In this document: positions 1 to 64,000 of the stretch, in pieces
Numbering within the stretch: the stretch's first letter is position 1
Layout: each line of letters opens with the position of its first letter
Virus record (IMG/VR): IMGVR_UViG_3300021426_000082
DNA length: 64,000 nucleotides
Direction: 5' to 3' (one strand)
DNA from: an uncultured virus (IMG/VR IMGVR_UViG_3300021426_000082)
Lineage: Duplodnaviria > Heunggongvirae > Uroviricota > Caudoviricetes
Position numbers and translations under genes: made by a program
The notes under the pieces: generated by a model
The model's database searches: none
What the model was told of the DNA's origin: nothing
What the model saw: only the letters and a program-made list of their open reading frames with translations

Positions 1-94
1 TAATTGAAAACCCCACTGTGTTAAAAACGGTTGTGGTACTTCCGAAAGATGGGTGTATCAAAGCGTGGGCTGAAGCTATAGGAGAAGGGCAGAA

Positions 95-235
95 ATGACA
101 TACACACAGCATTTGATCAAAAATTGGAAAGTGGCATTTCACGCGCTGCACGACTTCTTTGCACACTTCATTCATGGTCTGTTCCCGTGGATAAAGATAC
201 AGCATCATCAACCATATCAGAAAGGTGGTGAGTAA
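95..235 (+). CDS. small hypothetical protein (46 aa, not in ORF track)
   Basis: GGAGAAGG RBS then ATG at 95; open to TAA 233-235 (MTYTQHLIKNW...), abutting the next start. Confidence 0.5.
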   Translation: MTYTQHLIKNWKVAFHALHDFFAHFIHGLFPWIKIQHHQPYQKGGE

Positions 236-658
236 ATGAGTTGGGGAATAGCAGACACGGCTCCTGAGATTGAAAAGATTAAAACTGAATCGGCGGATTA
301 TCTTAACGGTCTAAATAGCTGTGGTGTGATTGATTATGATACATATTCATACGCTTTTGATTTTTATGCTGATTTAATTGATAAAGCGTATTCTCTGGGA
401 AAAAAAGAATCAGAATGGATTCTTTGCAGTAAACGTATGCCAGAGGAACATGAATGGATTGGAACCAAAAGGTTCGGCACAACGATTTCGGATGAGGTTT
501 ACGTTACATTCGAAGCACCTGACGGGCAGCGATTTACAAAACATATCAGTTTTCAAAACGGCAAGTTAAGTCATGCAGATGAGAAGACGATGCAAGTATG
601 GTTTAAAGGCGCAAAACCGATAGCATGGAAACCACAGCCAGAACCGTATAAAGGATAG
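236..658 (+). CDS. phage hypothetical protein with DUF551-like C-terminal motif
   Basis: EWILCSKRMPE...IAWKPQPEPY signature. Confidence 0.6.
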   Translation: MSWGIADTAPEIEKIKTESADYLNGLNSCGVIDYDTYSYAFDFYADLIDKAYSLGKKESEWILCSKRMPEEHEWIGTKRFGTTISDEVYVTFEAPDGQRFTKHISFQNGKLSHADEKTMQVWFKGAKPIAWKPQPEPYKG

Positions 659-706
659 CATGATATGGCGCAGTTACCGTGTTGGAGTAGAAAAGGAGTA
701 AGAAGC

Positions 707-1228
707 ATGGGAAAGAAATATATCATCGAGTTACCGGAAAATACACATTGGGTTCAGTGGATTATGGAAGGGACAGAAGACCATCATCCGTACATGGATT
801 TTAAGAGTGTGGAAGACCTGACACCCTACACCGAACCAGGCCTTGAGCAGATCAGGAAAGAGGCGTATGACAATGGGTATCATGACGGGTGTAACGCTTG
901 CTATGAAACTGCAAAAGACCTTATGGAAAAGAAAAAGGATGAAGCCTATAAGCGTGGTCTTGCCGACGCATGGGAAGCGGCGAGGAAGATACACCGCATG
1001 CCGGAAGGGGATATTCTCGATTTATTCCCAGATTGTTATGCAGCGGTATGCACTGCGGCGCAGGCAATCCTCAAGTATGACGCTTCCGAAGCAATCGCGA
1101 AGCTGAAAGTTTACGAGCAGGAGCAGGAAGATGATGCGTGTCGAGACAAAGAGAAAGTAATATCATTAGCTAATGATATTGGGATTCATAAATTATATGC
1201 ACTTGCAAGGGAGATTCGTGGCGAATGA
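707..1228 (+). CDS. phage hypothetical protein
   Basis: AAGGAG RBS before ATG 707; ATGA overlap with the next gene. Confidence 0.65.
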   Translation: MGKKYIIELPENTHWVQWIMEGTEDHHPYMDFKSVEDLTPYTEPGLEQIRKEAYDNGYHDGCNACYETAKDLMEKKKDEAYKRGLADAWEAARKIHRMPEGDILDLFPDCYAAVCTAAQAILKYDASEAIAKLKVYEQEQEDDACRDKEKVISLANDIGIHKLYALAREIRGE

Positions 1229-1908
1229 GTCATAAAATTGACATGATAGGAAAAAGATTTACAAGGCTTGTCGTAGTTTCCGAAAGTAAACCGCATATAA
1301 AACCTTCTGGGCAAAAGGTGGCCATGTACAAATGCTTATGTGATTGCGGAAACTTTACAATCGTACCTGGGACACATCTTCGGAGTGGACATTCTCAAAG
1401 TTGTGGGTGTCTGAAAGCAGAACAGGAAAAGCATGGAACAACAAGGCTTGCGAGAATATGGCGCAATATGATCCAACGGTGTAATGACCCAAATAGCGCG
1501 TCATACAAAAGGTATGGAGCAAAGGGAATAACTGTTTGCGATTCGTGGATAGAGAGTTATGAGATTTTTAAAGCGTGGGCGAAGAAGGCAGGATATGAAG
1601 ACGGGCTTACACTTGACAGGATTGACAATACAAAAGGGTATGAGCCTGTAAATTGCAGATGGGCGACATATAAAGAACAGGCAAACAACAAAAGTAATAA
1701 TCTCCTTTTGACGTACAAAGGAGAAACGCATACGGCATCGGAATGGGCAGATGTTTACGGTATTGATGTTTTTAAAATTTACAGGAGAAAGTCAAAAGGT
1801 TGGAGCGATGATAGGATATTTGATTGGCTTGAAAGAAGCACCGGAGAAGGCCGTCATTTCCCCGAAATCGCAGCAGTCCTTGAGAAAATGCGAGGTGAGC
1901 AGGGATGA
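1225..1908 (+). CDS. HNH homing endonuclease
   Basis: IGKRFTRL..CLCDCG..SCGC, WRNMIQRC, YGAKGITVC, LTLDRIDNTKGYEPVNCRWAT motifs. Confidence 0.85.
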   Translation: MSHKIDMIGKRFTRLVVVSESKPHIKPSGQKVAMYKCLCDCGNFTIVPGTHLRSGHSQSCGCLKAEQEKHGTTRLARIWRNMIQRCNDPNSASYKRYGAKGITVCDSWIESYEIFKAWAKKAGYEDGLTLDRIDNTKGYEPVNCRWATYKEQANNKSNNLLLTYKGETHTASEWADVYGIDVFKIYRRKSKGWSDDRIFDWLERSTGEGRHFPEIAAVLEKMRGEQG

Positions 1909-2177
1909 TTGATGCGGGTACGATTTTGGAAGTTACAAGAAATCTGATAGGTGATACCGAACCATACGGCGATTCTGACATTGACAGAGAACGGACGCAG
2001 AATCTCGACAAACTGATTTATATCATTGATGAACTTCTCTATGACGTTGAGAAGGTGGCAGTTAACAAAAATCGTCACGAAGGCTCTATGCGGATGATGG
2101 GCGAAAAGGCACATAAAGCACTGAATGATTATTGGAGTTGGATTGAAGGCTACTTGAGGGATGAACGGGATGGATGA
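1905..2177 (+). CDS. phage hypothetical protein
   Basis: overlapping ORF in operon; GAGGTG RBS. Confidence 0.6.
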   Translation: MIDAGTILEVTRNLIGDTEPYGDSDIDRERTQNLDKLIYIIDELLYDVEKVAVNKNRHEGSMRMMGEKAHKALNDYWSWIEGYLRDERDG

Positions 2178-2562
2178 CTTGATTAGCATACGGCAGGCGA
2201 TTGAAGCACTAAAAATTTGCGATGCCAACTATGACGGTACTAACTGCGATAAATGTCCGTTAAGAGACGATAGGTGGAATGGTGCATGGTGGGATGATGA
2301 AACTGATTGTCACACAAAACTGATGCGTGATACGGCGAAACTGTTAGAAACGTTGTCGTCACAGCCAGAACGTAAGAAGGGGAAGTGGGTATTCAACAAT
2401 GGACTAAAACAGTTTTTCTGCGACCAATGTGGCGAACCGTCATTAACTTATGATGATATTTATATTTACGGCATGGATTTTACAAATTTCTGCCCGAACT
2501 GTGGAGCAGATATGAGATATGAGCAGGATCAAAAAGAGGAAAAACAAAAGGAAAAAGCATGA
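2161..2562 (+). CDS. Zn-ribbon hypothetical protein
   Basis: KGKW..CDQCG...NFCPNCGADM motif typical of Firmicutes phages. Confidence 0.65.
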   Translation: MNGMDDLISIRQAIEALKICDANYDGTNCDKCPLRDDRWNGAWWDDETDCHTKLMRDTAKLLETLSSQPERKKGKWVFNNGLKQFFCDQCGEPSLTYDDIYIYGMDFTNFCPNCGADMRYEQDQKEEKQKEKA

Positions 2563-3152
2563 GTAAGCTATACTGGCAACGAAAAAGAAAAGGACTATGT
2601 ACGCATTGCGGAAAACCGAATGACACAAATACTGTGTTATGTGAAGAGTGCCGTGTGTATGTAAGGGGACTGCAAAGGGAACGGACCGAATATAAACGCA
2701 GGATAGGTCAATGTATATATTGCAGCGAAAAAGCTATTGAGGGATCGTCCTGCTGTGAAAAGCACGAAGAATATTTCTGGAACAAGAACGCAAGCAGGAA
2801 ATATAGAAAATACCTTAAAACGCGGTATGACAGACTGAAAAGCCAGGGCATTTGCGTTACATGCGGGAAAAGAAAAGCTGACGCGGGTGTGAGGTGTGCT
2901 ACGTGTGCAGCAAAATATAAATCCTATCCAAAAGAGCGAATGAAAATGAAATATCAGGGCCGTGTGAATAATGGCCTTTGCCCAAGGTGCGGACAGGAAG
3001 CCCAGGGGGATATGAAAATATGTCCTGACTGCCGAAAAAAAGCAATGGAAAAATATTACAAACAGAAGGAACTGCGCAAACAGGGGGAAATAACGAATGG
3101 CAGGAAACAAGCAGTATATCCGTATGGTCAAAGAGTTCCGCAGACGGGTTGA
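2559..3152 (+). CDS. multi-Zn-finger repeat protein
   Basis: four GxCxxC...CxxC/H units separated by basic helices. Confidence 0.65.
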   Translation: MSKLYWQRKRKGLCTHCGKPNDTNTVLCEECRVYVRGLQRERTEYKRRIGQCIYCSEKAIEGSSCCEKHEEYFWNKNASRKYRKYLKTRYDRLKSQGICVTCGKRKADAGVRCATCAAKYKSYPKERMKMKYQGRVNNGLCPRCGQEAQGDMKICPDCRKKAMEKYYKQKELRKQGEITNGRKQAVYPYGQRVPQTG

Positions 3153-3381
3153 ACATATCGTACCTCAGTGTTACGCATGTATCGCGCTTGCCTTGCACCG
3201 AGAGTTCGGATGGGGGTTCACCAGGATAAACAGATTGTTCGTGAGTTCTCAGGAAATATGGAACGAATCAATAGAACGTGATATTGATATGGTGCAGATG
3301 TGTCTGGATGAAACAGGAATAGAGTGCAGGTCAGCAGTTGAGCATGATCATTTGCAAGGAGAAAGAAAGGGAAATGGATGA
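3097..3381 (+). CDS. phage hypothetical protein
   Basis: ALHREFGWGFTRINRL motif; RBS present. Confidence 0.6.
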   Translation: MAGNKQYIRMVKEFRRRVEHIVPQCYACIALALHREFGWGFTRINRLFVSSQEIWNESIERDIDMVQMCLDETGIECRSAVEHDHLQGERKGNG

Positions 3382-3812
3382 ACAATCTGAAACCGTTATT
3401 TACTTCAAAATCTGATGAATGGTCGACTCCACAGGATATATATGACAAACTCAATAAGGAGTTTTGTTTTACGCTCGACCCATGCGCCACGGTTGAAAAC
3501 TATAAATGCAATACGTTTTTTACCATAGAACAAAACGGTTTATTGCAAAATTGGGGGGGGCAAACAGTGTTCTGTAATCCTCCATACTCACAGATTGGTT
3601 TATGGGTTGAAAAAGCGTTTAGAGAAAGCAGAAAAGATAATACAGTTGTCGTGCTTTTGGTTCCGTCCAGAACAGACACAAAGTATTTTCACAATTTCAT
3701 CTATCACAGAGCAGAAATACGGTTTATACGGGGCAGGCTGAAATTTGGGGACAGTAAAAATTATGCCCCATTCCCGTCAATGGTAGTTATCTTTCGCGGG
3801 GCATACACATAA
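3378..3812 (+). CDS. phage Dam-type DNA N6-adenine methyltransferase
   Basis: SDEWSTPQ, LDPCA, FCNPPYS, VPSRTDT, FIRGRLKFG. Confidence 0.9.
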   Translation: MNNLKPLFTSKSDEWSTPQDIYDKLNKEFCFTLDPCATVENYKCNTFFTIEQNGLLQNWGGQTVFCNPPYSQIGLWVEKAFRESRKDNTVVVLLVPSRTDTKYFHNFIYHRAEIRFIRGRLKFGDSKNYAPFPSMVVIFRGAYT

Positions 3813-3825
3813 ATGGAAGGCATCA

Positions 3826-4479
3826 ATGGTAGCTAAGACAAAAGAACAAAGAGACTATTGTAAGGAACACGGCATCTGTACTTACTGTGGGAAACCAAAG
3901 GAAGATGACAGGTTCCTAAGATGTGTAGAGTGCAGAAAAAGATTTGCAACAGAACAGCAGAAACGTCGTGAACAATATAGAAAGCTGGGGCTATGTGTTG
4001 AATGTGGCAAGGTCCCTGTGTTCTGCGGCGACAAGCGGTGCGAGAAATGCAAAGAAAAACAGGATTTATACAACGCACATGCCAATAGGACAAAAGAACA
4101 GTGGCGGAAAGCGAACAGGGACCGTTATTACAGACTGAAATCAAAAGGACTGTGTACCAAGTGCGGAAGTCGTAAAGCTATGAAATGGGGGCTGTGTATA
4201 GATTGCTATGTCAAAGACAAAAGAAGGCCCACACGATCAAAGAACGGGATACCGCGCGAACAATGGGGGGAGTACGGGCTGTGCTATTCATGCGGAAAAG
4301 AAAAGCGGATAGAAGGAAAAAAGATATGCGCTAAATGTATGAGCAACAATACCATCATGCAGGCCCGGCAATATATTAATGACCATCCCTGGGCAAAGGA
4401 CAACAACATAATATTCAAAAACAGGCGGCCAGAAGATGACCGCCTTTCACATGCTCAATCAATACAACAAGATAATTAG
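3826..4479 (+). CDS. multi-Zn-finger repeat protein (paralog of 2559-3152)
   Basis: four CxxC..CxxC units; shares RYxRLKSxGxCxxCGxRKA. Confidence 0.65.
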   Translation: MVAKTKEQRDYCKEHGICTYCGKPKEDDRFLRCVECRKRFATEQQKRREQYRKLGLCVECGKVPVFCGDKRCEKCKEKQDLYNAHANRTKEQWRKANRDRYYRLKSKGLCTKCGSRKAMKWGLCIDCYVKDKRRPTRSKNGIPREQWGEYGLCYSCGKEKRIEGKKICAKCMSNNTIMQARQYINDHPWAKDNNIIFKNRRPEDDRLSHAQSIQQDN

Positions 4480-4628
4480 AATAGCACAACATGATTTATA
4501 ATACCGCAGAAAACGCGTATTGAGCGCATCCAGCCGTTTTAAGCGGCCGCAGGTAGAAATATAAGGCGGAACGTAACGCGCCCTATATCGGCATTTAAGA
4601 GAAGTTTCAACACAAATTATTAACCAGC

Positions 4629-4684
4629 AAAAAAAGACGCATTGAAAAGCCGTTTACAAACGGACCTTCAATGCGTCTCATTTC
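4629..4684. terminator. bidirectional intrinsic terminator between convergent operons
   Basis: A-tract, AGACGCATTGAA...TTCAATGCGTCT stem, T-tract. Confidence 0.6.
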
Positions 4685-4747
4685 TCAGATATGCTATCAC
4701 ATAACTAAGTTACTACACTTAAAAGATAGCATATTAAACTGCCTGTG

Positions 4748-4990
4748 TCAATCAATCCTCCGGAAACCATCCACCATGTAAATGACACCAAGGCAACTGC
4801 CATTGTCCCAATTTACGTGTACGGTACCTGTGTCGTCAACGCCGATCACTGTACCTTCTGTTCCGATTGGCGGGGCCTGCGGGTCGTCCATGTGGGTGAG
4901 TTCCACACGACAGCCCCTGGGGAAATTATCTCTAAGCATATCAATAGTTCCGCGTGTTAACGTTCTCATATTAACCTTAGATAGTCTCAT
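4748..4990 (-). CDS. DUF4314-like protein
   Basis: FPRGCRVEL..MDDPQAPPIGTEGTV..VDD.G.VHVNWDNGS.LG. Confidence 0.8.
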   Translation of the reverse strand: MRLSKVNMRTLTRGTIDMLRDNFPRGCRVELTHMDDPQAPPIGTEGTVIGVDDTGTVHVNWDNGSCLGVIYMVDGFRRID

Positions 4991-5076
4991 ATAATCCTCC
5001 TTTAAATGTTTTTTGTAACGCCTACTATTCTTCGGACTTCCGACTTAACGGCCACCTTTCGGCAGTTCTGAAACAT

Positions 5077-5262
5077 TCAAGGACGGTCTGTAAAGATGCT
5101 GACCATTGGCTTTCCCGTATCGGGGTCAACCTGCGCCCAATCAATCCGCTCGGTCTGATAACAGACCTTATAACCGATACCGGGATAATACGGATTGTTT
5201 GCAAAGCAGCGTTCCTGGTCGCAACCTTCACACCTGCCCTTGCAGATGTAAAGTTTTTTCAA
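5077..5262 (-). CDS. hypothetical protein
   Basis: RBS GGAGG; overlaps upstream ORF. Confidence 0.5.
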   Translation of the reverse strand: MKKLYICKGRCEGCDQERCFANNPYYPGIGYKVCYQTERIDWAQVDPDTGKPMVSIFTDRP

Positions 5263-5507
5263 GATGCACCTCCTTCTGTGTCAATAAGCTCTATCTCGTC
5301 ATAGCCGCAGTGATAGCGGTTGTGGTATTCTCTGTTATTCACTTTCGGAAAATCATCAAAAGAGAATTGAACAAAGATTCTTTGCAGTTCCGTAATGGTG
5401 ATGGTGGAACCATACCAGGGATTGTCCTTGCATGGTTCCATTGTCCGGAAATCAATAGGTTTATAGATGGCTTTTGCCCCTGCTTTTAATCTGGTGTCCA
5501 CGATCAA
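5259..5507 (-). CDS. hypothetical protein
   Basis: RBS GGAGGTG; operon context. Confidence 0.55.
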   Translation of the reverse strand: MIVDTRLKAGAKAIYKPIDFRTMEPCKDNPWYGSTITITELQRIFVQFSFDDFPKVNNREYHNRYHCGYDEIELIDTEGGAS

Positions 5508-5798
5508 TCACCTCCCGCGCTTGTAAAGCCCTAAGTAATAATAGTGATCATCATTGCGGCCGAACGCCATGTAAAGGGAAGCACCGTTTCTGTCACACGA
5601 ATGAGGTTCTCCCATAAGGAAACCTGCGTTCATATAGACTGAAAACTTCTTGTAAGTCTCAGTCACCGCGACCCTGGGTAATCTGTACGGCGGCAGGCAG
5701 TTAAGCATCTCCTCATAGATGTCTGCATCAATCTCCTGTCCGGGAACAGCAGAAAACGTCCTGTCATTGGCCCAATCATCAGTTGTATAGATGTTCAT
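5508..5798 (-). CDS. hypothetical protein
   Basis: RBS GGAGG; IYEEMLNCLPP..GFLMGEP. Confidence 0.6.
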   Translation of the reverse strand: MNIYTTDDWANDRTFSAVPGQEIDADIYEEMLNCLPPYRLPRVAVTETYKKFSVYMNAGFLMGEPHSCDRNGASLYMAFGRNDDHYYYLGLYKRGR

Positions 5799-5812
5799 CT
5801 CATAACCTCCTT

Positions 5813-6406
5813 TCATAAATCAATCAGTTCTGCGGCATTGAGAAGAACCTTCTCAATTTTCTCGTCGCTGATATTAAGGTATCGTGCCGTGGTAGCGGCA
5901 GAAGAGTGCTGTAAAAGCCTGCGGACCAGCTCTAAGTCGTGGCCGCTTGCCTCATAAGCATTTGTGCCGAACGTCTTTCTCGCGCTGTGACTGCTGACGT
6001 TCCTGAAGTCGTCGCCTAAAACGTCGCACGCTTTTTTGATCGTCTTGGATACGGCCCTGGATGTGATAGGGAAAAGCAGTTCGTCATCAGCGATATGATT
6101 TTCTTCTGCGTAGGTTCTCAGAAACTTAATGATGCAGGCCGGGACCAAAAAGCACCGCGCTTTGCCTGTTTTCTGTTCCTTGATATTGAAATAGTATTTG
6201 TTTCCGGACTTAACAAAAGAAGTAAGTCGAAGCTGTAACACGTCGCCCAGCCTGATTCCGGTCGTCTTTTCAATCTGAATGATAGCGGCTACACGCGGAT
6301 TGGGCTCGATGCGCTTTCCGGTTTTTCCACCTGTACCGTTAGCAATAGTTCTGATCAATGCTTTATACATGTTGTCGTCCATAGCGACTGTTTTCTTGTT
6401 TGCCAT
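5813..6406 (-). CDS. minimal tyrosine recombinase (catalytic domain only, XerC/D-like)
   Basis: TGIRLGD (R), EQKTGK (K), HSARK (HxxR), LQH, TARY (Y); 197 aa, no arm-binding domain. Confidence 0.9.
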   Translation of the reverse strand: MANKKTVAMDDNMYKALIRTIANGTGGKTGKRIEPNPRVAAIIQIEKTTGIRLGDVLQLRLTSFVKSGNKYYFNIKEQKTGKARCFLVPACIIKFLRTYAEENHIADDELLFPITSRAVSKTIKKACDVLGDDFRNVSSHSARKTFGTNAYEASGHDLELVRRLLQHSSAATTARYLNISDEKIEKVLLNAAELIDL

Positions 6407-6492
6407 AATGCAACCTCCTTTTTTGATTTAATTCGCTGCCCGTTACTTTGAATGTACGGTGTGTAGCGTTACAGGGCTTTAATGCCCTGTCA

Positions 6493-6690
6493 TCAGCTTT
6501 CAGCGCTTTTATTCTCTGCCGTGATAGCTGATAATTCATAGCTGTCAATTTCATCCGCACTCAGCCTCCGGTCATACACAAGAATGTCATGGTATCTGCC
6601 GGTGTTATCATCTTCTCTGCGGATCAATCCGCGCATCGGCTGGCAACCGATTGAGAAACCACGCAGCCGCATGCCGTATTTAAATTCCAT
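6493..6690 (-). CDS. stand-alone DarA C-terminal-like domain (defence against restriction)
   Basis: YGMRLRGFSIGCQP...GRYHDILVYDRRLS..E..SYEL resembles DarA_C, recalled from memory. Confidence 0.6.
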   Translation of the reverse strand: MEFKYGMRLRGFSIGCQPMRGLIRREDDNTGRYHDILVYDRRLSADEIDSYELSAITAENKSAES

Positions 6691-6856
6691 CTGCGTCTCC
6701 TTTCGAATTTTGTTCAATGGTATCGACTGTGTAATGTTCAATGTTGTCATCTGTCTCGATAGCGTGGTGGAAAAATCCGAACCATGTTTTTGCGGAAACG
6801 GTTTCTTCTGTTACGGTTCCGTCAATCCATTCAATGTAAACACGGAAATGTCTCAT
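6680..6856 (-). CDS. hypothetical protein
   Basis: ATG at 6856 with RBS AAGGGGTG; coupled to neighbours. Confidence 0.5.
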   Translation of the reverse strand: MRHFRVYIEWIDGTVTEETVSAKTWFGFFHHAIETDDNIEHYTVDTIEQNSKGDADGI

Positions 6857-7134
6857 ACCGTCACCCCTTTCAGAATTTTCTTTACGCAGGTGTCGAACCT
6901 TTTGATTGCTTTTTCTGCATCGTACTGGAATAACCAAGACTTGATTTCCATGCTGGGCTGTTCGGCTTCCACAACGAAGATTGCTCCGATAGGTGTCTGC
7001 AGCTTGTAAAGCCATGCGTGTCTTTTGCCAATGGACGCTTCTTTCAGGGTGAAGAAGCCTGCTCCTTCATCTTCCGGCTCGATTCCGCCGAAGAGCTCCC
7101 TTTCGAATAGGCCGGTATTGGTTTCGTATTTCAT
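6853..7134 (-). CDS. hypothetical protein
   Basis: AAGGAG RBS before ATG 7134. Confidence 0.55.
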   Translation of the reverse strand: MKYETNTGLFERELFGGIEPEDEGAGFFTLKEASIGKRHAWLYKLQTPIGAIFVVEAEQPSMEIKSWLFQYDAEKAIKRFDTCVKKILKGVTV

Positions 7135-7174
7135 GTCCTGTCTCCTTTCAAGATTTTTACGAAAAGGGAAGCTG

Positions 7175-7363
7175 TTACACTTCCCTGTTTTCAATTTTTG
7201 TAAAGTCGTTCCAGTTGAAGGCGTAAAGAGGAAAAATAGATTTTCCTTCCGGCCCATTAATAAATTTTTCACCGTCAAAGTATTCTACGATGTGTTCAAT
7301 GGTTCCGTCTTTGTGCTGTACTACGTCGCCTGCTTTGAGGTTGTACCATTCTTCTCTTGTCAC
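7175..7363 (-). CDS. hypothetical protein
   Basis: strong RBS, GTG start. Confidence 0.55.
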   Translation of the reverse strand: MTREEWYNLKAGDVVQHKDGTIEHIVEYFDGEKFINGPEGKSIFPLYAFNWNDFTKIENREV

Positions 7364-7377
7364 GATCCTCTCTCCTT

Positions 7378-7779
7378 TCAGATAATCTCAACTCCAAGTT
7401 TCTCTGCCGCCTGATACATAACCTGTTCAAACTCTTCTGCGTCAGCTTCATCCCATTCCTGTTCCATATCAGCAAATCCGCAAAGGGTTCTGCAGTCCTC
7501 GCCGTTCCAGGTATCGGAATTTTTGATCTTTTCAGCCACAGCTACGATTTCCATGATGTCCGTGTAGTTTCTCATGGATTCGTAAATGATGTTGCCGTCC
7601 TCGTCAACTTCTGCCTGCGCTACGTAGAAATCGGTTCTGCGCTTCCTGTCTGCCGGAGCCATGTGATACCATTCTCTTGTAGCTTCCCTGATGGCTTCTG
7701 CCTTTGTGGTTGCATCCAACTTCTCTTCAAAGATGTCAACCATGCCTGCGGTACGTTCGTCTACTAAATACCAATTCAT
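7378..7779 (-). CDS. acidic hypothetical protein
   Basis: GGAGAGG RBS; very Glu/Asp rich. Confidence 0.6.
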   Translation of the reverse strand: MNWYLVDERTAGMVDIFEEKLDATTKAEAIREATREWYHMAPADRKRRTDFYVAQAEVDEDGNIIYESMRNYTDIMEIVAVAEKIKNSDTWNGEDCRTLCGFADMEQEWDEADAEEFEQVMYQAAEKLGVEII

Positions 7780-7805
7780 TTTGCTTACCTCTCCTTTCAA
7801 AATCT

Positions 7806-7988
7806 TTATTCCTCGTTATGCTCTACGTAAACTGTCTTCCAGCCGTCAATAGCTGCGGGTCTGTCAAGGTAATCAATCGGAAGTCGCTGAATAATAAATT
7901 CTCCTTCGACATTCCAACCCCTGTACCGGTACTTCCTTGTGTCTACGATCAATTCCCGCTTGATGCGCTTGATAAACTCTTTTTTCAT
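7806..7988 (-). CDS. hypothetical protein
   Basis: AAGGAG RBS. Confidence 0.55.
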   Translation of the reverse strand: MKKEFIKRIKRELIVDTRKYRYRGWNVEGEFIIQRLPIDYLDRPAAIDGWKTVYVEHNEE

Positions 7989-8105
7989 ATCATTTCTCCT
8001 TTTAGATTATTTCAAACTATATAACTATCATCACTTTGCCTGCTCTGTATTTATCCCGGCTTGCAACGGGCCTCGGCTACATTAGGTGGCGGTATTAAAC
8101 CGCCT

Positions 8106-9248
8106 TTATTTACGCGTATTGGTCCATGTCCCGAACATTCCCTTCCGGTTCCATGCAAGGTAATTGACCACGTTTGCAATCTCTTTCTCGCTTGCATAGC
8201 CACCCTGCAGTCTAACGGGGTTCTCGGTTCCGGGCTTGACATAAAGCAGGTCTCCCTGGCCCATGAGTTTCTCGGCACCTTTGACACCTAACATTACAAC
8301 CGATCCGGTTGCATTGACTGTCTGCAGACAAACCTTGCAGGGGATGTTCTGCTTGATCAATCCGGTTACAACGTCGGCCTTGGGATACTGTGTAGCAAGT
8401 ACCATGTGAATACCGACCGCCCGCGCTTTCTGTGCGATACGAACAATGTTGTTCTCCAGGGCTTTCCTGGCCGCGTTGCTTTCCTGCTTTGCTGTCATCA
8501 TCAGGTCTGCAAGCTCGTCAATGATCAGGACCTTATACGGCATCTGACCGCCCTGTTTGTTATATTCTTTGATGTTCTTGACGCGGGCCTTTGCCAGTGT
8601 GCGGGTCCTGCGGTCCATCTCTTTTGTGAGGCTATCAAGAAGCCTGATAGCATCATCGGCATCAAATACTGTTTTGCAGCACTTTGCGCCTTCGTAGGGT
8701 GCGAACTCAACGCGCTTCGGGTCGACCAGATAAAGCTCTAAGTCGTCCGGGGTATGATTCATGAGCAGGGACAGGATCATGCAATTAATGAAAACGGATT
8801 TACCGGAACCAGTGGTTCCTGCTACTAACATATGAGGCATTTCGTTGATCCGGCCCGTGATAACGTTCCTGTTCATATCCATGCCGATGACAACATTCAG
8901 GTTATTGTCTTTCGGCAGGTATCCTAATAAATCACCCGCCAGGACTGTATCAACGCGCTTCGGCACGTCAATATTGATTGCACCGTTTTCAATGTTCATG
9001 CGCAGACCGTTAAGACCAAGAGCAATAGCGAGCTCCTTTTCAAGTCTCATAATTTTCGCTGCATAGCCAACTTCCGGAACAATACGGAAACGGGTGATCG
9101 TCGGTCCCTGTACTGCGTCGATTGTTTTTGTTTTGCACTTGCAACCCGTCAGGACCTCGGCTATTGCCTGCTTTTCATTATCGACGTTTACAACCGCCCA
9201 TCTTTTGTGACGGCTCATAACCTCATCAACCTTTGGAAACCTATACAT
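8106..9248 (-). CDS. FtsK/SpoIIIE-like DNA translocase motor (alpha and beta domains, no TM or gamma domain)
   Basis: GPTITRF alpha domain, PHMLVAGTTGSGKS Walker A, VDPKRVEF, IIDELADLM, ATQ, GAEKLMGQGDLL. Confidence 0.9.
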   Translation of the reverse strand: MYRFPKVDEVMSRHKRWAVVNVDNEKQAIAEVLTGCKCKTKTIDAVQGPTITRFRIVPEVGYAAKIMRLEKELAIALGLNGLRMNIENGAINIDVPKRVDTVLAGDLLGYLPKDNNLNVVIGMDMNRNVITGRINEMPHMLVAGTTGSGKSVFINCMILSLLMNHTPDDLELYLVDPKRVEFAPYEGAKCCKTVFDADDAIRLLDSLTKEMDRRTRTLAKARVKNIKEYNKQGGQMPYKVLIIDELADLMMTAKQESNAARKALENNIVRIAQKARAVGIHMVLATQYPKADVVTGLIKQNIPCKVCLQTVNATGSVVMLGVKGAEKLMGQGDLLYVKPGTENPVRLQGGYASEKEIANVVNYLAWNRKGMFGTWTNTRK

Positions 9249-9454
9249 TTGAAACCTCCTTTATTTCATTTTGTGCGGTGTCGATTACTTCAGAAACGGG
9301 GACGGCCTTTTGTTTCCGTCCCCTATGCTCAAATAATCGGCGGGTCGCTGTTTAACCTTACCTGTTGTCAATCTCCGCAAGTTCGCGGCAAATAATGTCA
9401 ATCATGGTCTTTCCGTCTGTCATTAGCATTGTGTCATCCTCCTCTATGATTTTT

Positions 9455-9721
9455 TTAATTGCAGAAAGCTACTTCTTCATTGTTTTCGTTAAACCAAGTC
9501 TTTACTTTTTTATATTTTGCGGACCGGATAGAATTAATCATTTCCATAATCTCATTCCAGGTATATCCGGATTTCCGCACAATAAATTCATGGTTCCAAT
9601 ATCCGTTACTTTCGTAAAACAGATACTTTACATTCTTTTGATCAAGCAATTTTACTAATGCTTTAGCATCGGCAATATATCCAAATGGATAACCGAATTT
9701 TAATGCGACCTCATTTACCAT
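9455..9721 (-). CDS. hypothetical protein
   Basis: AAGGAGG RBS; own promoter upstream. Confidence 0.6.
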   Translation of the reverse strand: MVNEVALKFGYPFGYIADAKALVKLLDQKNVKYLFYESNGYWNHEFIVRKSGYTWNEIMEMINSIRSAKYKKVKTWFNENNEEVAFCN

Positions 9722-9774
9722 ATTTCCCTCCTTAAATGTTAAATGTGATAAACAATTATGTTCTACATGTTGTA

Positions 9775-9803
9775 ATTATACCATTGTGTAATGATATATT
9801 CAA
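9775..9803 (-). promoter_or_regulatory. sigmaA-type promoter
   Basis: minus strand TTGAAT-17 bp-TATAAT with extended TG. Confidence 0.7.
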
Positions 9804-9922
9804 TAGGTACTGGTTCCTTTTTTTGATTAAAGAACCATAAAAGCATCAGCATGTATCTGGTGCTTTTATCAATCTTCAATCAAAAGGGACCGCTGATCAT
9901 TAGCGGCCCCTTTTATATGTTT

Positions 9923-10144
9923 TTAGTTGATACCCAAAACATCCATATTAATAATTGCTTCCCTGGCGTGCTTGGCGTTCTCAATAATCTTTTCACAATC
10001 TTCAATCAGGTGATCAAGGTCATCAGCTTCAGAAAAACGCCTGAAACATTCCATAGAATCATTAGCGCGTTTCATATGCTTTTCAATCTGTTCCCTCCAT
10101 AACATGATCGTGACTTCCCTGCGGGTTCCTGTAATAATCTGCAT
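9923..10144 (-). CDS. hypothetical protein
   Basis: AAGGAGG RBS. Confidence 0.55.
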   Translation of the reverse strand: MQIITGTRREVTIMLWREQIEKHMKRANDSMECFRRFSEADDLDHLIEDCEKIIENAKHAREAIINMDVLGIN

Positions 10145-10233
10145 TTTGTATCCTCCTTGTGTTTTGATCAATAACTAATGGTTTAGGCATGGCCAGGAAC
10201 CGTAGCTCCTGGCCTAAACTAAACCCTTACTTA

Positions 10234-11424
10234 TTATTCTGCCTTTTTGAATATCGTTCCGTTTCTTCCGTCTGCAATACCCAGGGCCCACACGTTTGTA
10301 TCATAGGCGCATCTGCGGGGCTTCCGGTTTATTGCTCTATCGGTTCCGCTTTTCAGTGTTACGCGGTCTGCCGTGACTTTTGTTACCTTGTATGTTTTCT
10401 TTTCATACCCGTTTCCGGTCCACACGTCCACCGTGTACTCGTCGCCCGTTTTATAGGGGTGCTGCGCTTCCTGATTTTCAAAACCAGTCGCGTCAATGAC
10501 TTTGACTATCTCAGCATAAGACGCTTTTAACTGGAACCCGCCCGCGTCATAGACAATGTTCTTCGGGCCTGTGCTCAATACCTTTACATTTCCCTTCCAG
10601 TGTGCGTTGAGCTTAACAACGTAACCGGGTTTAATGTTTTCTTTGCTGAACACGACCTCGCCGCGCATTTCTCTGTAATAGGTGTATTTTCCGATTGCCT
10701 GATCAATAATCTGCTCGGCATCCTCAATCCACCGATTGACTTCTTCCGCGGTCACTTCCTCACCGTTGTACCGCTTGAATGTTTTTCCGGATTCAATAGC
10801 GGCCAGGCGTTCTTTATAGCTTGCCAGGTTTTTCTTCTGTGCTCTGATCGTTTTCTCTGCCTCGTCCATGCGTCTCTGGCAAAAATCAGGGCTTTTCTTT
10901 TCTGTGCTATTGCGGGCGGCCTCGGCGCGGTCTGCATAATATCCGGCCTTTTTAAACTCGTCCCAGCCACGTTCCCACGCGGCCCACATCCGATCCCGCT
11001 GTCTGGTAAAGGAACGGCCTGCGGATGTGTTAATGTTCGGTTGCGTGAAAAAAGCAATATCACCGCGCATATTCTCAATCGGGGCCTGCAGTCGCTTGCC
11101 TTCTGCGTTTGCCTTTTCTGCTTTGGCCTCATACCGATCAGCACGCGCCTCGGCTTTTTCCGCTTTGACCTGCATCTGCTCCGCAAAACTCAGCACCTCG
11201 CCGGTTTTGCCCGCGTTTTCAAGCCCTAAACCAATAGCGACCTGCTCCGCCAGATACAGGTGCGGAAACTTGCAACGGCTCACCCAGGCTCCGGTTCTGC
11301 GGGAAAACAGAAAATTGCTTTTCACTTTCTGCTTGTCTGCGTCGGACAGGTTCATATAATCCGTCTTTTCGAAGTGCAGTTCTAATTTCTGCGTTTCGTT
11401 GTTAATTACATAGTAGTTACTCAA
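10234..11424 (-). CDS. DUF3560-like protein of mobile elements
   Basis: FLFSRRTGAWVSR, KAEARADRY, AFFTQPNINTSAGRSF..RDRM. Confidence 0.65.
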   Translation of the reverse strand: MSNYYVINNETQKLELHFEKTDYMNLSDADKQKVKSNFLFSRRTGAWVSRCKFPHLYLAEQVAIGLGLENAGKTGEVLSFAEQMQVKAEKAEARADRYEAKAEKANAEGKRLQAPIENMRGDIAFFTQPNINTSAGRSFTRQRDRMWAAWERGWDEFKKAGYYADRAEAARNSTEKKSPDFCQRRMDEAEKTIRAQKKNLASYKERLAAIESGKTFKRYNGEEVTAEEVNRWIEDAEQIIDQAIGKYTYYREMRGEVVFSKENIKPGYVVKLNAHWKGNVKVLSTGPKNIVYDAGGFQLKASYAEIVKVIDATGFENQEAQHPYKTGDEYTVDVWTGNGYEKKTYKVTKVTADRVTLKSGTDRAINRKPRRCAYDTNVWALGIADGRNGTIFKKAE

Positions 11425-11505
11425 TTTGTTTCCTCCTTTTGAATACTGATTAAAAGCTCAATCGACGGGTCAATATTGGCTATTGGCCCGCCTATCAACA
11501 ATCAA

Positions 11506-11862
11506 TCAATAGATTCTCTTAACAGGAATGACGGTCAATCCGGCCGCCGTGATGCGGTCAATAGCATCGTTGTATTTTCCGCCTCCGTCATAGCGTTTGA
11601 TCGTTTCATAGCGTCGGCAGTCTTTGAGAATGACCAGCTCGCGGTTTACTATGAACATATCGACCTGGAACAGGTCAGCCCGTTCAACCCCAGCCTTCCG
11701 CGCTTTTGTAACCGCGTCAAACTGATCACGGCCGGGAGCATCTTTAAACCGACGCACGCCGCGGACCAGGCCGCGGGTTTTGTCGTTCTCGTCCTTTGCT
11801 GTCAGGGTGCTCGCGCTGACCCTTACTGCATAATCTTTCAAGTCCTCAATTTTCATATTCAC
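11506..11862 (-). CDS. hypothetical protein
   Basis: GGAGGTG RBS, coupled to upstream gene. Confidence 0.55.
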   Translation of the reverse strand: MNMKIEDLKDYAVRVSASTLTAKDENDKTRGLVRGVRRFKDAPGRDQFDAVTKARKAGVERADLFQVDMFIVNRELVILKDCRRYETIKRYDGGGKYNDAIDRITAAGLTVIPVKRIY

Positions 11863-12326
11863 ACCTCCTCAATGGTCAACACAACCGCGGGCCCCTTCTT
11901 ATATTCGTTAGTACGGAAGGACGGGGCACCAACGTATACTTCCCTGATCCCTGTCAATTTACAACCGGCCCCGACAAAATCAGCTATTGTCTGGACTGCA
12001 TCGGTCCAGGTGTTGCTTATTGTCAATTCCTGAATACCGTTCTCACGGTAAAGGGAAACAACGTCGGCCGGGGTTGCGGCATACAAAGAATGATCAATGT
12101 CAGGGGCCGCGTTCCCGCGTTTCCGGGACTCCGTGTAAATCCTGACCGCTTCCGCAACCGCGGCGCCGTTGCTATTGACCTTTGCGCACGTTGCATCATG
12201 CAGCGCCCGCGCTTCTTCATAGATGCGCTCGGCTTCTGCATCGTTTCCGGCATTTTCGGCCGATATGACCGCATCACGCAGAGCATCGACGCGGGCCAGG
12301 TCTGCATAAATAGATTCAAGTGTCAT
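11859..12326 (-). CDS. hypothetical protein
   Basis: AAGGAGG RBS; RENGIQELTISNTW..GCKLTG. Confidence 0.6.
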   Translation of the reverse strand: MTLESIYADLARVDALRDAVISAENAGNDAEAERIYEEARALHDATCAKVNSNGAAVAEAVRIYTESRKRGNAAPDIDHSLYAATPADVVSLYRENGIQELTISNTWTDAVQTIADFVGAGCKLTGIREVYVGAPSFRTNEYKKGPAVVLTIEEV

Positions 12327-12427
12327 TTGTGACCTCCTTTAATTGTTTTGTGATTGGCTACTTAATCACCCCGCGAACACTATCAATGTTCGCAGGTTCT
12401 TTAAAAAGTCAATCAATCAATCAGCAA

Positions 12428-12925
12428 TCAATCTTCTTCGTCATACGCAACGGGCATCACCAGACCGAGGCGGGCATTGAGATAATTAGCGGCCACGATG
12501 CAGGGACCTCGGCGGTTCCCGCGCTCCTGTACTACATAAACATGTTCAATCCCGCCGTACTCGTTGATGAATCTTTCCTGAATGTATACGCGGCGGGGGC
12601 GGTCCCTGTCATCGGTTCCGGTAAACTTTACAAGTTTATCGCCTTCTTTATTTAAGACGATCCCGGCAGGTGTCATATGATCAGCTTCGGGAAGGTTTGC
12701 GGTCTTTCTGTAAATCTCACCAACGGCCGCATGTTCAAACCTGGCACAATCCAGAAAACAAAACTGGCGCGGGATTTTGTAGAGACGGAACCCGCCAACA
12801 CAGAAATAAATATTGTCCTCGTCAGCATCGGCCAGAATCCTTTTTCCGGGCCTTTTGTCAGTTGCAGACTTTAAGACGCGGGTCTGCATCTCAATCATGA
12901 GTTTTTCATAGTCAAATTTTTTCAT
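12428..12925 (-). CDS. hypothetical protein
   Basis: AAGGAGG RBS before ATG 12925; ends GLVMPV. Confidence 0.6.
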   Translation of the reverse strand: MKKFDYEKLMIEMQTRVLKSATDKRPGKRILADADEDNIYFCVGGFRLYKIPRQFCFLDCARFEHAAVGEIYRKTANLPEADHMTPAGIVLNKEGDKLVKFTGTDDRDRPRRVYIQERFINEYGGIEHVYVVQERGNRRGPCIVAANYLNARLGLVMPVAYDEED

Positions 12926-13021
12926 TGTGACCTCCTTTTGTAGTTTTGTTGTATTTATGGATTCATCACAAACGGCCAACGGATAAACCGCTGGCCGCCT
13001 CTGTCAATTCATAAATAGCAA

Positions 13022-13336
13022 TCAGTTTTCGGTTATATCCTCCTCGAAGTGCTCAACCATTGCCGCGGCTGCGGTGAATCTGTCAGTCACAGAGAAGGGA
13101 CGCGCGCCGATGCTGCAAAACTCGCGCATGTAACGCTTGGCGGCTTCTGTCATAACCGGATAAAAAGCATCAATAGCGCGCTCCGGGTCATAGTTACCGC
13201 GCTTAAAATGCTTTTTCAGGGTTCCAACGACGTTCCAGAGCCACCTATAAAGATTCTCGTCACCGTTCAGCGCGTAAAGCTCAAGCTCGGTTGCTTCGTG
13301 GCTGGGGTTGATATACATGTTTTTTGTGCGTTTCAT
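13022..13336 (-). CDS. hypothetical protein
   Basis: AAGGAGG RBS; ATELELYALN..LY..KRGNYD. Confidence 0.6.
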   Translation of the reverse strand: MKRTKNMYINPSHEATELELYALNGDENLYRWLWNVVGTLKKHFKRGNYDPERAIDAFYPVMTEAAKRYMREFCSIGARPFSVTDRFTAAAAMVEHFEEDITEN

Positions 13337-13425
13337 AGCGAACCTCCTTTTTTGTGAAAACTTGTTAACATGCCGAAGCGGTCAAGATTTTTCAATCCTG
13401 GCCGCTTCCGTATATTGGCAAGTGT

Positions 13426-13707
13426 TCAATTCTGGGCTGGTGCAACCTGATCAAAAGTAAACCAGGCGGATGTTTTAAGAAACATGCCTTCCGGCATCTC
13501 GGTTCCGTCCTTTTTTGTGCGGGCGGGTGTGTGTTTCCAGATTGCAAACTTGGCAACCGCTGTCTGGCCCTTTTGGACCTGGAAGCCTAAATCCTGCCAG
13601 CCCTTGTAAGTATGGATCGTTTCCGGCATCCCGTTCTCGTCGGTCTTGAGGATACCCGCCTCGGCAAGTGCTATTGCGTTCTGAAAAATAATCTGATTAT
13701 TGGTCAT
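13426..13707 (-). CDS. ArdC N-terminal-like ssDNA-binding (anti-restriction) domain protein
   Basis: HTYKGWQDLGFQVQKGQTA...F..DQV motif. Confidence 0.65.
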   Translation of the reverse strand: MTNNQIIFQNAIALAEAGILKTDENGMPETIHTYKGWQDLGFQVQKGQTAVAKFAIWKHTPARTKKDGTEMPEGMFLKTSAWFTFDQVAPAQN

Positions 13708-13796
13708 AGTGTAACCTCCTATATTTTTTATGAATTAATGTTTTCACCTGACCGCGGCGACCCTTTTGATCAGGTCACCCGGCCCCCGAAAAAACA

Positions 13797-14021
13797 TTAA
13801 ATGTTGTTCGCGTGTAACTCGGTGTATACGTCGTGAACGCCAGAACCATATTTAATAGCGGTGGAAGCGTCGGGCTTTTCAAACCGGACAACACGACGAT
13901 TTAAAAAGCCGTATTTTGTACCGTGTACCTCGTTGAACATGAAAAGCATCCCTTCAGCAAAAGAAAAATCAGTAAGCCTTGCCGCGTCATTGATTTTTTT
14001 GATTAGCTCAAACTGTTTCAT
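13797..14021 (-). CDS. hypothetical protein, first gene of leftward operon
   Basis: AGGAGG RBS. Confidence 0.55.
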   Translation of the reverse strand: MKQFELIKKINDAARLTDFSFAEGMLFMFNEVHGTKYGFLNRRVVRFEKPDASTAIKYGSGVHDVYTELHANNI

Positions 14022-14069
14022 ATATAACCTCCTACTTGAAATACAATAATTGTCTACATGTTGTACTTT

Positions 14070-14703
14070 CAGTCTGAACCGGACCTATGCGGCCTCGTCC
14101 CAGGTGAAAGATTCAATTCTAAACATTGACTATTGATCAATGGTTACAATTCAATCCTTCACGAAGAAGGGCGCCAGGGTTCTCTCCCTATTTTCTGCAG
14201 GCCCTACACATTTTAGGCGGGTTTCCTACTTTTTTGCCGCTTGGGTATCGTCGGGAGGCTGGCTATTCTGTTTATTTGATCAGTTATCAGTTACTATGAA
14301 TCAGGGTTTATAGTTACTTGAAAATAGGTTAATGGTTACTGTTTACCGAATCTCACGCCTCGGCCCGCGGTTACTTTTTAACGCTTTTCACTTGGCGGCT
14401 GGTTCCCTTTTATGCAGCGTGTATACCAGCAACTCGTTCCTGCCTTCGTCAATATTGAGTGTTCAATATTGGCGGGATCGTCTTAGCGCCTTGATCCATC
14501 GGCGGCGTTAATCATTGAAAAGTGTTAACTGCTTTCACTTTGTAATTTTGTCGCCCGGCGTCGTGTTTCTTTTTGGTGTTTTACGTCCTGATCACGGGCG
14601 ACCGCTTCTTTATTAGATTAAAAATGTTCGGTTAGACAACCCGCCAGGCGGGAAACCTTTTGCGGTTCCGGTTCCTTTTTATTGGCTCCGGTTCCTTTTG
14701 TTG
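14070..14703 (-). ncRNA. candidate large structured RNA / early leader
   Basis: ~630 nt without a listed ORF downstream of a minus-strand promoter; several long helices. Confidence 0.45.
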
Positions 14704-14708
14704 TCTCT

Positions 14709-14737
14709 ATCCTATCATTGTGTAATGATAATTACAA
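14709..14737 (-). promoter_or_regulatory. sigmaA-type promoter of leftward operon
   Basis: TTGTAA-17 bp-TAGGAT with extended TG; spacer nearly identical to the promoter at 9775-9803. Confidence 0.6.
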
Positions 14738-14811
14738 TATCGGAATATTACACAAAATAACATTGAGTAATGATATGTTTGTTTAGTGAAAATGTACAAC
14801 ATGTTGTACTT

Positions 14812-14840
14812 TTGACATCTGGCCGTGTTTATGCTATTCT
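14812..14840 (+). promoter_or_regulatory. sigmaA-type promoter of RHH gene
   Basis: TTGACA-17 bp-TATTCT, preceded by perfect palindrome GTACAACATGTTGTAC (14794-14809). Confidence 0.65.
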
Positions 14841-14869
14841 ATGATACATATAACAACGGGGGTCTGAAA

Positions 14870-15157
14870 ATGAGTACAAAAAGCGATGCTTCGAACCGAT
14901 ACACGGCGAAGAATTACGATAGAATGAATATCATTGTAAAAAAGGGTATGAGGGACCATATAAAGGAATACGCAACCGCGAAGGGGATGTCTATAAACCG
15001 TTTGATTAACAGGGCACTGGCTGACACTGTACCAGGGTTTGAGATGATCGACGGGATACCGATTGATAAAAGGGGACCGGAAACCCTGACGGGAACCGCC
15101 CCGGTTGATCAGGAACGCAGCGACGGGAACGACGGGAACCCGAAAAAAGCCTTTTAA
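14870..15157 (+). CDS. ribbon-helix-helix (Arc-like) regulator
   Basis: KNYDRMNIIVKKG.RD.IK.YA..KGMSIN..I..A. Confidence 0.75.
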   Translation: MSTKSDASNRYTAKNYDRMNIIVKKGMRDHIKEYATAKGMSINRLINRALADTVPGFEMIDGIPIDKRGPETLTGTAPVDQERSDGNDGNPKKAF

Positions 15158-15368
15158 AAGCGTTTTTAGCGGGGTTATATCGCACTGGTATATTTACACC
15201 TGAAAAGCAGAAAAGCGCCTGTAAACGGAAAATAAAAGGATTTAAAGGGAATATAAACCGCGGGGACCGCGGGAAAACAGAAAACATGATACAGATACAT
15301 TAAACCGCGTTAAAGTGCCTATATTGGCTTTTTACGCGGTTTTTATATTGATATAAGGGGTTTATACC

Positions 15369-16100
15369 ATGAGAAAAGCAAAAAGCCCGGAAACGGGCGA
15401 AAAAAAGGAAAATACAACCGGATCAGGCTGGCTCGATCGTGACGAGGTAAAAAAGACGGGGACCGGAAAACACGACGGACACAAAGACGGCAGACCTACA
15501 CGGGATGAGCGCGGCACCCGCTTGAAAGTATACCGCCGATTTAAAGAAGGCAGAGACTTTCATAAAACACCCCCGGAACGGGCCGCAGCTTATATTGATT
15601 TAATGTATAGGGCAATCGATATGGAACCCGACGAAAACGGGGTATATAAGAAGCGCGTTCCGTATGACCTGAAAACGGTTGACGGGTTCCTCGCCGCGAC
15701 CCAGGAATATATAGATTGGCTAAATACCCAGGCCGCCCGCGGGGTGGATATATACCCGGATATAGAAGGCTTTTGTGCTTTTTGCGGTACATATCGCGAA
15801 CGCGTCTGGGATTTGTGTAAATGTGGTGACCCAGAGCTTGGGCACGTTGTAAAAGGGGTTATAAACTCTTTTGCGTCGTGGAAGAAGCAGGCTGCACTTA
15901 ACGGGGAGATACCCGCGGTTGTATTTGCCGTCGATTTTAACAATAATCACGGCTATGTACAGAAGCCAGTTGTCGAATTAAACAACAATACGGCGGTAGT
16001 GGAGCTCCCGTCCGCGTCTGACATAAAAGCCCGCCTGCAGGCCGTAAACCCCGCCAGAATAGCCGAAAACGACGGTAAAAAGGGCCTTCCTGGGCGATAG
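15369..16100 (+). CDS. terminase small subunit
   Basis: PDIEGFCAFCG, KQAALNGEIPAVVFAVDFNNNHGY; upstream of packaging genes. Confidence 0.65.
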   Translation: MRKAKSPETGEKKENTTGSGWLDRDEVKKTGTGKHDGHKDGRPTRDERGTRLKVYRRFKEGRDFHKTPPERAAAYIDLMYRAIDMEPDENGVYKKRVPYDLKTVDGFLAATQEYIDWLNTQAARGVDIYPDIEGFCAFCGTYRERVWDLCKCGDPELGHVVKGVINSFASWKKQAALNGEIPAVVFAVDFNNNHGYVQKPVVELNNNTAVVELPSASDIKARLQAVNPARIAENDGKKGLPGR

Positions 16101-16319
16101 TGGTTCCTTTAATCTACATTATAGGCACCGCAAGCCCGCCAGCATGGACTGCGGAACGCCCGCGCCCGCGTCCCCGCGCCCGTCTGATCAGGCCGGGAAC
16201 CCGCGCCCGCGCCGCGCCTGGCCCCCGGCCGGGGGTTTGATCAGGCCCCCCGCCGCGTCCAGTCACCCCCCTGAGCAACCCAAAAACCAAAAGGCGAACC
16301 GCCAAAACAAAGGGGGAAG

Positions 16320-16717
16320 GGGTATACCCAAAGGCCAAATCACGGTGAATGGGTAAACCCCTCCCTAAAAATAGGGCAAAAAGGGTTTACAAATGTATAC
16401 CCCTACAAGTCGCGATGGTCGGAAAATGGCTTATTTATGCGGAAAACTGGCATCGTGGTCAGGGGTATACAAATGTTTACAAATGTATACCCCACCTCAA
16501 AAACAAGGAAAAATGACCGATTTTCGCGGTGGTCGGAGAGGGGTAAACCCTTCAAAAAGGCTGAAAATGGGGTAAACCCCTGCACAAATCACGATGGTCG
16601 TTTTTAAAGAAATGGCTTAAAACCGTGGTTTTTTGGGGTATACCCTGAGTGAAAATCGCGGTGGTCGGAAAGGCCAAAACCTCAAAATTTCCCGGAAAAT
16701 AAAAAGGGGGTTTACCC
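16320..16717. repeat. cluster of GGGTWWACCC palindromes and direct repeats (candidate pac or origin)
   Basis: GGGTWWACCC at 16320, 16351, 16541, 16570, 16636, 16708; TTTACAAATGTATACCCC twice; CGCGRTGGTCGG three times. Confidence 0.75.
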
Positions 16718-16736
16718 CTGATGAAAGGAAAACGAT

Positions 16737-17012
16737 ATGCCCAGCAGAAATTCAGAAGTATTCTCTGTACGCCTTAATGATGGGTATAGGGAGAGATTTA
16801 TGGAGATGCTTGACGCTTCAAAAAGCACAGCGAAAGACGTTATGCAGAGTTTCATTTCCCTGCTCGATGAGGGTGAACTGGAAATCAGGAACGGCAGGAT
16901 CGTCGTGGTCAACCGTCTTGACATTTCAGAACTTGAAGCCGTCGCAAGGAGAGCAAAGCTGTCTCCGCAGGAACTTTTAAATAAAATGTTGAATGGTGTT
17001 CGTCTGCGATGA
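16737..17012 (+). CDS. small DNA-binding (RHH-like) protein
   Basis: VFSVRL beta strand followed by helices. Confidence 0.5.
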   Translation: MPSRNSEVFSVRLNDGYRERFMEMLDASKSTAKDVMQSFISLLDEGELEIRNGRIVVVNRLDISELEAVARRAKLSPQELLNKMLNGVRLR

Positions 17013-17046
17013 CGATACAACATGTTATAATTCGAGGTACAACAAA

Positions 17047-17361
17047 ATGGAATGGATTACCAAAACACGGACGGGCAACGTGAGAAACCTGCCCGATGTA
17101 TCTGTAAGACATAAGTACGGGACCACGTTCATTATCCGTGAGGACCTGGCTGAGAAGATAAGCGATACCGGATTTGTAGCAATCGGGCACGAGGATGAAA
17201 AGGTATACTTCAAGCCTATGTCCAAAGAGGAAGGCTATAAGCTGTGTGTCTATAACTCTAACAGGAGCATACAGATCAGACAGTCCTTAAAGATCGCGGA
17301 TGGTCCTTATGAGCTTCAGTACGATTTTGCAAAGAAAATGTATTATATAGCATCTGCATAA
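17047..17361 (+). CDS. hypothetical protein
   Basis: GAGGT RBS before ATG 17047. Confidence 0.55.
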   Translation: MEWITKTRTGNVRNLPDVSVRHKYGTTFIIREDLAEKISDTGFVAIGHEDEKVYFKPMSKEEGYKLCVYNSNRSIQIRQSLKIADGPYELQYDFAKKMYYIASA

Positions 17362-17370
17362 GGGGGAAAG

Positions 17371-18063
17371 ATGGAAGTATATCTCAACAGTATCACGGGC
17401 ATAGATGATGCCATGGTATCCCTGTTCATGAGTAAACAGCACTGGACGCGGGGAAAAGAAGAGTTCATTAGGGACGTGGTAAGGAGTTCTCTTGACCACA
17501 AGGGAAAGCTGGTCCATGCACGCGAGGAGTATACGGAACTGATTGAAAAGGTCTGTAAGTACGGAAAGCAGCACACGGAACTTCTCCGGTACATAAAACT
17601 GTCAGTCACGGTGAACGGACTGCATAGGGCAGGCCAGGACGATTGGGACAGTCATGTAAGGCGTATGGATGCCATGGTGAGAGCTTCTACACGGCTGTCC
17701 GATTTCACAACAGAGGTATCGGATTTCTACAAAGAAAAGATAATCCCCTTCGCAGATGCGGGTATAGAGATTCCGGATACAATCATTCACGATGAACACG
17801 CCTATGTGAGATATGCCAACGGATATATACGCGAGGATATGAAAAAAGACAAGGACGTGAAACGTGGTCTGTATCTTCTCAGTATCCCTTCAAGTTTCAT
17901 TTACAAGATTGGACTTGCTGATCATTCGCACATGTATAAGCTGCGGAATGAGAACAGTACTGCGAATCCGGAAGTTAAACAGTGCATGGAAATGCTTTCA
18001 GACCAGATAGAGGATTTCCAGCCCATGTTCACAAGAAAGTTCATGGAGGGTATCAAATGCTGA
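17371..18063 (+). CDS. hypothetical protein, possibly divergent ThyX-like
   Basis: HTELLRYI.LSVTV.GLHR..QDDWDSH..STR loosely recalls the ThyX fold. Confidence 0.35.
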   Translation: MEVYLNSITGIDDAMVSLFMSKQHWTRGKEEFIRDVVRSSLDHKGKLVHAREEYTELIEKVCKYGKQHTELLRYIKLSVTVNGLHRAGQDDWDSHVRRMDAMVRASTRLSDFTTEVSDFYKEKIIPFADAGIEIPDTIIHDEHAYVRYANGYIREDMKKDKDVKRGLYLLSIPSSFIYKIGLADHSHMYKLRNENSTANPEVKQCMEMLSDQIEDFQPMFTRKFMEGIKC

Positions 18064-18217
18064 GAATGTTCGTGGTCATATGGCTTGTATTCTGCGGGAT
18101 AAAAGAGGTGGTCAATCTGGCAAGCCGTGAATACGACAAAACAATTACGGCCGCAAAGATAAGTAAAATCCTCATAATCGCGGCAACCATACATTATGTG
18201 ATCAACTGAGGTGAGAT

Positions 18218-18415
18218 ATGGAACCTGGGGACATCGCACTTGTAATGTGCATTTACGAATCATGGGAAGATGGCCTTTACGGATTGCGGACGGTGGATAC
18301 AAAAACCACAATTCTTGCATCCGAGGATGAGATTTATCTGCCAAAGGTCAAAAGTGACGCAGAACGTTTTGCTGATTATGCGGACGAAAAAAGGAGAATG
18401 AATGGACGAAGTTGA
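18218..18415 (+). CDS. hypothetical protein
   Basis: GAGGTG RBS. Confidence 0.5.
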   Translation: MEPGDIALVMCIYESWEDGLYGLRTVDTKTTILASEDEIYLPKVKSDAERFADYADEKRRMNGRS

Positions 18416-18677
18416 TTTACTCAGAACAGAGAACGCAGAACTCCGGGAACAGGTAAAGGAACTGCGAGTGCAGGTGAGCGATTTTGAAAAGAGCACCGCG
18501 GACCAGGAAAAGGAACTGGCCAGGCTGAAAGCTGAAAACGATGAACTTAATACCAAAGTTTCAAAACTCAATGCCTCGCTTGGTTTCTACAAAAAACAGT
18601 ATAGTTACATGAGCATTGCGCATGACGTAACAATGGAGAAATTGATGTATGAACGTTCCAAGGCACAGCAATCATGA
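18402..18677 (+). CDS. coiled-coil hypothetical protein
   Basis: heptad repeats; AGGAG RBS. Confidence 0.6.
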   Translation: MDEVDLLRTENAELREQVKELRVQVSDFEKSTADQEKELARLKAENDELNTKVSKLNASLGFYKKQYSYMSIAHDVTMEKLMYERSKAQQS

Positions 18678-18824
18678 ATACCTGGTGGAGTGGAAAAGCA
18701 AAAAGACCGGAATCAAAAGAACGTTCAAGGCGCTCACCACAGATTCAATATCCGCGATGCTTCTGTGTAAAATTCAGAACGGACGGAAGAAAAAACAGAG
18801 AGATGATGTAGAGGTGATAAAGGT

Positions 18825-19043
18825 ATGCAGACTGTCTTAATATCAGGTGTTGACGGAACTATTGTAAACTTTGAACACGTAACAAGGATTTACAAACAGG
18901 GCGGCTATATACATGCCGAACTCACCACAGGGAAACAGATTCCTTTGTATTTCAACAAGAATTATGATGCGGTAAACAGTTACTTCGACAGCCTTATTGA
19001 CAACATACTTGACATAAGAGTTTTCAGGATGAGAACAGACTAA
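18825..19043 (+). CDS. hypothetical protein
   Basis: GAGGTG RBS; stop overlaps terL start. Confidence 0.55.
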   Translation: MQTVLISGVDGTIVNFEHVTRIYKQGGYIHAELTTGKQIPLYFNKNYDAVNSYFDSLIDNILDIRVFRMRTD

Positions 19044-21658
19044 TGGACAATCTTCAGATAATTGACCAGCTTTTACAGACAGACTTAACCAACTATATCA
19101 ATCTCAGGGACCTGCTTGCAATGTCCAAAGAAATACGCGGGGACGATGCGGAAATGTCCAAGCTGATCATGCAGAAAGTAAGGGAAGTAGCAATAGCACA
19201 ATGTATGGAAGGCAGGGACGATTTCTATACACTGTATAATGATGCTCTGCTCTTGATGGCTTCTGTACACAAAGATTTTGATTCGTTCCTGCTTTATGTC
19301 GAGAAAGACAGGGAGCCGCGTGAATCATTTTATATACCGCGTCGCAAACAGCTTCTTGATTATGTCGTCAAGCCGATGCAGAGACTTCTGGATGGTGAGA
19401 TTGATATACTTTCAATCTCAATGCCACCTGGAACCGGAAAAGGGCAATTACCAAGTGCAAAGATACTGACACCTGATGGATTTAGAAGGCTTGGCGATAT
19501 AAGGGTAGGTGATTTTGTAATATCAGGCACAGGGAACGTTGCTGAAGTCCTTGGCGTGTTCCCGAAACCGCGGATGCCTGTATACGAAGTAGTGTTTGAG
19601 GACGGAACGAAAGTGAAGTGCTCACAGGACCACATATGGCGCGTCCAGAACAGAGACGGCCGCAGATACGGATGGTATCAGAATGTAGAAGTAAAAGACA
19701 TGCTTGACCGCGTTGTAATTGACCGCCATCTGAATTACAGTGTCGATTATGTTCCGCCGATAGATATTCAGGACAAAGAACTGCCGATAGACCCGTATGT
19801 GTTAGGGGTACTGCTTGCTGACAACAAGTACGGAGTGGGCATCAGGGTAACGACTGCTGATAAATATATTATCGACGCCATCACAAACCTGGCACCCATT
19901 ACAGCCAGACACGTCATCGGGAATGATTACAGGGTTGTCTCAGATGGTTGGCTTGAACGCGAACTTACAAAATACGGCCTGTTCCGTATAAGCAATCAGG
20001 ATAAATTTATACCGGACGATTACAGGTACAATACTTACTACAACCGATTTGAGCTATTGCGCGGACTGCTCGATATGGACGGCGTTATAGATGGCGACAG
20101 CGTTAAGTATCAGGCACCTTCAAAAAGATTTGCGTCATACCTGATTGAACTGGTGCAGTCGGTAGGTGGATACGCCAAAGAAGAAAACGATCTTGAAATC
20201 ACTATAAAATTCGGGGACGTGGAGCATAACCCGTTCCATGTACCATACAAAGCAGATGGCTTCTTGCCGTCTATGGACAGAAAACTGTGGAAACGTCGCA
20301 TAAGGCGGATTGATTACGTGGGTGATATGGAAACGATATGTATTTACATTAATGACCCATCTCATCTGTATATCACAGACGGTTATGTGATTACCCACAA
20401 TACGACGCTCGGAGAGTTCTTTACTGCTTTTTATATGGGGTTGTACCCTGAACGTTATAATCTGATGTCGTCTCATTCCGGTTTTATGACGCGGATGTTC
20501 TATGACGCGGTACTTAATATCATTACGTCAAAAGAATACCGATGGAGTGATATTTTTCCTACTGTGAAATTCGAATCCACAAACGCCAAAGAGGAATCAA
20601 TCAACCTTGGCAAGTGGAAGCCGTTTAAATCATTGACATGCAGACCTATCCACGCGTCTCTGACAGGTGTTACAAGATGCAATGGCCTGCTATATTGTGA
20701 TGACCTGGTATCCGGTATTGAAGAAGCGTTATCCATAGACCGCCTGAACAAGCTGTATGGAGAATATGTGACCGATTTAAAGTCACGAAAAAAACAAGGG
20801 GCCGCCGAACTGCATATTGCGACCAGATGGTCAGTACACGATCCGATTGGAAGATTACAAAGACAGTACGACAATTCCGGAAATGCGGAGTTCGTATCGG
20901 TTCCGGATATAGATGTCCATACGGGCGAATCAAATTTCGATTACTCATACGGAACGGGCTTCGACACGGCCTATTTCAACGATATGGAAAAAACCATGGA
21001 CGATGTAACATATCGTTGTCTCTACAAAAACGATCCGATAGAACGCGAAGGAATCTTGTACCACCCGAATGAACTGCTCAGGTATTTTGATCTTCCTGTT
21101 GACGACGAGGGAAAAACAAAGGAACCCGACGCAATCATAGCGGTGTGCGATACAAAAGATACCGGAACGGACTACAATTCGCTTCCAGTGGTTTACGTTT
21201 ATGGTGACAAGTATTATTTAGAGGATATTGTATTTAAGAATATTGACCCCGGCACGCTTGATGAACTTAACTCAAATATGCTTGTCAAACACAGGGTACA
21301 GGAAGCCAGGTTCGAATCAAACAAAGAAGGCTCCAGAACCGCAAATGAGGTAGAACGGAAAGTAAAAGAAAAAGGTGGCAGATGCCACATAACCAAAAAG
21401 TACACTACTCAGAACAAAGAGACAAAAATAATCGTGACCTCATCCTGGGTGAAACAGCACGTTTATTTTAAAGATGAGACTTGCTATGAACCGAAGTCTG
21501 ATTACGGCGTTTTCATGAGTTATTTATGCAGCTACACACAGTTGGGGAAGAACAAGCATGATGACGCACCTGATTCGATGGCCATGCTTGCGCAGTTCGC
21601 AGACAATTTGATCGGAACAGCGATGGTCGTGATGAGCAGGGAGGAATTAGGGTTTTGA
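19043..21658 (+). CDS. terL: terminase large subunit with intein
   Basis: ISMPPGTGK|TT Walker A after splicing, LLYCDD Walker B, ATRW, RNase H nuclease (VCDTKDTGTD, KHDDAPDS). Confidence 0.92.
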   Translation: MDNLQIIDQLLQTDLTNYINLRDLLAMSKEIRGDDAEMSKLIMQKVREVAIAQCMEGRDDFYTLYNDALLLMASVHKDFDSFLLYVEKDREPRESFYIPRRKQLLDYVVKPMQRLLDGEIDILSISMPPGTGKGQLPSAKILTPDGFRRLGDIRVGDFVISGTGNVAEVLGVFPKPRMPVYEVVFEDGTKVKCSQDHIWRVQNRDGRRYGWYQNVEVKDMLDRVVIDRHLNYSVDYVPPIDIQDKELPIDPYVLGVLLADNKYGVGIRVTTADKYIIDAITNLAPITARHVIGNDYRVVSDGWLERELTKYGLFRISNQDKFIPDDYRYNTYYNRFELLRGLLDMDGVIDGDSVKYQAPSKRFASYLIELVQSVGGYAKEENDLEITIKFGDVEHNPFHVPYKADGFLPSMDRKLWKRRIRRIDYVGDMETICIYINDPSHLYITDGYVITHNTTLGEFFTAFYMGLYPERYNLMSSHSGFMTRMFYDAVLNIITSKEYRWSDIFPTVKFESTNAKEESINLGKWKPFKSLTCRPIHASLTGVTRCNGLLYCDDLVSGIEEALSIDRLNKLYGEYVTDLKSRKKQGAAELHIATRWSVHDPIGRLQRQYDNSGNAEFVSVPDIDVHTGESNFDYSYGTGFDTAYFNDMEKTMDDVTYRCLYKNDPIEREGILYHPNELLRYFDLPVDDEGKTKEPDAIIAVCDTKDTGTDYNSLPVVYVYGDKYYLEDIVFKNIDPGTLDELNSNMLVKHRVQEARFESNKEGSRTANEVERKVKEKGGRCHITKKYTTQNKETKIIVTSSWVKQHVYFKDETCYEPKSDYGVFMSYLCSYTQLGKNKHDDAPDSMAMLAQFADNLIGTAMVVMSREELGF
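19442..20401 (+). mobile_element. class 3 intein (320 aa) with LAGLIDADG domain in TerL Walker A
   Basis: starts GQLPSAKILTPDG, block B CSQDHIW, block F TICIYI, ends YITDGYVITHN followed by Thr; LLRGLLDMDG. Confidence 0.88.
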
Positions 21659-21855
21659 GCAAATACAGCTTTTCGGAAAATCTCAGGATGATCAGGGAAG
21701 AGAGAGAGATGTCACAAAGAGAGCTTGCGACAATATTGAGAGTAAGTCACTCGACGGTCAGCAGTTGGGAAACAAGTTCCAAGTATCCAACGATAGACAG
21801 AGTTTACGATATAGCCCGCGCCCTTGGTGTGCCAGTAACGATGCTCGTCAAATAA
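21655..21855 (+). CDS. XRE-family HTH regulator
   Basis: LRMIREEREMSQRELA..VSHSTVSSWE..YP. Confidence 0.85.
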   Translation: MSKYSFSENLRMIREEREMSQRELATILRVSHSTVSSWETSSKYPTIDRVYDIARALGVPVTMLVK

Positions 21856-21879
21856 TTATAAAAAAATAGTACAACACAG

Positions 21880-21908
21880 TTGACATATAAAGCACAACAA
21901 GATAAAAT
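21880..21908 (+). promoter_or_regulatory. sigmaA-type promoter
   Basis: TTGACA-17 bp-TAAAAT before the HU gene. Confidence 0.7.
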
Positions 21909-21936
21909 AAACTCGTTGGCGGACAGGAGGTAGTTA

Positions 21937-22230
21937 ATGAAACATTCCGAATTTGTAAAACGTGTTGCCGATATGTCTGGGATGTCACTTGAGGATACAA
22001 AAGATTTTGTAAACTGTGTTCTTAACGTGATTTCCAAAGAACTGATCAATGGCGGTGAAATGTGGTTCCCAGGATTTGGACGATTCTACACATATGAAAT
22101 GCCCGAAAGGGAAGGAACCGACCCGCGGACGCACGAAAAAGTGAAATACCCCGCAAAGCGATATGCAAAGTTCAAAGTGGGACGCGTACTTAACAACGCT
22201 ATTGCAGAACACGACAAGAATAACCAGTAA
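21937..22230 (+). CDS. HU family DNA-binding protein
   Basis: FPGFGRF...REGTDPRTHE..KFKVG. Confidence 0.9.
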   Translation: MKHSEFVKRVADMSGMSLEDTKDFVNCVLNVISKELINGGEMWFPGFGRFYTYEMPEREGTDPRTHEKVKYPAKRYAKFKVGRVLNNAIAEHDKNNQ

Positions 22231-22672
22231 CCTTCTTTTTCATATATACTCCTCATTTTTTTGTGAAACCCAACCTTGTCAACAGGGCAAACCGTTACAG
22301 GCGGTATCTTTTAGGTCAGTTTTGTTTTTTCATATATCCTTTCTAATTTGTTTGCATGCGTGACCGTCAAAAGCCATGCGTGTATTAGTTGCAGAACGCT
22401 GGTGCGTTATTTGTAACCTCCTCCCCCGGTATCCACTGAAGGATGATTAAAGGCTGCCGCAGGCCGCTGGGGGTATCAAGGCTGAGAGCCAATGTCGCCT
22501 GTCTTGTGACTTTCAAGAAATCGCCTCCAATCTATCCCTGATTTCTAAAAGCAAGACGAAATGTGCAGTCAACATGATCGGCTTTCCTATGGTGCCTGAA
22601 AAAGATCATGCGCAAGGATACGGACCGTCTTGTTACGCGGCAGGTGCGGTCCGTATCTCCATCTGTAATAAT

Positions 22673-22696
22673 AGCGGATTTAAGGTCCGCTTTTTT
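22673..22696 (+). terminator. intrinsic terminator
   Basis: AGCGGATT-TA-AGGTCCGCT followed by T-tract. Confidence 0.6.
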
Positions 22697-22716
22697 GTTT
22701 ATCAAGAGGTATTTAA

Positions 22717-23241
22717 ATGCAGTTTGAAAAGGTGTCAAAGGACGCGTTTGCAAGCGATATGAAAAGGACCTACTTCAGTACATATCGCGGTGCAGAGGAC
22801 ATAGACTTTCTTATAGACAAGGCGTATGAGAGAATCAGCACCCCTGTCAGAAAAACAAAACGTTCGGCGGGATATGATTTCTTCATCCCTGTAAGTGTAG
22901 GGCTTATGCCCGGTGAGAAATGCGTTGTTCCTTCCGGAATCAAACTGAAGTTTGACGATAAAGACGACTGCTGGCACCTCAACATCTATTCGCGTTCAAG
23001 CATTGGGATCAAAAAAGGTGTGATCGTCAGCAACGGGACCGGGATAATTGATGCAGACTACTACAACAATCCGGATAACGAAGGAGACATCATGATTGCC
23101 TTGTGGAACACAAGCAAAAGTTTCCAGCAGATAGTGAGCGGGACCAGATGCTGTCAGGGGATATTTGAAATCCATGGGCTAACGGTGGATGATAGTGCCG
23201 ATGGTGAACGTATGGGGGGACTTGGGAGCACAGGCTTATGA
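22717..23241 (+). CDS. dut: trimeric dUTPase
   Basis: SAGYDF, SRSS, GIIDADYY, QGIF, RMGGLGSTG. Confidence 0.92.
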   Translation: MQFEKVSKDAFASDMKRTYFSTYRGAEDIDFLIDKAYERISTPVRKTKRSAGYDFFIPVSVGLMPGEKCVVPSGIKLKFDDKDDCWHLNIYSRSSIGIKKGVIVSNGTGIIDADYYNNPDNEGDIMIALWNTSKSFQQIVSGTRCCQGIFEIHGLTVDDSADGERMGGLGSTGL

Positions 23242-23426
23242 TGACGGCACCATGTAAAGACTGCCCGGACCGGAAAACGGGATGTCACTCAACTTGTCAT
23301 AAATACATTGAATTTGATAACAGGAACAAAGAACGAAGGGAAAAGCGTTTGCGGTCCTTTGAAGCTGTAAGTGTGACACGCGAATCAATCCACAGGGCAA
23401 TAAAAGAAAAACATGTAAGACACTGA
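23238..23426 (+). CDS. small Cys-rich phage protein
   Basis: PCKDCPDR..GCHSTC..Y. Confidence 0.6.
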   Translation: MMTAPCKDCPDRKTGCHSTCHKYIEFDNRNKERREKRLRSFEAVSVTRESIHRAIKEKHVRH

Positions 23427-23508
23427 ATTTTACTCAGAGTAGAGAAAAACGACTTGACGTAAAAAATGGTTTAAACTGAAGGAAAATACTGGCTGGATTT
23501 AAATAATA

Positions 23509-23613
23509 ACCGCGGGACACGCGGGGATAGCCTGCTTATGCTCAGCCCGGCAGGGCTGTCGAACAGGAAGCCCCCACTTCTTAGCGCCAGCGAAAGTGGT
23601 GGGAGTATGTCAC
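23509..23613 (+). mobile_element. orphan IS200/IS605 right end / TnpB omega-RNA scaffold
   Basis: ACCGCGGGACACGCGGGGATAGCCTG...GAACAGGAAGCCCCCACTT..AAGTGGTGGGAGTATGTCAC; no tnpB ORF. Confidence 0.75.
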
Positions 23614-23627
23614 AATCAGTAATAGTT

Positions 23628-23747
23628 CAGTTGACTTGACCGCTGTAAGGTGATGGACATTCCACTCACCGGAGCTTTTCCGGAATTTGGAGTTTTATGG
23701 TTTACCGATTTCAGGAAGGCATCAAGAACGATGCAGAGAAGAACATA
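23628..23747 (+). ncRNA. orphan Cas12f-type tracr scaffold plus one 36-nt repeat and guide
   Basis: CAGTTG-ACTTGA-CCGCTG-TAA-GGTGA..TCACC scaffold as at 58602 and 60214; repeat 23692-23727 resembles 58692-58727. Confidence 0.75.
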
Positions 23748-23900
23748 AAAATTTATTGCCCGCATTGCAGGAAATACGGTCGCGACAAACTACTTTTCCA
23801 AGTCGATAAGACAACGACAGGGAGAGTGATTATAAAATGCCGTGGCTGTCGTAACCTTGTGACAATAGAACTGGTAAAAGGTGAGCCGAAAGAGCCGTGA
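23697..23900 (+). CDS. Com-like zinc-ribbon regulator
   Basis: IYCPHC...KLLF...IIKCRGCR; GGAG RBS; first gene of late region. Confidence 0.65.
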   Translation: MVYRFQEGIKNDAEKNIKIYCPHCRKYGRDKLLFQVDKTTTGRVIIKCRGCRNLVTIELVKGEPKEP

Positions 23901-23916
23901 AAGCGGCTCTTTTTTT
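23883..23916 (+). terminator. terminator with tandem GAGCC motif (copy 1)
   Basis: GAGCCgaaaGAGCCG-TGAAAG-CGGCTC-TTTTTTT. Confidence 0.7.
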
Positions 23917-23977
23917 GGATTTTAAGCAAGAATCTGGAGTTTTGCGAAAACGTGAAGCCATCAAAAGAGAGGGAAAC

Positions 23978-25555
23978 ATGCTTGAAAAAGATGTGACTCG
24001 TCAGTATGGACGTTTAAAGATAAGGACTGACGAAAAAGAAATCACAAAAGATAATATAGAAGCCGTAGTATCCCTTGCATGGGCCGAACATCAGCACAAC
24101 GCTAAACGCGAGGAATGGCTCATAGATTACAAAAAAGGCGACCAGCCTATTCTCGACAGGGTTAAAAAGGTACGCAAGGATCACAATGCAAAGGTAGTAG
24201 AGAATAACGCGTCGAAGATCGTAGACTTCCATAAGGCATACTGCTTTTCACAGCCCATTACACTTGTGCAAAGAGCAAAGAGAGAGGTGGGGAAACCGGA
24301 ACAGGCCGGAGAGGAAGATGATTTAAAAATCAGTCTCCTTAACAAAATGATGGTTGAGCAGGGCAAGCCGGGAAAAGACATCAAATTAGCAGAAGATGTC
24401 TTTTCGTGCGGACTTGGATATAAGATGGCTATCCCCATCAGGGAAAAACTTGTTAGGCGCGGACGTTGTTCTGCGTTTGAAATCTCTGTCCCGAACCCCC
24501 TCACAACATTTATGGTATATTCCAATGATGCCTATGATGAGGAAATGCTGGCATGTACCTACAATGTCCGGAAAGACGGGAAAGTGGACCTGACTGCCTA
24601 CTCTGAAAACTATTGTTTTGAACTGCGGGCAGAAAAGGTAAGTTCACTCGGAACGACGAATATAGCGGACTTTAAGATGGTCAAAAAGGTCACACCGAAC
24701 ATCCTGGGTATTATCCCTATTGTTGAGTATTCGATTACAGACCGTATGGCTATCTTTGAAAAGGTCATCCCGATCATGGATGCGATTAACCTGATTGATT
24801 CAGACCGCGTTAATGATATTACACAGCACGTCCAGTCCTTATTGTGGATGCATAACTGCCTGCTTGACAAAGAACAGAAAGAACAGCTTGTGGATGGCAA
24901 TGGTGTCGTGATGACAAAATCCACAGGTGACGGGCACGAAGCGAAGATTGTCTATTTGTCGCAGGTTCTTGACCAGTCCGAGGTTCAGAAAGAAGTTGAC
25001 CACCTTGTAGCGCAACTGCAGGAAATCACATCGACACCATCATGGAGAGAAGCAAGCGGAGGCTCCACGACAGGTGCAATGCAGTTGTCTAACGGTTGGC
25101 AGTGCGCGGAACTGTTCGCAAAGGTTGTTGAACAGCAGTTCAACGCAGCAGAACAGAAATTCCTGGACATTTGCATACAGATTATCAAGGCGGACGAAAG
25201 AGATTTTGACGGCCTGAAAGACATAGAGCTTGCTGACATTGAACCTCATTTCTGCCGTACAAAGACTTACGATCTTGTGAGCAAAGTCAACGCACTTGTG
25301 TCATTGTTAAATGTAGGTGTCGATGGACTTACAGCTTTCAATACAGTTGCATTGTTTACTGACTGTCAGCAGGCGTGGATTGATTCTGCACCTACGATCC
25401 TGAGACTGCAGGAGAACATCGGAAAGACGCAAACCGATATGTCGTGGCGGGCAACGCGTGACGAAGATGGAAACGGCGGAGAAAACAATACAGAAAAAGA
25501 CATAACCGAAGAAACAATGTCACCGAGCAAGGTGGCGGAGGTGGACGGTGTATGA
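23978..25555 (+). CDS. portal protein (SPP1 gp6-like)
   Basis: YKKGDQPIL, KVVENNASKIVDF, IPIVEY, FEKVI..MDAIN; position. Confidence 0.85.
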   Translation: MLEKDVTRQYGRLKIRTDEKEITKDNIEAVVSLAWAEHQHNAKREEWLIDYKKGDQPILDRVKKVRKDHNAKVVENNASKIVDFHKAYCFSQPITLVQRAKREVGKPEQAGEEDDLKISLLNKMMVEQGKPGKDIKLAEDVFSCGLGYKMAIPIREKLVRRGRCSAFEISVPNPLTTFMVYSNDAYDEEMLACTYNVRKDGKVDLTAYSENYCFELRAEKVSSLGTTNIADFKMVKKVTPNILGIIPIVEYSITDRMAIFEKVIPIMDAINLIDSDRVNDITQHVQSLLWMHNCLLDKEQKEQLVDGNGVVMTKSTGDGHEAKIVYLSQVLDQSEVQKEVDHLVAQLQEITSTPSWREASGGSTTGAMQLSNGWQCAELFAKVVEQQFNAAEQKFLDICIQIIKADERDFDGLKDIELADIEPHFCRTKTYDLVSKVNALVSLLNVGVDGLTAFNTVALFTDCQQAWIDSAPTILRLQENIGKTQTDMSWRATRDEDGNGGENNTEKDITEETMSPSKVAEVDGV

Positions 25556-26216
25556 TATTGAAAAATTTTTCGATGAAATGAACGTCCTGAAATCTGAGAA
25601 AGAAAGACGTATCAAAACGGCAAACCTGATAGATGATGCCATGCGTGATTTCTTTGCATCTCAGATTATAGATGTGGAAGAGGGTATTTATCCCGAAAGA
25701 AGTAAAAAGGGATATTACACAGATTTACTGATAGACCTGTACTTCACATTCCTTCCGGAAAAAGAACGCTATTCTGACGAGTTTGAGGGTAAGGCCGGGG
25801 AGTTTGCGCAGAACATCCAGAATACGACGGATAAAGCTGTTCTTGGCAATACTGATAAGCAAAAGAAATCAGGTTCAAAAAACGCGCAGGAAAAACCAGA
25901 CGGGACAAACGAGGTTTCCGATGCGCAAAAGAAAACGGTATTTTCAGATAATCGTGCAAGGCTGATAAGCCTTAATGAGAGCTTACAAATCTGGAATACC
26001 ATACGCCACAAAGAACTTAAAGGAAAGCAAGCAACACACACATGGCAGAGCATGGAAGATGACAGGGTAAGACCTACTCATGTTGAAGCAGATGGCCAGA
26101 CGGTCCCAATAGAAGAGCCGTTCAAGGTTGGTAAGTATCTGCTCATGTATCCAGGGGACAGTTCCCTGGGGGCAGGTGAAGAAGAAATCATACTTTGCCG
26201 TTGTTATGAATTATAA
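25548..26216 (+). CDS. minor head protein (Mu gpF / SPP1 gp7-like)
   Basis: W.SMEDDRVRPTH..ADGQ..F.VG...MYPGD..CRC. Confidence 0.85.
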   Translation: MYDIEKFFDEMNVLKSEKERRIKTANLIDDAMRDFFASQIIDVEEGIYPERSKKGYYTDLLIDLYFTFLPEKERYSDEFEGKAGEFAQNIQNTTDKAVLGNTDKQKKSGSKNAQEKPDGTNEVSDAQKKTVFSDNRARLISLNESLQIWNTIRHKELKGKQATHTWQSMEDDRVRPTHVEADGQTVPIEEPFKVGKYLLMYPGDSSLGAGEEEIILCRCYEL

Positions 26217-26218
26217 AA

Positions 26219-26272
26219 GAGCCATTGAGCCGGGTTATGCGGACACTGCAAGTCCGTGTGATCCGGCTTTTT
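26219..26272 (+). terminator. terminator with tandem GAGCC motif (copy 2)
   Basis: GAGCCattGAGCCGGGTTATGCGGAC...GTCCGTGTGATCCGGCTTTTT. Confidence 0.65.
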
Positions 26273-26305
26273 GCGTATATAGGTGTCACAGCTTATTTGC
26301 GCGCT

Positions 26306-26416
26306 GAGGGTTAGAGAAAATCCTCTGCATAGCAGGAAACAAACGCATCACACCTGAGAGAACAGGTAAAAAAACGCAACCATTAGTCGAGTGCAGAGAC
26401 GCACTTTAAAAAACGC
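26306..26416 (+). repeat. three AGAGA-loop hairpins each followed by AAACGC, in scaffold gene leader
   Basis: GAGGGTT/AATCCTC, ACCTG/CAGGT, AGTGC/GCACT stems. Confidence 0.65.
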
Positions 26417-26432
26417 GAAAGGAAAACTCAAT

Positions 26433-27071
26433 ATGGCAAACGCGAACCAGAAAGTGGAACCCGTAAATCCTACACCTGAAACAGCAGAAGTTCAGACCGA
26501 GGAAACCCCCGTTGTGAACGAAACAAAAGGTAACGAGATCACCATGGAGGGACTTCTTGTTGAAATCCAGCAGTTAAAGGCTGACAACGCCCGTCTTAAA
26601 ACTTCCAATGACAAGATTATGTCTGAGAATGGCGGCCTTAGAAAATCTCTGAGAGCAAAGCAGACAGCAGAGGAAGCCGAAGCGGAGGAAAAAGCCAAAG
26701 CTGCGCAGGCTGAGAAAGAGCGTGTTAATAGCATTGAGCGTGAGCTTGCGGTCATGAAGGCTACTAACCGTTACATGAAGCTCGGCATGACAGAAGAGGA
26801 TGCTCTGCAGACTGCAACCGATGAGATTGACAAGAATATGGACGCGTGGACTGCAAGTGTAGGCAAGTATCTGGCTAAGGCAGAGGAAAGAGCATACACA
26901 CGCGCAAGAAGCGAACTTCTCAAGGAGATGCCCGTTCCTCAGTCTGGCAACGGAAGCTCTATTGACTATGAATCACTGTACGAACATGCAGTTAACGAAG
27001 GTGATTCGGTGGCACAGGCCGCCGCAATCCTGAAACAGAGCATGGAGGCAGGTAAGATCAAAATTAATTAA
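26433..27071 (+). CDS. capsid scaffolding protein
   Basis: acidic N-terminus, coiled coil, position before capsid gene. Confidence 0.75.
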   Translation: MANANQKVEPVNPTPETAEVQTEETPVVNETKGNEITMEGLLVEIQQLKADNARLKTSNDKIMSENGGLRKSLRAKQTAEEAEAEEKAKAAQAEKERVNSIERELAVMKATNRYMKLGMTEEDALQTATDEIDKNMDAWTASVGKYLAKAEERAYTRARSELLKEMPVPQSGNGSSIDYESLYEHAVNEGDSVAQAAAILKQSMEAGKIKIN

Positions 27072-27086
27072 AGTGAGGTAATTATC

Positions 27087-28064
27087 ATGGCAGTTGCTAC
27101 ATCTTTTGCACTCCCTAACTACAGCGGTATGCTGTTCGTCAAAGGCAAACACCGCACACCTTTTTCAACCCTTATCGGCGCACGTCCCATGCAGACCAAC
27201 CATGTTGAGTTTGCAGTTGGCCAGACTTATGATGCGCCCATCGGAAGCCAGCCTGCGATTTCCGAAACCGCGTCTCTGACTGCTCCCGAACCGTCCTTCG
27301 TAACAAGGACACAGAACACTAACGTAACTCAGATTTTCCAGGAAACCGTAGCTGTTTCTTATGGAAAGATGTCCAACATGGGAACCCTGTCCGGTCTGAA
27401 CGCTGCAAATCAGGAAGCAAATCCCGCTGACGAGCTTGCTTTCCAGATTGCACGCACGATGGAAAAGATCGCTATGCAGGTTGAGTACACCATGATCAAT
27501 GGCGTATACGTTAAAGCTGATGCCGACAACGTTGCCAACAAGACCAGAGGTATCCTGGCGGCAATCCCCGCCTCCAACACAATCGACCTTCAGTCCACCG
27601 ACCAGGCCCCTGTAGCCCTGACTTATGACACTGTTGCGGAAGCACTTGCACTGATCCACGACCAGGGCGGTGACACCACTGACATTATCCTTGGTGTAAA
27701 CGCGACCACTCTGCTGCAGCTCAACTGGGATGCACGTAAGAACAACATGACCATTGTTCCCGCGAGCAGAAACGTCAACGGTCTGGCAATCGACACTGTT
27801 ATTACTGCCCTTGGCACAGTAGCGGTCACACTGATTGATTCCCTTCCCGATGGCACAGCACTCCTGTTCAACCCGAATGTTTGTGCGCCTGTATTCCAGC
27901 CCGTTCCTGAAAAGGGTAACTTCTTCCTGGAGCCCCTTGCAAAGACTGGTGCGGCAGATAAGTATCAGATTTTCGGACAGCTTGGACTGGATCATGGTCC
28001 TTCCTTCTATCATGCGAAGATCACCGGCATTACCACAAAGAAGCCTTCCGAACTGTCGGAATGA
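27087..28064 (+). CDS. major capsid protein
   Basis: NYSGMLF..TPFS, NVTQIFQE, EPLAKTG...QIFGQ.GLDHGP..H.KIT. Confidence 0.85.
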   Translation: MAVATSFALPNYSGMLFVKGKHRTPFSTLIGARPMQTNHVEFAVGQTYDAPIGSQPAISETASLTAPEPSFVTRTQNTNVTQIFQETVAVSYGKMSNMGTLSGLNAANQEANPADELAFQIARTMEKIAMQVEYTMINGVYVKADADNVANKTRGILAAIPASNTIDLQSTDQAPVALTYDTVAEALALIHDQGGDTTDIILGVNATTLLQLNWDARKNNMTIVPASRNVNGLAIDTVITALGTVAVTLIDSLPDGTALLFNPNVCAPVFQPVPEKGNFFLEPLAKTGAADKYQIFGQLGLDHGPSFYHAKITGITTKKPSELSE

Positions 28065-28231
28065 TTAAGCCCAGCGAGGCTGACACAAATGCTGATGGCG
28101 AATACTCTGAAGCCGAACTGTCAGCCCTGACGGTAAATCAGATTAAGTCATTAGCGGCGTCGCTGGGTTATACCATCACGGCTATTAAGAAAGCTGACAT
28201 AATTGCAGAGTTCCTGCAGCAGCAGGGCTAA
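28061..28231 (+). CDS. small Rho-N/HeH-like protein (56 aa, not in ORF track)
   Basis: ATGA overlap with capsid stop; ELSALTVNQIKSLA..KKADII. Confidence 0.6.
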   Translation: MIKPSEADTNADGEYSEAELSALTVNQIKSLAASLGYTITAIKKADIIAEFLQQQG

Positions 28232-28247
28232 TTGAGTGAGGGCAGAC

Positions 28248-28577
28248 ATGGAAACAAATGAAATCAAAATCCTTTTAGGGGACCCGGAGATGACAAATGC
28301 AGAAGTGGATGCCCTCATGCGTAAAGCAAAGGCAAAGGCCATAAATCACTATTTCTGGCATCCTGACGACAACCCCGGATATAACGAAAGAGAAGATTTC
28401 CTGGAACGGTATGAGTATGAGATTGTAGACGTTGCGAAGGCCATTATAGCCTCTGATGCAAGGGGAGGACTTGTACAGCATACCGAACTTGGAATCACGG
28501 ATAATTGGGGCAAAACAGGTGTGTCGTCCATAGATGAATCGCTGAATGAAATCCCGCGTAAAACATACGTAATGTAA
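28248..28577 (+). CDS. head-tail connector (adaptor)
   Basis: position; size; HTELGI motif. Confidence 0.65.
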   Translation: METNEIKILLGDPEMTNAEVDALMRKAKAKAINHYFWHPDDNPGYNEREDFLERYEYEIVDVAKAIIASDARGGLVQHTELGITDNWGKTGVSSIDESLNEIPRKTYVM

Positions 28578-28587
28578 GGGGGCTATA

Positions 28588-29007
28588 ATGCCGAGAGGAT
28601 ACCCATATCTCAAACTGAAAGACCTTGCATATTTACAGCAGGAGTTCTGGTACACGACTTATAAAGATAAAGAGGTTGTACTTGACGACGAAGGATACGA
28701 AACGGGTGAATACAGGATTACTTATAACAACCCTGTAAAAGCAAAAGCCCGTGTGGGTTATCTGAACTGGTACAACAGCGCGTCGCCGTTTGGTAAGGAT
28801 GTAGTGTATGACAAGGGATTGTCTACGGTACAGGATTTGCCAATAGACGAGTACACGCTTCTCTATATCGACGTGACACCAGATATTAAGGCAGACGGTT
28901 CAACTGACACACCACCCGATTATACGTGTGTAGCAGTCAGAAAAGACCTTAACCGTAATGTTTGGGCCATAAAGAAGATAAAGGGCTATGAAGAAAATAA
29001 CGGTTAA
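28588..29007 (+). CDS. head closure / stopper protein
   Basis: ETGE..Y.NPV, FGKD..YD, PDY; position. Confidence 0.65.
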   Translation: MPRGYPYLKLKDLAYLQQEFWYTTYKDKEVVLDDEGYETGEYRITYNNPVKAKARVGYLNWYNSASPFGKDVVYDKGLSTVQDLPIDEYTLLYIDVTPDIKADGSTDTPPDYTCVAVRKDLNRNVWAIKKIKGYEENNG

Positions 29008-29503
29008 TCCATATGACCCTGACAGCGTACAGAACGCAATCAAAGAGCTTAGAGACTACGCAGAGAAAATCAGTGATGCCGCTGACAGGGTAGTTGAAAA
29101 AGCAACGCAGAAATGCGCGGAAGAAATGATTGCAAATATCCCGTGGGATATAGCTGCGCGCAACCAGAATTATGATCCTGAAATCTACACTGAGTATGCA
29201 GACGGAAAAGGAATGATAATCACGGACGGTTCAACACCTTATCTTGAATTTGGGACAGGTGTTGTAGGCCAACAGTCGGGTTATCCCGATGGTGAGTATC
29301 TTGCAAATGCCGGATGGGAATACGCGTCCGGCCCGTTTGTGTTCACGACAAAGAGTGGGAAAACAGGATGGTTCTGGCAGAACGTTGTGGGCGACTGGTG
29401 TTTCACAGAAGGTATGCCGGGAAGCCACTTCATGCACGATGCCGTAGAGAATATAGCGCGGGAAATACCAGAAATGCTGAAAGAGGAACTGGCCAATGCT
29501 TAA
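28988..29503 (+). CDS. HK97 gp10-like neck/tail component
   Basis: YLEFGTG...TEGMP..FM..A. Confidence 0.75.
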   Translation: MKKITVNPYDPDSVQNAIKELRDYAEKISDAADRVVEKATQKCAEEMIANIPWDIAARNQNYDPEIYTEYADGKGMIITDGSTPYLEFGTGVVGQQSGYPDGEYLANAGWEYASGPFVFTTKSGKTGWFWQNVVGDWCFTEGMPGSHFMHDAVENIAREIPEMLKEELANA

Positions 29504-29867
29504 AGACAGGACCAACGAATATTATACCGGGCTGTTGCATTACCTACAGGAAACAGATGATGCAAAGTTGACAGGTGGACAAAAGTACAACGATACCCCG
29601 CCGAGTTTTCCTTGGATGTATTTCACGCAGATAAGCGGTGCGGGCAGACTGCATACCTTGTCTAACACAGAGGAAGGTATGTATGTGTGCTATCAGGTGG
29701 AATTGTACAATAAGACATCTATCAACGCCCTGCGGATAATGGCCAACAATGCAAGGGTATATATGTTCTCACAAGGGTTCCGGACAGAAACATTCAGGCC
29801 GATGGATAATGTAGCTGATAGAAAAATAAACAGGTTTGTAATGACGTTTATAAAACTTGAAACATAA
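29496..29867 (+). CDS. tail terminator
   Basis: PPSFP, YQVELY, M.SQGF; position. Confidence 0.65.
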   Translation: MLKDRTNEYYTGLLHYLQETDDAKLTGGQKYNDTPPSFPWMYFTQISGAGRLHTLSNTEEGMYVCYQVELYNKTSINALRIMANNARVYMFSQGFRTETFRPMDNVADRKINRFVMTFIKLET

Positions 29868-29882
29868 CAAAGGAGCAGGACT

Positions 29883-30326
29883 ATGGCAGAGATTACCAAT
29901 GTTACATATCTAATGCGCAAAACTGGTAGTAGCAATACGTTTACGAAACTGTGTGACATTTTCTCTTATCCTGATATGAAAGGCCAGCCTGAGACAATCG
30001 AGGTCACGACACTTTCACGGAAGAAGAGAAAAGCATACATCAATGGACTTCAGGATGGCGGTGAAGCCATGGAGTTCGGTGTCTACTATGACAAGACAAC
30101 CTACGAGGCACTGTACGCCATCGAGCAGGCAGATGCCGCAATTACCAATATTGCGGACCTTGCCACTTACCAGCTCTGGTTTGGTGAGGAAGGTGTGAAC
30201 GGCAAGTTCGAGTGGCAGGGAAAACTGACAACTGGTATTCCTGGTGGCGAGCCGAACGCGGCAAGAGAGATGCGTATCTATATCACTGACGAAGGTGAGA
30301 ACGAACTGCATTACGTCACGACCTAA
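29883..30326 (+). CDS. major tail tube protein
   Basis: PDM.GQPETIEVTTL..YINGLQD. Confidence 0.8.
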   Translation: MAEITNVTYLMRKTGSSNTFTKLCDIFSYPDMKGQPETIEVTTLSRKKRKAYINGLQDGGEAMEFGVYYDKTTYEALYAIEQADAAITNIADLATYQLWFGEEGVNGKFEWQGKLTTGIPGGEPNAAREMRIYITDEGENELHYVTT

Positions 30327-30343
30327 TTAAAGTAGCACCACGA

Positions 30344-30371
30344 GAGGGCAGTTGTAATGACTGCCCTTTTT
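30344..30371 (+). terminator. intrinsic terminator
   Basis: GAGGGCAGTT-GTAA-TGACTGCCCT followed by T-tract. Confidence 0.7.
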
Positions 30372-30404
30372 AAAAACAAGGACATATAGCGGAAAGGACA
30401 GCTA

Positions 30405-30788
30405 ATGACACAGAAGAAGTTTTTTATCCTTAAAACCGATAACGGAGATGTCACATATCCAATTCCTGACCTGGATTTTTCTAACCTTGTTTGTGACTTA
30501 GAGGAATACGGGATCAATGTTTACAATCTGACACAGAGCGATAGCACACAGTATTTCTCAACACTGAGGGCTATCTTGGCTATCATCATCAAGGCAGACA
30601 GCCTTACATCAGCAGGAAAAGCCCTGACAGTACACCTCAAAAACGGCGGTGAGACAGACGCTATTTTAGAGGTGTTCACAGAGGCAATGAAACAGGCGGG
30701 TTTTGGGACGACCGCGGAGGAGACGGAGACCGAAGCGGAAGAGACCAACGATCAGACTACGAAAGAGACCGCGAAAAGAAAGAAATAA
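30405..30788 (+). CDS. tail assembly chaperone (gpG-like)
   Basis: position; contains slippery G GGT TTT at 30698-30704. Confidence 0.75.
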   Translation: MTQKKFFILKTDNGDVTYPIPDLDFSNLVCDLEEYGINVYNLTQSDSTQYFSTLRAILAIIIKADSLTSAGKALTVHLKNGGETDAILEVFTEAMKQAGFGTTAEETETEAEETNDQTTKETAKRKK

Positions 30789-31177
30789 AAAAATATGGCT
30801 CTTACACAGAGCTTGTCAATAAAGTTTGGTTGCCGAAAGCGCTTTACCTTGGTATCAGCGAGGAAAAATTCTGGCATATGAATCCGAGAAAGATGGAGCC
30901 GTATGCAGAAGCCATGAACATGAGAGTTCAGGATGAAAATCGCAGAATCGAGGTAACGGCATGGGCGAATGGCCTTTATGTATATAAAGCGGTTGGTGCG
31001 ATATTCGGCAAACACGCGCCTAAATATCCGAGCAAGCCTGACACCATCTTCCATGATGGGAAAGCAGAAAAGGATAGCATGACCGATGCTGATAGATTCT
31101 ATCAATACATGGTATGGCGTAACGCCCAAAAAAACAGCAAACCCACGGGGAATAGGCTGACGAGCCGAAAAACGTAG
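30698..31177 (+). CDS. tail assembly chaperone -1 frameshift extension (gpT-like)
   Basis: -1 frame open from the slippery site into ORF 30830-31177 (GISEEKFWHMNP). Confidence 0.75.
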   Translation, partial: GFWDDRGGDGDRSGRDQRSDYERDREKKEIKKYGSYTELVNKVWLPKALYLGISEEKFWHMNPRKMEPYAEAMNMRVQDENRRIEVTAWANGLYVYKAVGAIFGKHAPKYPSKPDTIFHDGKAEKDSMTDADRFYQYMVWRNAQKNSKPTGNRLTSRKT

Positions 31178-31251
31178 TCCTTGCGTCTTTTCCCGTGTTT
31201 GCATTTTAAAGGACAATTCAAGGTTAAAAGGACGACCATAGGAGATGCGAA

Positions 31252-34200
31252 ATGCCTACTATTGATCAGTTAGTCATTGAGATAGAAAATAAGGCAAAAG
31301 GCACTTCCAATGGCATAGAGCAACATGTGGCGGCGCTCGAAAAGCTAAACAACGCGCTGAGCGGTGTTGGCAATGTAAAAGAGTATGCCGATGCAATATC
31401 AAAACTTGCCAATGCAACCGGACAGATTGATAAAAAATCTTTCTCGTCTTTCACGGGGAGCCTTAAAAGATTTGCTCAGTCTGCACAGGTGGCTGATGGC
31501 AGGATCACAGAATTAACAAACGCGCTGGCTAATCTTGCTAATGCCACAAAAGGCATGGATGCAAGTGGCTTGTCGTCCGTAGCTGATGCGGTTTCCAAGA
31601 TGGGCGGGATGAACAGCGAAAACGTTGACCGTCTTGCCACAATGATAGAGCAACTGCAACAGAAACTTGACGCGGCGAACGCAGATGGAACAAAGGTTAA
31701 AGTCGATACCGATGAGGCCGAGCAGAAAGTTGACAACCTCAACGAGAAGTTAGACCAGACACCCGAAGAAGTAACCGTTGCAGAAACAACAGAGACACCA
31801 GATGTACAGGGACCTTCAGGCGTAGACGTTACACCCCCTACATCAGCGTGGCAGGGGTTTGGACAGGTACTTGGGAATGTGGCATCTTATCTGCAGATGT
31901 CCATTCCTGGTCCAATCGGCGCGGTTGTAAGCGGACTATCCAGTATAGCAAGAGTAGGCATAGGGGCTTTTACTGGAGTTGCAAGAGGCGCAGGATTAGC
32001 TATAAGCGTATTGGGGAAGGTCGGCAGTAAGGCTATTCAAGCGGGTAGCGCGATACTTTCATTACCCGGACGGATAGGGAGTGCGCTTTCCTCAGCGATA
32101 ACAAAGTTTCCGGTGCTCGGAAATGCCATCCAGGGCATACAAGGTAAACTTAGTTCCGTTGGCCGACTTCTGACATTCATGCTGTTAAGGAAGGCGTTTA
32201 CGGCATTAATCCAGAACGCAAAGCAGGGGCTTGACAATCTGGCCATGTACTCTGATTCGATTGGATCACGGTTTAACCAGAGTATGTCAACATTATCCTC
32301 TGATTTTTCGTGGGCCGGGAACGCACTTGCAACCGCGTTTGAGCCAATACTGAATATCGCTATCCCTATCATAGATGCGCTTATGACACATCTTGTCGCA
32401 GCTATGACGGTGATTGCGAGGTTCTTTGCGGCCCTTGGTGGTTCTGCCACATACACAAAGGCTATCAAGTTAAACAACAACTATGCGAAGTCGTTAGGTA
32501 GCTCGACGGGGGCAGCGAACAAAAACGCAAAGGCTACGCGCGGAACAGGAAAGGCGGCCAAGAAAGCATCTGAGGACCTTAAATCCTACACGACTTCCAT
32601 AGATGAGTTAAATATACTTGAACCCGATAAGTCTGCGTCCACTGGTTCTGGTGGTTCCGGTGGTGGCGGTGGTGGCGGCATCGGCGGAGGTGGCATTGAT
32701 GTCGGCTCCATGTTCGAAACTGTCACATTAGACAGCGAAGCGCAGAATTGGGCAGAGATGTTCAGGAACGCGTGGAAAAATGCTGACTTTACAGAGATAG
32801 GTGCTATTGTAGGCACTAAACTCCGGGATTCGCTCAATAACATAAACTGGACTGACATTCAGAAAACATGCAACAAGATCGCAAAATCCATTGCCACGTT
32901 CATTAACGGATTTGTTGGCGTTGATGGTTTGTGGGAATCTGTAGGCATGACGTTAGCTCAGGGAATGAACACACTTGTCTATATGCTCAATACAGCGGTC
33001 ACTACGCTTAATTGGAAAAGCATAGGTGCGGCCGTTGCAAAGACAATCAAAAGTGCGTTTGTAAACTTTGACTGGTACGCTGCGGCGTTAACATTAGGCA
33101 ATACAATAGGCGGTATCCTCGATGCAATAACAGGATTTATCCAGGAAATAGACTGGAAAAAAGTGCCGAAAGTGCTGTTCGATACTATCATCAAAGTTAT
33201 AAAGGGGTTTGGTGACAGCGGGCTTGTTTCTGCTATTGCGGAATTATTAGGCTCAGCCGTTGGCGCGGTAGTAGGCATGATAGGCGGAATATTCGGAAGT
33301 ATAGGTTCCGCTATTGCTAAGTGGTGGGGAAGCATCACTGATCAGTTGCCGAGCCTTACAGAACTCAACCCGATAGACTGGCTCTACGAAGCGGGCAAAC
33401 TTGTTATAAAAGGTCTGCTAAAGGGTATTGGCGATGCTATTACTGGTATTGCGGGATGGATCAATGACAATATCTTTACCCCGTTTATTGAAGGGTTTAA
33501 GAGCATATTCGGTATCCACAGCCCCTCGACCGTCATGGAAGAGATGGGCGGTTATCTTATCGAAGGACTTTTGAACGGTGTATCACTTGCATGGGATACA
33601 GTAACAGAGTTCTTTAGTGGTGCATTAGAAGGATTAAAAGCCTTCTTTAAAGACCCGATTGGAACCATAAAAGTCACCGTCGAAAAAGGTGTTGACAAGG
33701 CTAAAAAAGTCTGGAACACGTTTAAGAACAGCGAAGCCGTTAAGACGCTGAAAAGCAAAGTCAAAGCAGGATTTAATAAAGCCAAAGAAAAGTGGGATGC
33801 CTTTAAGAACAGTGATGCCGTAAAGAGTGTTAAAGCGAAAGTCGAGGGCGCGTTTAATTCTGCAAAAGAAAAGTGGGACGCTTTCAAGGATAGCGAAGTT
33901 GTCAAGAGTGTTAAGGGCAAAATTGATAGCACATTCACATCTGCCAAAACTGCTTTTGAAAAGATCAAAGACAGCAAAGCGGTCAAGACTATCACGGCTG
34001 TTCTGACAGGGGCTTTCAATACCGCCAAGACAAAGTACGAAGAAATCAAAGATAAGGCAACTAAGTGGGTCGGTAATGGCGGACTGTCTACTGCCTTCAA
34101 TACGGCTTCGAACGCATACAATTCCCTTAAAGATTATGCGCGAACATTCACTGGCAAAGGAAATACGAACAGCACCTTTACCACAGCAAAAAATGCGTTC

Positions 34201-35274
34201 TCCGGTATTGTTGATTATTACAAGACGTTTACCGGAAAAGGCAAAACAGACAGTGGATTCACGACTGCGAAAAAGGTATTCTCCGGAATCGTAGACTATG
34301 CAAAAACGTTTACCGGAAAAGGTAAGACAGACAGCACCTTTACAAGCAACCAGAAAACATTTAAGAGCATAGTAGATTACTTCAAGACGTTTACTGGTAA
34401 AGGTAAGACAGACAATACCTTCACAAGCAACAAAAGCACCTTCAACAGCGTCAGCAATTACTCAAAGATGTTCACTGGTAAAGGTGAGTTAGCGAAAACA
34501 TTTAGTGACAGCAAGAGCACATTTAACGGTGTAACAAACAAGTCGGCAACACTGACGCTGAAGGCATCGGACAAATTCTCCGACACATACAAAAAGTTTA
34601 GCGATAAAGACGGCAAAAAGAAAAGCGCAACGCTGACACTAAAAGCAGTTCTTAGTGGATTTACCGTTAACGTCAAGAAAATCCTTGGATGGGCGCAGGG
34701 TGCGTTCTTTGATAAGGGCAGATGGCGTAGTGTTGCGTTTGCGGCACAAGGCGGTATGTTCAACATGGGACAGCTTTTTGTGGCACGTGAAAAAGGCCCT
34801 GAGCTTGTCGGTACAATCGGCGGACATACAGCGGTCATGAATAATAACCAGATCGTTGGGTCGGTTGCAACCGGTGTCGCGATTGCGGTACAGCGTGCCT
34901 TTTCTAACGTCGCTACGGCTTTATATAACGCTTTTTCGGGAATGAGCCTTATGGTGTCTATGCCGTCTACAAATGCCGGATATTCGGTAAATACGGGGTA
35001 TAACATTGACAGTATCCTCGGAAATGCCGTTACCGCAATAACAGCGGGTATGCTTGAACAGCAGGTACAGCAGACAGCAAACATTAAATATGCGGTCAAA
35101 GAAGCCGTTGCAGAAGTGCTTGACGAAATCGGCATGTACCGTTATCAGCAGAATGTTGATGATGTGATTTCAAGCATTAACGACAAAGAGATGGTCGCCA
35201 ATATCTCAGACAGGGATATAGCAAGAGCCAACAGAACAGGATCAACGAAACTCGGTGTACAAATCATAACCTGA
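31252..35274 (+). CDS. tape measure protein
   Basis: 1340 aa helical, IDELN, FGIHSPS, periodic repeats, AQGG..ARE.GPELVG. Confidence 0.92.
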   Translation: MPTIDQLVIEIENKAKGTSNGIEQHVAALEKLNNALSGVGNVKEYADAISKLANATGQIDKKSFSSFTGSLKRFAQSAQVADGRITELTNALANLANATKGMDASGLSSVADAVSKMGGMNSENVDRLATMIEQLQQKLDAANADGTKVKVDTDEAEQKVDNLNEKLDQTPEEVTVAETTETPDVQGPSGVDVTPPTSAWQGFGQVLGNVASYLQMSIPGPIGAVVSGLSSIARVGIGAFTGVARGAGLAISVLGKVGSKAIQAGSAILSLPGRIGSALSSAITKFPVLGNAIQGIQGKLSSVGRLLTFMLLRKAFTALIQNAKQGLDNLAMYSDSIGSRFNQSMSTLSSDFSWAGNALATAFEPILNIAIPIIDALMTHLVAAMTVIARFFAALGGSATYTKAIKLNNNYAKSLGSSTGAANKNAKATRGTGKAAKKASEDLKSYTTSIDELNILEPDKSASTGSGGSGGGGGGGIGGGGIDVGSMFETVTLDSEAQNWAEMFRNAWKNADFTEIGAIVGTKLRDSLNNINWTDIQKTCNKIAKSIATFINGFVGVDGLWESVGMTLAQGMNTLVYMLNTAVTTLNWKSIGAAVAKTIKSAFVNFDWYAAALTLGNTIGGILDAITGFIQEIDWKKVPKVLFDTIIKVIKGFGDSGLVSAIAELLGSAVGAVVGMIGGIFGSIGSAIAKWWGSITDQLPSLTELNPIDWLYEAGKLVIKGLLKGIGDAITGIAGWINDNIFTPFIEGFKSIFGIHSPSTVMEEMGGYLIEGLLNGVSLAWDTVTEFFSGALEGLKAFFKDPIGTIKVTVEKGVDKAKKVWNTFKNSEAVKTLKSKVKAGFNKAKEKWDAFKNSDAVKSVKAKVEGAFNSAKEKWDAFKDSEVVKSVKGKIDSTFTSAKTAFEKIKDSKAVKTITAVLTGAFNTAKTKYEEIKDKATKWVGNGGLSTAFNTASNAYNSLKDYARTFTGKGNTNSTFTTAKNAFSGIVDYYKTFTGKGKTDSGFTTAKKVFSGIVDYAKTFTGKGKTDSTFTSNQKTFKSIVDYFKTFTGKGKTDNTFTSNKSTFNSVSNYSKMFTGKGELAKTFSDSKSTFNGVTNKSATLTLKASDKFSDTYKKFSDKDGKKKSATLTLKAVLSGFTVNVKKILGWAQGAFFDKGRWRSVAFAAQGGMFNMGQLFVAREKGPELVGTIGGHTAVMNNNQIVGSVATGVAIAVQRAFSNVATALYNAFSGMSLMVSMPSTNAGYSVNTGYNIDSILGNAVTAITAGMLEQQVQQTANIKYAVKEAVAEVLDEIGMYRYQQNVDDVISSINDKEMVANISDRDIARANRTGSTKLGVQIIT

Positions 35275-35290
35275 TGAAAGGAGTGGCGGT

Positions 35291-35683
35291 ATGGCAACAA
35301 TCACGATTGACGGCGTAGAACTTCCGTCCCCCTACAGAGGATTAAACTTTATTCAGGAAACGATGGTCAACTCCGGCCGCAACGCTAATGGTGTTGTGGT
35401 CGGAGAAAAAGTCGGCAGAATGAACTATAAGATTGATGCGCTTGAATGGAGGGATGTATCTGCGGAACTTTGTTCCAGGATACTCCTTCCGTTCTACAAC
35501 AAGTTTTTTGTGACAGCAAAGATACCCGACCCCGTACACAACAGGTTCATTACCATTAAAATGTATCCGGGAAACAGTGAGGAACACCCGCTTACTGGAT
35601 GGGTAGACGCGAATGGATTACCGACGAGATACGAATATGTAAAAGTAAACCTGATAGATTGCGGGGTAGTGAACGATGTTTAA
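35291..35683 (+). CDS. distal tail protein
   Basis: ITIDGV.LPSP, SGRNANG..VG, MYPG; position after TMP. Confidence 0.7.
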   Translation: MATITIDGVELPSPYRGLNFIQETMVNSGRNANGVVVGEKVGRMNYKIDALEWRDVSAELCSRILLPFYNKFFVTAKIPDPVHNRFITIKMYPGNSEEHPLTGWVDANGLPTRYEYVKVNLIDCGVVNDV

Positions 35684-38600
35684 TGCAGGGACAGCTTACA
35701 GAAATGAAATGAACAAAGAACTGCGGGGACAGTCTTTTGTGACGATTTCTGTTAGGCTGTCCAATTTTATTGCACAGAGCGGATACACAATCACGTCCAA
35801 TGCTATTAATTTTACCAGGGACGTAGGAAACATCTATGGAATACGTATCACATTTGGGACAAGCAGGCCGAACAGTATTTATCTGGCTGGCAAAAGATAT
35901 ACGGTAGATGCAGATGTGTTTGAGACAAACGATGTGTTTGAAGGTGGCTTGTCGTTATCGGCAACCAATTTACTGCAGTACGATGTCGCGGGCGTTGAGT
36001 TCGGGATCAATGAACTTGTATTTGAGAACGATGACATACTGAGCACTTCAAGACTGAACAAAGTAAACCCCTTATCTGCCGAACTGCCGGAACAGACATT
36101 CACTTTTTCTCTGCACGACTATAACGGGGATTATAGCTGGGCGGACCGATCATCATTATTGTATGCGTTCCAAAAGAAACAGCCCGTAAGATGGAAGTAT
36201 GGACGTGAGATTGAACCGGAACAGCTTACGGACAGAGACGAAGAGGACCTTACAGACCGCGAGGGAAATCTTCTGGTGACGGATGATTATGTGGAAATCC
36301 CTGGCGGTGATATGTGGCTCAATACATGGACGGTCGGGACAGACAGCATAACATTAACCGCGTCAAGCAAGTTGTCCTTTATGGACGATATGTTTTATGA
36401 CGGTGACGCTATGTCCGGAAAGACCCCTGCGGAAATGGCACAAGCCGTACAGGACTACTTTAATACTGCAGAAGCGTCAAGAAGCGGACAGTCTGTAACG
36501 GTTATATGTAATATAACAGATACAACAACCGATGCGCCTATACCAGTTGAATCGTGTAAGAACTGTCTGCAGTTGATTGCGAACGCGTGTCGCGGTTCAC
36601 TGTATCAGGACCGAAACGGTGTTATCCGGATAGAGAGATTGTCCGATACTGCAGAGGATTATACCCTTGGCGGAATCAACATAATGAAAGCCCCCGTTGC
36701 GTCGAAACTTGAAGAAGTGGACGTTATCAATATTTCAGAGGCAAGCTATGATGTGTCGTCTCAGATGACAGACGTTGCTACGGTCACGATCACAGAACTT
36801 GATACGGATGTATATGTGACGTTCGATACACCGATTGATGCAACAAGTACAATACTGTTATCAAACAGCAACGTCACCCTGGTCGAAGCCCACTCCTATT
36901 CCGCAACTTTAAGAACAACTGTAGCGGGTGAAGTGACCATAAGCGCATATCCTCTTCTGGTGGGTTCTGTTACTCACAGGGCGGTAGGAAACGCGAACGG
37001 CACCAACATTAAGAACATAGAAAATCCGCTTACTGTATTCAATGAGGATTACATGGCGTGGTATGTGGATTATTTCTGCAACGACATCGAATACTCTATT
37101 ACGTATCGTGGCGACCCGTGTATTGATGCACTTGACCTCATTTATATTCAGGACGAAACATTAGATAAAATCCGGATTGTAGAAGAGGAATTAAAAACTT
37201 CTGTAGGTGTGGGACTGGACTGCACAATAACGGCCCGACGCATTGAATCAAACGGTGTCAGCACCAAAGGCAAGACCAACTATAAATCGTCTGTATTCGG
37301 GTTATCATCCGCTGATTTAAAAGCACAGGAAGCGTTAGAGCTTGCGCAGAACGCAATCAATAGTGTCCGTATCGAGTATGCCTATTCTAATTCGGCTACG
37401 GTCGCGCCCACTGACGGATGGACCACAGAGACGTTACCGAAGGCAGATGGCTTATATATCTGGCAGAGGACCGTAACTGAATCTGAATCAGGGGAAACCC
37501 CTTCTGACGCGGCTTGTATAAGCGGTGCAGACGGTACAGGAATAAGTGATATTGTCGTTACATATCAGGCATCTGATAACGGTGTTTCTGCACCTACGGG
37601 AACATGGAGCAGTACCATTCCTTCTGTAAGCGCGGGCAGTTATTTGTGGACGCGAACACAGACAATAACATCTGACGGAAACTCCACATACTCCTATTCA
37701 GTGGCAAGGCAGGGGCAGGATGGTGCTGACGGAACCTCTGTTACTATCCTCGGAAGCTACAACACATACGCAGAGTTAATAGCCGTGCATCCTACAGGTG
37801 ATAATGTGGGTGATGGCTATATGGTCGGTTCTGACCTGTATATATGGAACGGGACCACATGGCAAAATGTTGGACAGATAAAAGGTGCAGACGGAACAGA
37901 CGGTTTAACATATTATGTACACTTAGCTTATGCTACGTCTGGTGACGGTGAAGAAAACTTCTCTACAACAGCGTTCGACGGTGCAACGTATTTAGGCACG
38001 CTTACCAATACAACGAGCACAGGATCAACTGTACCCGCGGATTATTCATGGTCACTGTTCAAAGGTGAAAACGCGCTTACAATACAGATTGAATCTTCTG
38101 ACGGAACAACATTCAAAACCTCAGCCATTGATACGATTTTATACGCGTCACTGTATGACGGACAGACGGAAGTTACTGCATCGAATTACGGTACATTCAG
38201 GTGGTACAGGGACGGCGGAACAACCGCAGTAGGAACAGGCGGTTCGCTTACCGTATTATTGCCGACAGTCGAAAAGGCTGTATATACGGTAAAGCTGATT
38301 GATACGTCTAACAATATCATAGCAAGCGCGTCCATAACGCTGACTGCTATCAGGGACATTGCAGAAACATACTGGCTTTACTATACATCGGCCACACAGT
38401 CCACACCTACTAAACCTACATCAATTACAACCATTCCGCCTACTGGATGGGACATAGGCATTGAACCGGATTATGTAGAAGGCTCAACGGATTATGTATA
38501 TGTAATGCAGTTGACGGTGTTTACCGATGAATCTTTTGCATATACCGACCCAGCATTATCAGCGTCCTATGAAGCAGCGAAGAAGGCGGCGGCCGATGCA

Positions 38601-40064
38601 GCAACCGCGCAGGCAAGTGCGGACGCAGCGCAGGCCACAGCAGACGCAATACCCGCAACAGTTCCAGGGGTCAACTTGTGGCCATTCTTTTCACATGACC
38701 TTACTGACGTTTATGACGTGAACACAAATCCGGAAGGATATTGGGTTAAGAATGGAAATTACAGATGGTCGAACGATAACAGATTTGTATTTACACGTCT
38801 CGAAGATGGGTGGATGCACGTACACATAGATAACAACAATGGAACAGGAACAATAAGGAACGATAGTTGTTATCCTCGCTACAATCCATCTGTTAAGACA
38901 GGAAAAAAATATACATTTCTTGTTGAGTTCCGGAATAATAGCAGTACGGGGGCCGCTTCCGGTTCAGATTTCTATCTTGTACAGAATAATGGTTCGGTAC
39001 AGTTTTGGGGACAGAACACTCCAGATGCGCCCGCAGGAAAAATAGATGGTATCGGTGGCACTTCCACGTTGATTTCCAATGTACCCTCAGACGGCAGTTA
39101 CGCTTTTTCGAGGTTCTATAAGTATTCGGAACCGGAAGGCTCCGGACACTTTACAACGGAAAATGCTATGGTGGCGTTCACGTTCAGGGCAAACGCAGGT
39201 GCGGTTCTTGATTATGATATTCGACTAAGCCTTTATGATGGCGAGTATATGGGGCCGTATGTTCCATATGTCATTAGCGACACAAGCGAGATACGACAAA
39301 CCGCCGATGAAGCACACGACACCGCGAACATAGCGTTAACAACCGCGAACGACAAGAACACTGTCTACTATGACACACCGCCATCCGGAACAGAATTTTC
39401 TGACGGTGACGTGTGGTTCGACGCGGACAATGATAATGCAATCCACGTCTGGAACTCAGATACAAACAGGTGGGAGTTACGGCAGGTTGGTGAAGATGCT
39501 ATCAGTAATCTGTCTATAACCAATGCCAAAATCCAGGACGCGACAATTCAGGACGCAAAAATCGTATCGGTAGCCGCCAAAAAAGTTACCGCCGATATGA
39601 TCACATCGAATAGCGTTGACGCAAATAAAATGAATGTCAGGGTTATTCAGGACGCGTCTGGAGAAAAGTTTTACCTTAATTTGGTAACAGGTGAGTTCCG
39701 GTCAGAGCACACACAGACAATGCAGGAATCTATCAACCTGCTATCAGAGAACGATTTACTGTTTCAAGCCCCCGCTACTACTAACGGTGACAGTGTAACT
39801 TTAAATGCAGTTGTTTATAAATCTGGCGTTGATATTGCAAGAACGTTTGCACCAACATGTTTTTCGTGGTATCTTATAACTGAGGATGAGGACACACTAC
39901 TCGGAACGGGATATTCAATCACGGTCAACAAATCAGAAGTTGGATACAACGGATGTGTCAGAGGTGTTTTCCAGACCACTGACATTGAAGATATAACAGA
40001 CAGGAACAGCAACGCTTTAACAACGAGAACAGGCGTAACACTTACAGCAAGGCACGCCAGTTAG
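35676..40064 (+). CDS. baseplate hub / central tail fibre protein
   Basis: CLQLIANA..LYQDRNG, YRGDP, YLWTRT repeats, GQDGADG, ITNAKI. Confidence 0.8.
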   Translation: MFNAGTAYRNEMNKELRGQSFVTISVRLSNFIAQSGYTITSNAINFTRDVGNIYGIRITFGTSRPNSIYLAGKRYTVDADVFETNDVFEGGLSLSATNLLQYDVAGVEFGINELVFENDDILSTSRLNKVNPLSAELPEQTFTFSLHDYNGDYSWADRSSLLYAFQKKQPVRWKYGREIEPEQLTDRDEEDLTDREGNLLVTDDYVEIPGGDMWLNTWTVGTDSITLTASSKLSFMDDMFYDGDAMSGKTPAEMAQAVQDYFNTAEASRSGQSVTVICNITDTTTDAPIPVESCKNCLQLIANACRGSLYQDRNGVIRIERLSDTAEDYTLGGINIMKAPVASKLEEVDVINISEASYDVSSQMTDVATVTITELDTDVYVTFDTPIDATSTILLSNSNVTLVEAHSYSATLRTTVAGEVTISAYPLLVGSVTHRAVGNANGTNIKNIENPLTVFNEDYMAWYVDYFCNDIEYSITYRGDPCIDALDLIYIQDETLDKIRIVEEELKTSVGVGLDCTITARRIESNGVSTKGKTNYKSSVFGLSSADLKAQEALELAQNAINSVRIEYAYSNSATVAPTDGWTTETLPKADGLYIWQRTVTESESGETPSDAACISGADGTGISDIVVTYQASDNGVSAPTGTWSSTIPSVSAGSYLWTRTQTITSDGNSTYSYSVARQGQDGADGTSVTILGSYNTYAELIAVHPTGDNVGDGYMVGSDLYIWNGTTWQNVGQIKGADGTDGLTYYVHLAYATSGDGEENFSTTAFDGATYLGTLTNTTSTGSTVPADYSWSLFKGENALTIQIESSDGTTFKTSAIDTILYASLYDGQTEVTASNYGTFRWYRDGGTTAVGTGGSLTVLLPTVEKAVYTVKLIDTSNNIIASASITLTAIRDIAETYWLYYTSATQSTPTKPTSITTIPPTGWDIGIEPDYVEGSTDYVYVMQLTVFTDESFAYTDPALSASYEAAKKAAADAATAQASADAAQATADAIPATVPGVNLWPFFSHDLTDVYDVNTNPEGYWVKNGNYRWSNDNRFVFTRLEDGWMHVHIDNNNGTGTIRNDSCYPRYNPSVKTGKKYTFLVEFRNNSSTGAASGSDFYLVQNNGSVQFWGQNTPDAPAGKIDGIGGTSTLISNVPSDGSYAFSRFYKYSEPEGSGHFTTENAMVAFTFRANAGAVLDYDIRLSLYDGEYMGPYVPYVISDTSEIRQTADEAHDTANIALTTANDKNTVYYDTPPSGTEFSDGDVWFDADNDNAIHVWNSDTNRWELRQVGEDAISNLSITNAKIQDATIQDAKIVSVAAKKVTADMITSNSVDANKMNVRVIQDASGEKFYLNLVTGEFRSEHTQTMQESINLLSENDLLFQAPATTNGDSVTLNAVVYKSGVDIARTFAPTCFSWYLITEDEDTLLGTGYSITVNKSEVGYNGCVRGVFQTTDIEDITDRNSNALTTRTGVTLTARHAS

Positions 40065-40110
40065 AGCCATGAGCCGACATTCATTTTTTATGAACGTCGG
40101 CTCATTTTTT
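40064..40110 (+). terminator. terminator with tandem GAGCC motif (copy 3)
   Basis: GAGCCatGAGCCGAC...GTCGGCTCATTTTTT. Confidence 0.7.
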
Positions 40111-40132
40111 GTTTTCCCAAAAAGGAAAGATA

Positions 40133-41797
40133 ATGAGACAGGAAGTAGAAGTTAATATCTTTAATACGTCTGTTATAAAAAACAAGTTTGCAGAGGTTGA
40201 ATCAACGGTTGACGGTTTTGTGCAGACGTTCACAAGCGAATATGACACTGGCGACACTGTTACATCAAAGATAGAACAGTTAGCAAATACAATCAATTTA
40301 GAACTTGATCAAAAGGTTGGTGAAGATGAGGTAATCAGCAAAATCAACCTGTCTACCGAAGGCATTTATCTGCAGGGGAATCTGATCAATTTCAACAACC
40401 TGTTATGTATATCAAGTGACAGAGATTCAGACATACCGCAGTTCTATTTGTCACCGCAATACGGATTGATAATAGCAGAAGAGGCCCCGACATCTGATAC
40501 AGAAGTCGCCTTAATGGAGGTCTACAACAGCCGAGTTACTTCGACCGGATTTGATGTATACAACGGAAACGAAAGACTTTCACATTTTGGTGAAGAAATA
40601 GACCTCGGAGGAAATGAATCCAACGGTAATAAGCTGATAAAGATAGCACAAAATTATCTTTATATGGGTTCCACAGAGCTTATGCCGGGCGTCTACACAT
40701 CTGCGCCAGCAAACACGGAAGAAGACCCTGACATTGTAGAAGAAACAAGCGAAAGCACGCAAAGTACAAAAACTCCATTGCTGGCCGCTGGAAATTCAGA
40801 TGAAGGTCAAGATGAAGATGACCCTGACAAAGAGGAAGAAATTGTAGAAGCGTCTCTTCCTGTCTTTTACGCATATGCGGGAGCTGCGGCCTATAAATCA
40901 GGCGTGAACGAATCAGTAGTCGGGGACCATTACAATGGCTATTTCCTTGTATCGGTCGATGATGAGTTCCATCCGAGGTATCAGCTATGTGACATTATTT
41001 ATGGTGCGGACGGAACTCCCGTAGATGATTCAAACGTAGGCGCATATTCCTTGTCAGTAGGGCAGGGACTTGCTGGAGGTGATTATGCAGTAGCCACGGG
41101 AAAAGCGGTTGCGGGCGGCCTGATGTCATTTGCTCATGGTATGGCATTAGCGAACGGCGACTATAGTGCGGCCATAGGAACGGGCGTAGAAGCATATGCA
41201 CCATATGAGTTTGTGGTTGGCACCTATAACGAGTTTGCGACCTATACGGTTGATGAGGAAGATGAACAGGGCCAGATCATTCCAGGGGCAGAAGAACCGG
41301 ACCCAGAAGATGCAAACAGGCTTTTCGTGGTCGGAAACGGTGAATCAGACCAAAAGCGTGCAAATGCTTTCGAGGTCTTTAAAACCGGACGAGCAAAGAT
41401 GGCCGGAAACTTAGAGATGGGCGGTGTACTTATAAGCGAGGAGTTTCCTTATGTGACTGCCGCAGACATGGCAAGTCGTGTGGTGTGGAATACAACACTT
41501 GTTGATACGAACGCTCAGTTGGAAACCAATGTTTACAGATGGGGGCGAGTAGTTACTATCTTTGGTTCGTTCACAGCGAAAGTGAACATACAGAACGGTG
41601 TTGATTATAAGATAGCAACCGGATTTCCGAAAGCATCTATCAGGGGGCAGTTCCCTGCTATGAACGTCACTAAGTCCGCGTTGGTGAATTTATCTATCGG
41701 TGGAAATGGTGCGTTGAATAGATGGTACGCAGGCACGATTGCCGCTGGAGATTTTGTGAGATTTAGCTACACGTATATTTGTCAGAAGAACAGTTAA
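40133..41797 (+). CDS. tail fibre / receptor-binding protein
   Basis: VISKINLS, YadA-head-like repeats, LFVVGNG..RANAFEV, C-terminal head domain. Confidence 0.7.
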   Translation: MRQEVEVNIFNTSVIKNKFAEVESTVDGFVQTFTSEYDTGDTVTSKIEQLANTINLELDQKVGEDEVISKINLSTEGIYLQGNLINFNNLLCISSDRDSDIPQFYLSPQYGLIIAEEAPTSDTEVALMEVYNSRVTSTGFDVYNGNERLSHFGEEIDLGGNESNGNKLIKIAQNYLYMGSTELMPGVYTSAPANTEEDPDIVEETSESTQSTKTPLLAAGNSDEGQDEDDPDKEEEIVEASLPVFYAYAGAAAYKSGVNESVVGDHYNGYFLVSVDDEFHPRYQLCDIIYGADGTPVDDSNVGAYSLSVGQGLAGGDYAVATGKAVAGGLMSFAHGMALANGDYSAAIGTGVEAYAPYEFVVGTYNEFATYTVDEEDEQGQIIPGAEEPDPEDANRLFVVGNGESDQKRANAFEVFKTGRAKMAGNLEMGGVLISEEFPYVTAADMASRVVWNTTLVDTNAQLETNVYRWGRVVTIFGSFTAKVNIQNGVDYKIATGFPKASIRGQFPAMNVTKSALVNLSIGGNGALNRWYAGTIAAGDFVRFSYTYICQKNS

Positions 41798-41808
41798 AGG
41801 AGAAAACG

Positions 41809-42585
41809 ATGTCGATAGCACTAAACGAGCTTACGGTGCAGAACAGTATCACTACGGGTGAAAAATTCATAGTAGCAGGTACAAGCTCTGAAGTACAGGT
41901 GGATTATTCCACGCTTGCAAAAGCCATAATTGAGCAATGGACGGGGAGTAGCCTTGGTGGATCAAATCGGTCCTTAAAAGCCATATTAGATGAAATCAAC
42001 GGGAACTATGTACCATATAAAGCGTCATCTCCGATAATGATTCAGCAAAACACGGACCTTAACACATTAACTACTACAGGAATTTACTATTGTAATACAA
42101 ACAATATAGCAAGCTCCCTTACAAACTGTCCTGTAAATGTAACTTTCCGTCTCAATGTATACGCCATAGGCGCGAGGGATTCTGGAACATACGCATACAT
42201 TTTTCAAGAGATTATTCCCTACAATAGCACTGTAATTTATCGGAGACGGTGCGCCACTGGTGCGACAGCGGACGTATGGACATACGGGGACTGGACTGTA
42301 TTGAGTGACCCGACAGCATATAGGGGAATTGCTATCCCTGCAAACAGCGACCTCAATACCTATATCACTCCCGGCAAGTATGTTTCTGGAGATTCTGCCG
42401 TTTCTAACTCACTGACTAACTGCCCGGTCACAGGTTTTGGATTTACGATGACTGTAGAGGTTAGTTCTGCGAATTATTTCAAACAAATAATTATTGACAA
42501 CTCCATGAACATTTATCTGCGGAGACTCACATCGGGTGGTAAGTGGGGAACATGGCTCAAGGTAACAACAACAGCGGTAACGTGA
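41809..42585 (+). CDS. tail fibre protein with two pyocin-knob-like domains
   Basis: two DLN..T.G.Y...LTNCP units. Confidence 0.7.
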   Translation: MSIALNELTVQNSITTGEKFIVAGTSSEVQVDYSTLAKAIIEQWTGSSLGGSNRSLKAILDEINGNYVPYKASSPIMIQQNTDLNTLTTTGIYYCNTNNIASSLTNCPVNVTFRLNVYAIGARDSGTYAYIFQEIIPYNSTVIYRRRCATGATADVWTYGDWTVLSDPTAYRGIAIPANSDLNTYITPGKYVSGDSAVSNSLTNCPVTGFGFTMTVEVSSANYFKQIIIDNSMNIYLRRLTSGGKWGTWLKVTTTAVT

Positions 42586-42601
42586 TTAAGGGGGATGACT
42601 T

Positions 42602-42913
42602 ATGGAGTTTACACGAGGTGAAACACCTACTTATATTGTTGATTTCAGCACTTGCGAGATTGATACCACAGATGTATCCAGAGCAGTACTTATCGTTAAA
42701 CAGCTTGGCATCGAAATAAACCTGACATCTGGCATCGTCATCGACAACGAAAGCAACACTATATCATACCATTTCTCGCAGGAAGAGACGCTCCGTTTTG
42801 CGACCGGGAAGCTTCAGCTACAGCTTGATGTTGTCACAAACGATGAGGAAAGAAGTGTAGCAAGCAGGAATGTTGTTAGGGTCGTTGACACGATCATAGA
42901 CGAGGTAATCTGA
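42602..42913 (+). CDS. BppU-N-like adaptor
   Basis: RGETPT...FSQEETL. Confidence 0.6.
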   Translation: MEFTRGETPTYIVDFSTCEIDTTDVSRAVLIVKQLGIEINLTSGIVIDNESNTISYHFSQEETLRFATGKLQLQLDVVTNDEERSVASRNVVRVVDTIIDEVI

Positions 42914-44094
42914 TGGATAGAGAATTAAGAACACAGGCCCGTCTGAGCAAGAGAACTCTTACAACACAGGCTGATATAGGTAACACCATATACGGCACAG
43001 AGGTACATTCCGTCAACGGCAAAACAGGACATGTTGTTCTGGACGCAGGGGATGTGGGAGCATTACCTTCTGATACCCCTATTCCTTCTCTGGATGGGTA
43101 TGCTACTGAAGAGTGGGTTGGTGAACAGGGGTATGCAACTCTGGCTGACATTCCTACGGATGTTAGTGCTTTCAACAATGACGCAGGATACATTACAAGG
43201 CATCAGGATATAAGCGGTAAAGCGGACAAGGCAACCACACTTGCAGGATACGGAATCGAAAACGCTTACACGAAGGAAGAAGTCGATGCGCTTGTAGATG
43301 GGCAGACCTCTGGTGTCAAGTCTGTCAACGGTAAGACTGGTGTTGTCACGATCACAGCGCAGGAATTGGGTGCGCTGACAGAACATCAGGACATCTCTGG
43401 CAAGGCAGATAGGTCGGAAATCCCCACAAAGACATCGGAACTGACTAACGATTCTGGTTTCCTTACACAGCATCAAGACTTGACCCCGTATGCCCTCAAA
43501 TCAGAAATCCCTGTTGTTCCTGCTAATGTTTCCGCTTTTACAAATGATGTGGGCTACCTTACTCAGCATCAGGATTTATCAGACTATGCGCTGAAAGCAG
43601 CCGTATACACCAAAGCACAGGTAGATACGGCACTACAGGCAAAAGCTGACGCATCAGATGTCCTTACACCGCTTATCGGTGACGCAGATAACATTACGCC
43701 TCGACAGGTCATGGACTGTCTGGAAGAAGGCAGGAACGTCAGTGTAAGCAAGGAATTTGAGTTCAGTGGCGTTAACTTCAATTTGACATTTACGGCATGG
43801 AACCGGGTCACAGATGTACCATATGAAGGGCAGTATGCAGACCTTGTTATATCCAATACGATTGCCGTTTTTGGCGAAAGCTACTACCTGTTCGAGATGT
43901 TAGGCGGTAAATACAATAATGGAACGCTTCCGTGGCAGATTATGTCAACGCAGATTATAACCCCTCAAGATTTATCAGATTATGCTCTGAAGAGCGACAT
44001 CCCTACTGTCACCAATGATTTTACGGATGCTTACAAGGGCAAAGTTGATTCATTATGGGATGATTATCAGGATGCCATAACAGCTTTAGGTTAA
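42913..44094 (+). CDS. side tail fibre-like protein
   Basis: VxSVNGKTG, HQDISGK, SAFTNDxGYLT repeats. Confidence 0.7.
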   Translation: MDRELRTQARLSKRTLTTQADIGNTIYGTEVHSVNGKTGHVVLDAGDVGALPSDTPIPSLDGYATEEWVGEQGYATLADIPTDVSAFNNDAGYITRHQDISGKADKATTLAGYGIENAYTKEEVDALVDGQTSGVKSVNGKTGVVTITAQELGALTEHQDISGKADRSEIPTKTSELTNDSGFLTQHQDLTPYALKSEIPVVPANVSAFTNDVGYLTQHQDLSDYALKAAVYTKAQVDTALQAKADASDVLTPLIGDADNITPRQVMDCLEEGRNVSVSKEFEFSGVNFNLTFTAWNRVTDVPYEGQYADLVISNTIAVFGESYYLFEMLGGKYNNGTLPWQIMSTQIITPQDLSDYALKSDIPTVTNDFTDAYKGKVDSLWDDYQDAITALG

Positions 44095-44106
44095 GGGGGT
44101 GATAAA

Positions 44107-44922
44107 ATGACAAAAGTATTGACTCCCAAAATTGAGGCATTGACGGCATATGCCAACACCATAACCGGGAAAAGCGATACGACCTTATCTGATGCGGTGG
44201 CAAGTCTGGCCGATGGATATGGACAAGGTGGGCAATCCTATGAAGGGATAGAGGTTGTCACCGATTCAAACGGAAAGATAACAGACTATATCTTCCATAT
44301 GGAGACAGTGCCAGATTTTGTGCTTAACTATCTTGGGAACGACAGGAATGATAGGGATGACGGTGTACCGAATGTTAAATTTGCTGTGAAACCAAAACAT
44401 ATCGGCAATTTCGCTTTTTACCAAGCGCATGCAAAGATGGACTGGTCAGGTCTTTCAGAATTGGAAACCGTTAATGGAAAGTGTTCTTTATTGCTGTCTT
44501 ATGGCTTCTACAATAACTGTAGTGCCGATGTCGTCAGCCTCCCTAAATTTGTTGGATATACGATAACAGATAATGCCACGAGTTTGTTCGGTTCTAGTAG
44601 CGCATACGCACCAAAGGTATTCAATCTGCCAGTGTGCGTCATTGTTCCACAATACGCATGGTATAAATATTCGACGGCTGGTCTTGATGTAACGATAGGC
44701 AGTATCGGCCATGCAGTTACAGGTTCAAGAGCACAGCCATTCGGCTCGACTTCCAAGGCAAGTGGAACGGTAACAATATACACCAAAGGCGATGTGCTTG
44801 ACAGCTTAATAACCGCAGTACAGCAGAACGCAGGAGCAAATATCTCTTTTGTCTATAAGGCATCAGAGGCTACGACTTACAACGGAACAAGTTATCAGGC
44901 AGGAGACACTATCACAGTATAA
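44107..44922 (+). CDS. virion-associated protein
   Basis: AN.ITGK.DTTL.DAV..L..GYG N-terminus. Confidence 0.55.
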   Translation: MTKVLTPKIEALTAYANTITGKSDTTLSDAVASLADGYGQGGQSYEGIEVVTDSNGKITDYIFHMETVPDFVLNYLGNDRNDRDDGVPNVKFAVKPKHIGNFAFYQAHAKMDWSGLSELETVNGKCSLLLSYGFYNNCSADVVSLPKFVGYTITDNATSLFGSSSAYAPKVFNLPVCVIVPQYAWYKYSTAGLDVTIGSIGHAVTGSRAQPFGSTSKASGTVTIYTKGDVLDSLITAVQQNAGANISFVYKASEATTYNGTSYQAGDTITV

Positions 44923-44935
44923 GGGGTAAAAAATC

Positions 44936-45166
44936 ATGTTATATCTTATCGTTTTAATCGTCACAAACACAGACGGCACTTATAGCTACTACACCTACGA
45001 TTTCCGCAGTTTTGCTACGGCACTTGTCAACTATGACCGTAAACAGGCTGAGACAACCGCAAATACGGCGATAGCATACTACTCCATCAAGCTGATGGAT
45101 GCGACAGGCAACATCCTCAAGAGCGAGGAGCGTGACCTTACAAGCCTGAGGGAGCAGGACGCTTAA
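44936..45166 (+). CDS. hypothetical protein
   Basis: RBS; operon context. Confidence 0.55.
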   Translation: MLYLIVLIVTNTDGTYSYYTYDFRSFATALVNYDRKQAETTANTAIAYYSIKLMDATGNILKSEERDLTSLREQDA

Positions 45167-45178
45167 CGAGGTGACAGA

Positions 45179-45505
45179 ATGAGTAAGATTATCAAAGGTA
45201 CGACACCAACGATCCTGCTCGATTTCTCTGTCTTCGAGCTGGACGTATACGACATCACAAAAATCTCCATGATACTAAAACACGGCGAGAAAGAATGGGA
45301 CGTATCAGACCGCATCGACTTCAATCGTGGCGAGAAACAGGCTACTCTGCATTTTAGTCAGGAGCAGACGTTTGCGTTATCAGCGCAACACACAATCTAT
45401 GTACAGGTCGATGTGCTGATGAGTGACGGTGAAGTATACCGTGTCGCAGAAGGTGAGTACAAGGTCGAATGGACATTAAGAAAAGAGGTGCTGAAGAATG
45501 AATGA
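45179..45505 (+). CDS. BppU-N-like adaptor (paralog of 42602-42913)
   Basis: KGTTPT..DFS...FSQEQT. Confidence 0.6.
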   Translation: MSKIIKGTTPTILLDFSVFELDVYDITKISMILKHGEKEWDVSDRIDFNRGEKQATLHFSQEQTFALSAQHTIYVQVDVLMSDGEVYRVAEGEYKVEWTLRKEVLKNE

Positions 45506-46502
45506 GAATGTTATCCCCATGAGAATCGAAGGTGGTGAGATACAGGTCAAAGCGACTTTAGGACAGACCGTCATCAAGGTTGTTGCCCCGGATGAGTATG
45601 TCGGGGATACCGAAGTCACACCGTCAGACCAGACGCAGGTGCTTGAGACCAAAGATAGACTGGTGAGAGAGGATATTACCATCAATCCTGCCCCGACAGA
45701 AATTCTCAGTACAGACCACAACGGCGTATTCACACCATCTGACGGCAAGGTGGGCTTTTATCAGGTCGATGTCAATGTCAATCCCGACCTGCGACCGCTA
45801 TCCGTGAGCGAGAACGGCAGTTATCAGCCTGATGGGTTTGATGGGTATAGTCGGGTCGATGTGGATGTTGAGGGACAATGGATAGACTATGACGATGTCC
45901 CTGTGACACTGCCCGAAGAGTATCAAAGAGTAGAATATATCGAGTCGGGCGGAACACAGTTTATCGAGTTGCCGATTGGGTTTTACCCTACAGATACGAT
46001 TAGTTTTAAAGGTGCAAACAATCAGTATACAATTGATGATAAATATCTTGTTGCTCCCCGACAGTGGAACAACGACAGCAACAGATTTGCGTTGTTAGGG
46101 AGCAACAGAACCTCTTTCAATAGCCACATTTCTGCTTTTGGATATGGGAGCAGCCCTACAAGTGAAACGTATTATTCTGCGCGAGTTGATAGAGATAGCA
46201 ATTTTCATACGATTGTTTACTCAAACAAAGTATCTCTTATCGACAGGGGTCTTGGAGCTATTGGGGTTGGCAATATTTCTTTTGGGTCAGAAACTGCAAA
46301 CCTTAGACTTTTTTACGGCTATAATTCCAACACGGCAGGCAAAATCTGCTACTACATCCACAAAAAAGCAGACGGCAGAAAACTTGCCTTGTATGCCTGT
46401 TACCGCAAGTCAGACGGAGTTATCGGCATGTATGACATCGAAAATGACGTTTTTTACACCAATGACGGTACGGGCGATTTTACAAAAGGACAGGACATTT
46501 AA
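45498..46502 (+). CDS. virion-associated carbohydrate-binding-type protein
   Basis: LPEEYQRVEYIES.GTQ, GMYD...FY.N.G.G.F. Confidence 0.6.
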   Translation: MNENVIPMRIEGGEIQVKATLGQTVIKVVAPDEYVGDTEVTPSDQTQVLETKDRLVREDITINPAPTEILSTDHNGVFTPSDGKVGFYQVDVNVNPDLRPLSVSENGSYQPDGFDGYSRVDVDVEGQWIDYDDVPVTLPEEYQRVEYIESGGTQFIELPIGFYPTDTISFKGANNQYTIDDKYLVAPRQWNNDSNRFALLGSNRTSFNSHISAFGYGSSPTSETYYSARVDRDSNFHTIVYSNKVSLIDRGLGAIGVGNISFGSETANLRLFYGYNSNTAGKICYYIHKKADGRKLALYACYRKSDGVIGMYDIENDVFYTNDGTGDFTKGQDI

Positions 46503-46799
46503 CCGCCACCATCCCCACCTGACATATGGGGTAGAGGAGACAGCTAACACCAACCCCGGCAACCCTAAGCAAAGAGGACAGGCATTAATGACATCAGAGA
46601 TTTTGACAGCAGTAGTCGTTGCTATCTTGAGTAGCAAGCTGTGGGACTTCCTTGCTTCAAGATTCAAGCGCAAGGACCATGAGTGTTACTGACAGTAGAA
46701 TTTCGTTTCTTTAATCGTGTAAGTGGTTCCTATTTTTCTTGTCGTGATAAATAATAAAATAGGAAAGAATATTGCAACACAAATCATCAAGAGGCAACA

Positions 46800-47114
46800 A
46801 TGAAAATTATAAAAGAGTTAAGTGGCTATATTGACGAAGAAATACAGGACGCAGGTAAGTATATCAAGCGTGCTCTGCAGTACAAAGAAGAACAACCAGA
46901 CCTTGCAAGGTTGTTTTACAATCTGTCTATGCAGGAGATGGAGCATATGAACGAACTGCACAAACAGGTCGTTCAGACCATTCAGGAATACCGAAAAACA
47001 AACGGTGAACCTCCTGCGCCTATGATGGCGGTTTATGAATATATCCACGAAAAGCAGATTGAAAACGCAACCGAAGTAAAGGCGATGCAGGCTATGTACA
47101 AAGAAAGAGGTTGA
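46800..47114 (+). CDS. ferritin-like four-helix protein
   Basis: IDEEI.DA..Y, QEMEH...LH. Confidence 0.55.
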   Translation: MKIIKELSGYIDEEIQDAGKYIKRALQYKEEQPDLARLFYNLSMQEMEHMNELHKQVVQTIQEYRKTNGEPPAPMMAVYEYIHEKQIENATEVKAMQAMYKERG

Positions 47115-47118
47115 TTGA

Positions 47119-47499
47119 ATGAACAACTTTCAAAACCCATATAACTACAATCCATATGGCTTCAACAGATTCCCGACTTATGAAGTGATCAAAGTCAATG
47201 GAAAACCTGGCGTTGACGCATTTCAGATGGGGCCTAATTCATCCATTCTTTTACTCGACGAAACCGCAAATCTTGTGTGGCTTGCTCAGACTGACGGTGC
47301 GGGATACAAGACAGCTACACCGTTCACTATCACACCTTTTGTTGAAAAGCCTCCCGTAGACATGAACGCGCTGACAGAAAAGATTGACGGCATTGAAGCT
47401 GAATTAAAAGAATTGAGGGAAATGTATGCAAAATCAGATACTTCAAGCACTACACCAAAACAGCGGAATGAATCAAAATCCCGTCAACAGCAACAATAA
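47119..47499 (+). CDS. hypothetical protein (module gene 2)
   Basis: VNG..G..AF.M.PNS..LLD...TDGAG. Confidence 0.6.
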   Translation: MNNFQNPYNYNPYGFNRFPTYEVIKVNGKPGVDAFQMGPNSSILLLDETANLVWLAQTDGAGYKTATPFTITPFVEKPPVDMNALTEKIDGIEAELKELREMYAKSDTSSTTPKQRNESKSRQQQQ

Positions 47500-47698
47500 C
47501 ATGATGAACGTTGTGCAAGCGATTAGGATGTCAAGGAACCCTAATCTTATGTTACAGCAACTTGCGCAAAACAATCCCAATGTAGCTAACGCCATGAGTT
47601 TGATTCGGCAATACGGTGGCGACCCACAAAAAGCCTTCTATGAAGAAGCGAAAAAGAGAGGTATTGATCCGAACCAGATAATTGGCATGCTAAGATAA
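47468..47698 (+). CDS. Asn/Gln/Met-rich hypothetical protein
   Basis: NP.LML..L...NP, GGDP..AF...RGIDP. Confidence 0.6.
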   Translation: MNQNPVNSNNNMMNVVQAIRMSRNPNLMLQQLAQNNPNVANAMSLIRQYGGDPQKAFYEEAKKRGIDPNQIIGMLR

Positions 47699-47755
47699 AA
47701 GTCTGGCCAGACTTAAAGTAACTCATTAACCAATCAATACATTTTCACGGAGGAA

Positions 47756-48418
47756 ATGAAAATGGCAGATGGAAACCTCAGCCCTGCTGACATCATGGCG
47801 ATGACGAACAATGACGGTATGGGTGGCAACAATGCGTTCTTTTGGATTTTCGCACTCCTGCTCCTTGGCGGTGTAGGTGGTGGCGGCTTCTATGGTAACA
47901 ACGGATACCGCCCGCAGTACGCTACTCAGACAGACGTGCAGAACGGCTTTAACTTTGCAGACCTGCAGGACCAGAACCGCGACATCATGAACGCAATCAC
48001 TGGCGGAACCGCACAGGCGGTAGCTGCTACACAGCAGGCAAAGTATGACAACATTAATGTCATGAAGGATGTGCAGATGGCACTTGGTTCTCAGATTGCG
48101 GATGTTCGTGCAATGGAACAGAATATTCTGGGAAACCAGGACGCCTGCTGTTGTAGCACGAAGATGCTTCTTGCAGAACAGGCCGCTAACACCAACGCCC
48201 AGATCGCGAAGAACCAGTACGATCTGAGCATGCAGATGGCCGGTATGGAACAGCGTCTTACATCCAAAATGGATGCGAACACTATTCAGGACCTTCGCGA
48301 CAAGGTATCTAAACTGGAGATGGATCAGGCGACCGCTGGTGTTGTAAGGTATCCTAATAATTGGAGTTTTAATGCTGGCCAGTTCCCTCAGTGTTTTTGC
48401 GGTAGTTGCAACGGATAA
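47756..48418 (+). CDS. membrane-anchored coiled-coil protein with CCC-like motif
   Basis: FFWIFALLLLGG TM segment, ACCCSTK, C-terminal FCGSCNG. Confidence 0.65.
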   Translation: MKMADGNLSPADIMAMTNNDGMGGNNAFFWIFALLLLGGVGGGGFYGNNGYRPQYATQTDVQNGFNFADLQDQNRDIMNAITGGTAQAVAATQQAKYDNINVMKDVQMALGSQIADVRAMEQNILGNQDACCCSTKMLLAEQAANTNAQIAKNQYDLSMQMAGMEQRLTSKMDANTIQDLRDKVSKLEMDQATAGVVRYPNNWSFNAGQFPQCFCGSCNG

Positions 48419-48431
48419 CAGGAGGTGATCA

Positions 48432-48806
48432 ATGCTCCAGGCTTATAGTATTAATGTGGAAGCCCCTGCAGATGGTATTGTACCTTTTAACAATGTCATC
48501 GTAGATAAAGGCTGTGCGGAAGAGTTAACGGGTGTCGGGACCATTGAGCTTGAAAAAGCGGGAATGTATCTTGTACTTGTTAACGGTACTGCATCTGCGT
48601 CCACCACTGTACAGCTTGTGCGCAACGGGGTATCACTTCCACAGGCACAGGCGACAGGCACCTCCCTGGCGTTTTCTACGTTTATTCAGGTGCCGGGAAA
48701 TAATAGCAACTGTAACTGCCGTACCTCACCCGTTACGTTGCAGTTAAGTAATTCAACAGCAGTCACACTTTCTGTCATAAACATCGTTGTCAGAAAAGTA
48801 GCATAA
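48432..48806 (+). CDS. C1q/BclA-like beta protein
   Basis: VPFNN..GC, GMYLV, final IVVRK strand. Confidence 0.5.
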   Translation: MLQAYSINVEAPADGIVPFNNVIVDKGCAEELTGVGTIELEKAGMYLVLVNGTASASTTVQLVRNGVSLPQAQATGTSLAFSTFIQVPGNNSNCNCRTSPVTLQLSNSTAVTLSVINIVVRKVA

Positions 48807-48875
48807 ACTATTCCGCAAGTCTCTGTTAGGGGACTTGCGGATTTAAAATAATCAGTGTCTATGTAATCACAAACA

Positions 48876-48921
48876 GAGCCGTGAGCCGATTTCCAATAAT
48901 GGGAGGTCGGCTCGTTTTATT
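48876..48921 (+). terminator. terminator with tandem GAGCC motif (copy 4)
   Basis: GAGCCgtGAGCCGATTTCC-AATAAT-GGGAGGTCGGCTC-GTTTTATT. Confidence 0.65.
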
Positions 48922-48961
48922 ATGTCAATTCCTCCCGCAGTAACACAGGAGGAATAAGATC

Positions 48962-49348
48962 ATGAACACATGGGAGTTTTTCGCAGCGGTACTTGCGTCA
49001 TCTGGATTGTGGACTGTAATCAACACATTGTTACAAACACATATCCAGAGAAAATCAAAGCTCATGCAGACGGTTGAAGAAATCAAAGAAAAGATGGAAA
49101 GGGATAGTGCCGAACGCGAAAAGGACAAAGCCATTGAAGCCCGCACAAGAATCATAAGGTTCGACGACGAACTGTATAACGGGATGAAACATAGTCGTGA
49201 GTATTTCAAACAAATCCTCAGCGACATCGACAACTACGAAAAATATTGTGCAGAAAATCCGAGCTTCAAAAATTCAGAAGCAGTAGAAGCTATTGCCAAC
49301 GTTCGTAAGACCTACGAGGAATGTAGAGAGAATCATAAATTTATTTAA
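48962..49348 (+). CDS. lysis-cassette membrane protein
   Basis: N-terminal TM (LASSGLW), RIIRFDDEL..H..EYF. Confidence 0.65.
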   Translation: MNTWEFFAAVLASSGLWTVINTLLQTHIQRKSKLMQTVEEIKEKMERDSAEREKDKAIEARTRIIRFDDELYNGMKHSREYFKQILSDIDNYEKYCAENPSFKNSEAVEAIANVRKTYEECRENHKFI

Positions 49349-49350
49349 AA

Positions 49351-49463
49351 TACCGTAGGGCATACGGGAATATACGCTTGTGGACATTATGTAAGACGAA
49401 CCAACAGGGACGCAGTAGTGGTTGAAGCAAGAATCCCACGACTTTAGTTGTGTGGAATGTCAA
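49351..49463 (+). mobile_element. orphan IS200/IS605 right end / TnpB omega-RNA scaffold
   Basis: TACCGTAGGGCATACGGGAA.TACGCTTGTGGA..GTAAGAC..TGAAGCAAGAATCCCACGACTTTAGTTGTG..GTCAA; no tnpA or tnpB. Confidence 0.8.
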
Positions 49464-49481
49464 TTAACGGAGGATTTAATT

Positions 49482-49742
49482 ATGGATTTAGGTGTAATTT
49501 CTTATCCTGCAATCGTAATCATCTGCTGGCTCATTGGATATGCGGTAAAGCAGACAGCTATTGATAACAAGTGGATTCCGGTCATTGTAGGTGTAGCTGG
49601 TGCAATCATTGGGATTATCGCGTTTAAGACAGTACCCGTATTTCCCGCCGAAGATTGGCTTACTGCCCTTGTGATTGGTATTGTCTCCGGTGAGACTGCA
49701 ACGGGCGTTGACCAGGTTTATAAGCAGTTGAACGAGGGTTAA
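49482..49742 (+). CDS. holin
   Basis: three TM segments, NKWIPVI, GIVSG.ATG..Q..KQ. Confidence 0.85.
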   Translation: MDLGVISYPAIVIICWLIGYAVKQTAIDNKWIPVIVGVAGAIIGIIAFKTVPVFPAEDWLTALVIGIVSGETATGVDQVYKQLNEG

Positions 49743-49744
49743 TA

Positions 49745-51160
49745 ATGGCGGACAAAGGATTCGACATCTCCTATCATAACGGGAGTATAAATTTCAAAAA
49801 GGCAAAGGCGGACGGGATTAAGTTTGCTATCCTTCGCGAGGGATACCGAAAAACCATTGATACAAAATTTATTGAGTATGTAAATGGCGCGAAGGAAGCG
49901 GGTATTGATATACATGGTGTCTATCATTTCTTTTACCCGCTTAAAGAGGCAGATGTCATTGAGGAAGCTAAGTCGTGCATTGCCAATGTTCAGAAAGCCG
50001 GACTTGGTAAGGATATTATTATCTTTGCCGACTTTGAGTATGACACGTTCAGCAACGCAAAGAGAAAAGGCACTTCGCTGAGCAAATCCGTTGTAACGCC
50101 TTGGACAATTCTGTTCTGCGATTACTGCAGGTCCCAGGGATATAAAGTAGGTGTCTACACAAATCAGGACTATTACAAGAACTATTATGATATGTCCAAG
50201 ATCAAAGAGAAGGAATATATCATCTGGCTTGCTGATTATTCCGGTGGCCCGAATTATCCCTGTACTTATCAGCAGTACACATCAAGCGGGAAATGTGCGG
50301 GCGTTAATTCGAGCGGGCTTGATATGAATTATTACTTCGGTGAACCCGTCAAGACTACGCCCATTACAGAGTGCGACACTTCCCAAAGACAGGCGGTTGT
50401 TGACGTTTTCGAAAGTTGGAAGGGCTATTCGGAAGGCAACGGAAAGCACAAAAAGATTGTAGACATTTACAATGCTTACCTTGCTACTGCAGTAAAAGCC
50501 AATTCCACTTGTAATTACCGCGTTTCGTACACTGACGCCTGGTGCGCGACTGCGAACAGTGCAGCATACATTAAGGCCGGACTTGCTGACTTCTTCCCTA
50601 TTGAATGTTCCTGTCCTCGAATGGTCGCCAATGCAAAAAAGATGGGTATATGGAAAGAGGCAGACGGGTATATTCCTGAACCCGCTGACAGTGTTCTTTA
50701 TGACTGGCAGGACGGTACAAATTATGCGACAACCGATAATACCGGCACTCCAGATCATATCGGCATGATTGTATCAGTAGACAAAGAAGCGGGTACGATG
50801 CTTGTTGTCGAGGGCAACAAAAATGATGCCGTAGAGTACCGGACACTGAATATCAACGGAAGATACATTAGAGGATTTATCCATCCTGAAATCAGCGGTA
50901 CAGTGTCAAGCAAAACAGTTACCTCCGCATCTGCACCGTCAAAAGATGTTGCGTGGGCCGGAAAGGTCACAGCTTCCTCCCTTCGTGTCAGGACATGGGC
51001 AGGAACAGAGAACGGTACATGTTCTTTCAGTCCACTTAAAAAAGGAACGGAAGTATATGTATGCGACACAGTTAAGGATAAATCCGGAAATGACTGGTAC
51101 TACATCAAGTACAACGGCAAATACGGGTTTGTCCACAGTGCTTATATCAAAAAGGTGTAA
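49745..51160 (+). CDS. endolysin: GH25 muramidase, CHAP and SH3
   Basis: GFDISYHNG, DFE; AWCA..DHIG..VEGN; C-terminal WYYI...GFV. Confidence 0.9.
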   Translation: MADKGFDISYHNGSINFKKAKADGIKFAILREGYRKTIDTKFIEYVNGAKEAGIDIHGVYHFFYPLKEADVIEEAKSCIANVQKAGLGKDIIIFADFEYDTFSNAKRKGTSLSKSVVTPWTILFCDYCRSQGYKVGVYTNQDYYKNYYDMSKIKEKEYIIWLADYSGGPNYPCTYQQYTSSGKCAGVNSSGLDMNYYFGEPVKTTPITECDTSQRQAVVDVFESWKGYSEGNGKHKKIVDIYNAYLATAVKANSTCNYRVSYTDAWCATANSAAYIKAGLADFFPIECSCPRMVANAKKMGIWKEADGYIPEPADSVLYDWQDGTNYATTDNTGTPDHIGMIVSVDKEAGTMLVVEGNKNDAVEYRTLNINGRYIRGFIHPEISGTVSSKTVTSASAPSKDVAWAGKVTASSLRVRTWAGTENGTCSFSPLKKGTEVYVCDTVKDKSGNDWYYIKYNGKYGFVHSAYIKKV

Positions 51161-51162
51161 TT

Positions 51163-52326
51163 ATGGTAAAGGTTTATATACCTGGATTTGCGATACCAGC
51201 AAGTGGTATCAAATATGGTGATTATGCCTGCTTTTATGACGAGAACGGTAACGCATTAGTGTTTGACGCAGGCCAACGGCCTGCGTCAGCTATTTTCCGT
51301 GAGTGGATTAAAAAGCAGGGGTTTAAAAAGATATGGGCCGTTGGAACCCATGCTCATACCGACCACATAAACGGGATTCTTGATATTATCTATGATCCTG
51401 ATATAGAGCTGGATAAGGTATGGATGACAAAATATGACGCAATTAAATCTTACACAAACAGTTCGTACAAATACAAATCATGGTATGAACGTGTCTGCAA
51501 TATGTATGAGCGATGCGCAAAAGGACTGTATGATTTATGCGTCAAAAATAATATTTCCGTAGGATGGCTCAACACAGGAACGCATATAAGAATAGGCAAT
51601 ATCCATTGTCAGGTATTATGGCAGGCGTTAAACAGCTATGGTAGCCCCGGTGACGACGGCATAGCGGGTTCATGGCTTAATAACTTTTCTCCGCTTGTAT
51701 TATTCGATTTTGGGTACTTTTGCGCGGGTGATAACAGATTGTCCCACGCCTATGCCAGAAACGCCTGTAAACGCGTAATAGTGGCAAATATACCGCATCA
51801 TGGTAACTATGCAGATAAACAGGCATTTGCAAAACTGCGACCGAAGGCAGCTTTCTACAACTACGGAGAAAAGAACGGTGCCATTGGTAAGGACACGGGT
51901 TTTACATCATGGACAATCCCGGTGATAAGAAACGTCGGTGCTGACATATGGAACAACTTTACACACGGAAGTATCACCATGACATTCACGGATAAAGAGG
52001 TCACTATCAGCACACAGCGCGGGGGTAACAAGACATACTCCCTCGACGAATACAAGAACTGGTCACGGTCAGACAAAGAGCTTGCAGTAGAAGTTATGTT
52101 AGAGATTCATGGTAAAGGTGATACGCGAAAGAACAGGCTGGGCACAAGATATGCAGACGTGCAGAAGATTGTAGAAACATTCTGTAAGGACCACGATGCC
52201 TTAATCGACGCGATTGCAGACTATATTATCAGGGGGCTGGCCGGGAATGGTGAAACCAGAAAAGTTCTGCTTGGTGGTTACTATTCCGAAGCGCAGGCCC
52301 GTGTGAATGAAAAGTTAAGAGGTTGA
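51163..52326 (+). CDS. MBL-fold (ComEC/Pce-like) hydrolase with CW_7 repeats
   Basis: GD, DAG, THAHTDHING, AGD, PHHG; LAVEV..HGKGDTRK..LG..Y..VQ. Confidence 0.75.
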   Translation: MVKVYIPGFAIPASGIKYGDYACFYDENGNALVFDAGQRPASAIFREWIKKQGFKKIWAVGTHAHTDHINGILDIIYDPDIELDKVWMTKYDAIKSYTNSSYKYKSWYERVCNMYERCAKGLYDLCVKNNISVGWLNTGTHIRIGNIHCQVLWQALNSYGSPGDDGIAGSWLNNFSPLVLFDFGYFCAGDNRLSHAYARNACKRVIVANIPHHGNYADKQAFAKLRPKAAFYNYGEKNGAIGKDTGFTSWTIPVIRNVGADIWNNFTHGSITMTFTDKEVTISTQRGGNKTYSLDEYKNWSRSDKELAVEVMLEIHGKGDTRKNRLGTRYADVQKIVETFCKDHDALIDAIADYIIRGLAGNGETRKVLLGGYYSEAQARVNEKLRG

Positions 52327-52327
52327 T

Positions 52328-53590
52328 ATGACCAGAATACATTTTCCATATTTTGATGCTGAGTGGGGAAGTATGGCAATCCTCCAATCACTGACAGAGT
52401 TCATGATCATAGACACATTCGGCATTGGCCAGACGCACGCCAGAAAATATGTCATGGATTTGTTAGGCAATAACAATGCGTCAATGCTTTTCACGCATCC
52501 TCACAAGGATCACAACAAGGATTGCAGATATTATATTGAAAATGGCAAAATCAAAACCTTATATATCAGTAATGTCCCCGCACGACAGGAATCCAATAGC
52601 GACAAGACCAGGTTAAATGAGTATGTCAATCTGGTCAAAAAGCATGGCGGGAAAGTAGTCTATCTCAAGACCGGAGATGTAATAACGGTAGGTGCCGCTA
52701 AGGTAAAAGTATTATTAGCACCTAACCTTGGTGGTAACAACGCCAATTCGCTGTGTTTGAAAATCACCGCAGGAAAAGTGTCAGGACTGATTCTCGGTGA
52801 CGCGACAGAAGGCACGCTCAAAAAACTTGTATCAGTCGCGGGGAATGAACTTGGTGATATAACATGGTGGCGGACAAACCATCATTGTGTACCAGAGAAC
52901 AATCCTCTATGGTGGATACAGAGGATCAAACCCACGGTAGTCATATCTGACTGCAACGGTGATAACAATACCACGTTCAAAAACTCATGGGGGCGGACCG
53001 TGTATACCCGTTGTGAGTATGCAGATGGGAATATATACTCAACACAGCATAATCATGATTTGGTTTTTGAAATGCGTTCCGGACTGTTCAGACCTGTATC
53101 CATCGGCAGGAACTATAAGACCGTGATTAAGAACGGCAGGCAGGTACTTGTAAACAAATCCGCACAAGTTTTCTGGAAGGGTAATTTCCTTAAAGAAGAT
53201 AAATCAGACAAAGAGCTTGCTGCAGAAGTGCTGTTACGTATCCATGGCAACGGTGATACCCGCAAAGAGAGATTAGGCACAAGATTTAATGACGTGCAGA
53301 AACAGGTAAGTGTATTGGCTGGCAATAGAGAAGAATTGTTATGGACACTGGCTGGATGTGTACTCAAAGGATACTTCGGGACCGGAGACACGCGTAAGAA
53401 AATTCTGAATGTTGGTGACGGTGAAATGTATTATGATGACGTTCAGGAAAAAGTAAAACTCACAATCAAAGGTGCCGATGAAGTCATAGCAAATAAGTAC
53501 GGCAAGGGCAACGAACGCATTGAAAAACTGAAAAAGGCGGGTTATGATCCTGTAGTCGTCCAGGATTATGTCACGCTATTACTTACATAG
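52328..53590 (+). CDS. MBL-fold hydrolase with CW_7 repeats (paralog)
   Basis: THPHKDH, NANSL, LGDA, NHH; three CW_7-like repeats (YGKGNER..L..AGYDP..VQ). Confidence 0.75.
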   Translation: MTRIHFPYFDAEWGSMAILQSLTEFMIIDTFGIGQTHARKYVMDLLGNNNASMLFTHPHKDHNKDCRYYIENGKIKTLYISNVPARQESNSDKTRLNEYVNLVKKHGGKVVYLKTGDVITVGAAKVKVLLAPNLGGNNANSLCLKITAGKVSGLILGDATEGTLKKLVSVAGNELGDITWWRTNHHCVPENNPLWWIQRIKPTVVISDCNGDNNTTFKNSWGRTVYTRCEYADGNIYSTQHNHDLVFEMRSGLFRPVSIGRNYKTVIKNGRQVLVNKSAQVFWKGNFLKEDKSDKELAAEVLLRIHGNGDTRKERLGTRFNDVQKQVSVLAGNREELLWTLAGCVLKGYFGTGDTRKKILNVGDGEMYYDDVQEKVKLTIKGADEVIANKYGKGNERIEKLKKAGYDPVVVQDYVTLLLT

Positions 53591-53630
53591 CGAGAAGCAC
53601 ACCGGCCTGCAGGCTCAGTGTTTCAAATAG

Positions 53631-53662
53631 AACAACCTCGGCTACAAACCGAGGTTGTTTTT
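53631..53662. terminator. terminator between lysis genes and repressor
   Basis: AACAACCTCGG-CTACAAA-CCGAGGTTGTT. Confidence 0.75.
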
Positions 53663-54329
53663 AATATAGTTTCCTTCTGATTTCAAATACTTTTCCGACT
53701 ATCTCAATAGGCATCTTCTCTATATCATCAAGGTCGTATGTCATCGGCATATACATAGGGTTAATGCTCTGCAGGTAGATGTGTTTATCGTCGCGCTTTA
53801 TGACCTTGCACGTTGCGTCGTCACCATTCACTCTGACAACGGCTATCTCACCGTCCTCTACGTTTTCCTGGACGCGCACAACAACCATATCCCCGTCCTC
53901 AATTTTCGGGTACATTGAATCACCGCGGATGATCAGACCAAAAAAGTCTCCGCGCCTTTTCAACTCTGACGAGATTTCTGTACTATCAATAATGTTTTCC
54001 TCTGCGAATATAGGCATACCCGCCGCGACCCTTCCGACAACAGGGATTTTAATAAGTCCGTTAACAGCCCTGCTTTCAATTTTGCTTTCATATTGAACAC
54101 GGATGTCGTCGTCAAGCATCTGCAGTAACTCATCAAAGCTCATACCCATTGCTTTTGCGCAACTTTTGATGGTGGTTATGGTGGGTATGATTTCTGTATC
54201 CGTTCCATATCTTTTCCCGCGCCTGAGTGCATAGAGATATGTACGACTTAACCCTGTGCGCTTTTCCATCTCAGCAAGTTTCATATCGTGCTCGTCACAA
54301 TAGTTCACAAGGATTTCACCTAATTTCAT
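53661..54329 (-). CDS. CI-like repressor (HTH plus S24 autopeptidase)
   Basis: N-terminal HTH; VAAG cleavage site, GDSM, ATCK. Confidence 0.92.
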   Translation of the reverse strand: MKLGEILVNYCDEHDMKLAEMEKRTGLSRTYLYALRRGKRYGTDTEIIPTITTIKSCAKAMGMSFDELLQMLDDDIRVQYESKIESRAVNGLIKIPVVGRVAAGMPIFAEENIIDSTEISSELKRRGDFFGLIIRGDSMYPKIEDGDMVVVRVQENVEDGEIAVVRVNGDDATCKVIKRDDKHIYLQSINPMYMPMTYDLDDIEKMPIEIVGKVFEIRRKLY

Positions 54330-54364
54330 GTATAGTCACCTCCCCTCACGCTTTATCTAATTTA

Positions 54365-54440
54365 AGTATACCGTGTTGTGCAAAAATGTCAAACGCAATT
54401 AACATTTTATGTTGACAGTAAGAGTACAACGTGATAAATT
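54365..54440. promoter_or_regulatory. divergent cI/cro promoters
   Basis: minus TTGACA-16-TATACT; plus TTGACA(54412)-17-TAAATT; GYACAAC motifs. Confidence 0.7.
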
Positions 54441-54495
54441 AAGAGAGTGCAAAAAGTACAACAGAGTTAACATTATAATACAGAAAGGAGGCCCG

Positions 54496-54726
54496 ATGGG
54501 GATTAGAGACAAGAGGGTGTCGCTTAAAATGACACAAGAAGAGCTTGCTGAAAAAGCAGGCGTGGCAAGGCAGACGATTATCAATCTGGAGAATGGTCTG
54601 CGAGCAGATGTTAAGGTGCTTACACTCATTAAGATTGCAAAGGCACTTGATTGTAAGGTGGAAGAGATACTTCCACAGGAAGAGGAAGAAAATGCTGATA
54701 GTTCCGATCCCGATGAGCAGGTATGA
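54496..54726 (+). CDS. Cro-like HTH regulator
   Basis: MTQEELAEKAGVARQTI..LENG; AAAGGAGG RBS. Confidence 0.85.
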   Translation: MGIRDKRVSLKMTQEELAEKAGVARQTIINLENGLRADVKVLTLIKIAKALDCKVEEILPQEEEENADSSDPDEQV

Positions 54727-54904
54727 AGAACTGCTCCACAAAGAGACGGTGCATGACACCTTAAAGTATGCACACGAGAACCACATGCTTTATTCCGAAA
54801 CAGGAAACATCTTTTGGGGAAAGCCCCGCGAAGAAAAGATGGATGAAGTAATGGACGATCTTCCGTATTGCCTGCGCGAGGAAGCTGGTGCTGACAATGT
54901 ATAG
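54692..54904 (+). CDS. hypothetical protein
   Basis: GAGG RBS; overlap with neighbours. Confidence 0.5.
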   Translation: MLIVPIPMSRYEELLHKETVHDTLKYAHENHMLYSETGNIFWGKPREEKMDEVMDDLPYCLREEAGADNV

Positions 54905-55082
54905 GTGCAAACTTGGAATAAGGCCCGAATGTATATCATGTGGTGAGTGTTACGCAAAGCCTGTAATGATAGATTGTGACGGGGTAGAGATATACGCAGG
55001 TGACACCTACTACAGCATTGGCGGGCTTATTGTTTCAGAAGAGACGTTAGAAAGCTGCAGACAGACAGCAGAAGAGGAGTAA
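54888..55082 (+). CDS. small Cys-containing protein
   Basis: ECISCGEC...IYAGDTYY. Confidence 0.55.
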   Translation: MLTMYRCKLGIRPECISCGECYAKPVMIDCDGVEIYAGDTYYSIGGLIVSEETLESCRQTAEEE

Positions 55083-55086
55083 AAAA

Positions 55087-55986
55087 ATGGCTAACGAATT
55101 AGCAAAAACACAACAGCGCGGTATTTCTGCATACCTTAATAATCCGGAAGTAAAACAGAATGTTATAAGCGTTGTTGGTGATAAGGAATCACAGAAGTTT
55201 ATAAGCTCCATTGTCAGCGCGGTGCAGACCAATCCGGCACTGGCAGAGTGCAGTAATAAAAGCATCCTGTCAGTAGCGTTGCTCGGACATTCCCTTAATC
55301 TGCCACAGTCGCCACAGTTGGGCATCTTTTATTTTGTCCCTTACAACAACTCGAAAAAGATCAAAGACCCGAATACGGGCCGGACAGAAACTATCACGGT
55401 CAAAGAGGCGACGTTCCAGTTATCCTGGAAGGGATATATACAGCTTGCTATGCGGTCCGGTCAGTACAAGCAGATTAACGCCACAGAGGTCAGAGAAGGA
55501 GAGCTTATTTCCTATAATCCTATCACGGAGGAAATTGACCTGCGGGCAATCACTGACTTTAATGACAGAATGAATAGGCCCGTGATTGGCTACTATGCGT
55601 TCTTTACTCTTACAAACGGATTCCGGAAAGAGCTTTACTGGTCCCGTGAACAGATGGAATCACATGCAAGCAGGTACAGCAAGGCTTACAAGAGTGATAA
55701 GAAGTACGGCTCTTCAAGGTCGTTCTGGTCCACTGATTTTGACGCGATGGCCAAAAAGACAATGATCCGTCAGCTTATTTCCAAATGGGGAATTATGTCA
55801 GTCGATATGCAGACCGCCTACGAATCCGACATGGCCATGATTGACGACAATGGAAATCCGGATTATGTAGACAATAAACCGGAGGTCGAAACCGCGACTG
55901 ACGTATACCTGGAAGAACAGCCAGTGGAAACCGAACCCGTTGAAGGTGAGATTTTAGACGACGACGGAAACCCGTTATTCGCATAA
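55087..55986 (+). CDS. recT: RecT-family single-strand annealing protein
   Basis: FYFVPY, FQL.WKGYIQLA.RSGQY, W..DFDAMAKKT. Confidence 0.92.
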   Translation: MANELAKTQQRGISAYLNNPEVKQNVISVVGDKESQKFISSIVSAVQTNPALAECSNKSILSVALLGHSLNLPQSPQLGIFYFVPYNNSKKIKDPNTGRTETITVKEATFQLSWKGYIQLAMRSGQYKQINATEVREGELISYNPITEEIDLRAITDFNDRMNRPVIGYYAFFTLTNGFRKELYWSREQMESHASRYSKAYKSDKKYGSSRSFWSTDFDAMAKKTMIRQLISKWGIMSVDMQTAYESDMAMIDDNGNPDYVDNKPEVETATDVYLEEQPVETEPVEGEILDDDGNPLFA

Positions 55987-55995
55987 GGAGGCACA

Positions 55996-56226
55996 ATGGA
56001 GATTTTGACAACCGTATCGAGGATGATTAAGGATTCCTCAGATATTCCTATCAAACACGGGGACCTGATTGTTTTTGAGACAGCAGACCACCGTTCTGTT
56101 ATTGGAAGATTTGTGGAGATTACGGACCGTGGTTCTTTGAGGTTTGAGAGTACGATCAGTGGCAACGAGTTCTGCGTCATGCCGAAGAGCATCGTTGTCA
56201 GCCATCATATGAAAGAGGACGAATGA
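55996..56226 (+). CDS. hypothetical protein
   Basis: AAGGAGG RBS. Confidence 0.55.
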   Translation: MEILTTVSRMIKDSSDIPIKHGDLIVFETADHRSVIGRFVEITDRGSLRFESTISGNEFCVMPKSIVVSHHMKEDE

Positions 56227-57050
56227 TGGAGTTAACAAACGACAATTATTACTCTATGGAGAGCAATATGTACTACTGCTCAGTCAGTCAGTACAAATCA
56301 TTCATAGGCACACCAAGCAATCCCGCCTGTGAAGCTGCGGCCATGGCAGACCTGAGAGGTGAGATAGAACATAAAGCAGTATCAACTGCATTGTTAGTCG
56401 GTTCTTATGTTGATGCGTATTATTCCGGTGAGTTTGATCAGTTCATTGACGAGCATCCTGAGATATTCAGAATGAACGGGACACTGAAATCAGCGTTCAA
56501 GCAGGCAAATACAATGATTGCCAGAAGTAAAAAAGATGCGCTTTTCCAGAGATATATGGAAGGCGACAAACAGCTTATTCTCACTGGTGACATTGAGGGT
56601 GTCCCGTTCAAAGTCAAGATAGACAGTACGGACCACAAGAGGATTACCGACTTAAAAACGGTCCGGAAAATCTCTGAGACGTTTTTTGTCAAGGATTCCG
56701 GTGAGAGAATCACGTTCATAGAAAAATGGAACTATGACCTGCAGGCCGCTATTTATCAGGAAATATACTTCCAAAACTACGGAAAGAGATTGCCGTTCTA
56801 TATATGCGCAGTCGATAAAAGCCGCAGTTCGATAGATGGTTCTTTCCACCCCAGGATTGCGGTCATACAGATACCGCAGTCAGCTATGGACGACAGGCTT
56901 GCAGAGGTCAGACATAATGTACGTCGCATAGAAATGTTAAAGACCGGAGAGATAGAGCCGATTGCCTGTGGTGTATGTGACTACTGCGCAGACACATTAC
57001 CGCTTACAAGGCCGATCAGCATTGATGAATTGTTAACGGAGGTGCAATGA
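56223..57050 (+). CDS. PD-(D/E)XK exonuclease (DUF3799/RecE-like)
   Basis: LT.DNYYS, SVSQYK, K.KID, DLKT, YDLQAAIYQ, CG.CDYC. Confidence 0.85.
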   Translation: MMELTNDNYYSMESNMYYCSVSQYKSFIGTPSNPACEAAAMADLRGEIEHKAVSTALLVGSYVDAYYSGEFDQFIDEHPEIFRMNGTLKSAFKQANTMIARSKKDALFQRYMEGDKQLILTGDIEGVPFKVKIDSTDHKRITDLKTVRKISETFFVKDSGERITFIEKWNYDLQAAIYQEIYFQNYGKRLPFYICAVDKSRSSIDGSFHPRIAVIQIPQSAMDDRLAEVRHNVRRIEMLKTGEIEPIACGVCDYCADTLPLTRPISIDELLTEVQ

Positions 57051-58591
57051 GACTTGTAAAGATTTCTGCATCATCGGTGCAGATTAAGTCAAACGACAAA
57101 GAGTTTGAGGGATTAAGGATCAATGACCTGATGAGGATTACAGATGGCACAGCAAACCTTGTGGTCATGGTCAGCAACATCACGTCAGCAGATACGGACG
57201 ATGACGAGATGTTTATCAGGGCGACAAAGATGCGCGTTGTAGACTGCGACATCATAGGCTCGATTACGGACGGTCATTTCCATACTGACATTAATACGTA
57301 TCCCACAACCGACGTAAGCATTAGCGGTATCACTCAGGACGAGTTCAGGAACATGCTCATGAAGTTTGAGAACAACGGATTCAAGCTGGGCGTGTATGCC
57401 GACTATGAAGTAGACGCTTATGTAAATGCGAACAAGTTGTTCCAGAGACACGCCTGCCTGCTTGGTAATACGGGTTCCGGTAAATCCGAAACGGTAGCAA
57501 AGATACTGCAGGAGATTTCCAAAAAGCGGTCAACGAATGTCCTGGTATTCGATATTCACGGTGAGTATTCGAACATTAGCTACGTCAAGAGCTATAAGGT
57601 AGGAACGGATGACTGTCCTATTCCCATCTGGATGTTCGGTTTTAATGGTATCGTATCCAATATCCTGCGCATCAAAGAAGAAAGCTCAACAGTGGTCATG
57701 ACTGCACTCAGGAAATGCTATTACCAGGTGTGTCCGGATGGTAAAGAAAACAAACCTATATGGTTCGACTACAAAGCCTTAATCAATGCCATGGTCAACC
57801 TCAACACCGAGGTTATAGGTACGGGCGACTTCTATAAGACAGGCGACAGAGCAGGTCAGGAAAAGACAAAGGCCGGAGAGTTCAACGGAAAGCTCGATAC
57901 AGTGATTGCAAAACTCAAAGACCGCTTAGAGGATTCCCGTTACAGGTTCCTTTTCAACGATCCTGGACAGGGGGCTTTACACACATTGTTCTCTATCCTG
58001 TTTGAAAAAGGTGGCGTAAAGAGTTTTGATTTTTCAGATGTTCCCCATGATGTAGCAGTCCCGATCATCGGAATTATCACAAAACTTGCCTATGACGGTC
58101 AGCGGACACAGAGAGATATTTGCCCCATGGTCATTTTCTGTGACGAGGCACATGTATATATCCCTGCATCCGATCAGTTATCATCCTCACAGCGACGCAT
58201 GACAGAGACGTTTGAAGAGATTGCAAAAGAAGGCCGTAAGTTCGGCGTGACACTTTTCCCGGCAACGCAGCGTCCTTCAGAGCTTAACAGAACAATCCTG
58301 GCTCAGTGCGGTAATTTTATTGTAATGAAACTGAACAACGAGAATGATAAGACCATCGTTAAAGGTATGTTACCCGAAGGTAATGTAGGCATCGTAGAAT
58401 CAACAACAATGTTCAGGCCGGGTGATTGTATCGTCATCGGTGATGCAAGTCCTATCCCTATCAAAGTGCATGTTGACCTCGCAGACGAAAGACCCACAAG
58501 CAGGACTATTGATTTCTGGTCAGAGTGGGATAGGGAAAGAGAACAGGCAGACGTGAATGACATTATAAGCAGCTATTTATCATCGTTTTGA
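57047..58591 (+). CDS. HerA-like ATPase (DUF87, with HAS-barrel-like N-terminus)
   Basis: RHACLLGNTGSGKS, FDIHGEY, CDEAH, IAKEGRKFG, TQRPSEL, QC.N. Confidence 0.85.
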   Translation: MRLVKISASSVQIKSNDKEFEGLRINDLMRITDGTANLVVMVSNITSADTDDDEMFIRATKMRVVDCDIIGSITDGHFHTDINTYPTTDVSISGITQDEFRNMLMKFENNGFKLGVYADYEVDAYVNANKLFQRHACLLGNTGSGKSETVAKILQEISKKRSTNVLVFDIHGEYSNISYVKSYKVGTDDCPIPIWMFGFNGIVSNILRIKEESSTVVMTALRKCYYQVCPDGKENKPIWFDYKALINAMVNLNTEVIGTGDFYKTGDRAGQEKTKAGEFNGKLDTVIAKLKDRLEDSRYRFLFNDPGQGALHTLFSILFEKGGVKSFDFSDVPHDVAVPIIGIITKLAYDGQRTQRDICPMVIFCDEAHVYIPASDQLSSSQRRMTETFEEIAKEGRKFGVTLFPATQRPSELNRTILAQCGNFIVMKLNNENDKTIVKGMLPEGNVGIVESTTMFRPGDCIVIGDASPIPIKVHVDLADERPTSRTIDFWSEWDREREQADVNDIISSYLSSF

Positions 58592-58601
58592 TAGATGTGC
58601 T

Positions 58602-58669
58602 CACCTGACTTGACAGGTGTAAGGTGAGGGAAGATTCCACTCACCAGAGCCTTCCGGAAGGCATCAAGG
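58602..58669 (+). ncRNA. natural single-guide scaffold (tracr fused to repeat half)
   Basis: CACCTG-ACTTGA-CAGGTG, GGTGAG/CTCACC, GCCTT-CCGG-AAGGC, ends ATCAAGG. Confidence 0.75.
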
Positions 58670-58764
58670 ATAACTGTACAGATTCTTTTTTGTTTTATGG
58701 CCTTCTGGTTTCGGTAAGGCATCAAGGAGGAAATAGCAAACTTGCTTTCGGGAAGGCATCAAGA
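58651..58764 (+). CRISPR. degenerate micro-array upstream of Cas12f-like gene
   Basis: three AAGGCATCAAG ends (58668, 58726, 58763); one full 36-nt repeat 58692-58727; spacers of 22 and ~15 nt. Confidence 0.65.
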
Positions 58765-58848
58765 TGGATATGTTTATGTATGGCATGGTTGTCTGATACA
58801 TAAAGGAGAGAGCAGGCACAAAAAAAGCAAAAGAAAAGAAAGGCACCA

Positions 58849-60201
58849 ATGGCAAAAGATAGTTATGTTATGACGCGCAAAATCCAGGTGATTCCGGTAG
58901 GAGATAAGGAGGATATAGACAGGGCATACAAGTACATTCGTGATGCACGATACGTCCAGAACAGAGCGTACAATCTCCTTATCTCAACGGTATATGCGGC
59001 GATCATATCAAGAAAGAGTAACGAAGAAATAAACACGATATACAAAAGGGGTTCCAGAAAGCCAAAAGAAAATGATCCCGAATACAGTCTTTATGACTAT
59101 GACACATATCATTTTCCGGTAGGGCTTCCGATAGCGTCGGGGCTTAGCCAGCGTGTTAAGAGCGATATTAAAAAAGCAAAGCAAAACGGATTGTTTAAGG
59201 GTAATTCGTCCCTGCCTAACAAGAGAAGAACATCGGCGTTAGAGCTGCATCCTGATTATGTTAGGGTGATGGCTGAGAACAAAAGGCCCAATGGGTTGTA
59301 TCACAAGTATGATTCTGATGACGAGTTCTACGAGGCGTTAAGGACTGGAACACCAGAAATATACTGGAAGTTCTGCAACGGAATAGAGTTCAAGATGGTC
59401 ATACGGAACCCAAGGAAAGACGCATGTATCCGGTCAGAACTCGAAAAGATATTCAAAGGCGAGTATGCGATTAACGGGTCGCACATTAACATCTCAGACA
59501 GCGACAACAAGATAATTCTTTTCCTGACATTCACTGTACCTAAATCAGACAGGCAGTTGCTTGAAGATGTGACAGTAGGTGTAGATGTAGGGATGGCGAT
59601 ACCTGCGGTATGTGCGCTTAATAGCAATCCTGGGCCGAGATTATTTACGGGAACATACATCGTAGACGGCAATACTCACAAAGGAACGTCAGAGCTATTA
59701 AGACAGCGGACTTCAATTCAGAATCAGCTTAGAAGGCATCAAAGCGGACTTAAATACAGTAGTGGTGGTCACGGCAGGGCAAAGAAGCTACGGTCGCTTG
59801 AAAAGCTGAAGGACAGGGAAAGGAATTTTGTAAACACCTATAACCACAGGATTTCAAAAGCGGTCGTTGATTTTGCGCTGAAACACAAAGCGAAATATAT
59901 CAACATCGAAGAATTAAAAGGATATGATGCTAATGATTTGATTCTTCGTAACTGGTCATACTACGAACTGCAGAACATGATCACTTACAAGGCAGAGCGT
60001 TACGGAATCACTGTCAGGAAAATAGAACCCGCCTATACTTCTCAGACGTGTTCATGTTGCGGAAACGTCAGCAAAGCACAGAGAAGGAGCCAGAGTGAAT
60101 TTGTCTGCATTAATCCTGATTGCGAGAACTACATGAAAGTGGTCAATGCGGATTACAATGCCGCCAGAAACATCGCAATGTCAACTAAATATGTAAAATA
60201 G
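58849..60201 (+). CDS. cas12f: Cas12f-like (TnpB-superfamily) compact RNA-guided nuclease
   Basis: RuvC D246 (VGVDVG), E354 (INIEEL), D435 (NADYNAARNI); GGHGRAKK, LRNWSYYELQ, YTSQTCSCCG; flanked by tracr-like scaffolds and repeats. Confidence 0.88.
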   Translation: MAKDSYVMTRKIQVIPVGDKEDIDRAYKYIRDARYVQNRAYNLLISTVYAAIISRKSNEEINTIYKRGSRKPKENDPEYSLYDYDTYHFPVGLPIASGLSQRVKSDIKKAKQNGLFKGNSSLPNKRRTSALELHPDYVRVMAENKRPNGLYHKYDSDDEFYEALRTGTPEIYWKFCNGIEFKMVIRNPRKDACIRSELEKIFKGEYAINGSHINISDSDNKIILFLTFTVPKSDRQLLEDVTVGVDVGMAIPAVCALNSNPGPRLFTGTYIVDGNTHKGTSELLRQRTSIQNQLRRHQSGLKYSSGGHGRAKKLRSLEKLKDRERNFVNTYNHRISKAVVDFALKHKAKYINIEELKGYDANDLILRNWSYYELQNMITYKAERYGITVRKIEPAYTSQTCSCCGNVSKAQRRSQSEFVCINPDCENYMKVVNADYNAARNIAMSTKYVK

Positions 60202-60213
60202 TCAGCGATGGCT

Positions 60214-60270
60214 CGGTAGACTTGACTGCCGTAAGGTGAGGTCAAACAGGCACTCACCAGAACCCTTGCA
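60214..60270 (+). ncRNA. tracrRNA-like scaffold with anti-repeat
   Basis: CGGTAG-ACTTGA-CTGCCG, GGTGAG/CTCACC; ACCCTTG complementary to repeat CAAGGGT. Confidence 0.75.
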
Positions 60271-60285
60271 AAGTTAATAATTGGC

Positions 60286-60443
60286 CCTTTGGAGGACTGT
60301 AGAACCACAAGGGTATCAAGGCTACAGTGTTGGACATAGAAAACATTGATGCCTTTGGAGGACTATTAAACCGCAGGGGTGTCAAGGGCAAACTTAGCAA
60401 ATGCTACCCTTTGGAGGACTGTAAAATCACAAGGGTATTAAGG
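60286..60443 (+). CRISPR. mini CRISPR array: three 36-nt repeats, spacers of 30 and 20 nt
   Basis: CCTTTGGAGGACTGTAGAACCACAAGGGTATCAAGG at 60286, variants at 60352 and 60408. Confidence 0.85.
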
Positions 60444-60467
60444 TCAAGGTAGAAAGGACTTAAAAAA

Positions 60468-60848
60468 ATGACCAAAAAGACTTTCGCAGGCACAAAAAAT
60501 GCAGGGGTGTCAAGGAAGGATTCAATCATAGTAGACATGCGCTATGCAAATTATGACCTTATTGACGGTCGGCCTGACGTGCATAGGCATCATGTATTCA
60601 TGGGGGCAAAACAGCGTGATTTAGCCGACGAAGATGGTTTGTGGATACCGCTTTCAGAACAGCACCATGAATACGGTTTAAGACCGGATACAGGCGTTAG
60701 ATGTGACGTGCATCATTGTAAGATATTCAGACAGCTTACTCAGATTATCGGTCAGTTAGCATGGGAACTCGACTATGTTGCCGATGATCAAAAGAAAAAA
60801 GAAGCAAGAGAGGCTTTCCGGAAAAGATACGGTCAGTCTATGCTTTAA
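60468..60848 (+). CDS. HNH-like (Ref-like) phage nuclease
   Basis: HRHHVF.G..R.L..EDGL..PL...HH. Confidence 0.55.
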   Translation: MTKKTFAGTKNAGVSRKDSIIVDMRYANYDLIDGRPDVHRHHVFMGAKQRDLADEDGLWIPLSEQHHEYGLRPDTGVRCDVHHCKIFRQLTQIIGQLAWELDYVADDQKKKEAREAFRKRYGQSML

Positions 60849-60893
60849 TAGTACAACATGTAGGAACAATCTGTTAAACAAAGGAGGTTTTGT

Positions 60894-61367
60894 ATGGCGT
60901 GGGTAAAAGGAATCCCGCCGAAAATGCTGCATGACAAGCTCGGTATTTATCGCGAGGGCGGGTGGCACGCAGAGATGGACCGTTGCTGGGTTGACGGGAC
61001 CTATTGTGTATGCTCACGAATCATTAGAACACAATTCGGCAACGTGGAGCATGTAACGATCACAAAGGGCGGTGGTACGTATGACGGTTCCGGTGAGGTG
61101 ACTTGGGCGGAAAAGATGCGTATTAAGAATGAACTGTTCGGGGAGAACAGATTTGCTATTGAGGTTTTCCCGAAACAGAAGAACCTGGTTGATGTGTGCG
61201 ATGTCTATCACCTTTGGGTATTTGACAAAAAGGTAAATATGCCTTTTGGAATCGGCAAAAAAGAAATGGTCCATGCTATCAACCGCGGTTATAACATAAC
61301 GCCCGCTGAACTGGAAACGTTAAACAGCGCAATTAACAAAGGAGAGACTATTGGAAGTCTGGCGTGA
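60894..61367 (+). CDS. phage hypothetical protein
   Basis: TWAEKMRIKNELFGE...AIEVFP...LVD....HLW. Confidence 0.65.
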   Translation: MAWVKGIPPKMLHDKLGIYREGGWHAEMDRCWVDGTYCVCSRIIRTQFGNVEHVTITKGGGTYDGSGEVTWAEKMRIKNELFGENRFAIEVFPKQKNLVDVCDVYHLWVFDKKVNMPFGIGKKEMVHAINRGYNITPAELETLNSAINKGETIGSLA

Positions 61368-61896
61368 GGTTCCAGGTTATAACGGAAGGTATTTTGCAAG
61401 CAACAAGGGCCGGATTAAAAGCTATACCGGACACATACTTTCGATGATCAAAAGGTGCCGTGGTGAGAATGTAAGATATGTTGTCACGACAACCAAAAGT
61501 GACAACCGCAGGGGGGCGGCGAGTGTAGCCAGAATGGTATGGCTTGCTTTTAATGGTATTCCACCTCCGGGATACATGGTGGTGCATAAGAATGGTTTTC
61601 AACACGACAACAGGCTTTCAAACCTTATGTTGATGCCAAGAAAGTCACCGCCGCTGATACCACCTAACCAGAAACCAGTCATCAAAATATCAAAATCTGG
61701 AGAGATATTAGAGCATTACACATCTGCAAAAGAGGCGGGTGACGCTAACTACTTTGCAGATACGACTATATCAAGGAGGGCGTTAGGGCAGGTCAAATAT
61801 CCTTTGGATGGCGGGATAGACTTTTGCTATGACACGAACGAAAGCTACAAAATGGCCCTTAAAAGGCTGGGACTTAAACCGAAGAACCTGTATTGA
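61351..61896 (+). CDS. NUMOD4-HNH endonuclease
   Basis: EVW..VPGY.GRY..SN.GR, HKNG..DN...NL. Confidence 0.8.
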   Translation: MEVWREVPGYNGRYFASNKGRIKSYTGHILSMIKRCRGENVRYVVTTTKSDNRRGAASVARMVWLAFNGIPPPGYMVVHKNGFQHDNRLSNLMLMPRKSPPLIPPNQKPVIKISKSGEILEHYTSAKEAGDANYFADTTISRRALGQVKYPLDGGIDFCYDTNESYKMALKRLGLKPKNLY

Positions 61897-61920
61897 CGAA
61901 AGGGACAAACGCTTTTGGGA

Positions 61921-62442
61921 ATGAAGGAACAGACACCTGAAATATGGAAGGACATTCCTGGTTATGGTGGTAAATATCAGGCATCTATACATGGCAATAT
62001 CCGAAGGGTATATGAAAGCGGAAAGACAAGGCAATTAACACCTTGGCATCGTAAGATGAGAGGAAGTCCCCGGCTTGTAGTCAAGCTGACCCACGAAGGA
62101 AAGAGCAGGGAGGCCGTGGTCTTAGGTCTTGTGGCCCTGACGTTCATAGGGCCTCGTCCAGAGGGATACGTGCCATATCACATAAACGGTATGCAGAGCG
62201 ATAACAGCGTCAGGAACATTGCGTATATATCCAGAAAAGAACTTGGACGACTGACCGGACCGGGAGCACGCAGAAAGCCAGTGGCTAAGATAGACGCTAC
62301 AGGAAATGTGGTCGAATACTATTCGTCTGCAAGGGAAGCGGGCAGAAAGAATCATATGTCATATCAGGCCATCTTGGACAGGTGCAACGGAAAAATAAAG
62401 AACCCCACGGCTCTTGATGGACATAACTATTTATGGGATTGA
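61921..62442 (+). CDS. NUMOD4-HNH endonuclease
   Basis: EIWKDIPGY.GKY, HING..SDN...N, NUMOD1-like tail. Confidence 0.8.
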   Translation: MKEQTPEIWKDIPGYGGKYQASIHGNIRRVYESGKTRQLTPWHRKMRGSPRLVVKLTHEGKSREAVVLGLVALTFIGPRPEGYVPYHINGMQSDNSVRNIAYISRKELGRLTGPGARRKPVAKIDATGNVVEYYSSAREAGRKNHMSYQAILDRCNGKIKNPTALDGHNYLWD

Positions 62443-62453
62443 AAGGAAAATAC

Positions 62454-63224
62454 ATGGGGATAGAACTTCTATCTGGCGACTGCTTAGAGTTAATGGGCCA
62501 TATCCCTGACAAATCAATAGACATGGTTCTCTGTGATTTGCCCTATGGAATATTAAATAAAAGCAATCCGAAAGCAAAATGGGATTCAGTGATCAGTTTT
62601 GATAAGTTGTGGGAACAGTATAAACGGATAACAAAAGACAATGCTGCAATCGTCCTTTTTGGAAGTGGCATGTTTACCGCAAGACTGATGCAGTCGAATG
62701 AAAAGATGTGGCGATACAACCTCGTGTGGGACAAGGTAATGAAAAGCGGTTTCCTTAATGCGAACCGTATGCCACTTAGACAGAATGAGGACATATGTGT
62801 TTTCTACAAAAGATTGCCGACGTACAATCCGCAGATGGAAAAATGTGCTCCACATAAGCGGAACCACACCAGGGGGAACATGCTCAACCAGACAGAGAAT
62901 AATTGCTACGGTGAGTTTAAGAACGTCCAGACAATCATATCGGATGAGAAGTACCCGACAAGCATAATCTCTATTCCAAAAGAACATTCGGTAGGAAAGT
63001 TTTTCCACCCGGCACAGAAACCCGTTGCCCTATTGGAATACCTTATCAGGACATTCACAAACGATGGTGACACTGTACTTGATAACTGCATGGGTAGCGG
63101 TTCAACAGGGGTTGCTTGCGTCAACACAAACCGGAACTTCATAGGGATTGAGATAGACAGTGATTATTTCAATATAGCGGTAAACAGGATTCACGAAGCA
63201 GAAGAAAGGAAAAAGCATGAGTAA
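62454..63224 (+). CDS. DNA N4/N6 methyltransferase (beta class)
   Basis: GDCLE, CDLPYG, HPAQKPV, LDNCMGSGSTG. Confidence 0.92.
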   Translation: MGIELLSGDCLELMGHIPDKSIDMVLCDLPYGILNKSNPKAKWDSVISFDKLWEQYKRITKDNAAIVLFGSGMFTARLMQSNEKMWRYNLVWDKVMKSGFLNANRMPLRQNEDICVFYKRLPTYNPQMEKCAPHKRNHTRGNMLNQTENNCYGEFKNVQTIISDEKYPTSIISIPKEHSVGKFFHPAQKPVALLEYLIRTFTNDGDTVLDNCMGSGSTGVACVNTNRNFIGIEIDSDYFNIAVNRIHEAEERKKHE

Positions 63225-63399
63225 GAAAAGAAAGAAACAGAAGATCAGAATCAGATTTAGAGACGGAAAAATCGACATCATCCCGCAGAAGTTCTGGGAC
63301 GATTACGAGGTCAACGGCGGCCTGTTCGTCATAAAGAAGAAGGGCGCATGGGTGGCTTTCTATCAGATGGACATCATCGAGTGCATGGTAGTCGGCTGA
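63217..63399 (+). CDS. hypothetical protein
   Basis: RBS; overlap with MTase. Confidence 0.55.
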   Translation: MSKKRKKQKIRIRFRDGKIDIIPQKFWDDYEVNGGLFVIKKKGAWVAFYQMDIIECMVVG

Positions 63400-63439
63400 G
63401 GTTTCGAAAATTGTGAGGTTCACAAAGAAAGGAAATTGT

Positions 63440-63661
63440 ATGACAGTCTATATCTTTACGTCATTTCCGAACCTCCCTGACAGAATGGAAAAGACAGAAC
63501 TTGTAGCTGCATCCATTGCAAAAGGTGAAGAGGAAATGCGCAAGCGGTATCCGGATATGAAAAGTGTAGGTAATAACCACTACTTACTTAACACAACGGA
63601 TGGACGTTCCATTGATCATAAGCTCCTTGGAAAAGTACGCGCCTGGAACGTGGTGGAATGA
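63440..63661 (+). CDS. hypothetical protein
   Basis: AAAGGA RBS before ATG 63440. Confidence 0.5.
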   Translation: MTVYIFTSFPNLPDRMEKTELVAASIAKGEEEMRKRYPDMKSVGNNHYLLNTTDGRSIDHKLLGKVRAWNVVE

Positions 63662-63678
63662 ATAGGAAAGAGATTGAA

Positions 63679-64000
63679 ATGAAAGAACCGTTAATAATTG
63701 ACTTATTCGCGGGAGGCGGCGGTGCTTCGGTCGGAATCGAGATGGCGCTTGGTCGGTGCGTAGATATTGCCGTAAACCATGACGAGATGGCAATCAAAAT
63801 GCACGAAACCAATCACCCTGACACACTGCATCTGACCGAGGATATTTTCGCAGTTGACTTAAAAGAATATGTTGGCGGAAAGAAAGTCGCTCTTGTCTGG
63901 GCCTCGCCGGATTGTACGGGCCACTCCAAAGCTAAAGGCGGGCAACCAAGGAACAGAGGATTAAGGGTGCTTCCGTGGGCGGTATATAAACATGCGAAAG
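63679..64000 (+). CDS. DNA cytosine-5 methyltransferase (runs off window edge)
   Basis: MKEPLIIDLFAGGGGAS...NH..WASPDC..HSKAKGG. Confidence 0.88.
   Translation, partial: MKEPLIIDLFAGGGGASVGIEMALGRCVDIAVNHDEMAIKMHETNHPDTLHLTEDIFAVDLKEYVGGKKVALVWASPDCTGHSKAKGGQPRNRGLRVLPWAVYKHAK

What the first reader, a model, noticed from the sequence alone, without database searches (positions are those of the whole stretch)
23628..23750. Orphan Cas12f guide cassette 35 kb from the nuclease, overlapping the start of the Com-like gene
Seen: a complete scaffold plus one repeat (GTTTTATGGTTTACCGATTTCAGGAAGGCATCAAGA, 23692-23727, similar to 58692-58727). The ATG of the Com-like ORF (23697) lies inside the repeat, so the presumed guide (ACGATGCAGAGAAGAACATA...) is native coding sequence. 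Inference: this behaves like a transposon-end guide that targets cassette-free alleles of this locus in related phages (homing), or nuclease binding to the RNA controls translation of the late regulator.
Basis: partly seen in the sequence, partly recalled or inferred. Interest (0 to 1): 0.8.

Follow-up and report, generated by a model that had tools for sequence, protein, structure and literature searches.

The report
Displaced guide-RNA cassette in a phage
A gut phage that carries a miniature Cas12f/TnpB-type RNA-guided nuclease keeps a third, self-contained guide-RNA gene 35 kb away from the nuclease, and its short guide segment differs between related phages, so it behaves like a CRISPR spacer and not like a homing guide.

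Summary
Window 23628-23727 carries a full guide scaffold: two hairpins, an anti-repeat, a linker and a 36-nt repeat. It matches the RNA cassette upstream of the 450-aa Cas12f/TnpB-like nuclease (58849-60201), and the ATG at 23697 lies inside the repeat.

Three things were missed. A further cassette (C, 60214-60443) lies just downstream of the nuclease. In related phages this nuclease family is normally flanked by several self-contained tracr-plus-mini-array cassettes. One other phage record of 18 searched also has cassettes about 54 kb from its nuclease.

Contigs from four public runs all keep the scaffold at this locus. The repeat/spacer part is replaced or lengthened in two of them, and homology resumes exactly at 23747. 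The 19 nt after the repeat (23728-23746) are therefore allele-specific, like a spacer, and not conserved native coding sequence. No cassette-free allele was seen.

Best reading: a displaced natural single-guide RNA gene for the phage nuclease, probably still usable, although it carries two broken stem pairs that are unique in the family. No target or PAM was found. Control of translation of the small zinc-ribbon ORF is possible but untested.

The parts
23628..23675 (+). Locus A tracr-like core: hairpin 1 (6-bp stem, loop ACTTGA), hairpin 2 (GTGAT..ACTCAC) and 3' tail
   Evidence: Covariance model hits: 51.0 bits with R1 and 29.6 bits, E 6.4e-6, with the independent model R2. Family covariation. 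A is the only one of 31 units with broken pairs at columns 5/14 and 27/50.
23673..23691 (+). Anti-repeat (GCTTTTCCGGAA) and linker (TTTGGA) joining the tracr part to the repeat
   Evidence: The predicted hairpin pairs this stretch with 23704-23720. The linker corresponds to the family-wide TTTGAG junction.
23692..23727 (+). Single 36-nt repeat, ending in the shared 3' handle GGCATCAAGA
   Evidence: 28 of 36 positions identical to 58692-58727. The 3' half is 94.7% identical to 58746-58764.
23728..23746 (+). 19-nt spacer-like guide segment, specific to this allele
   Evidence: Joints in contigs of runs X3 and X4 end at 23747 with other letters before it. P0242 differs here. Spacers of 18-22 nt also occur in loci B and C. 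No match elsewhere.
23697..23900 (+).
   Evidence: ORF list. Only 2 homologues in the large protein collection, conserved from K18 onward. No Pfam family at E 0.01. Weak PHROG hits only, gpCom E 0.0032 over 18 residues.
23888..23923 (+). Intrinsic-terminator-like hairpin and T-run closing the cassette-plus-ORF unit
   Evidence: 11-bp stem, 4-nt loop and T-run.
23503..23613 (+). Separate 111-nt GC-rich structured element inserted just upstream of the cassette
   Evidence: An RNA-library contig joins 23502 to 23614. Many contigs in 3 runs match only 23508-23614 and have unlike flanks. No Rfam hit, tRNA or database match.
58602..58669 (+). Locus B tracr core fused to a short stem (GCCTTCCGGAAGGC) and handle: a compact single-guide form
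58670..58764 (+). Locus B: 22-nt guide ending in T6 (58670-58691), full repeat (58692-58727), 18-nt spacer (58728-58745), truncated repeat (58746-58764)
   Evidence: Read. Periods of 58 and 37 nt between handle copies.
58849..60201 (+). 450-aa Cas12f/TnpB-like RNA-guided nuclease
   Evidence: Pfam Cas12f1-like_TNB, 4.8e-21. NCBIfam guided_TnpB, 163 bits against a cut-off of 100. PDB 8hr5_A 2.4e-66 and 9nzp_A 4.6e-52. D246, E354 and D435 are invariant in 19 relatives.
60214..60443 (+). Locus C: tracr core (60214-60263), three 37-nt repeats of its own type (60285-60321, 60351-60387, 60407-60443), and spacers of about 29-30 nt and 19 nt
   Evidence: 50.7 bits with the independent model.

Best explanation
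Locus A (23628-23746) is a displaced, self-contained guide-RNA gene for the phage's own Cas12f/TnpB-like nuclease.

Anatomy. It encodes a tracr-like core of two hairpins and an anti-repeat. A short linker joins these to one CRISPR-type repeat, so the transcript folds back on itself into a natural single-guide RNA. The last 7 nt of the repeat stay unpaired, followed by a guide of about 19 nt.

Family context. The nuclease family normally carries several such tracr-plus-mini-array cassettes on both sides of its gene. Each cassette has a repeat matched to its own anti-repeat. No cas1, cas2 or cas4 is present. Cassette A is one of these units that has come to lie in the gene-poor stretch upstream of the portal gene.

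The guide. The guide segment is allele-specific among related phages. It is therefore a spacer, and it most likely directs the nuclease against foreign DNA such as a competing phage or other mobile element, as other virus-borne mini-arrays do. It is not a homing guide that reads the flank.

The ORF. The small zinc-ribbon ORF downstream has simply acquired its start codon and first 17 codons from the repeat and spacer.

Shown here: the anatomy, family membership of the RNA, covariation, variability of the guide, and absence of a nearby nuclease.

Inferred: that the RNA is made, loaded and used for cleavage; the kind of target; and that self-cleavage is avoided because the repeat end, not a PAM, precedes the guide in the phage's own DNA.

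The confidence of 0.55 is for the whole statement including function. That the element is a cassette of this family I hold at about 0.9.
For: (1) Identity with the nuclease-linked cassettes is shown and by the independent model (E 6.4e-6).

(2) Family architecture. 96-98 tracr-like cores were found in 80 IMG/VR loci of relatives, typically fused through a TTTGAG linker to the first 36-nt repeat of a 66-nt-period array. Many loci hold 2 to 4 cassettes.

(3) Structure. In 31 units, 11 of 15 predicted pairs show compensatory changes. In 18 units folded, the anti-repeat pairs with the 3' part of its own repeat and mostly leaves about 7 nt (4 in the three window units) free before the spacer, even though the sequences are quite different: AT-rich in relatives, GCYTTYC:GGAAGGC in A and B, CCCTTG:CAAGGG in C. 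Only 2 of 22 differences between A and B/C in the core fall on pairs that break.

(4) Variable guide. Run X2's contig is colinear over 22715-24699. Run X17's contig keeps 23614-23762. Run X3 replaces 23681-23746 by 85 letters. Run X4 replaces 23726-23746 by 69 letters and shows a different repeat variant after 23678. All resume at 23747. Homologue P0242 differs in exactly those codons.

(5) Spacers of 18-22 nt also stand in B and C.

(6) The nuclease looks intact: D246, E354 and D435 are invariant in 19 relatives, and the GVD.G, IN.E.L and NADYNAARNI blocks align to PDB 8hr5.

(7) There is precedent for displacement. One of 18 other phage records searched (G013, 99% complete) has two further cores about 54 kb from its nuclease and no TnpB-type ORF beside them.
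Against: Cassette A is the weakest of the three. With the independent model it scores 29.6 bits against 45.0 and 50.7.

It is the only one of 31 units with a broken pair in hairpin 1 (U.C). It is also the only one with a U in place of the otherwise invariant G of the G-C pair at alignment columns 27/50 in hairpin 2. RNAfold rescues the second by shifting the bulge, but a protein contact could still be lost.

The fold of the whole unit is not unusually stable (z -1.29, -0.99).

No sigma-70-like promoter was found upstream.

There is no downstream repeat. Similarity of 23747-23790 to the repeat is marginal: 3-6% of controls reach it. The guide's 3' end would therefore have to be trimmed out of a transcript that runs on into the ORF.

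No protospacer was found in the window, in GenBank phages or in IMG/VR, so neither target nor PAM is known.

How spacers change without an adaptation module is unknown.

RNA-library contigs cover the locus, but they cannot show a discrete small RNA.
Confidence: 0.55

Rival explanations
1. Decaying remnant. Cassette A is a relic of duplication or recombination of a guide cassette. It is no longer loaded by the nuclease and survives only because the zinc-ribbon ORF now depends on its ATG and linker for translation.
For: Both pairs that are broken in only one of the 31 units occur in A, one of them at the otherwise invariant G-C of hairpin 2. A has the lowest score with the independent model. It has a single repeat and no terminal repeat. 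No target was found. No promoter was predicted. Scaffold-only units without an array also occur in relatives, for example L011 at 3416.
Against: The scaffold is kept at about 95% identity in all 4 related contig sets, while the repeat/spacer part turns over in module-sized steps of +19 and +48 nt. That is what a live array does. Anti-repeat and repeat of A are still mutually complementary although the repeat differs from B's at 8 of 36 positions. The hairpin 2 change can be absorbed by a bulge shift.
Confidence: 0.25
2. Bifunctional leader. The guide precursor is also the 5' leader and start of the zinc-ribbon mRNA. Loading of the nuclease onto the hairpin, or its processing, hides or removes the GGAG and AUG. 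Nuclease level would then gate translation of the small protein.
For: GGAG (23689-23692) and AUG (23697) lie in the linker and loop enclosed by the predicted anti-repeat:repeat stem. Cassette, ORF and a strong terminator form one compact unit, 23628-23923. A small zinc-ribbon ORF also follows the array directly in the four closest IMG/VR loci, L001-L003 and L051. The +48-nt allele in run X4 keeps the reading frame.
Against: The linker motif is family-wide and is not an evolved ribosome site. The N-terminal 17 codons are not conserved. The zinc-ribbon ORFs of L001 and the window are not detectably homologous. Frame retention has a one-in-three chance. Cassettes abutting the next gene's start are common simply because they sit in tight intergenic gaps (locus C, and L009). 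Nothing here measures binding or translation.
Confidence: 0.1
3. Homing guide. As at a TnpB transposon end or with a CAST delocalized crRNA, the guide reads the flank of its own insertion. The nuclease would cut cassette-free alleles in co-infecting relatives, and recombination would copy the cassette in.
For: The nuclease belongs to the TnpB family. It lies beside RecT and a PDDEXK exonuclease-like gene. The guide is identical to the adjacent DNA by construction. The phage carries other homing-type genes: two NUMOD4/HNH_3 ORFs at 61351-62442.
Against: The 19 nt next to the repeat are not conserved in relatives, and homology starts only at 23747 (P0242). All 4 related contig sets keep the scaffold, so no empty allele was seen. 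No IS200/IS605 transposase or transposon ends were detected among 65 window ORFs at the Pfam threshold. The same architecture occurs in ordinary multi-spacer arrays of relatives.
Confidence: 0.07

Closest known systems
Type V-F (Cas12f) CRISPR-Cas and the TnpB-to-Cas12 intermediates called TranC
   Same: A miniature RuvC nuclease of about 450 aa. Its best solved relatives are Cas12f-type chains and a TnpB. It has a tracr-like RNA with an anti-repeat, 36-nt repeats, and the spacer 3' of the repeat. Relatives occur in Caudoviricetes and Clostridia. Passages of preprint 10.64898/2026.03.27.714800 report such systems, including in phages.
   Different: No adaptation genes are present. Each mini-array has its own tracr, physically fused to its first repeat. 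There are several cassettes per nuclease. In the window's cassettes, repeats can be truncated and spacers are 18-30 nt; relatives' arrays have a regular 66-nt period. One cassette lies 35 kb away. The NCBIfam Cas12f2 cut-off is not reached (104.6 of 450 bits). I could not place the protein in a named TranC clade because no reference sequences were held.
Virus-borne CRISPR mini-arrays and single repeat units
   Same: Very short arrays in a viral genome without an adaptation module, thought to serve inter-virus competition or regulation. Sources: Shmakov et al. preprint 10.1101/2023.03.03.530964, sections 25-26 read; review PMC11656645, passages.
   Different: Those arrays borrow the host's effector and copy host repeats. 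Here the phage brings its own nuclease and its own tracr. The unit is a complete single-guide gene, not a bare repeat.
Delocalized crRNA of CRISPR-associated transposons (type V-K, I-F)
   Same: A guide encoded outside the array, with an atypical repeat, serving the same effector (PMC11656645, passages).
   Different: The CAST guide matches a conserved chromosomal homing site and works with a transposase. Here no matching site was found, no transposase was found, and the guide varies between alleles.
TnpB omega RNA (IS200/IS605)
   Same: A single RNA with scaffold plus 3' guide, and a nuclease of the same protein family. The compact form at 58602-58691 (scaffold, short stem, guide, T-run) looks most like it.
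   Different: An omega RNA overlaps the 3' end of tnpB, and its guide is the DNA flanking the transposon end (recalled from Karvelis 2021 and Meers 2023, which I saw only in a reference list). Here the RNAs are separate cassettes with CRISPR-type repeats, and the guide is not the conserved flank.

Membership tests
Type V-F CRISPR-Cas (Cas12f) | Small TnpB-derived effector with RuvC D-E-D and a zinc-ribbon (TNB) domain | tested here: met
   Pfam PF07282, 4.8e-21. PDB Cas12f chains down to 2.4e-66. D246, E354 and D435 are invariant in 19 relatives and aligned blocks are conserved. That these three are the catalytic residues rests on recalled motif knowledge.
Type V-F CRISPR-Cas (Cas12f) | CRISPR array next to the effector gene | tested here: met
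   Mini-arrays B and C flank the gene. Relatives have regular 66-nt-period arrays.
Type V-F CRISPR-Cas (Cas12f) | tracrRNA whose anti-repeat pairs with the repeat | tested here: met
   By prediction only. The hairpins covary, and the anti-repeat:repeat duplex recurs in 18 units with unrelated sequences.
Type V-F CRISPR-Cas (Cas12f) | Adaptation module (cas1, cas2, cas4), present in V-F1 | tested here: not met
   No such Pfam family among 65 window ORFs at E 1e-4.
Type V-F CRISPR-Cas (Cas12f) | Curated NCBIfam score for Cas12f2 | tested here: not met
   104.6 bits against a cut-off of 450.
Type V-F CRISPR-Cas (Cas12f) | PAM-dependent, RNA-guided cleavage of double-stranded DNA | not testable with these tools
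   Needs a PAM-depletion or cleavage assay.
IS200/IS605 TnpB with omega RNA | Protein passes the RNA-guided TnpB family model | tested here: met
   NF040570, 163 bits against a cut-off of 100.
IS200/IS605 TnpB with omega RNA | Guide RNA overlaps the 3' end of the gene and reads the DNA flanking the transposon end; TnpA or transposon ends are present | tested here: not met
   The cassettes are separate, lie upstream and downstream of the gene, and carry repeats. The guide is not conserved in relatives. No Y1 transposase was found.
CAST-type delocalized homing crRNA | Spacer matches a site next to the element's own insertion point or a conserved attachment site | tested here: not met
   No second match of 23728-23746 in the window with up to 4 mismatches, and no seed match beyond 10 nt. 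The host genome is not held.
Viral mini-array used in inter-virus competition | Spacer matches a related virus | tested here: inconclusive
   No match in GenBank phages and no exact match in IMG/VR. Rumen viromes are poorly represented in both, and mismatched targets would be missed.
   PHROG gpCom E 0.0032 over residues 10-27 only. No Pfam family. The protein-language-model search points instead to Cys_rich_KTR-like clusters, score 0.94 with 153-163 shared features, which is only a lead.

The most novel reading that the evidence does not exclude
In this phage-borne nuclease family, guides are not acquired by an adaptation machine. They exist as modular guide genes (tracr, linker, repeat, spacer) that duplicate, recombine and relocate within and between phage genomes. 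At locus A one such module has merged with a protein gene, so a single transcript is either loaded as a guide or translated. That would couple nuclease occupancy to expression of a small zinc-ribbon protein placed ahead of the portal gene.
Probability: 0.12. Interest if true: 0.8.

Novelty: new variant of a known kind. Interest (0 to 1): 0.5.

Why it matters
Three points would matter if the locus A RNA is functional.

- Natural single-guide RNAs, in which the tracr part is covalently joined to the repeat, sit on the proposed path from the TnpB omega RNA to split tracrRNA and crRNA. Here fused, compact and split forms lie side by side around one nuclease.
- A phage could extend the target range of a tiny nuclease with guide genes placed anywhere in its genome. 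Array-anchored searches would miss them.
- The system turns over spacers without cas1 or cas2, which raises the question of how.

For annotation, gene callers start a protein inside a CRISPR-type repeat at this locus.

Tried and rejected
**Searches for relatives**
- No whole genome is held for the window.
- No GenBank phage shares DNA with 22700-24700.
- IMG/VR scans found no close relative with the nuclease alone, the portal, the zinc-ribbon alignment or the scaffold pattern.
- The single metagenome scan with the scaffold pattern returned only two contigs, and over the stretches I read they are identical to the window (L081, L082). They are not independent.

**Protospacer searches (all negative)**
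- Window, up to 4 mismatches and seed matches.
- GenBank phages for loci C and A. Only chance-level hits at E 5.
- IMG/VR exact scans for a 24-mer of the 30-nt spacer of C and for the 19-mer of A.

**Other tests**
- A degenerate terminal repeat inside the ORF: local alignment score 18, reached by 5.8% of random windows and 2.6% of shuffles. Not accepted.
- Promoter scans found nothing upstream of A, B or C on the + strand.
- Rfam: no family at the locus. The only weak hit is sroD, E 2.3.
- No tRNA or tmRNA in the window.
- The 111-nt element has no match in GenBank phages and no exact 22-mer match in IMG/VR.
- Zinc-ribbon ORF against the ORF after the array in L001: not significant, E 0.08.
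- Earlier notes of this scan: nothing on record.

**RNA-library contigs of run X17**
- They cover 23390-23950 in pieces. Such contigs show neither strand, ends nor level, and may contain DNA, so I do not count them as evidence of a small RNA.
- Parts without cover in X17 are not interpreted.

**Whole-genome model searches of 5 bacterial genomes**
- Cores were found only beside the nuclease loci. Only 150 of about 800-1800 candidates per genome were scored, so absence elsewhere is not shown.

**Cas12p ('hacker')**
- Considered and set aside. Those proteins are 500-700 aa, and the match to 9jfs_A is only 4.1e-9 over the zinc ribbon.

Full report
**1. The observation**

It aligns with the region just upstream of the 450-aa ORF 58849-60201.
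- A 45-nt scaffold block is 86.7% identical, and a 19-nt block covering the 3' half of the repeat is 94.7% identical.
- By my count on the alignment, the two 36-nt repeats (23692-23727 and 58692-58727) agree at 28 of 36 positions.
- The 11-mer that ends the repeat occurs exactly four times, once at locus A and three times at locus B. With 1 mismatch allowed there are 9 matches against 1.14 expected, and 0 of 100 shuffles reach 9.
- The ATG at 23697 lies inside the repeat and opens a 67-aa ORF.

**2. The protein**

The 58849 product matches Pfam Cas12f1-like_TNB (4.8e-21). It passes NCBI's RNA-guided TnpB family model (163 bits, cut-off 100) but not the Cas12f2 model (104.6 of 450 bits). Its best solved relatives are Cas12f-type chains (8hr5_A, 2.4e-66) and a TnpB aligned over its full length (9nzp_A, 4.6e-52).

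D246, E354 and D435 are invariant in 19 relatives. They sit in the GVD.G, IN.E.L and NADYNAARNI blocks that align to 8hr5. That these are the RuvC catalytic residues is recalled motif knowledge.

More than 1,500 homologues exist, at about 50% identity for the top 120. Some are labelled Caudoviricetes or Bacteroidales. Genomic relatives lie mostly in Lachnospiraceae and other Clostridia.

**3. The window**

It is a temperate tailed phage of a Gram-positive host. Pfam finds a tyrosine recombinase, an S24 repressor, RecT, a PDDEXK-like protein, an SPP1-type portal, an SU10-type capsid protein, a holin, a GH25 lysin with SH3 domains, and two further ORFs with CW_7 repeats. None of 65 ORFs matched cas1, cas2, cas4 or an IS200/IS605 transposase at E 1e-4.

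**4. What the family's RNA looks like**

In 80 IMG/VR loci that encode relatives at 38-53% identity, the nuclease gene is flanked by mini-arrays with a 66-nt period, on one or both sides and often two to four per locus.

Each array is preceded by its own tracr-like core: hairpin 1, a GAA-rich joint, hairpin 2 (GTGAG..ACTCAC) and an anti-repeat. Typically the core is joined through a TTTGAG linker directly to the first repeat.
- An alignment of 31 cores gives two hairpins in which 11 of 15 pairs show compensatory changes.
- In the 18 units that I folded, the anti-repeat pairs with the 3' part of its own repeat and mostly leaves about 7 nt (4 in the three window units) free before the spacer. 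The paired sequences are unrelated between cassettes.

The first guide of each cassette is therefore a natural single-guide RNA. I found no description of this fused, multi-tracr layout in five full-text searches. Those searches used few terms and do not cover subscription journals.

**5. The window has three cassettes**

- B (58602-58764) begins with a compact form: core, short stem, handle, 22-nt guide and T6. It continues with a full repeat, an 18-nt spacer and a truncated repeat.
- A has the canonical family layout with one repeat.

A model built from other phages only scores C at 50.7 bits, B at 45.0 and A at 29.6 (E 6.4e-6). Nothing else exceeds 10.4 bits.

**6. Is A intact?**

Mostly. 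Its anti-repeat and repeat are still complementary, although the repeat differs from B's at 8 of 36 positions.

A is, however, the only one of 31 units with a broken pair in hairpin 1. It is also the only one with a U in place of the otherwise invariant G of a G-C pair in hairpin 2. RNAfold absorbs the second change by pairing the U with the neighbouring A and bulging the C. This is the main reason for keeping a sizeable 'remnant' rival.

**7. The guide is not conserved native sequence**

Contigs of four public animal-gut runs were laid on 22700-24700 at 80% likeness or more.
- Run X2: one contig is colinear across the whole stretch (90 other letters and 18 gaps in 1,985 nt).
- Run X17, an RNA library: one contig holds 23614-23762 nearly unchanged.
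- Run X3: a contig follows the scaffold to 23680, has 85 other letters in place of 23681-23746, and resumes at 23747.
- Run X4: one contig ends in the linker and goes on with a different repeat variant. Another aligns to the repeat 23688-23725, has 69 letters in place of 23726-23746, and resumes at 23747.

The replaced letters themselves were not shown.

The zinc-ribbon protein has only two homologues in the large collection. P0241 has the same N-terminus. P0242 differs throughout the first 17 codons and is five residues shorter, then is nearly identical from K18 on.

So the scaffold and the gene body are conserved, and the piece between them turns over in steps of +19, +48 and -15 nt. That is how an array behaves. 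It is not what a transposon-end guide predicts, because that guide should equal the conserved flank. All four runs keep the scaffold, so no empty allele was seen.

**8. Targets**

None was found in the window, in GenBank phages or in IMG/VR. The kind of target is therefore inferred by analogy with virus-borne mini-arrays.

In the phage's own DNA the guide is preceded by the repeat end. That is the usual way arrays escape self-cleavage. The PAM is unknown.

**9. Displacement elsewhere**

The family model was run over 18 whole IMG/VR records; 20 were asked for and 2 are not held. It found cores only within about 3 kb of the nuclease gene in 16 of them, and none in one.

In the remaining record (G013, 174,896 bp, 99% complete), two further cores lie about 54 kb away. 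Each is followed by a short stem, a handle-like motif and about 25 nt; the first unit then ends in a terminator-like hairpin. Neither has a TnpB-type ORF beside it. Displaced cassettes are thus uncommon but not unique to this phage.

**10. The ORF**

It is a four-cysteine zinc ribbon with no Pfam family, and 'Com-like' rests on a weak partial PHROG hit.

Its only in-frame start is the ATG in the repeat. The GGAG before it corresponds to the family-wide linker.

A strong terminator follows the ORF, so cassette and ORF form one compact unit. A guide would have to be trimmed from a longer transcript, or the transcript serves both roles. Coupling between nuclease loading and translation is possible but untested.

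**11. Verdict**

The cassette is real and displaced, and belongs to a phage-borne Cas12f/TnpB-like system with modular, self-contained guide genes. The homing reading is disfavoured, the regulatory reading remains open, and function as an extra guide is the most likely but unproven.

Noticed in passing
window 23503-23613: A 111-nt GC-rich element with three predicted hairpins (z -2.0) lies 14 nt upstream of the cassette. One RNA-library contig joins 23502 to 23614 without it. Many contigs in three runs match only 23508-23614 and have unlike flanks, at up to 160x summed depth. It looks like a small mobile or multi-copy structured element. No Rfam, tRNA, GenBank-phage or IMG/VR match was found.
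   Followed up: partly
window 60214-60443: A third tracr-plus-mini-array cassette lies directly downstream of the nuclease gene, with its own repeat type and spacers of about 29-30 and 19 nt. Its last repeat abuts the ribosome site and start of the next ORF (60468).
   Followed up: yes
window 58602-58691: The first unit of locus B is a compact single-guide form: core, a 14-nt palindromic stem, the handle, a 22-nt guide ending in T6. It resembles a TnpB omega RNA or an engineered truncated sgRNA, next to split-form repeats.
   Followed up: partly
L083 3016-3160 and 3740-3870 (G013:C1:125515-126370): Another phage carries two tandem orphan cores about 54 kb from its nuclease, beside an integrase and a GmrSD_N-domain gene. 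Each is followed by a short stem, a handle-like motif and about 25 nt; the first then ends in a terminator-like hairpin. The surrounding module is duplicated.
   Followed up: partly
L009 1864-2003: In one relative a core plus a single repeat is followed at once by the ribosome site and ATG of the nuclease gene itself. The would-be guide is therefore the gene's own start region, a possible autoregulatory or extraneous guide.
   Followed up: no
L001 2753-2938, and L002, L003, L051: In the four closest IMG/VR loci a 59-61-aa zinc-ribbon ORF follows the array directly. It is not detectably homologous to the window's ORF (E 0.08).
   Followed up: partly
window 55087-58591: RecT, a PDDEXK-like (DUF3799) protein and a HerA/FtsK-like ATPase stand immediately upstream of locus B and the nuclease. 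This puts a cutting enzyme beside a recombination module.
   Followed up: no
window 61351-62442: Two adjacent NUMOD4/HNH_3 homing-endonuclease-like ORFs lie between the nuclease region and a DNA methylase gene.
   Followed up: no
window 19043-21658: An 871-aa ORF upstream of the portal region has no Pfam family at E 1e-4. I first took it for a large terminase with an insertion, but that is unverified.
   Followed up: no
window 31145-31212: Rfam int-alpA RNA match above the gathering score (41.2 bits), inside the structural gene region.
   Followed up: no

Follow-up and report, generated by a model that had tools for sequence, protein, structure and literature searches.

Organization of the locus

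The window, by which we mean the whole 64,000-nucleotide (nt) stretch of DNA that was analyzed, is a phage genome that encodes a portal, a capsid protein, a holin, a lysin, a CI-like repressor, and RecT. The phage is temperate and comes from the cattle gut, and its early region carries the gene for a 450-amino-acid (aa) nuclease. Three co-oriented scaffold copies, each made of two hairpins and an anti-repeat, run straight into repeats: one upstream of the gene (cassette A), one downstream of it (cassette B), and one remote from it (cassette C).

58602..58648, + strand: tracr-like scaffold A (pattern, alignment, covariance model)
58602-58619, + strand: hairpin 1 of scaffold A, loop ACTTGA
58623-58645, + strand: hairpin 2 of scaffold A, GGTGAGGG...CCACTCACC
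58649..58669, + strand: anti-repeat GCCTT, CCGG loop, and truncated repeat AAGGC-ATCAAGG
58670..58689, + strand: guide A1, length set at ~20 nt, with a T-run after it
58692..58727, + strand: full type-A repeat, 36 nt, internally self-complementary (GTTTTATGG...AAGGCATCAAGG)
58728..58743, + strand: short spacer A2, about 16-18 nt
58744..58764, + strand: partial type-A repeat, 3′ half alone, ending in AAGGCATCAAGA
58765-58784, + strand: terminal guide A3, after the partial type-A repeat
58849..60201, + strand: cas12f1-type gene, 450 aa (open reading frame [ORF] call; profile, structure, and alignment matches)
within 58849..60201, + strand: RuvC residues D246/E354/D435 and C-terminal Zn ribbon C401, C404, C420, C425
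60214..60268, + strand: scaffold B (pattern, covariance model, fold)
60214-60231, + strand: hairpin 1 of scaffold B, loop ACTTGA
60235-60258, + strand: hairpin 2 of scaffold B
60262-60268, + strand: anti-repeat ACCCTTG of scaffold B
60285..60443, + strand: type-B mini-array
60285-60321, 60351-60387, and 60407-60443, + strand: type-B repeats, 37 nt each
60322-60350 and 60388-60406, + strand: spacers of array B, 29 nt and 19 nt
60444-60463, + strand: trailing guide of array B
23628..23681, + strand: remote scaffold C (pattern, covariance model)
23628-23645, + strand: hairpin 1 of scaffold C, one T.C mismatch
23649-23670, + strand: hairpin 2 of scaffold C, one mismatch at the top
23674-23681, + strand: anti-repeat GCTTTTCC of scaffold C
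23692..23727, + strand: single type-A repeat, holding the ATG (23697) of the small ORF
23697-23897, + strand: small ORF, 66 aa, Zn ribbon
23728..23747, + strand: guide-position sequence C1, codons 11-17 of the small ORF

The first-pass annotation had placed a guide locus on each side of the nuclease gene. Scaffolds do flank the gene, and the downstream mini-array is regular; the upstream locus is not a plain array, consisting of a cis-fused truncated repeat, one full 36-nt repeat, and one partial repeat. Scaffold A and the half repeat fused to it in cis would amount to a natural single-guide scaffold of 68 nt (58602-58669). The irregularity of the upstream array and the shortness of spacers A2 and B2 were weighed against the explanation that we propose below. 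The scaffold does not overlap the 3′ end of the nuclease gene. Scaffold B starts 13 nt past the stop codon of the nuclease gene, and the scaffolds at 58602 and 23628 have no preceding ORF of the nuclease family. No promoter-like site was found adjoining the scaffolds. Of the 21 sequencing runs listed with the sequence, none is an RNA run, and the lone RNA run of the likely source sample has practically no matching words.

As the first-pass annotation had stated, the window lacks cas1, cas2, and tnpA: none of these genes, nor cas4, was matched by any of its 79 ORFs in a Pfam scan. The same scan detected neither a sigma-factor (rpoE) or HTH partner for the nuclease nor a transposase family, and no transposon ends were found in the window. 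Two HNH-NUMOD4 homing-endonuclease genes are located 1 kb downstream of cas12f.

The nuclease groups with CRISPR-associated Cas12f1

The 450-aa ORF matches Pfam family PF07282 (Cas12f1-like TNB, 4.8e−21) and the NCBIfam family guided_TnpB (1.3e−47). In a sequence search against solved structures, 8hr5 ranked first (2.4e−66) and 9nzp scored 4.6e−52, both over the full length, while ISDra2 TnpB reached merely 8e−3. The AlphaFold2 (AF2) model of the protein (pLDDT 83.8) gave a similar ranking in a Foldseek search: 8hr5 was nearest (E = 2.7e−29, TM 0.69) and was followed by Al3, As, Sp, and Os Cas12f, so that the top matches were all Cas12f, with TnpBs below. Judged from the sequence and from the modeled fold, the protein groups with CRISPR-associated Cas12f1 and not with IS-borne TnpB. 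Because of this grouping, the "Cas12f/TnpB-like" label of the first-pass annotation stands in its first half, and "TnpB-like" applies solely in a broad sense.

The catalytic set was also correctly described: D246, E354, and D435, as well as C401/C404/C425 of the Zn ribbon, are invariant in a family alignment of 20 sequences. The GGHGR and LRNWSYY motifs align with the corresponding motifs of 8hr5, and the likeness to clostridial Cas12f1 that the first-pass annotation had pointed to was borne out, with CnCas12f1 (8hr5) being the best match by both sequence and fold. The protein thus has what is expected of a type V-F1 effector, namely Cas12f1 homology, a TnpB-like WED/REC/RuvC/Zn-finger fold, a length within 400 to 700 aa, and an intact RuvC D-E-D triad. 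Type V-F1 Cas12f1 proteins act as asymmetric homodimers on one guide RNA and cleave double-stranded DNA (dsDNA) in a PAM-dependent manner. A homodimer prediction for the nuclease scored 0.15 (mark, 0.42), which we read neither way. The available text of PMC13186708 identifies 8hr5 as CnCas12f and 9nzp as RhCas12f.

Structure and covariation of the scaffolds

The window contains exactly three instances of the pattern ACTTGA-N6-TAAGGTGA, all on the + strand (at 23634, 58608, and 60220); 0.5 occurrences were expected from shuffled sequences, and three were reached in 1 of 100 shuffles. A covariance model run with filters off detected the same three copies only (62.4, 56.0, and 50.6 bits). The next match, at 26286, is weak (14.5 bits) and was not accepted as a scaffold copy. 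Across the three copies, there is no conserved sequence 5′ of hairpin 1, and the long 5′ stems 1 and 2 of characterized Cas12f guides are therefore not evident. Compensatory changes in the stems of the three copies had been claimed. These changes are real, but the copy at 23628 carries mismatches in hairpin 1 (T.C) and at the top of hairpin 2. The predicted fold of scaffold A gives both hairpins (z = −3.82); the minimum-free-energy fold of the copy at 23628 misses hairpin 1 (z = −1.23).

In an alignment of 28 scaffolds, 98.6% of cells pair, a value that is partly circular because the rows were chosen by a pattern demanding both hairpins, and 10 of the 13 pairs vary on both sides. None of 500 shuffles equaled the observed values, and slid controls pair at 31 to 48%. 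When the letters of hairpin 2 alone served as the anchor, a perfect hairpin 1 was present at the fixed offset of 54 of the 156 anchors on the + strand, and none of the 50 anchors on the − strand reached 5 pairs.

As the first-pass annotation had noticed, the loop of hairpin 1 and the 3′ end of the repeat are complementary, and this relationship extends across the family: the complement of loop nucleotides 2-6 is found at the downstream repeat end for 54 of 58 scaffolds (14 of 17 distinct loop sequences), versus 15% of pairings with foreign loops (140 of 925). A complementary run of ≥6 nt between anti-repeat and repeat exists in 40 of 54 cases (control rate, 20%). Family-wide covariation thus strongly supports a putative pseudoknot between loop and repeat end, and it likewise argues for a putative tracrRNA of the type V-F1 kind, which would engage the repeat through an anti-repeat and the repeat 3′ end through a pseudoknot. 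No Rfam family fits the loci, either at the gathering threshold or at E ≤ 1.

Multiple cassettes are common in related phages, and arrays turn over

A search of phage databases with a covariance model, which had been recommended with the original claim, was productive. Model R1 has 194 matches in 80 IMG/VR loci and 39 matches in 80 genome loci (spread over 32 of the 80), and all 233 lie on the strand of the gene, beside homologous nuclease genes. Two or more scaffolds are present in 68 of the 80 phage loci, 54 of the 80 have scaffolds flanking the gene on both sides, and in ten loci two scaffolds with differing loops lie beside one gene; these counts do not represent independent events because many IMG/VR loci are near-duplicates. 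The multi-cassette arrangement is a family trait that is common in related phages, and the sequences support the view that several scaffolds and two repeat types may work with a single nuclease gene.

A look-up in IMG/VR with the single 450-aa protein gave no match, and an IMG/VR pattern scan for close relatives of the exact scaffold gave five hairpin-compatible sequences and no real one among the matches listed. Among 25 stretches from a metagenome pattern scan, three loci on two contigs were the only ones identical to the window: the gene turned up a single time (L299/L300, on one contig), as did the remote copy (L283).

Array turnover was seen in assembled contigs, not in reads. In contigs from four other runs (four studies, all of cattle gut), the gene is mostly 95 to 99% identical and the array content differs. 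One contig has positions 60322-60428 swapped for 178 other letters, one has a different spacer past 60321, and in further contigs positions 58655-58834 are skipped or replaced.

Search for spacer targets

The first-pass annotation had suggested a function in inter-phage competition, and it had asked for a search of the spacers against viral genomes. This search produced no convincing protospacer. GenBank phages have no match to array B or to the remote region, and array A has three weak matches (E = 0.2 to 3). The array of one relative has no match in the same phages, and that of a second relative has weak matches alone (E = 0.1 to 0.5). Neither guide A1 nor guide C1 is matched exactly in IMG/VR. 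Spacer B1 is matched at 20 of 20 nt in two sequence-identical contigs of an apparently unrelated virus; about 0.1 to 0.2 matches are estimated to arise by chance for a 20-mer query, and no homologue of the window's portal was detected in that virus. The B1 match is roughly at chance expectation, and we regard it as unproven as a target. Matches of spacer B2 fall in four unrelated contexts and were taken as chance. Within the window, no guide matches another site at ≤5 mismatches. A BLAST search of 369 crudely defined family "spacers" against the collected loci returned just tandem-repeat noise and spacers shared by related loci.

A proposed phage-encoded Cas12f1 CRISPR system and its alternatives

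We propose that the locus is a phage-encoded, type V-F1-like (Cas12f1) CRISPR system that lacks adaptation genes and has duplicated guide cassettes. We consider this explanation likely. It is supported by the protein family, the intact catalytic residues, the anatomy of the cassettes, the conservation and covariation of the RNA, and the turnover of the arrays. The nuclease would be made from the early region of the phage, and each cassette would provide a short two-hairpin, tracr-like scaffold that leads into its own repeats. Two pairings would shape the guide RNA: that of the scaffold anti-repeat with the repeat, and that of the 6-nt loop of hairpin 1 with the last 5 to 6 nt of the repeat, forming the pseudoknot. 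Within a cassette, the first unit could pair in cis and yield a natural single guide, and later repeats would pair in trans. We infer that transcription, processing, and RNA-protein assembly take place, after which the loaded nuclease would cut PAM-flanked dsDNA that matches the ~20-nt spacers. The phage most likely uses the system against competing mobile elements.

The remote unit is a special case because none of the whole contigs of 5 relatives has a remote scaffold copy. This cassette, immediately 5′ of the portal gene, contains a GGAG motif as well as the ATG of ORF 23697-23897; the ribosome-binding site (RBS) and start codon of the small ORF are placed within the repeat, between the anti-repeat and the 3′ half of the repeat. 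The small ORF is conserved, with N-terminal variation that coincides exactly with the repeat and the guide positions. These features, along with the absence from relatives, would be compatible with a regulator instead of an interference nuclease. The RNA-protein complex would then bind DNA of the phage or the host, or the leaders of its own mRNAs; in particular, through the remote cassette, Cas12f could attach to the late-operon leader and cover the RBS and the start codon at 23697. Cas12f relatives that were exapted as RNA-guided transcription factors are described in the accessible portion of PMC13472631. However, the RuvC triad is intact and family-invariant here, which sets the protein apart from known regulatory derivatives; no guide has a second match in the window at ≤5 mismatches, and binding of leader RNA in cis would be pure conjecture. 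We consider a regulatory function unlikely.

Alternatively, the cassettes may be transposon or homing elements, with the sequence after the terminal repeat acting as the guide, as in TnpB omega-RNA. Related phages without the cassette would be cut at the site, and repair would copy in the cassette with linked markers. The terminal guides A3, B3, and C1 are indeed plain flanking phage sequence, the remote cassette adjoins packaging genes, and the HNH-NUMOD4 genes indicate that homing elements do populate the region. Small-ORF allele P0122 differs precisely in the guide-encoded residues; being unlike guide C1, however, this allele would escape cutting, and an IMG/VR search found no cassette-free allele with a matching protospacer. 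The lack of a transposase and of transposon ends, the separation of the scaffold from the 3′ end of the gene, and the array-like variation of internal spacers among strains also argue against homing, which we regard as even less probable than regulation. Least probable is a decaying remnant, a gene and degenerate repeats that persist with no current guide function: the irregular upstream array, the short spacers, the mismatches of copy 23628, and the negative target searches would agree with decay, but the catalytic residues are intact, the RNA structure is kept by compensatory change across many lineages, and the gene stays ~95 to 99% conserved in samples from several studies despite the turnover of the arrays.

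As an extension of the Cas12f1 CRISPR explanation, we tentatively raise the possibility of a large gut-phage Cas12f1 family with minimal, self-addressed guide cassettes that would be duplicated and moved as units. The anti-repeat and the pseudoknot of loop and repeat end would constitute the address of a cassette, which would let one protein use several orthogonal cassettes. One cassette would have moved 35 kb and fused with a late gene at its start, where it would act either in RNA-guided homing against alleles of rival phages or as a Cas12f-dependent switch of late-gene translation.

Should the helper RNA consist of nothing more than the short scaffold, few known RNA-guided DNA cutters would be as compact as a 450-aa nuclease with a 68-nt single-guide scaffold, and the family would also supply natural orthogonal pairs of scaffold and repeat. 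The family further shows that phages retain adaptation-less Cas12f systems as duplicated cassette sets in which spacers still turn over by strain. It also offers living examples of states discussed for the transition from omega-RNA to tracrRNA/crRNA and for its reversal, with fused, half-fused, and split guides that can be compared inside one locus. The first-pass annotation had suggested such an intermediate between omega-RNA and CRISPR guides. We find this idea plausible, and the cis-fused units fit it, but tracrRNA and half-repeat may equally well have been re-fused secondarily. The concept itself is already published for the Cas12f1 clade, as seen in the available text of PMC10691335 and PMC13472631.

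Comparison with known systems

The system is like type V-F1 Cas12f1 (CnCas12f1 8HR5, RhCas12f 9NZP, AsCas12f 8J12/7WJU, Al3Cas12f 9NZO) in its protein family and fold, in its intact RuvC and Zn ribbon, in its 36- to 37-nt repeats, and in the anti-repeat of its helper RNA. The gene is also adjacent to a CRISPR array, with three 37-nt repeats and two spacers downstream and irregular repeats upstream. A repeat-end pseudoknot has reportedly been described for Un1Cas12f1. Unlike known type V-F1 systems, the one described here is phage-borne and lacks adaptation genes, each scaffold copy leads directly into its own mini-array (some are cis-fused), and 2 to 4 scaffold copies per gene occur on both sides. 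The adaptation genes cas1/cas2/cas4 occur in some V-F1 loci only. Type V-F1 guide RNAs are ~130 to 200 nt long and have a long 5′ tracrRNA part (stems 1 and 2); to our knowledge, a guide scaffold of ~50 nt, or of 68 nt when fused, would be far below any characterized Cas12f guide. The available sections of PMC13186708 report Cas12f guide RNAs of 129 to 156 nt, compared with ~50 nt (two hairpins) for the conserved scaffold here, and an essential stem 2 for RhCas12f. In the accessible text of PMC10691335, the greater Cas12f branch is usually without cas1/cas2/cas4.

Chimeric single guides and "omega-RNA arrays" of dCas12f and of RpoE-associated inactivated TnpB appear in the available parts of PMC10691335 and PMC13472631. 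These proteins belong to the same wider Cas12f1 clade, and the fusion of tracrRNA to half-repeat and the duplication of guide units are described there. The phage-borne system differs from them in having an intact triad, no rpoE or HTH partner, and true repeat-spacer units alongside fused ones. Identity with dCas12f-sigmaE RNA-guided transcription was rejected on the basis of the intact triad and the zero sigma-factor matches among 79 ORFs.

In common with IS200/IS605 TnpB, the system has the ancestral fold, terminal guides that equal the DNA next to them, and a structured scaffold downstream of the gene that carries a guide on its 3′ end. Unlike such elements, the locus has no tnpA or transposon ends, its protein is much nearer to Cas12f1, and its scaffold does not overlap the ORF and also recurs without one. 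With no transposase match, a gene found once in the metagenome scan, and a scaffold past the stop codon, we rejected a TnpB-omegaRNA element of this kind.

TranC proteins, such as LaTranC, are transposon-CRISPR intermediates (10.1101/2025.09.28.678669, as far as its available text goes), and the concept of a state between omega-RNA and split crRNA/tracrRNA is shared with the system here. In the same portion of that source, LaTranC has 574 aa and a scaffold of ~157 nt. In the Foldseek search, its structure, 9jfq, was only a distant fold match (rank 37, TM 0.39). Identity with TranC and with the Cas12p "hacker" was rejected on size and distant similarity. Phage compact type V effectors (Cas12p "hacker," CasLambda) and virus-borne mini-arrays, as presented in the available parts of 10.1101/2025.01.20.633832 and PMC11656645, resemble the system in their phage setting, small arrays, lack of an adaptation module, and proposed role in mobile-element conflict. 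Cas12p and CasLambda are, however, other effector families (9jfs, E = 4e−9; 8dc2, matched distantly by fold). Viral mini-arrays of the classic kind, according to the same partial sources, use host Cas proteins, an identity that we rejected for this locus, where the phage encodes its own effector.

A Cas12f1-type nuclease in the early region of a phage genome

The 450-aa product of the gene of interest (58849-60201, + strand) matches Pfam PF07282 (Cas12f1-like TNB) and the NCBIfam guided_TnpB subfamily. In a search of all PDB sequences, the top match is 8hr5 (2.4e-66), followed by 9nzp (4.6e-52, alignment spanning residues 8-449), 9nzo/9nzr and then the 8j12/7wju group, while ISDra2 TnpB reaches merely 8e-3. 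The Foldseek output titles 8hr5 CnCas12f1; in PMC13186708, 9nzp is RhCas12f, 9nzo/9nzr is Al3Cas12f and 9nzq is OsCas12f, and CnCas12f is the structure closest to Al3Cas12f. For an AlphaFold2 model built from a 20-row alignment (pLDDT 83.8), 8hr5 is again the nearest fold (Foldseek, E 2.7e-29, TM 0.69), ahead of the Al3, As, Sp, dCas12f, Os and Un1 Cas12f structures, and TnpB, Cas12p and LaTranC rank far lower. The RuvC residues D246, E354 and D435 and the Zn-ribbon cysteines, read from the sequence in the first-pass annotation, are invariant across the family alignment. Given the PDB and fold matches and these invariant residues, we classify the predicted protein as a Cas12f1-type enzyme whose putative active site appears catalytically competent. 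The nearest of its 1530 homologues in a large protein database are 100% and 67% identical, followed by many near 50%; names, where given, are "endonuclease [Caudoviricetes sp.]," "IS605 OrfB family transposase" and "transposase [Bacteroidales bacterium]."

The window represents either a phage genome or a prophage, and 79 ORFs in it were scanned against Pfam.

Features of the window (Pfam unless stated)
19043-21655: large terminase, 871-aa ORF (PHROGs)
23897-25552: portal protein, SPP1 type
53664-54329, − strand: CI-like S24 repressor
57047-58588: HerA-like ATPase, early region
58849-60201, + strand: gene of interest, early region, alongside RecT, the PDDEXK nuclease and the HerA-like ATPase
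61351-62442: two tandem HNH-NUMOD4 homing-endonuclease-like genes, early region, 1.1 kb downstream of cas12f
Early region: RecT and PDDEXK nuclease; several DNA methyltransferases
Elsewhere in the window: small integrase; MuF-like protein and SU10-type capsid protein; tail genes, holin and GH25 lysin with CW_7-repeat neighbours

Pfam gave no match to cas1, cas2, cas4 or an IS200/IS605-type transposase for any of the 79 ORFs, in agreement with the earlier reading that cas1, cas2 and tnpA are absent from the window. The terminase ORF joins a C-terminal large-terminase nuclease/ATPase region to an N-terminal P-loop region matching DnaC-like loader/primase PHROGs. Beyond the HNH-NUMOD4 pair come genes for an N6/N4 methylase (62433) and for a C5 methylase (63658), and a Dam methylase lies at 3378 (Pfam). 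The sole Rfam gathering-score match within the window is an int-alpA RNA at 31145-31212 (+ strand, 41.2 bits, E 4.4e-05), a short way upstream of a 1340-aa ORF at 31252.

Scaffold cassettes are a family trait

The overall first-pass observation, a nuclease with three scaffold loci, is confirmed: the window has three instances of ACTTGA-N6-TAAGGTGA, each on the + strand. All three copies share one order, namely hairpin 1, TAA, hairpin 2, three bases and an anti-repeat.

Elements of each scaffold copy
Hairpin 1: 6-bp stem, loop ACTTGA
Hairpin 2: GGTGA...TCACC with a conserved bulged A
Anti-repeat: fits the repeat of its own copy

As had been proposed, stem differences between copies are compensatory, except that the copy at 23628 has one mismatch in each hairpin. 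In the downstream locus, three 37-nt repeats come after the scaffold, separated by 29- and 19-nt spacers. In the upstream locus, a CCGG loop links the anti-repeat GCCTT straight to AAGGC-ATCAAGG, and the resulting fused unit (58602-58669, 68 nt) folds into three hairpins (−28.3 kcal/mol, z −3.82); 3′ of it lie a guide and a T-run, then a complete 36-nt repeat and a partial one. The full repeats are self-complementary. The 8-mer GCAAACTT is common to one spacer of the upstream array (58728-58745) and one of the downstream array (60388-60406), which may reflect either chance or a common target.

Used as a query, the family alignment retrieved 80 IMG/VR phage loci of 136 confirmed and 80 bacterial genome-assembly loci, the latter mostly from Lachnospiraceae and other Clostridia, plus more distant Bacteroidota. 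Their flanks show the same architecture in other sequences; scaffold cassettes are a trait of the family. Across 28 aligned scaffolds, 98.6% of cells pair, a figure that is partly circular because the rows were picked by a pattern requiring both hairpins; both-side changes occur in 10 of 13 pairs, none of 500 shuffles equals the pairing and covariation values, and slid controls reach 31-48%. Two less biased tests, a covariance model built from those rows and an anchor test that uses hairpin-2 letters alone, are in agreement. The covariance-model search, a kind of check that the first-pass annotation had put forward, yielded 233 matches, 194 of them among the 80 phage loci and 39 among the 80 genome loci (spread over 32 loci), and every one shares the gene's strand. 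In the anchor test, a perfect hairpin 1 stands at the fixed offset at 54 of 156 + strand anchors, and at none of 50 − strand anchors does hairpin 1 form even 5 pairs. Scaffolds flank the gene on both sides in 54 of the 80 phage loci, lie only downstream in 23 (often as 3-4 tandem cassettes) and only upstream in 3, with at least two scaffolds in 68, although many of these loci are near-duplicates and the counts are not independent events. Four loci (L001-L003 and L051) carry a ~60-nt AT-rich insertion inside hairpin 2 of the scaffold ~55-120 nt past the gene end, and candidate tRNA-like sequences, judged by appearance, directly upstream of the gene.

Most scaffolds match their own repeats

The proposed complementarity of the loop to the repeat end extends across the family. 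Loop positions 2-6 have their reverse complement at the downstream repeat end in 54 of 58 scaffolds, covering 14 of 17 different loop sequences, versus 15% (140/925 pairings) in a foreign-loop control.

Loop/repeat-end pairs
Window: ACTTGA/TCAAG
Other loci: ATTTTG/CAAAA, ACCTTT/AAAGG, ATTCGA/TCGAA, GTTGGA/TCCAA

The fit of anti-repeat to own repeat was likewise borne out: in 40 of 54 family scaffolds, at least 6 consecutive nt of the tail are complementary to the repeat segment just 5′ of the loop-matching site, versus 20% of foreign pairs. At ten loci, a single gene is accompanied by two scaffolds whose loops differ, which suggests that every cassette would be addressed to its own repeats.

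Arrays turn over while gene and scaffold persist

The stretch is present in cattle-gut metagenome contigs of nine studies, and contigs from four runs, spanning four studies, were aligned to the window. The gene is mostly 95-99% alike in those contigs, and the arrays differ: one contig has 178 other letters in place of 60322-60428, in another, 60321 is followed by a spacer that differs from the window's and, after it, a repeat, and others skip or replace 58655-58834. Array content therefore turns over, whereas gene and scaffold persist. As the phage carries no adaptation genes, the turnover may run through host Cas1-Cas2 or through recombination between cassettes. A further 50-nt scaffold copy matching window 58602-58651 occurs in contigs of two metagenome runs from two other studies (X8 and X12). 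Its surrounding sequence is not that of the window, its tail past hairpin 2 also differs, and the X12 record shows 7 differences over the 50 nt; it would represent a fourth type of cassette among related phages.

A remote cassette upstream of the portal gene

Whole-contig searches of five relatives placed 10 of 10 scaffold matches next to the gene, so a copy 35 kb away is unusual. This cassette, seen in at least two of the four compared runs, has one repeat of the upstream-locus type. The repeat holds the ATG of a 66-aa Zn-ribbon ORF (23697-23897; CPHC...CRGC) that ends at the portal gene, and the guide position corresponds to codons 11-17. The small protein has two database relatives only (P0121 and P0122), both close, and P0122 departs from the window at its N-terminus, in precisely those residues that the 3′ half of the repeat and the guide encode. 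The unit may serve as a functional stand-alone guide gene, as a homing-type device or as an element of translational control. Just upstream of the scaffold, a ~107-nt GC-rich, hairpin-rich stretch (23506-23613) is missing from the corresponding contig of X12, one of the runs with the remote cassette; in that contig the loose end ...GGATTTAAA is joined straight to ATCAGTAATAGTT; it may be a small inserted element.

Relation to known systems

Searches of the window itself, GenBank phages and IMG/VR established no target for the guides. By analogy to other phage-borne CRISPR systems (reviewed in PMC11656645), and given the strain-specific spacers, we infer a possible role in mobile-element conflicts. 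We class the system with type V-F1. According to PMC10691335, arrays are usual and Cas1/2/4 usually absent in the greater Cas12f branch, Cas12f1 and its V-U40-43 relatives have [quoted passage not shown] and an RpoE-linked inactive clade underwent tracrRNA-half repeat fusion and then unit duplication; the same split-then-collapse history appears in PMC13472631. The first-pass interpretation finds partial support: the Cas12f1-type assignment (8hr5 nearest) holds, but the idea of an intermediate between omega-RNA and CRISPR guides is, from these two accounts, already published and not new. For nuclease-active, phage-borne members, a full-text literature search found no description of the short two-hairpin scaffold, of multi-copy scaffolds on both gene sides, of coexisting fused and split units or of differing loop/repeat-end pairs within one locus. 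The main interest lies in how compact the putative natural guide is and in how the cassettes are organised.

What the first reader, a model, noticed from the sequence alone, without database searches (positions are those of the whole stretch)
58602..58790. Natural single-guide RNA followed by a degenerate micro-array
Seen: the anti-repeat is joined directly to the 3' half-repeat through a 4-nt loop (GAGCCTT-CCGG-AAGGCATCAAGG, 58647-58669), giving a scaffold of only ~68 nt, followed by guide ATAACTGTACAGATTCTTTTTT. A full 36-nt repeat (58692-58727), a ~15-nt spacer AGGAAATAGCAAACT and a self-hairpinning half-repeat (GCTTTCGGGAAGGCATCAAG) follow. Inference: fused and split guide formats coexist for one enzyme. 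A very short scaffold would be useful for engineering, and the short spacers could direct binding or repression instead of cutting.
Basis: partly seen in the sequence, partly recalled or inferred. Interest (0 to 1): 0.85.

Follow-up and report, generated by a model that had tools for sequence, protein, structure and literature searches.

The report
Fused guide RNA of phage Cas12f
Just upstream of a miniature CRISPR nuclease gene in a gut phage lies a second copy of its guide-RNA scaffold, already joined by nature to a guide in the way engineers build single-guide RNAs; whether it is active is untested.

Summary
Every motif sits at the stated coordinates. A covariance model built only from other phages finds the scaffold at 58596-58661 (43.8 bits, E 4e-8).

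The 450-aa gene just downstream (58849-60201) encodes a type V-F (former V-U3) Cas12f with its catalytic residues intact. The window holds three scaffold copies:
- the normal tracrRNA plus array after the gene (60208 onward);
- this upstream one;
- a third, previously unnoticed, at 23622.

In the upstream copy the anti-repeat is a 14-nt palindrome that runs straight into a repeat's 3' end and a 22-nt spacer. This makes a cis-fused, omegaRNA-like single guide. It looks like a roughly 46-nt deletion of a split module such as the one at 23622.

Relatives commonly carry 2-4 tracr-plus-array modules on both sides of one gene. At least one other lineage (L036/L038) has the same fused-first-unit layout.

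A near-identical fused module occurs in an independent bovine-gut run, and the array parts differ between strains.

No transcript, target or activity could be shown. No self-target supports the repression idea, and the "68-nt" 5' boundary is uncertain. I rate it a new variant of a known kind, of moderate interest.

The parts
57047..58591 (+). HerA-like ATPase gene. Its stop codon lies 4-10 nt before the scaffold, so the module has no intergenic promoter region of its own.
   Evidence: Pfam DUF87/HerA_C; PADLOC HerA 9.2e-115; no sigma-70-like site on the + strand near it.
58596..58661 (+). tracrRNA-type scaffold, upstream copy (module U).
   Evidence: Covariance model R1: 43.8 bits, E 4e-8, full length, no mispairs.
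58602..58619 (+). Hairpin 1 (CACCTG / loop ACTTGA / CAGGTG).
   Evidence: Four of its six pairs differ on both sides from the downstream copy (CGGTAG/CTGCCG), yet all still pair.
58623..58645 (+). Hairpin 2 (GGTGAGGG .. CCACTCACC with a bulged A), the most conserved element of the family.
   Evidence: (99.6% of cells paired in the family).
58649..58662 (+). Anti-repeat fused to a repeat 3' arm: the perfect 14-nt palindrome GCCTTCCGGAAGGC (5-bp stem, CCGG loop).
   Evidence: Comparison with the split module at 23674-23726.
58663..58669 (+). Repeat tail ATCAAGG, single-stranded and adjacent to the guide.
   Evidence: The same tail ends the repeats at 58721-58727 and 60315-60321.
58670..58691 (+). 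22-nt spacer (guide of the fused unit).
   Evidence: No second site in the window and none in viral contigs.
58692..58727 (+). Full 36-nt repeat; it folds into a hairpin of its own.
   Evidence: Close to the repeat at 23692-23726; GTTTTATGG occurs only at these two places.
58728..58742 (+). 15-nt spacer.
   Evidence: No other site at up to 2 mismatches in the window.
58743..58763 (+). Truncated repeat. It is 18 of 20 identical to the fused hairpin plus tail and lacks the repeat's 5' part.
58849..60201 (+). cas12f gene (450 aa), the only one in the window.
   Evidence: PF07282 4.8e-21. PADLOC Cas12u3 6.6e-101 and Cas12f 1.7e-98. PDB profile hits 8hr5 9.4e-116 and 9nzp 4.2e-101. D246, E354, D435 and the Cys residues are invariant in 24 homologues. 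tblastn finds a single copy.
60208..60274 (+). tracrRNA scaffold, downstream copy (module D).
   Evidence: R1: 57.8 bits, E 1.8e-11.
60286..60443 (+). Downstream array: three degenerate 36-nt repeats with 30- and 20-nt spacers. A further partial repeat lies at 60502-60515, inside the next ORF.
23622..23726 (+). Third module (M3), in split format: scaffold 23622-23686, then leader, then one repeat at 23692-23726.
   Evidence: R1: 29.0 bits, E 1.6e-4, two mispaired positions. Sequence.

Best explanation
**What it is.** The stretch is one of three guide-RNA modules of a phage-borne miniature type V-F (former V-U3) CRISPR-Cas12f system.

**Shown.**
- Positions 58596-58648 are a tracrRNA-type scaffold of the family that normally follows such genes: two covarying hairpins and the CACTCACCAGA junction.
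- Its anti-repeat continues in cis, through a CCGG loop, into the last 12 nt of a repeat and a 22-nt spacer.
- One full repeat, a 15-nt spacer and a truncated repeat follow.

**Inferred origin.** The fusion arose by a deletion of about 46 nt between the anti-repeat and the first repeat of a split module like the one at 23622. Both carry ..GGAA at the junction.

**Inferred function.** The RNA is made by read-through from the HerA operon. The Cas12f encoded 180 nt downstream binds it as it binds its tracrRNA:crRNA pair, with the 5-bp hairpin standing in for the repeat:anti-repeat duplex. The 22-nt spacer then guides cleavage of an unknown target, probably a competing phage. The trailing repeat units are decaying.
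For: **Identity of the scaffold and the nuclease.**
- The scaffold matches a model built without the window: E 4e-8, no mispair.
- The family helices covary. 92.6% of cells pair against 73.8% in shuffles, and 168 cells carry double changes against 52.6, with 0 of 500 shuffles reaching either value.
- Hairpin 1 differs from the downstream copy at 4 pairs on both sides yet stays paired.
- The fold gives three hairpins and a free tail.
- The nuclease is a Cas12f with an intact D-E-D triad.

**The layout fits the family.**
- I gave the model 100 of my 240 loci. It gave 213 matches at E<=1e-3, all on the gene strand, with 2-4 modules per locus both upstream and downstream of the gene.
- No second cas12f gene was seen in the up to 1.5 kb of flank held upstream of the gene in these loci.
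- L036 and L038 have the same fused first unit, followed by 30-nt spacers that differ between them and then by full repeats. Sister loci L040 and L046 are split.
- More distant relatives (L144/145, L175/193) have omegaRNA-like fused ends and no array.

**Persistence and variation.**
- A 1373-nt contig from an independent run spans 58391-59765 with 25 substitutions and two 1-nt gaps, so it keeps the fused junction.
- In two other runs the spacer/repeat part (58673-58769) is not alignable, although the flanks are.
Against: - No RNA evidence of any kind was obtained, and no promoter-like site lies before the module.
- The spacers (22 and 15 nt) are shorter than the family's usual 29-32 nt.
- The copy lacks the small hairpin that abuts hairpin 1 in the window's other two modules and in about half of relatives' cells.
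- The stem replacing the duplex has only 5 bp, against about 11 bp in split relatives.
- No protospacer was found for any spacer.
- Clearly fused units are rare in the family. A crude script put 13 of 191 regex-defined modules in the short-loop class. By eye only 5 of those 13 carry a repeat-type tail, and the script missed this module and L036.
- One candidate group of fused units (L004-L006) turned out to be followed by conserved leader, not by a spacer.
Confidence: 0.6

Rival explanations
1. Non-functional scar. The module is the remnant of a once normal upstream tracrRNA-plus-array. Deletions fused the anti-repeat to a repeat, shortened the spacers and truncated the last repeat. It is carried along but no longer loads the nuclease.
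For: - The spacers are short and irregular, and the last repeat is truncated.
- The 5' small hairpin is missing in register.
- The downstream array is also degenerate, and the third module has two mispaired helix positions.
- Similar deletion products that cannot work exist in relatives. In L022 the fusion removes half of hairpin 2, and L089 has a fused unit with almost no spacer.
Against: - Both helices of this copy are perfectly paired despite many differences from the other two copies.
- The fused junction keeps the geometry hairpin, then 7-nt tail, then spacer exactly.
- The junction persists in an independent sample.
- L036/L038 show the same layout with full-length, differing spacers.
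Confidence: 0.3
2. Regulatory or decoy RNA. The fused unit and the 15-nt spacer direct binding without cutting, as in auto-repression by tracr-L for Cas9. Alternatively they soak up the nuclease until needed.
For: - The module sits directly before the nuclease gene.
- The 15-nt spacer is close in length to the 14-16-nt guides reported for nuclease-dead Cas12f homologues (passages of PMC13472631).
- Phage-encoded single guides that silence a cas9 promoter are reported (abstract of 10.64898/2026.06.01.729453).
Against: - Neither spacer has a second site in the 64-kb window, including the 85 nt between the module and the gene.
- The nuclease has intact catalytic residues.
- The host genome is not available, so host targets could not be examined.
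Confidence: 0.08
3. Not a guide RNA at all. On this reading it is a set of DNA repeats bound by a phage regulator, or a chance resemblance.
For: Three copies of a hairpin-plus-heptamer within 120 nt before a gene could be operator sites.
Against: - The covariance model gives E 4e-8, with compensatory pairs, on the gene strand only.
- The same motif set is found after the gene and at 23622 in the expected tracrRNA-repeat order.
Confidence: 0.02

Closest known systems
Type V-F1 (former V-U3) CRISPR-Cas12f, e.g. the chain of PDB 8hr5 (recalled as CnCas12f1) and RhCas12f/OsCas12f (PMC13186708)
   Same: - The effector is homologous over its full length (profile E 9.4e-116 and 4.2e-101; PADLOC Cas12u3/Cas12f).
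- The guide sits at the 3' end.
- A tracrRNA encoded beside the gene pairs with the 3' part of the repeat.
   Different: - The guide RNAs described for these enzymes have four or five stems and 129-156 nt in the newly described orthologues (passages and section 8 of PMC13186708). Here the conserved core is two hairpins plus the anti-repeat, about 70-85 nt.
- Here one gene is served by three scaffold copies.
- One of those copies is fused in cis by nature, not by an engineered tetraloop.
TnpB omegaRNA (IS200/IS605)
   Same: - One RNA carries both scaffold and 3' guide.
- Distant relatives of this protein in Bacillaceae genomes (L175, L193) carry such fused ends, which also finish in ..ATCAAG.
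- NCBIfam guided_TnpB matches at 1.3e-47.
   Different: - The module does not overlap the 3' end of the nuclease gene.
- It is not at a transposon end.
- It is followed by repeats and spacers.
- No TnpA was seen among the 34 ORFs scanned.
Chimeric single guide RNAs of nuclease-dead Cas12f-sigmaE systems (Nature 2026, PMC13472631; passages read)
   Same: - A Cas12f-lineage protein uses a natural single guide.
- That guide is thought to have collapsed from a dual crRNA/tracrRNA.
- Vestigial CRISPR arrays remain in the same locus.
   Different: - Those proteins have lost the RuvC site, act with a sigma factor in Bacteroidota chromosomes and use 14-16-nt guides.
- Here the nuclease residues are intact, the element is a phage, and split modules are still present.
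Natural single guides for Cas9: tracr-L (Workman 2021, recalled; listed as reference 19 in PMC13472631) and phage vsgRNAs / rAcrIIA1 (2026 preprints; abstract, listing)
   Same: A compact natural fusion of tracrRNA-type and repeat-type parts, in two cases encoded by phages.
   Different: - Those act on a host Cas9 as repressors or anti-CRISPRs.
- Here the phage encodes its own nuclease, and no promoter target was found.
TranC, transposon-CRISPR intermediates said to use both CRISPR RNA and the ancestral single RNA (recalled; only the PDB name LaTranC and a listing were seen)
   Same: The idea that one enzyme can use both split and single guide formats.
   Different: - The family is different: the profile E-value to LaTranC is only 1.7e-5.
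- Here the single format looks secondarily derived from the split one.

Membership tests
Type V-F (V-U3) CRISPR-Cas12f system | Small TnpB-like effector with a C-terminal RuvC (D-E-D) and a zinc-ribbon/TNB domain | tested here: met
   - 450 aa; PF07282.
- Cas12u3 6.6e-101 and Cas12f 1.7e-98.
- PDB Cas12f chains down to 9.4e-116.
- D246, E354, D435, C401, C404 and C425 are invariant among 24 homologues.
Type V-F (V-U3) CRISPR-Cas12f system | tracrRNA gene beside the effector, whose anti-repeat pairs with the repeat | tested here: met
   - Downstream module: scaffold E 1.8e-11, and a 7-nt anti-repeat complementary to the repeats' 3' arm.
- Module at 23622 likewise.
- In the upstream module the pairing is intramolecular.
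Type V-F (V-U3) CRISPR-Cas12f system | CRISPR array of regular repeats and unique spacers | tested here: inconclusive
   - Downstream: three degenerate 36-nt repeats with 30- and 20-nt spacers.
- Upstream: one full and two partial repeats with 22- and 15-nt spacers.
- The array parts differ between strains.
Type V-F (V-U3) CRISPR-Cas12f system | RNA-guided, PAM-dependent cleavage of double-stranded DNA | not testable with these tools
   No protospacer was found from which a PAM could be read.
TnpB-omegaRNA (IS200/IS605 element) | Single RNA with scaffold and 3' guide | tested here: met
   Fused unit 58596-58691. This is met in form only; no transcript was shown.
TnpB-omegaRNA (IS200/IS605 element) | The RNA overlaps the 3' end of tnpB and ends at the transposon's right end, with the guide being the flanking DNA; TnpA or IS ends are present | tested here: not met
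   - The module lies upstream of the gene, directly after the herA stop codon, and is followed by repeats.
- No Y1 transposase was found among the 34 ORFs scanned with Pfam.
Natural single-guide RNA (tracr-L / vsgRNA / dCas12f gRNA kind) | Scaffold and repeat-derived part contiguous, with a hairpin replacing the intermolecular duplex | tested here: met
   Palindrome 58649-58662, then the tail, then the spacer.
Natural single-guide RNA (tracr-L / vsgRNA / dCas12f gRNA kind) | A discrete transcript bound by the effector | not testable with these tools
   No run on record as RNA holds the stretch. This says nothing either way.
Natural single-guide RNA (tracr-L / vsgRNA / dCas12f gRNA kind) | A guide with a partial match to a promoter that it regulates | tested here: not met
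   No second site for either spacer in the window. The host genome is not held.
Virus-borne mini-CRISPR arrays (recalled: Medvedeva 2019) | Short arrays in a virus genome whose spacers match related viruses | tested here: inconclusive
   - The phage context is clear: terminase, portal, lysins, repressor.
- No spacer match was found in viral contigs or in the phage records.

The most novel reading that the evidence does not exclude
This gut-phage Cas12f family runs several orthogonal tracrRNA-array modules from one nuclease gene. Recombination between the anti-repeat and the self-complementary repeat repeatedly collapses a module into a hard-wired, omegaRNA-like single guide that still works with an active nuclease. 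On this reading the 58596-58669 unit would be a natural minimal single-guide scaffold of about 74 nt for a 450-aa Cas12f. It would also be a living example of the dual-to-single guide reversal so far described only for nuclease-dead relatives.
Probability: 0.35. Interest if true: 0.7.

Novelty: new variant of a known kind. Interest (0 to 1): 0.5.

Why it matters
**Evolution.** If the fused unit is active, the split of the transposon's single RNA into tracrRNA and crRNA can run backwards in a nuclease-active, phage-borne Cas12f. Both formats could then serve one enzyme in one genome. That would make the proposed TnpB to Cas12f to single-guide trajectory directly testable within a single phage.

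**Engineering.** It would offer a naturally trimmed guide scaffold, roughly half the length of published Cas12f guides, for a 450-aa nuclease.

**Family architecture.** Several tracrRNA-plus-mini-array modules on both sides of one gene, all on the gene strand, is a finding in its own right for how phages arm a single small nuclease. I found no paper describing this layout or a cis-fused guide for a nuclease-active phage Cas12f in four searches. Those searches were not designed to be exhaustive.

Tried and rejected
**Databases that gave nothing.**
- Rfam: nothing meaningful around the module or around 23622.
- No whole genome is held for the window.
- The single-protein scan of viral contigs found no relative.
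- blastn of 58400-60600 against phage records gave no match.
- No relative closer than 53% identity could be fetched as DNA. The 67% homologue P0003 and the identical cluster P0002 were out of reach.

**RNA evidence.**
- No RNA holder is listed.
- The one RNA run laid (X21, same sample as the likely source) gave no contig on the stretch.

**Target searches, all negative.**
- 16-nt seeds of nine candidate guides within the window.
- The 15-nt and 16-nt spacers at up to 3 mismatches in the window.
- 20/21-nt spacer cores in viral contigs.
- A degenerate scaffold pattern in viral contigs.
- The 30-nt downstream spacer against phage records: chance hits only, E about 0.9.
- The spacers after the fused units of L038 and L036 match only their own contigs.

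**Ideas considered and dropped.**
- Pseudoknot: the alternative CTCACC (58601-58606) pairing with GGTGAG is specific to this copy's hairpin-1 sequence and is not used in the minimum-energy fold.
- L004-L006 as fused units: what follows is a conserved leader with indels, not a spacer.
- A second cas12f gene as owner of the upstream modules in relatives: none within 1.5 kb.

**Methods that proved unreliable or limited.**
- My two hairpin-counting scripts are crude. The first was swamped by AT-rich false stems. The second missed the window's own module and L036.
- The extra 5' hairpin test used 43 of the 57 model sequences plus the three window copies. The 14 dropped belong mostly to a subclade with a differently placed hairpin 1. 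Fixed-column counting undercounts shifted registers.

**Side check.** tblastn of the small protein P0122 against phage records gave no match.

Full report
**Observation**

The region 58592-58848 lies between a HerA-like ATPase gene (57047-58591) and a 450-aa gene (58849-60201), both on the + strand.
- hairpin 1: 58602-58619
- hairpin 2: 58623-58645
- palindrome GCCTTCCGGAAGGC: 58649-58662
- tail ATCAAGG: 58663-58669
- 22-nt spacer: 58670-58691
- 36-nt repeat: 58692-58727
- 15-nt spacer: 58728-58742
- truncated repeat: 58743-58763

The repeat finder groups the three hairpin-plus-tail copies.

**The gene**

The protein P0001 is a Cas12f.
- It carries the Cas12f1-like TNB domain (4.8e-21).
- It matches the PADLOC models Cas12u3 (6.6e-101) and Cas12f (1.7e-98).
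- It matches NCBIfam guided_TnpB (1.3e-47).
- A profile of 24 homologues hits solved Cas12f chains: 8hr5 at 9.4e-116, 9nzp at 4.2e-101, and 9nzo/9nzr at about 3e-90. LaTranC scores only 1.7e-5.
- D246, E354, D435 and the zinc-ribbon cysteines are invariant in that alignment, so the nuclease is probably active.
- It is the only such gene in the window (tblastn).

The window is a phage. It encodes a terminase-like protein, a portal, CW_7/GH25 lysins, an S24 repressor, RecT, a PDDEXK nuclease, an integrase, methylases and HNH endonucleases. No cas1, cas2, cas4 or tnpA appeared among the 34 ORFs scanned.

**The family and its RNA**

The protein search gave 1530 hits at E<=1e-3 among 5286 candidates. 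Apart from an identical cluster and one 67% homologue, all are about 50% identical or less. DNA was obtained for 240 loci:
- Viral contigs: 93 of 441 pattern matches confirmed, 80 kept;
- Metagenome contigs: 368 of 599 confirmed, 80 kept;
- Genome contigs: 200 of 600 confirmed, 80 kept.

None exceeds 53% identity. The genome-contig records name gut and rumen Firmicutes among others.

Downstream of the gene these loci share a conserved layout:
1. a hairpin;
2. the motif (A/T)A(A/G)GTGAGG, a loop, then CACTCACCA(A/G)A;
3. an anti-repeat of about 11 nt;
4. a short leader;
5. an array of 36-37-nt repeats with 29-32-nt spacers.

This is a tracrRNA between the gene and the array. The window's own downstream region (60208-60443) has exactly this layout.

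I took 117 distinct scaffold instances with short loops, reduced them to 58 at under 88% similarity, and dropped one spurious hit. I aligned the remaining 57 without the window's copies. Both helices covary. 92.6% of cells pair against 73.8% in shuffles, and 168 cells carry double changes against 52.6, with 0 of 500 shuffles reaching either value. Slid controls give at most 49% pairing.

**Three scaffold copies in the window**

The model was searched over the whole window with filters off. It gave five matches at E<=10, three of them significant and all on the + strand:

| Position | Bits | E-value | Comment |
|---|---|---|---|
| 60208-60274 | 57.8 | 1.8e-11 | downstream module D |
| 58596-58661 | 43.8 | 4e-8 | the finding (module U); no mispair |
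| 23622-23686 | 29.0 | 1.6e-4 | previously unnoticed copy (M3); two mispaired positions |

The copy at 23622 lies between a dUTPase region and the portal gene. It is in split format: scaffold, anti-repeat, leader TTTGGA, then a repeat at 23692-23726 that closely resembles 58692-58727. GTTTTATGG occurs only at these two places, and the exact 11-mer AAGGCATCAAG only at 23716, 58658, 58716 and 58753.

**How the fusion arose**

In the split copy the scaffold ends ..TTCCGGAA|TTTGGAG.. and the repeat ends ..CAGGAA|GGCATCAAG. The finding reads ..TTCCGGAA|GGCATCAAGG. This is what a deletion of about 46 nt at the shared GGAA would leave (inference).

The resulting 14-nt palindrome folds as a 5-bp stem with a CCGG loop. 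The tail stays single-stranded before the spacer.

The truncated last repeat is 18 of 20 identical to this hairpin plus tail.

Hairpin 1 of this copy differs from the downstream copy at four of six pairs on both sides, yet pairs perfectly. That argues the scaffold has been kept under constraint, or was acquired from another working module.

**Family context for an upstream, fused module**

I gave the model 100 of the 240 loci: L001-L080 and 20 genome loci. It found 213 matches at E<=1e-3, every one on the gene strand. There are typically 2-4 per locus, both 150-600 nt upstream and downstream of the gene. No second cas12f gene was seen in the up to 1.5 kb of flank held upstream of the gene in these loci.

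In one clade (L012-L031) two upstream modules and one downstream module each have their own anti-repeat/repeat pair. Their spacers differ between sister phages. An upstream module is therefore normal for this family.

Fused first units also recur.
- L036 and L038 read scaffold, anti-repeat, repeat 3' arm, tail, then a 30-nt spacer that differs between the two, then full repeats. Their sister loci L040 and L046 have the split form with a leader.
- L140 and L144/L145 have fused hairpins with a repeat-type tail. No array is seen in the sequence held, which is only 258 nt for L140.
- The Bacillaceae relatives L175 and L193 have omegaRNA-like ends.

Other fusions are clearly dead. In L022 the fusion removes half of hairpin 2, and L089 has almost no spacer. 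The L004-L006 case is followed by conserved leader, not by a spacer.

A crude count put 13 of 191 regex-defined modules in the short-loop class. Five of those carry a repeat-type tail by eye, and the script missed the window's module and L036. Fused units are rare but recurrent.

**Other samples**

Twenty DNA runs from ten studies, mostly bovine gut, hold part of 57800-60700. I laid four of the 22 listed runs.
- In X2 one 1373-nt contig spans 58391-59765 with 25 substitutions and two single-base gaps (58686 and 58820). The fused junction and the micro-array therefore exist in an independent sample.
- In X6 and X7 the flanks align, but 58673-58769 has no cover. Loose ends show other sequence ending in the same repeat tail.
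- The downstream array (60322-60418) is uncovered in all three, with other spacers in the loose ends.

Both array regions thus vary between strains, as CRISPR arrays do. Contigs cannot show expression.

**What remains open**

- **Transcription.** No promoter-like site precedes the module, so transcription would have to come from the herA operon.
- **5' boundary.** Most modules have a further small hairpin abutting hairpin 1. It is present in the window's downstream copy (60200-60213) and, with one mismatch, at 23614-23627, but not in register in the finding. Fixed-register pairing is 50% across the 46 sequences tested. The "68-nt" boundary is therefore uncertain.
- **Guide length of known relatives.** Published Cas12f guides of related enzymes have four or five stems, and those of the newly described orthologues measure 129-156 nt (PMC13186708, passages and section 8).
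- **Targets.** None was found for any spacer, in the window or in the collections searched. The repression idea has no support, and no PAM can be inferred.

**Comparison with what is known**

- Natural single guides are established for TnpB by definition.
- They are established for nuclease-dead Cas12f-sigmaE systems. There the authors propose a collapse from dual to single guide and note vestigial arrays in the same loci (PMC13472631, passages).
- They are established for Cas9 in tracr-L (recalled) and in phage vsgRNAs (abstract; a second preprint seen in a listing only).
- TranC enzymes are said to use both formats (recalled).

What is different here is the combination: a nuclease-active, phage-borne V-F enzyme, several scaffold copies for one gene, and a fused and a split module of the same repeat lineage in one genome.

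My four literature searches turned up no description of this. They were not exhaustive, and supplements were not consulted.

Earlier notes of this scan describe similar upstream fused modules and duplicated tracr-array modules in other genomes. I treat those notes as leads, not as evidence.

**Verdict**

The stretch is best read as a guide module of a phage Cas12f whose first unit has collapsed into a natural single guide. I put it at about 60% that the module still works and about 30% that it is a scar. It is a new variant of a known kind, of moderate interest.

Noticed in passing
window 23614-23967: A third Cas12f scaffold plus one repeat lies far from the gene, between a dUTPase region and the portal gene. 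The repeat's first bases supply the GGAG/ATG start of a 67-aa zinc-ribbon ORF (23697-23900, P0122). A homologue (P0124) differs in the first 17 residues but is nearly identical afterwards. A strong terminator-like hairpin follows the ORF, and a possible second degenerate repeat lies at 23939-23967.
   Followed up: partly
L001-L080 and 20 genome loci: In this family one cas12f gene is usually flanked by 2-4 separate tracrRNA-plus-mini-array modules, each with its own anti-repeat/repeat pair. All 213 model matches lie on the gene strand.
   Followed up: partly
window 58773-58804: A perfect 9-nt inverted repeat (TTTATGTAT / ATACATAAA, 14 nt apart) sits between the micro-array and the cas12f ribosome-binding site. 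It could be an operator or an RNA hairpin.
   Followed up: no
window 58840-58850: The bases around the cas12f start codon (AAGGCACCAAT) resemble the repeat tail at 2 mismatches. In relatives the last degenerate repeat also runs into the gene's ribosome-binding site.
   Followed up: no
window 60468-60848 and 60502-60515: The 126-aa ORF after the downstream array has no family match in Pfam or PADLOC. It begins inside the array's trailing part and contains a partial repeat.
   Followed up: no
window 61351-62442: Two tandem NUMOD4 + HNH_3 homing-endonuclease-like genes follow the Cas12f locus, and a DNA methylase gene follows them.
   Followed up: no
L022 2910-3012; L012-L014, L018, L029 about 2910-2990: These are deletion variants of the downstream module. 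One joins the 5' arm of hairpin 2 directly to a repeat, and others join the junction motif to a repeat's loop without an anti-repeat. They show that these modules recombine internally.
   Followed up: partly
L010 about 2850-3150: The sequence after this relative's gene looks like a cluster of tRNA genes rather than a tracrRNA. This was judged by eye only.
   Followed up: no
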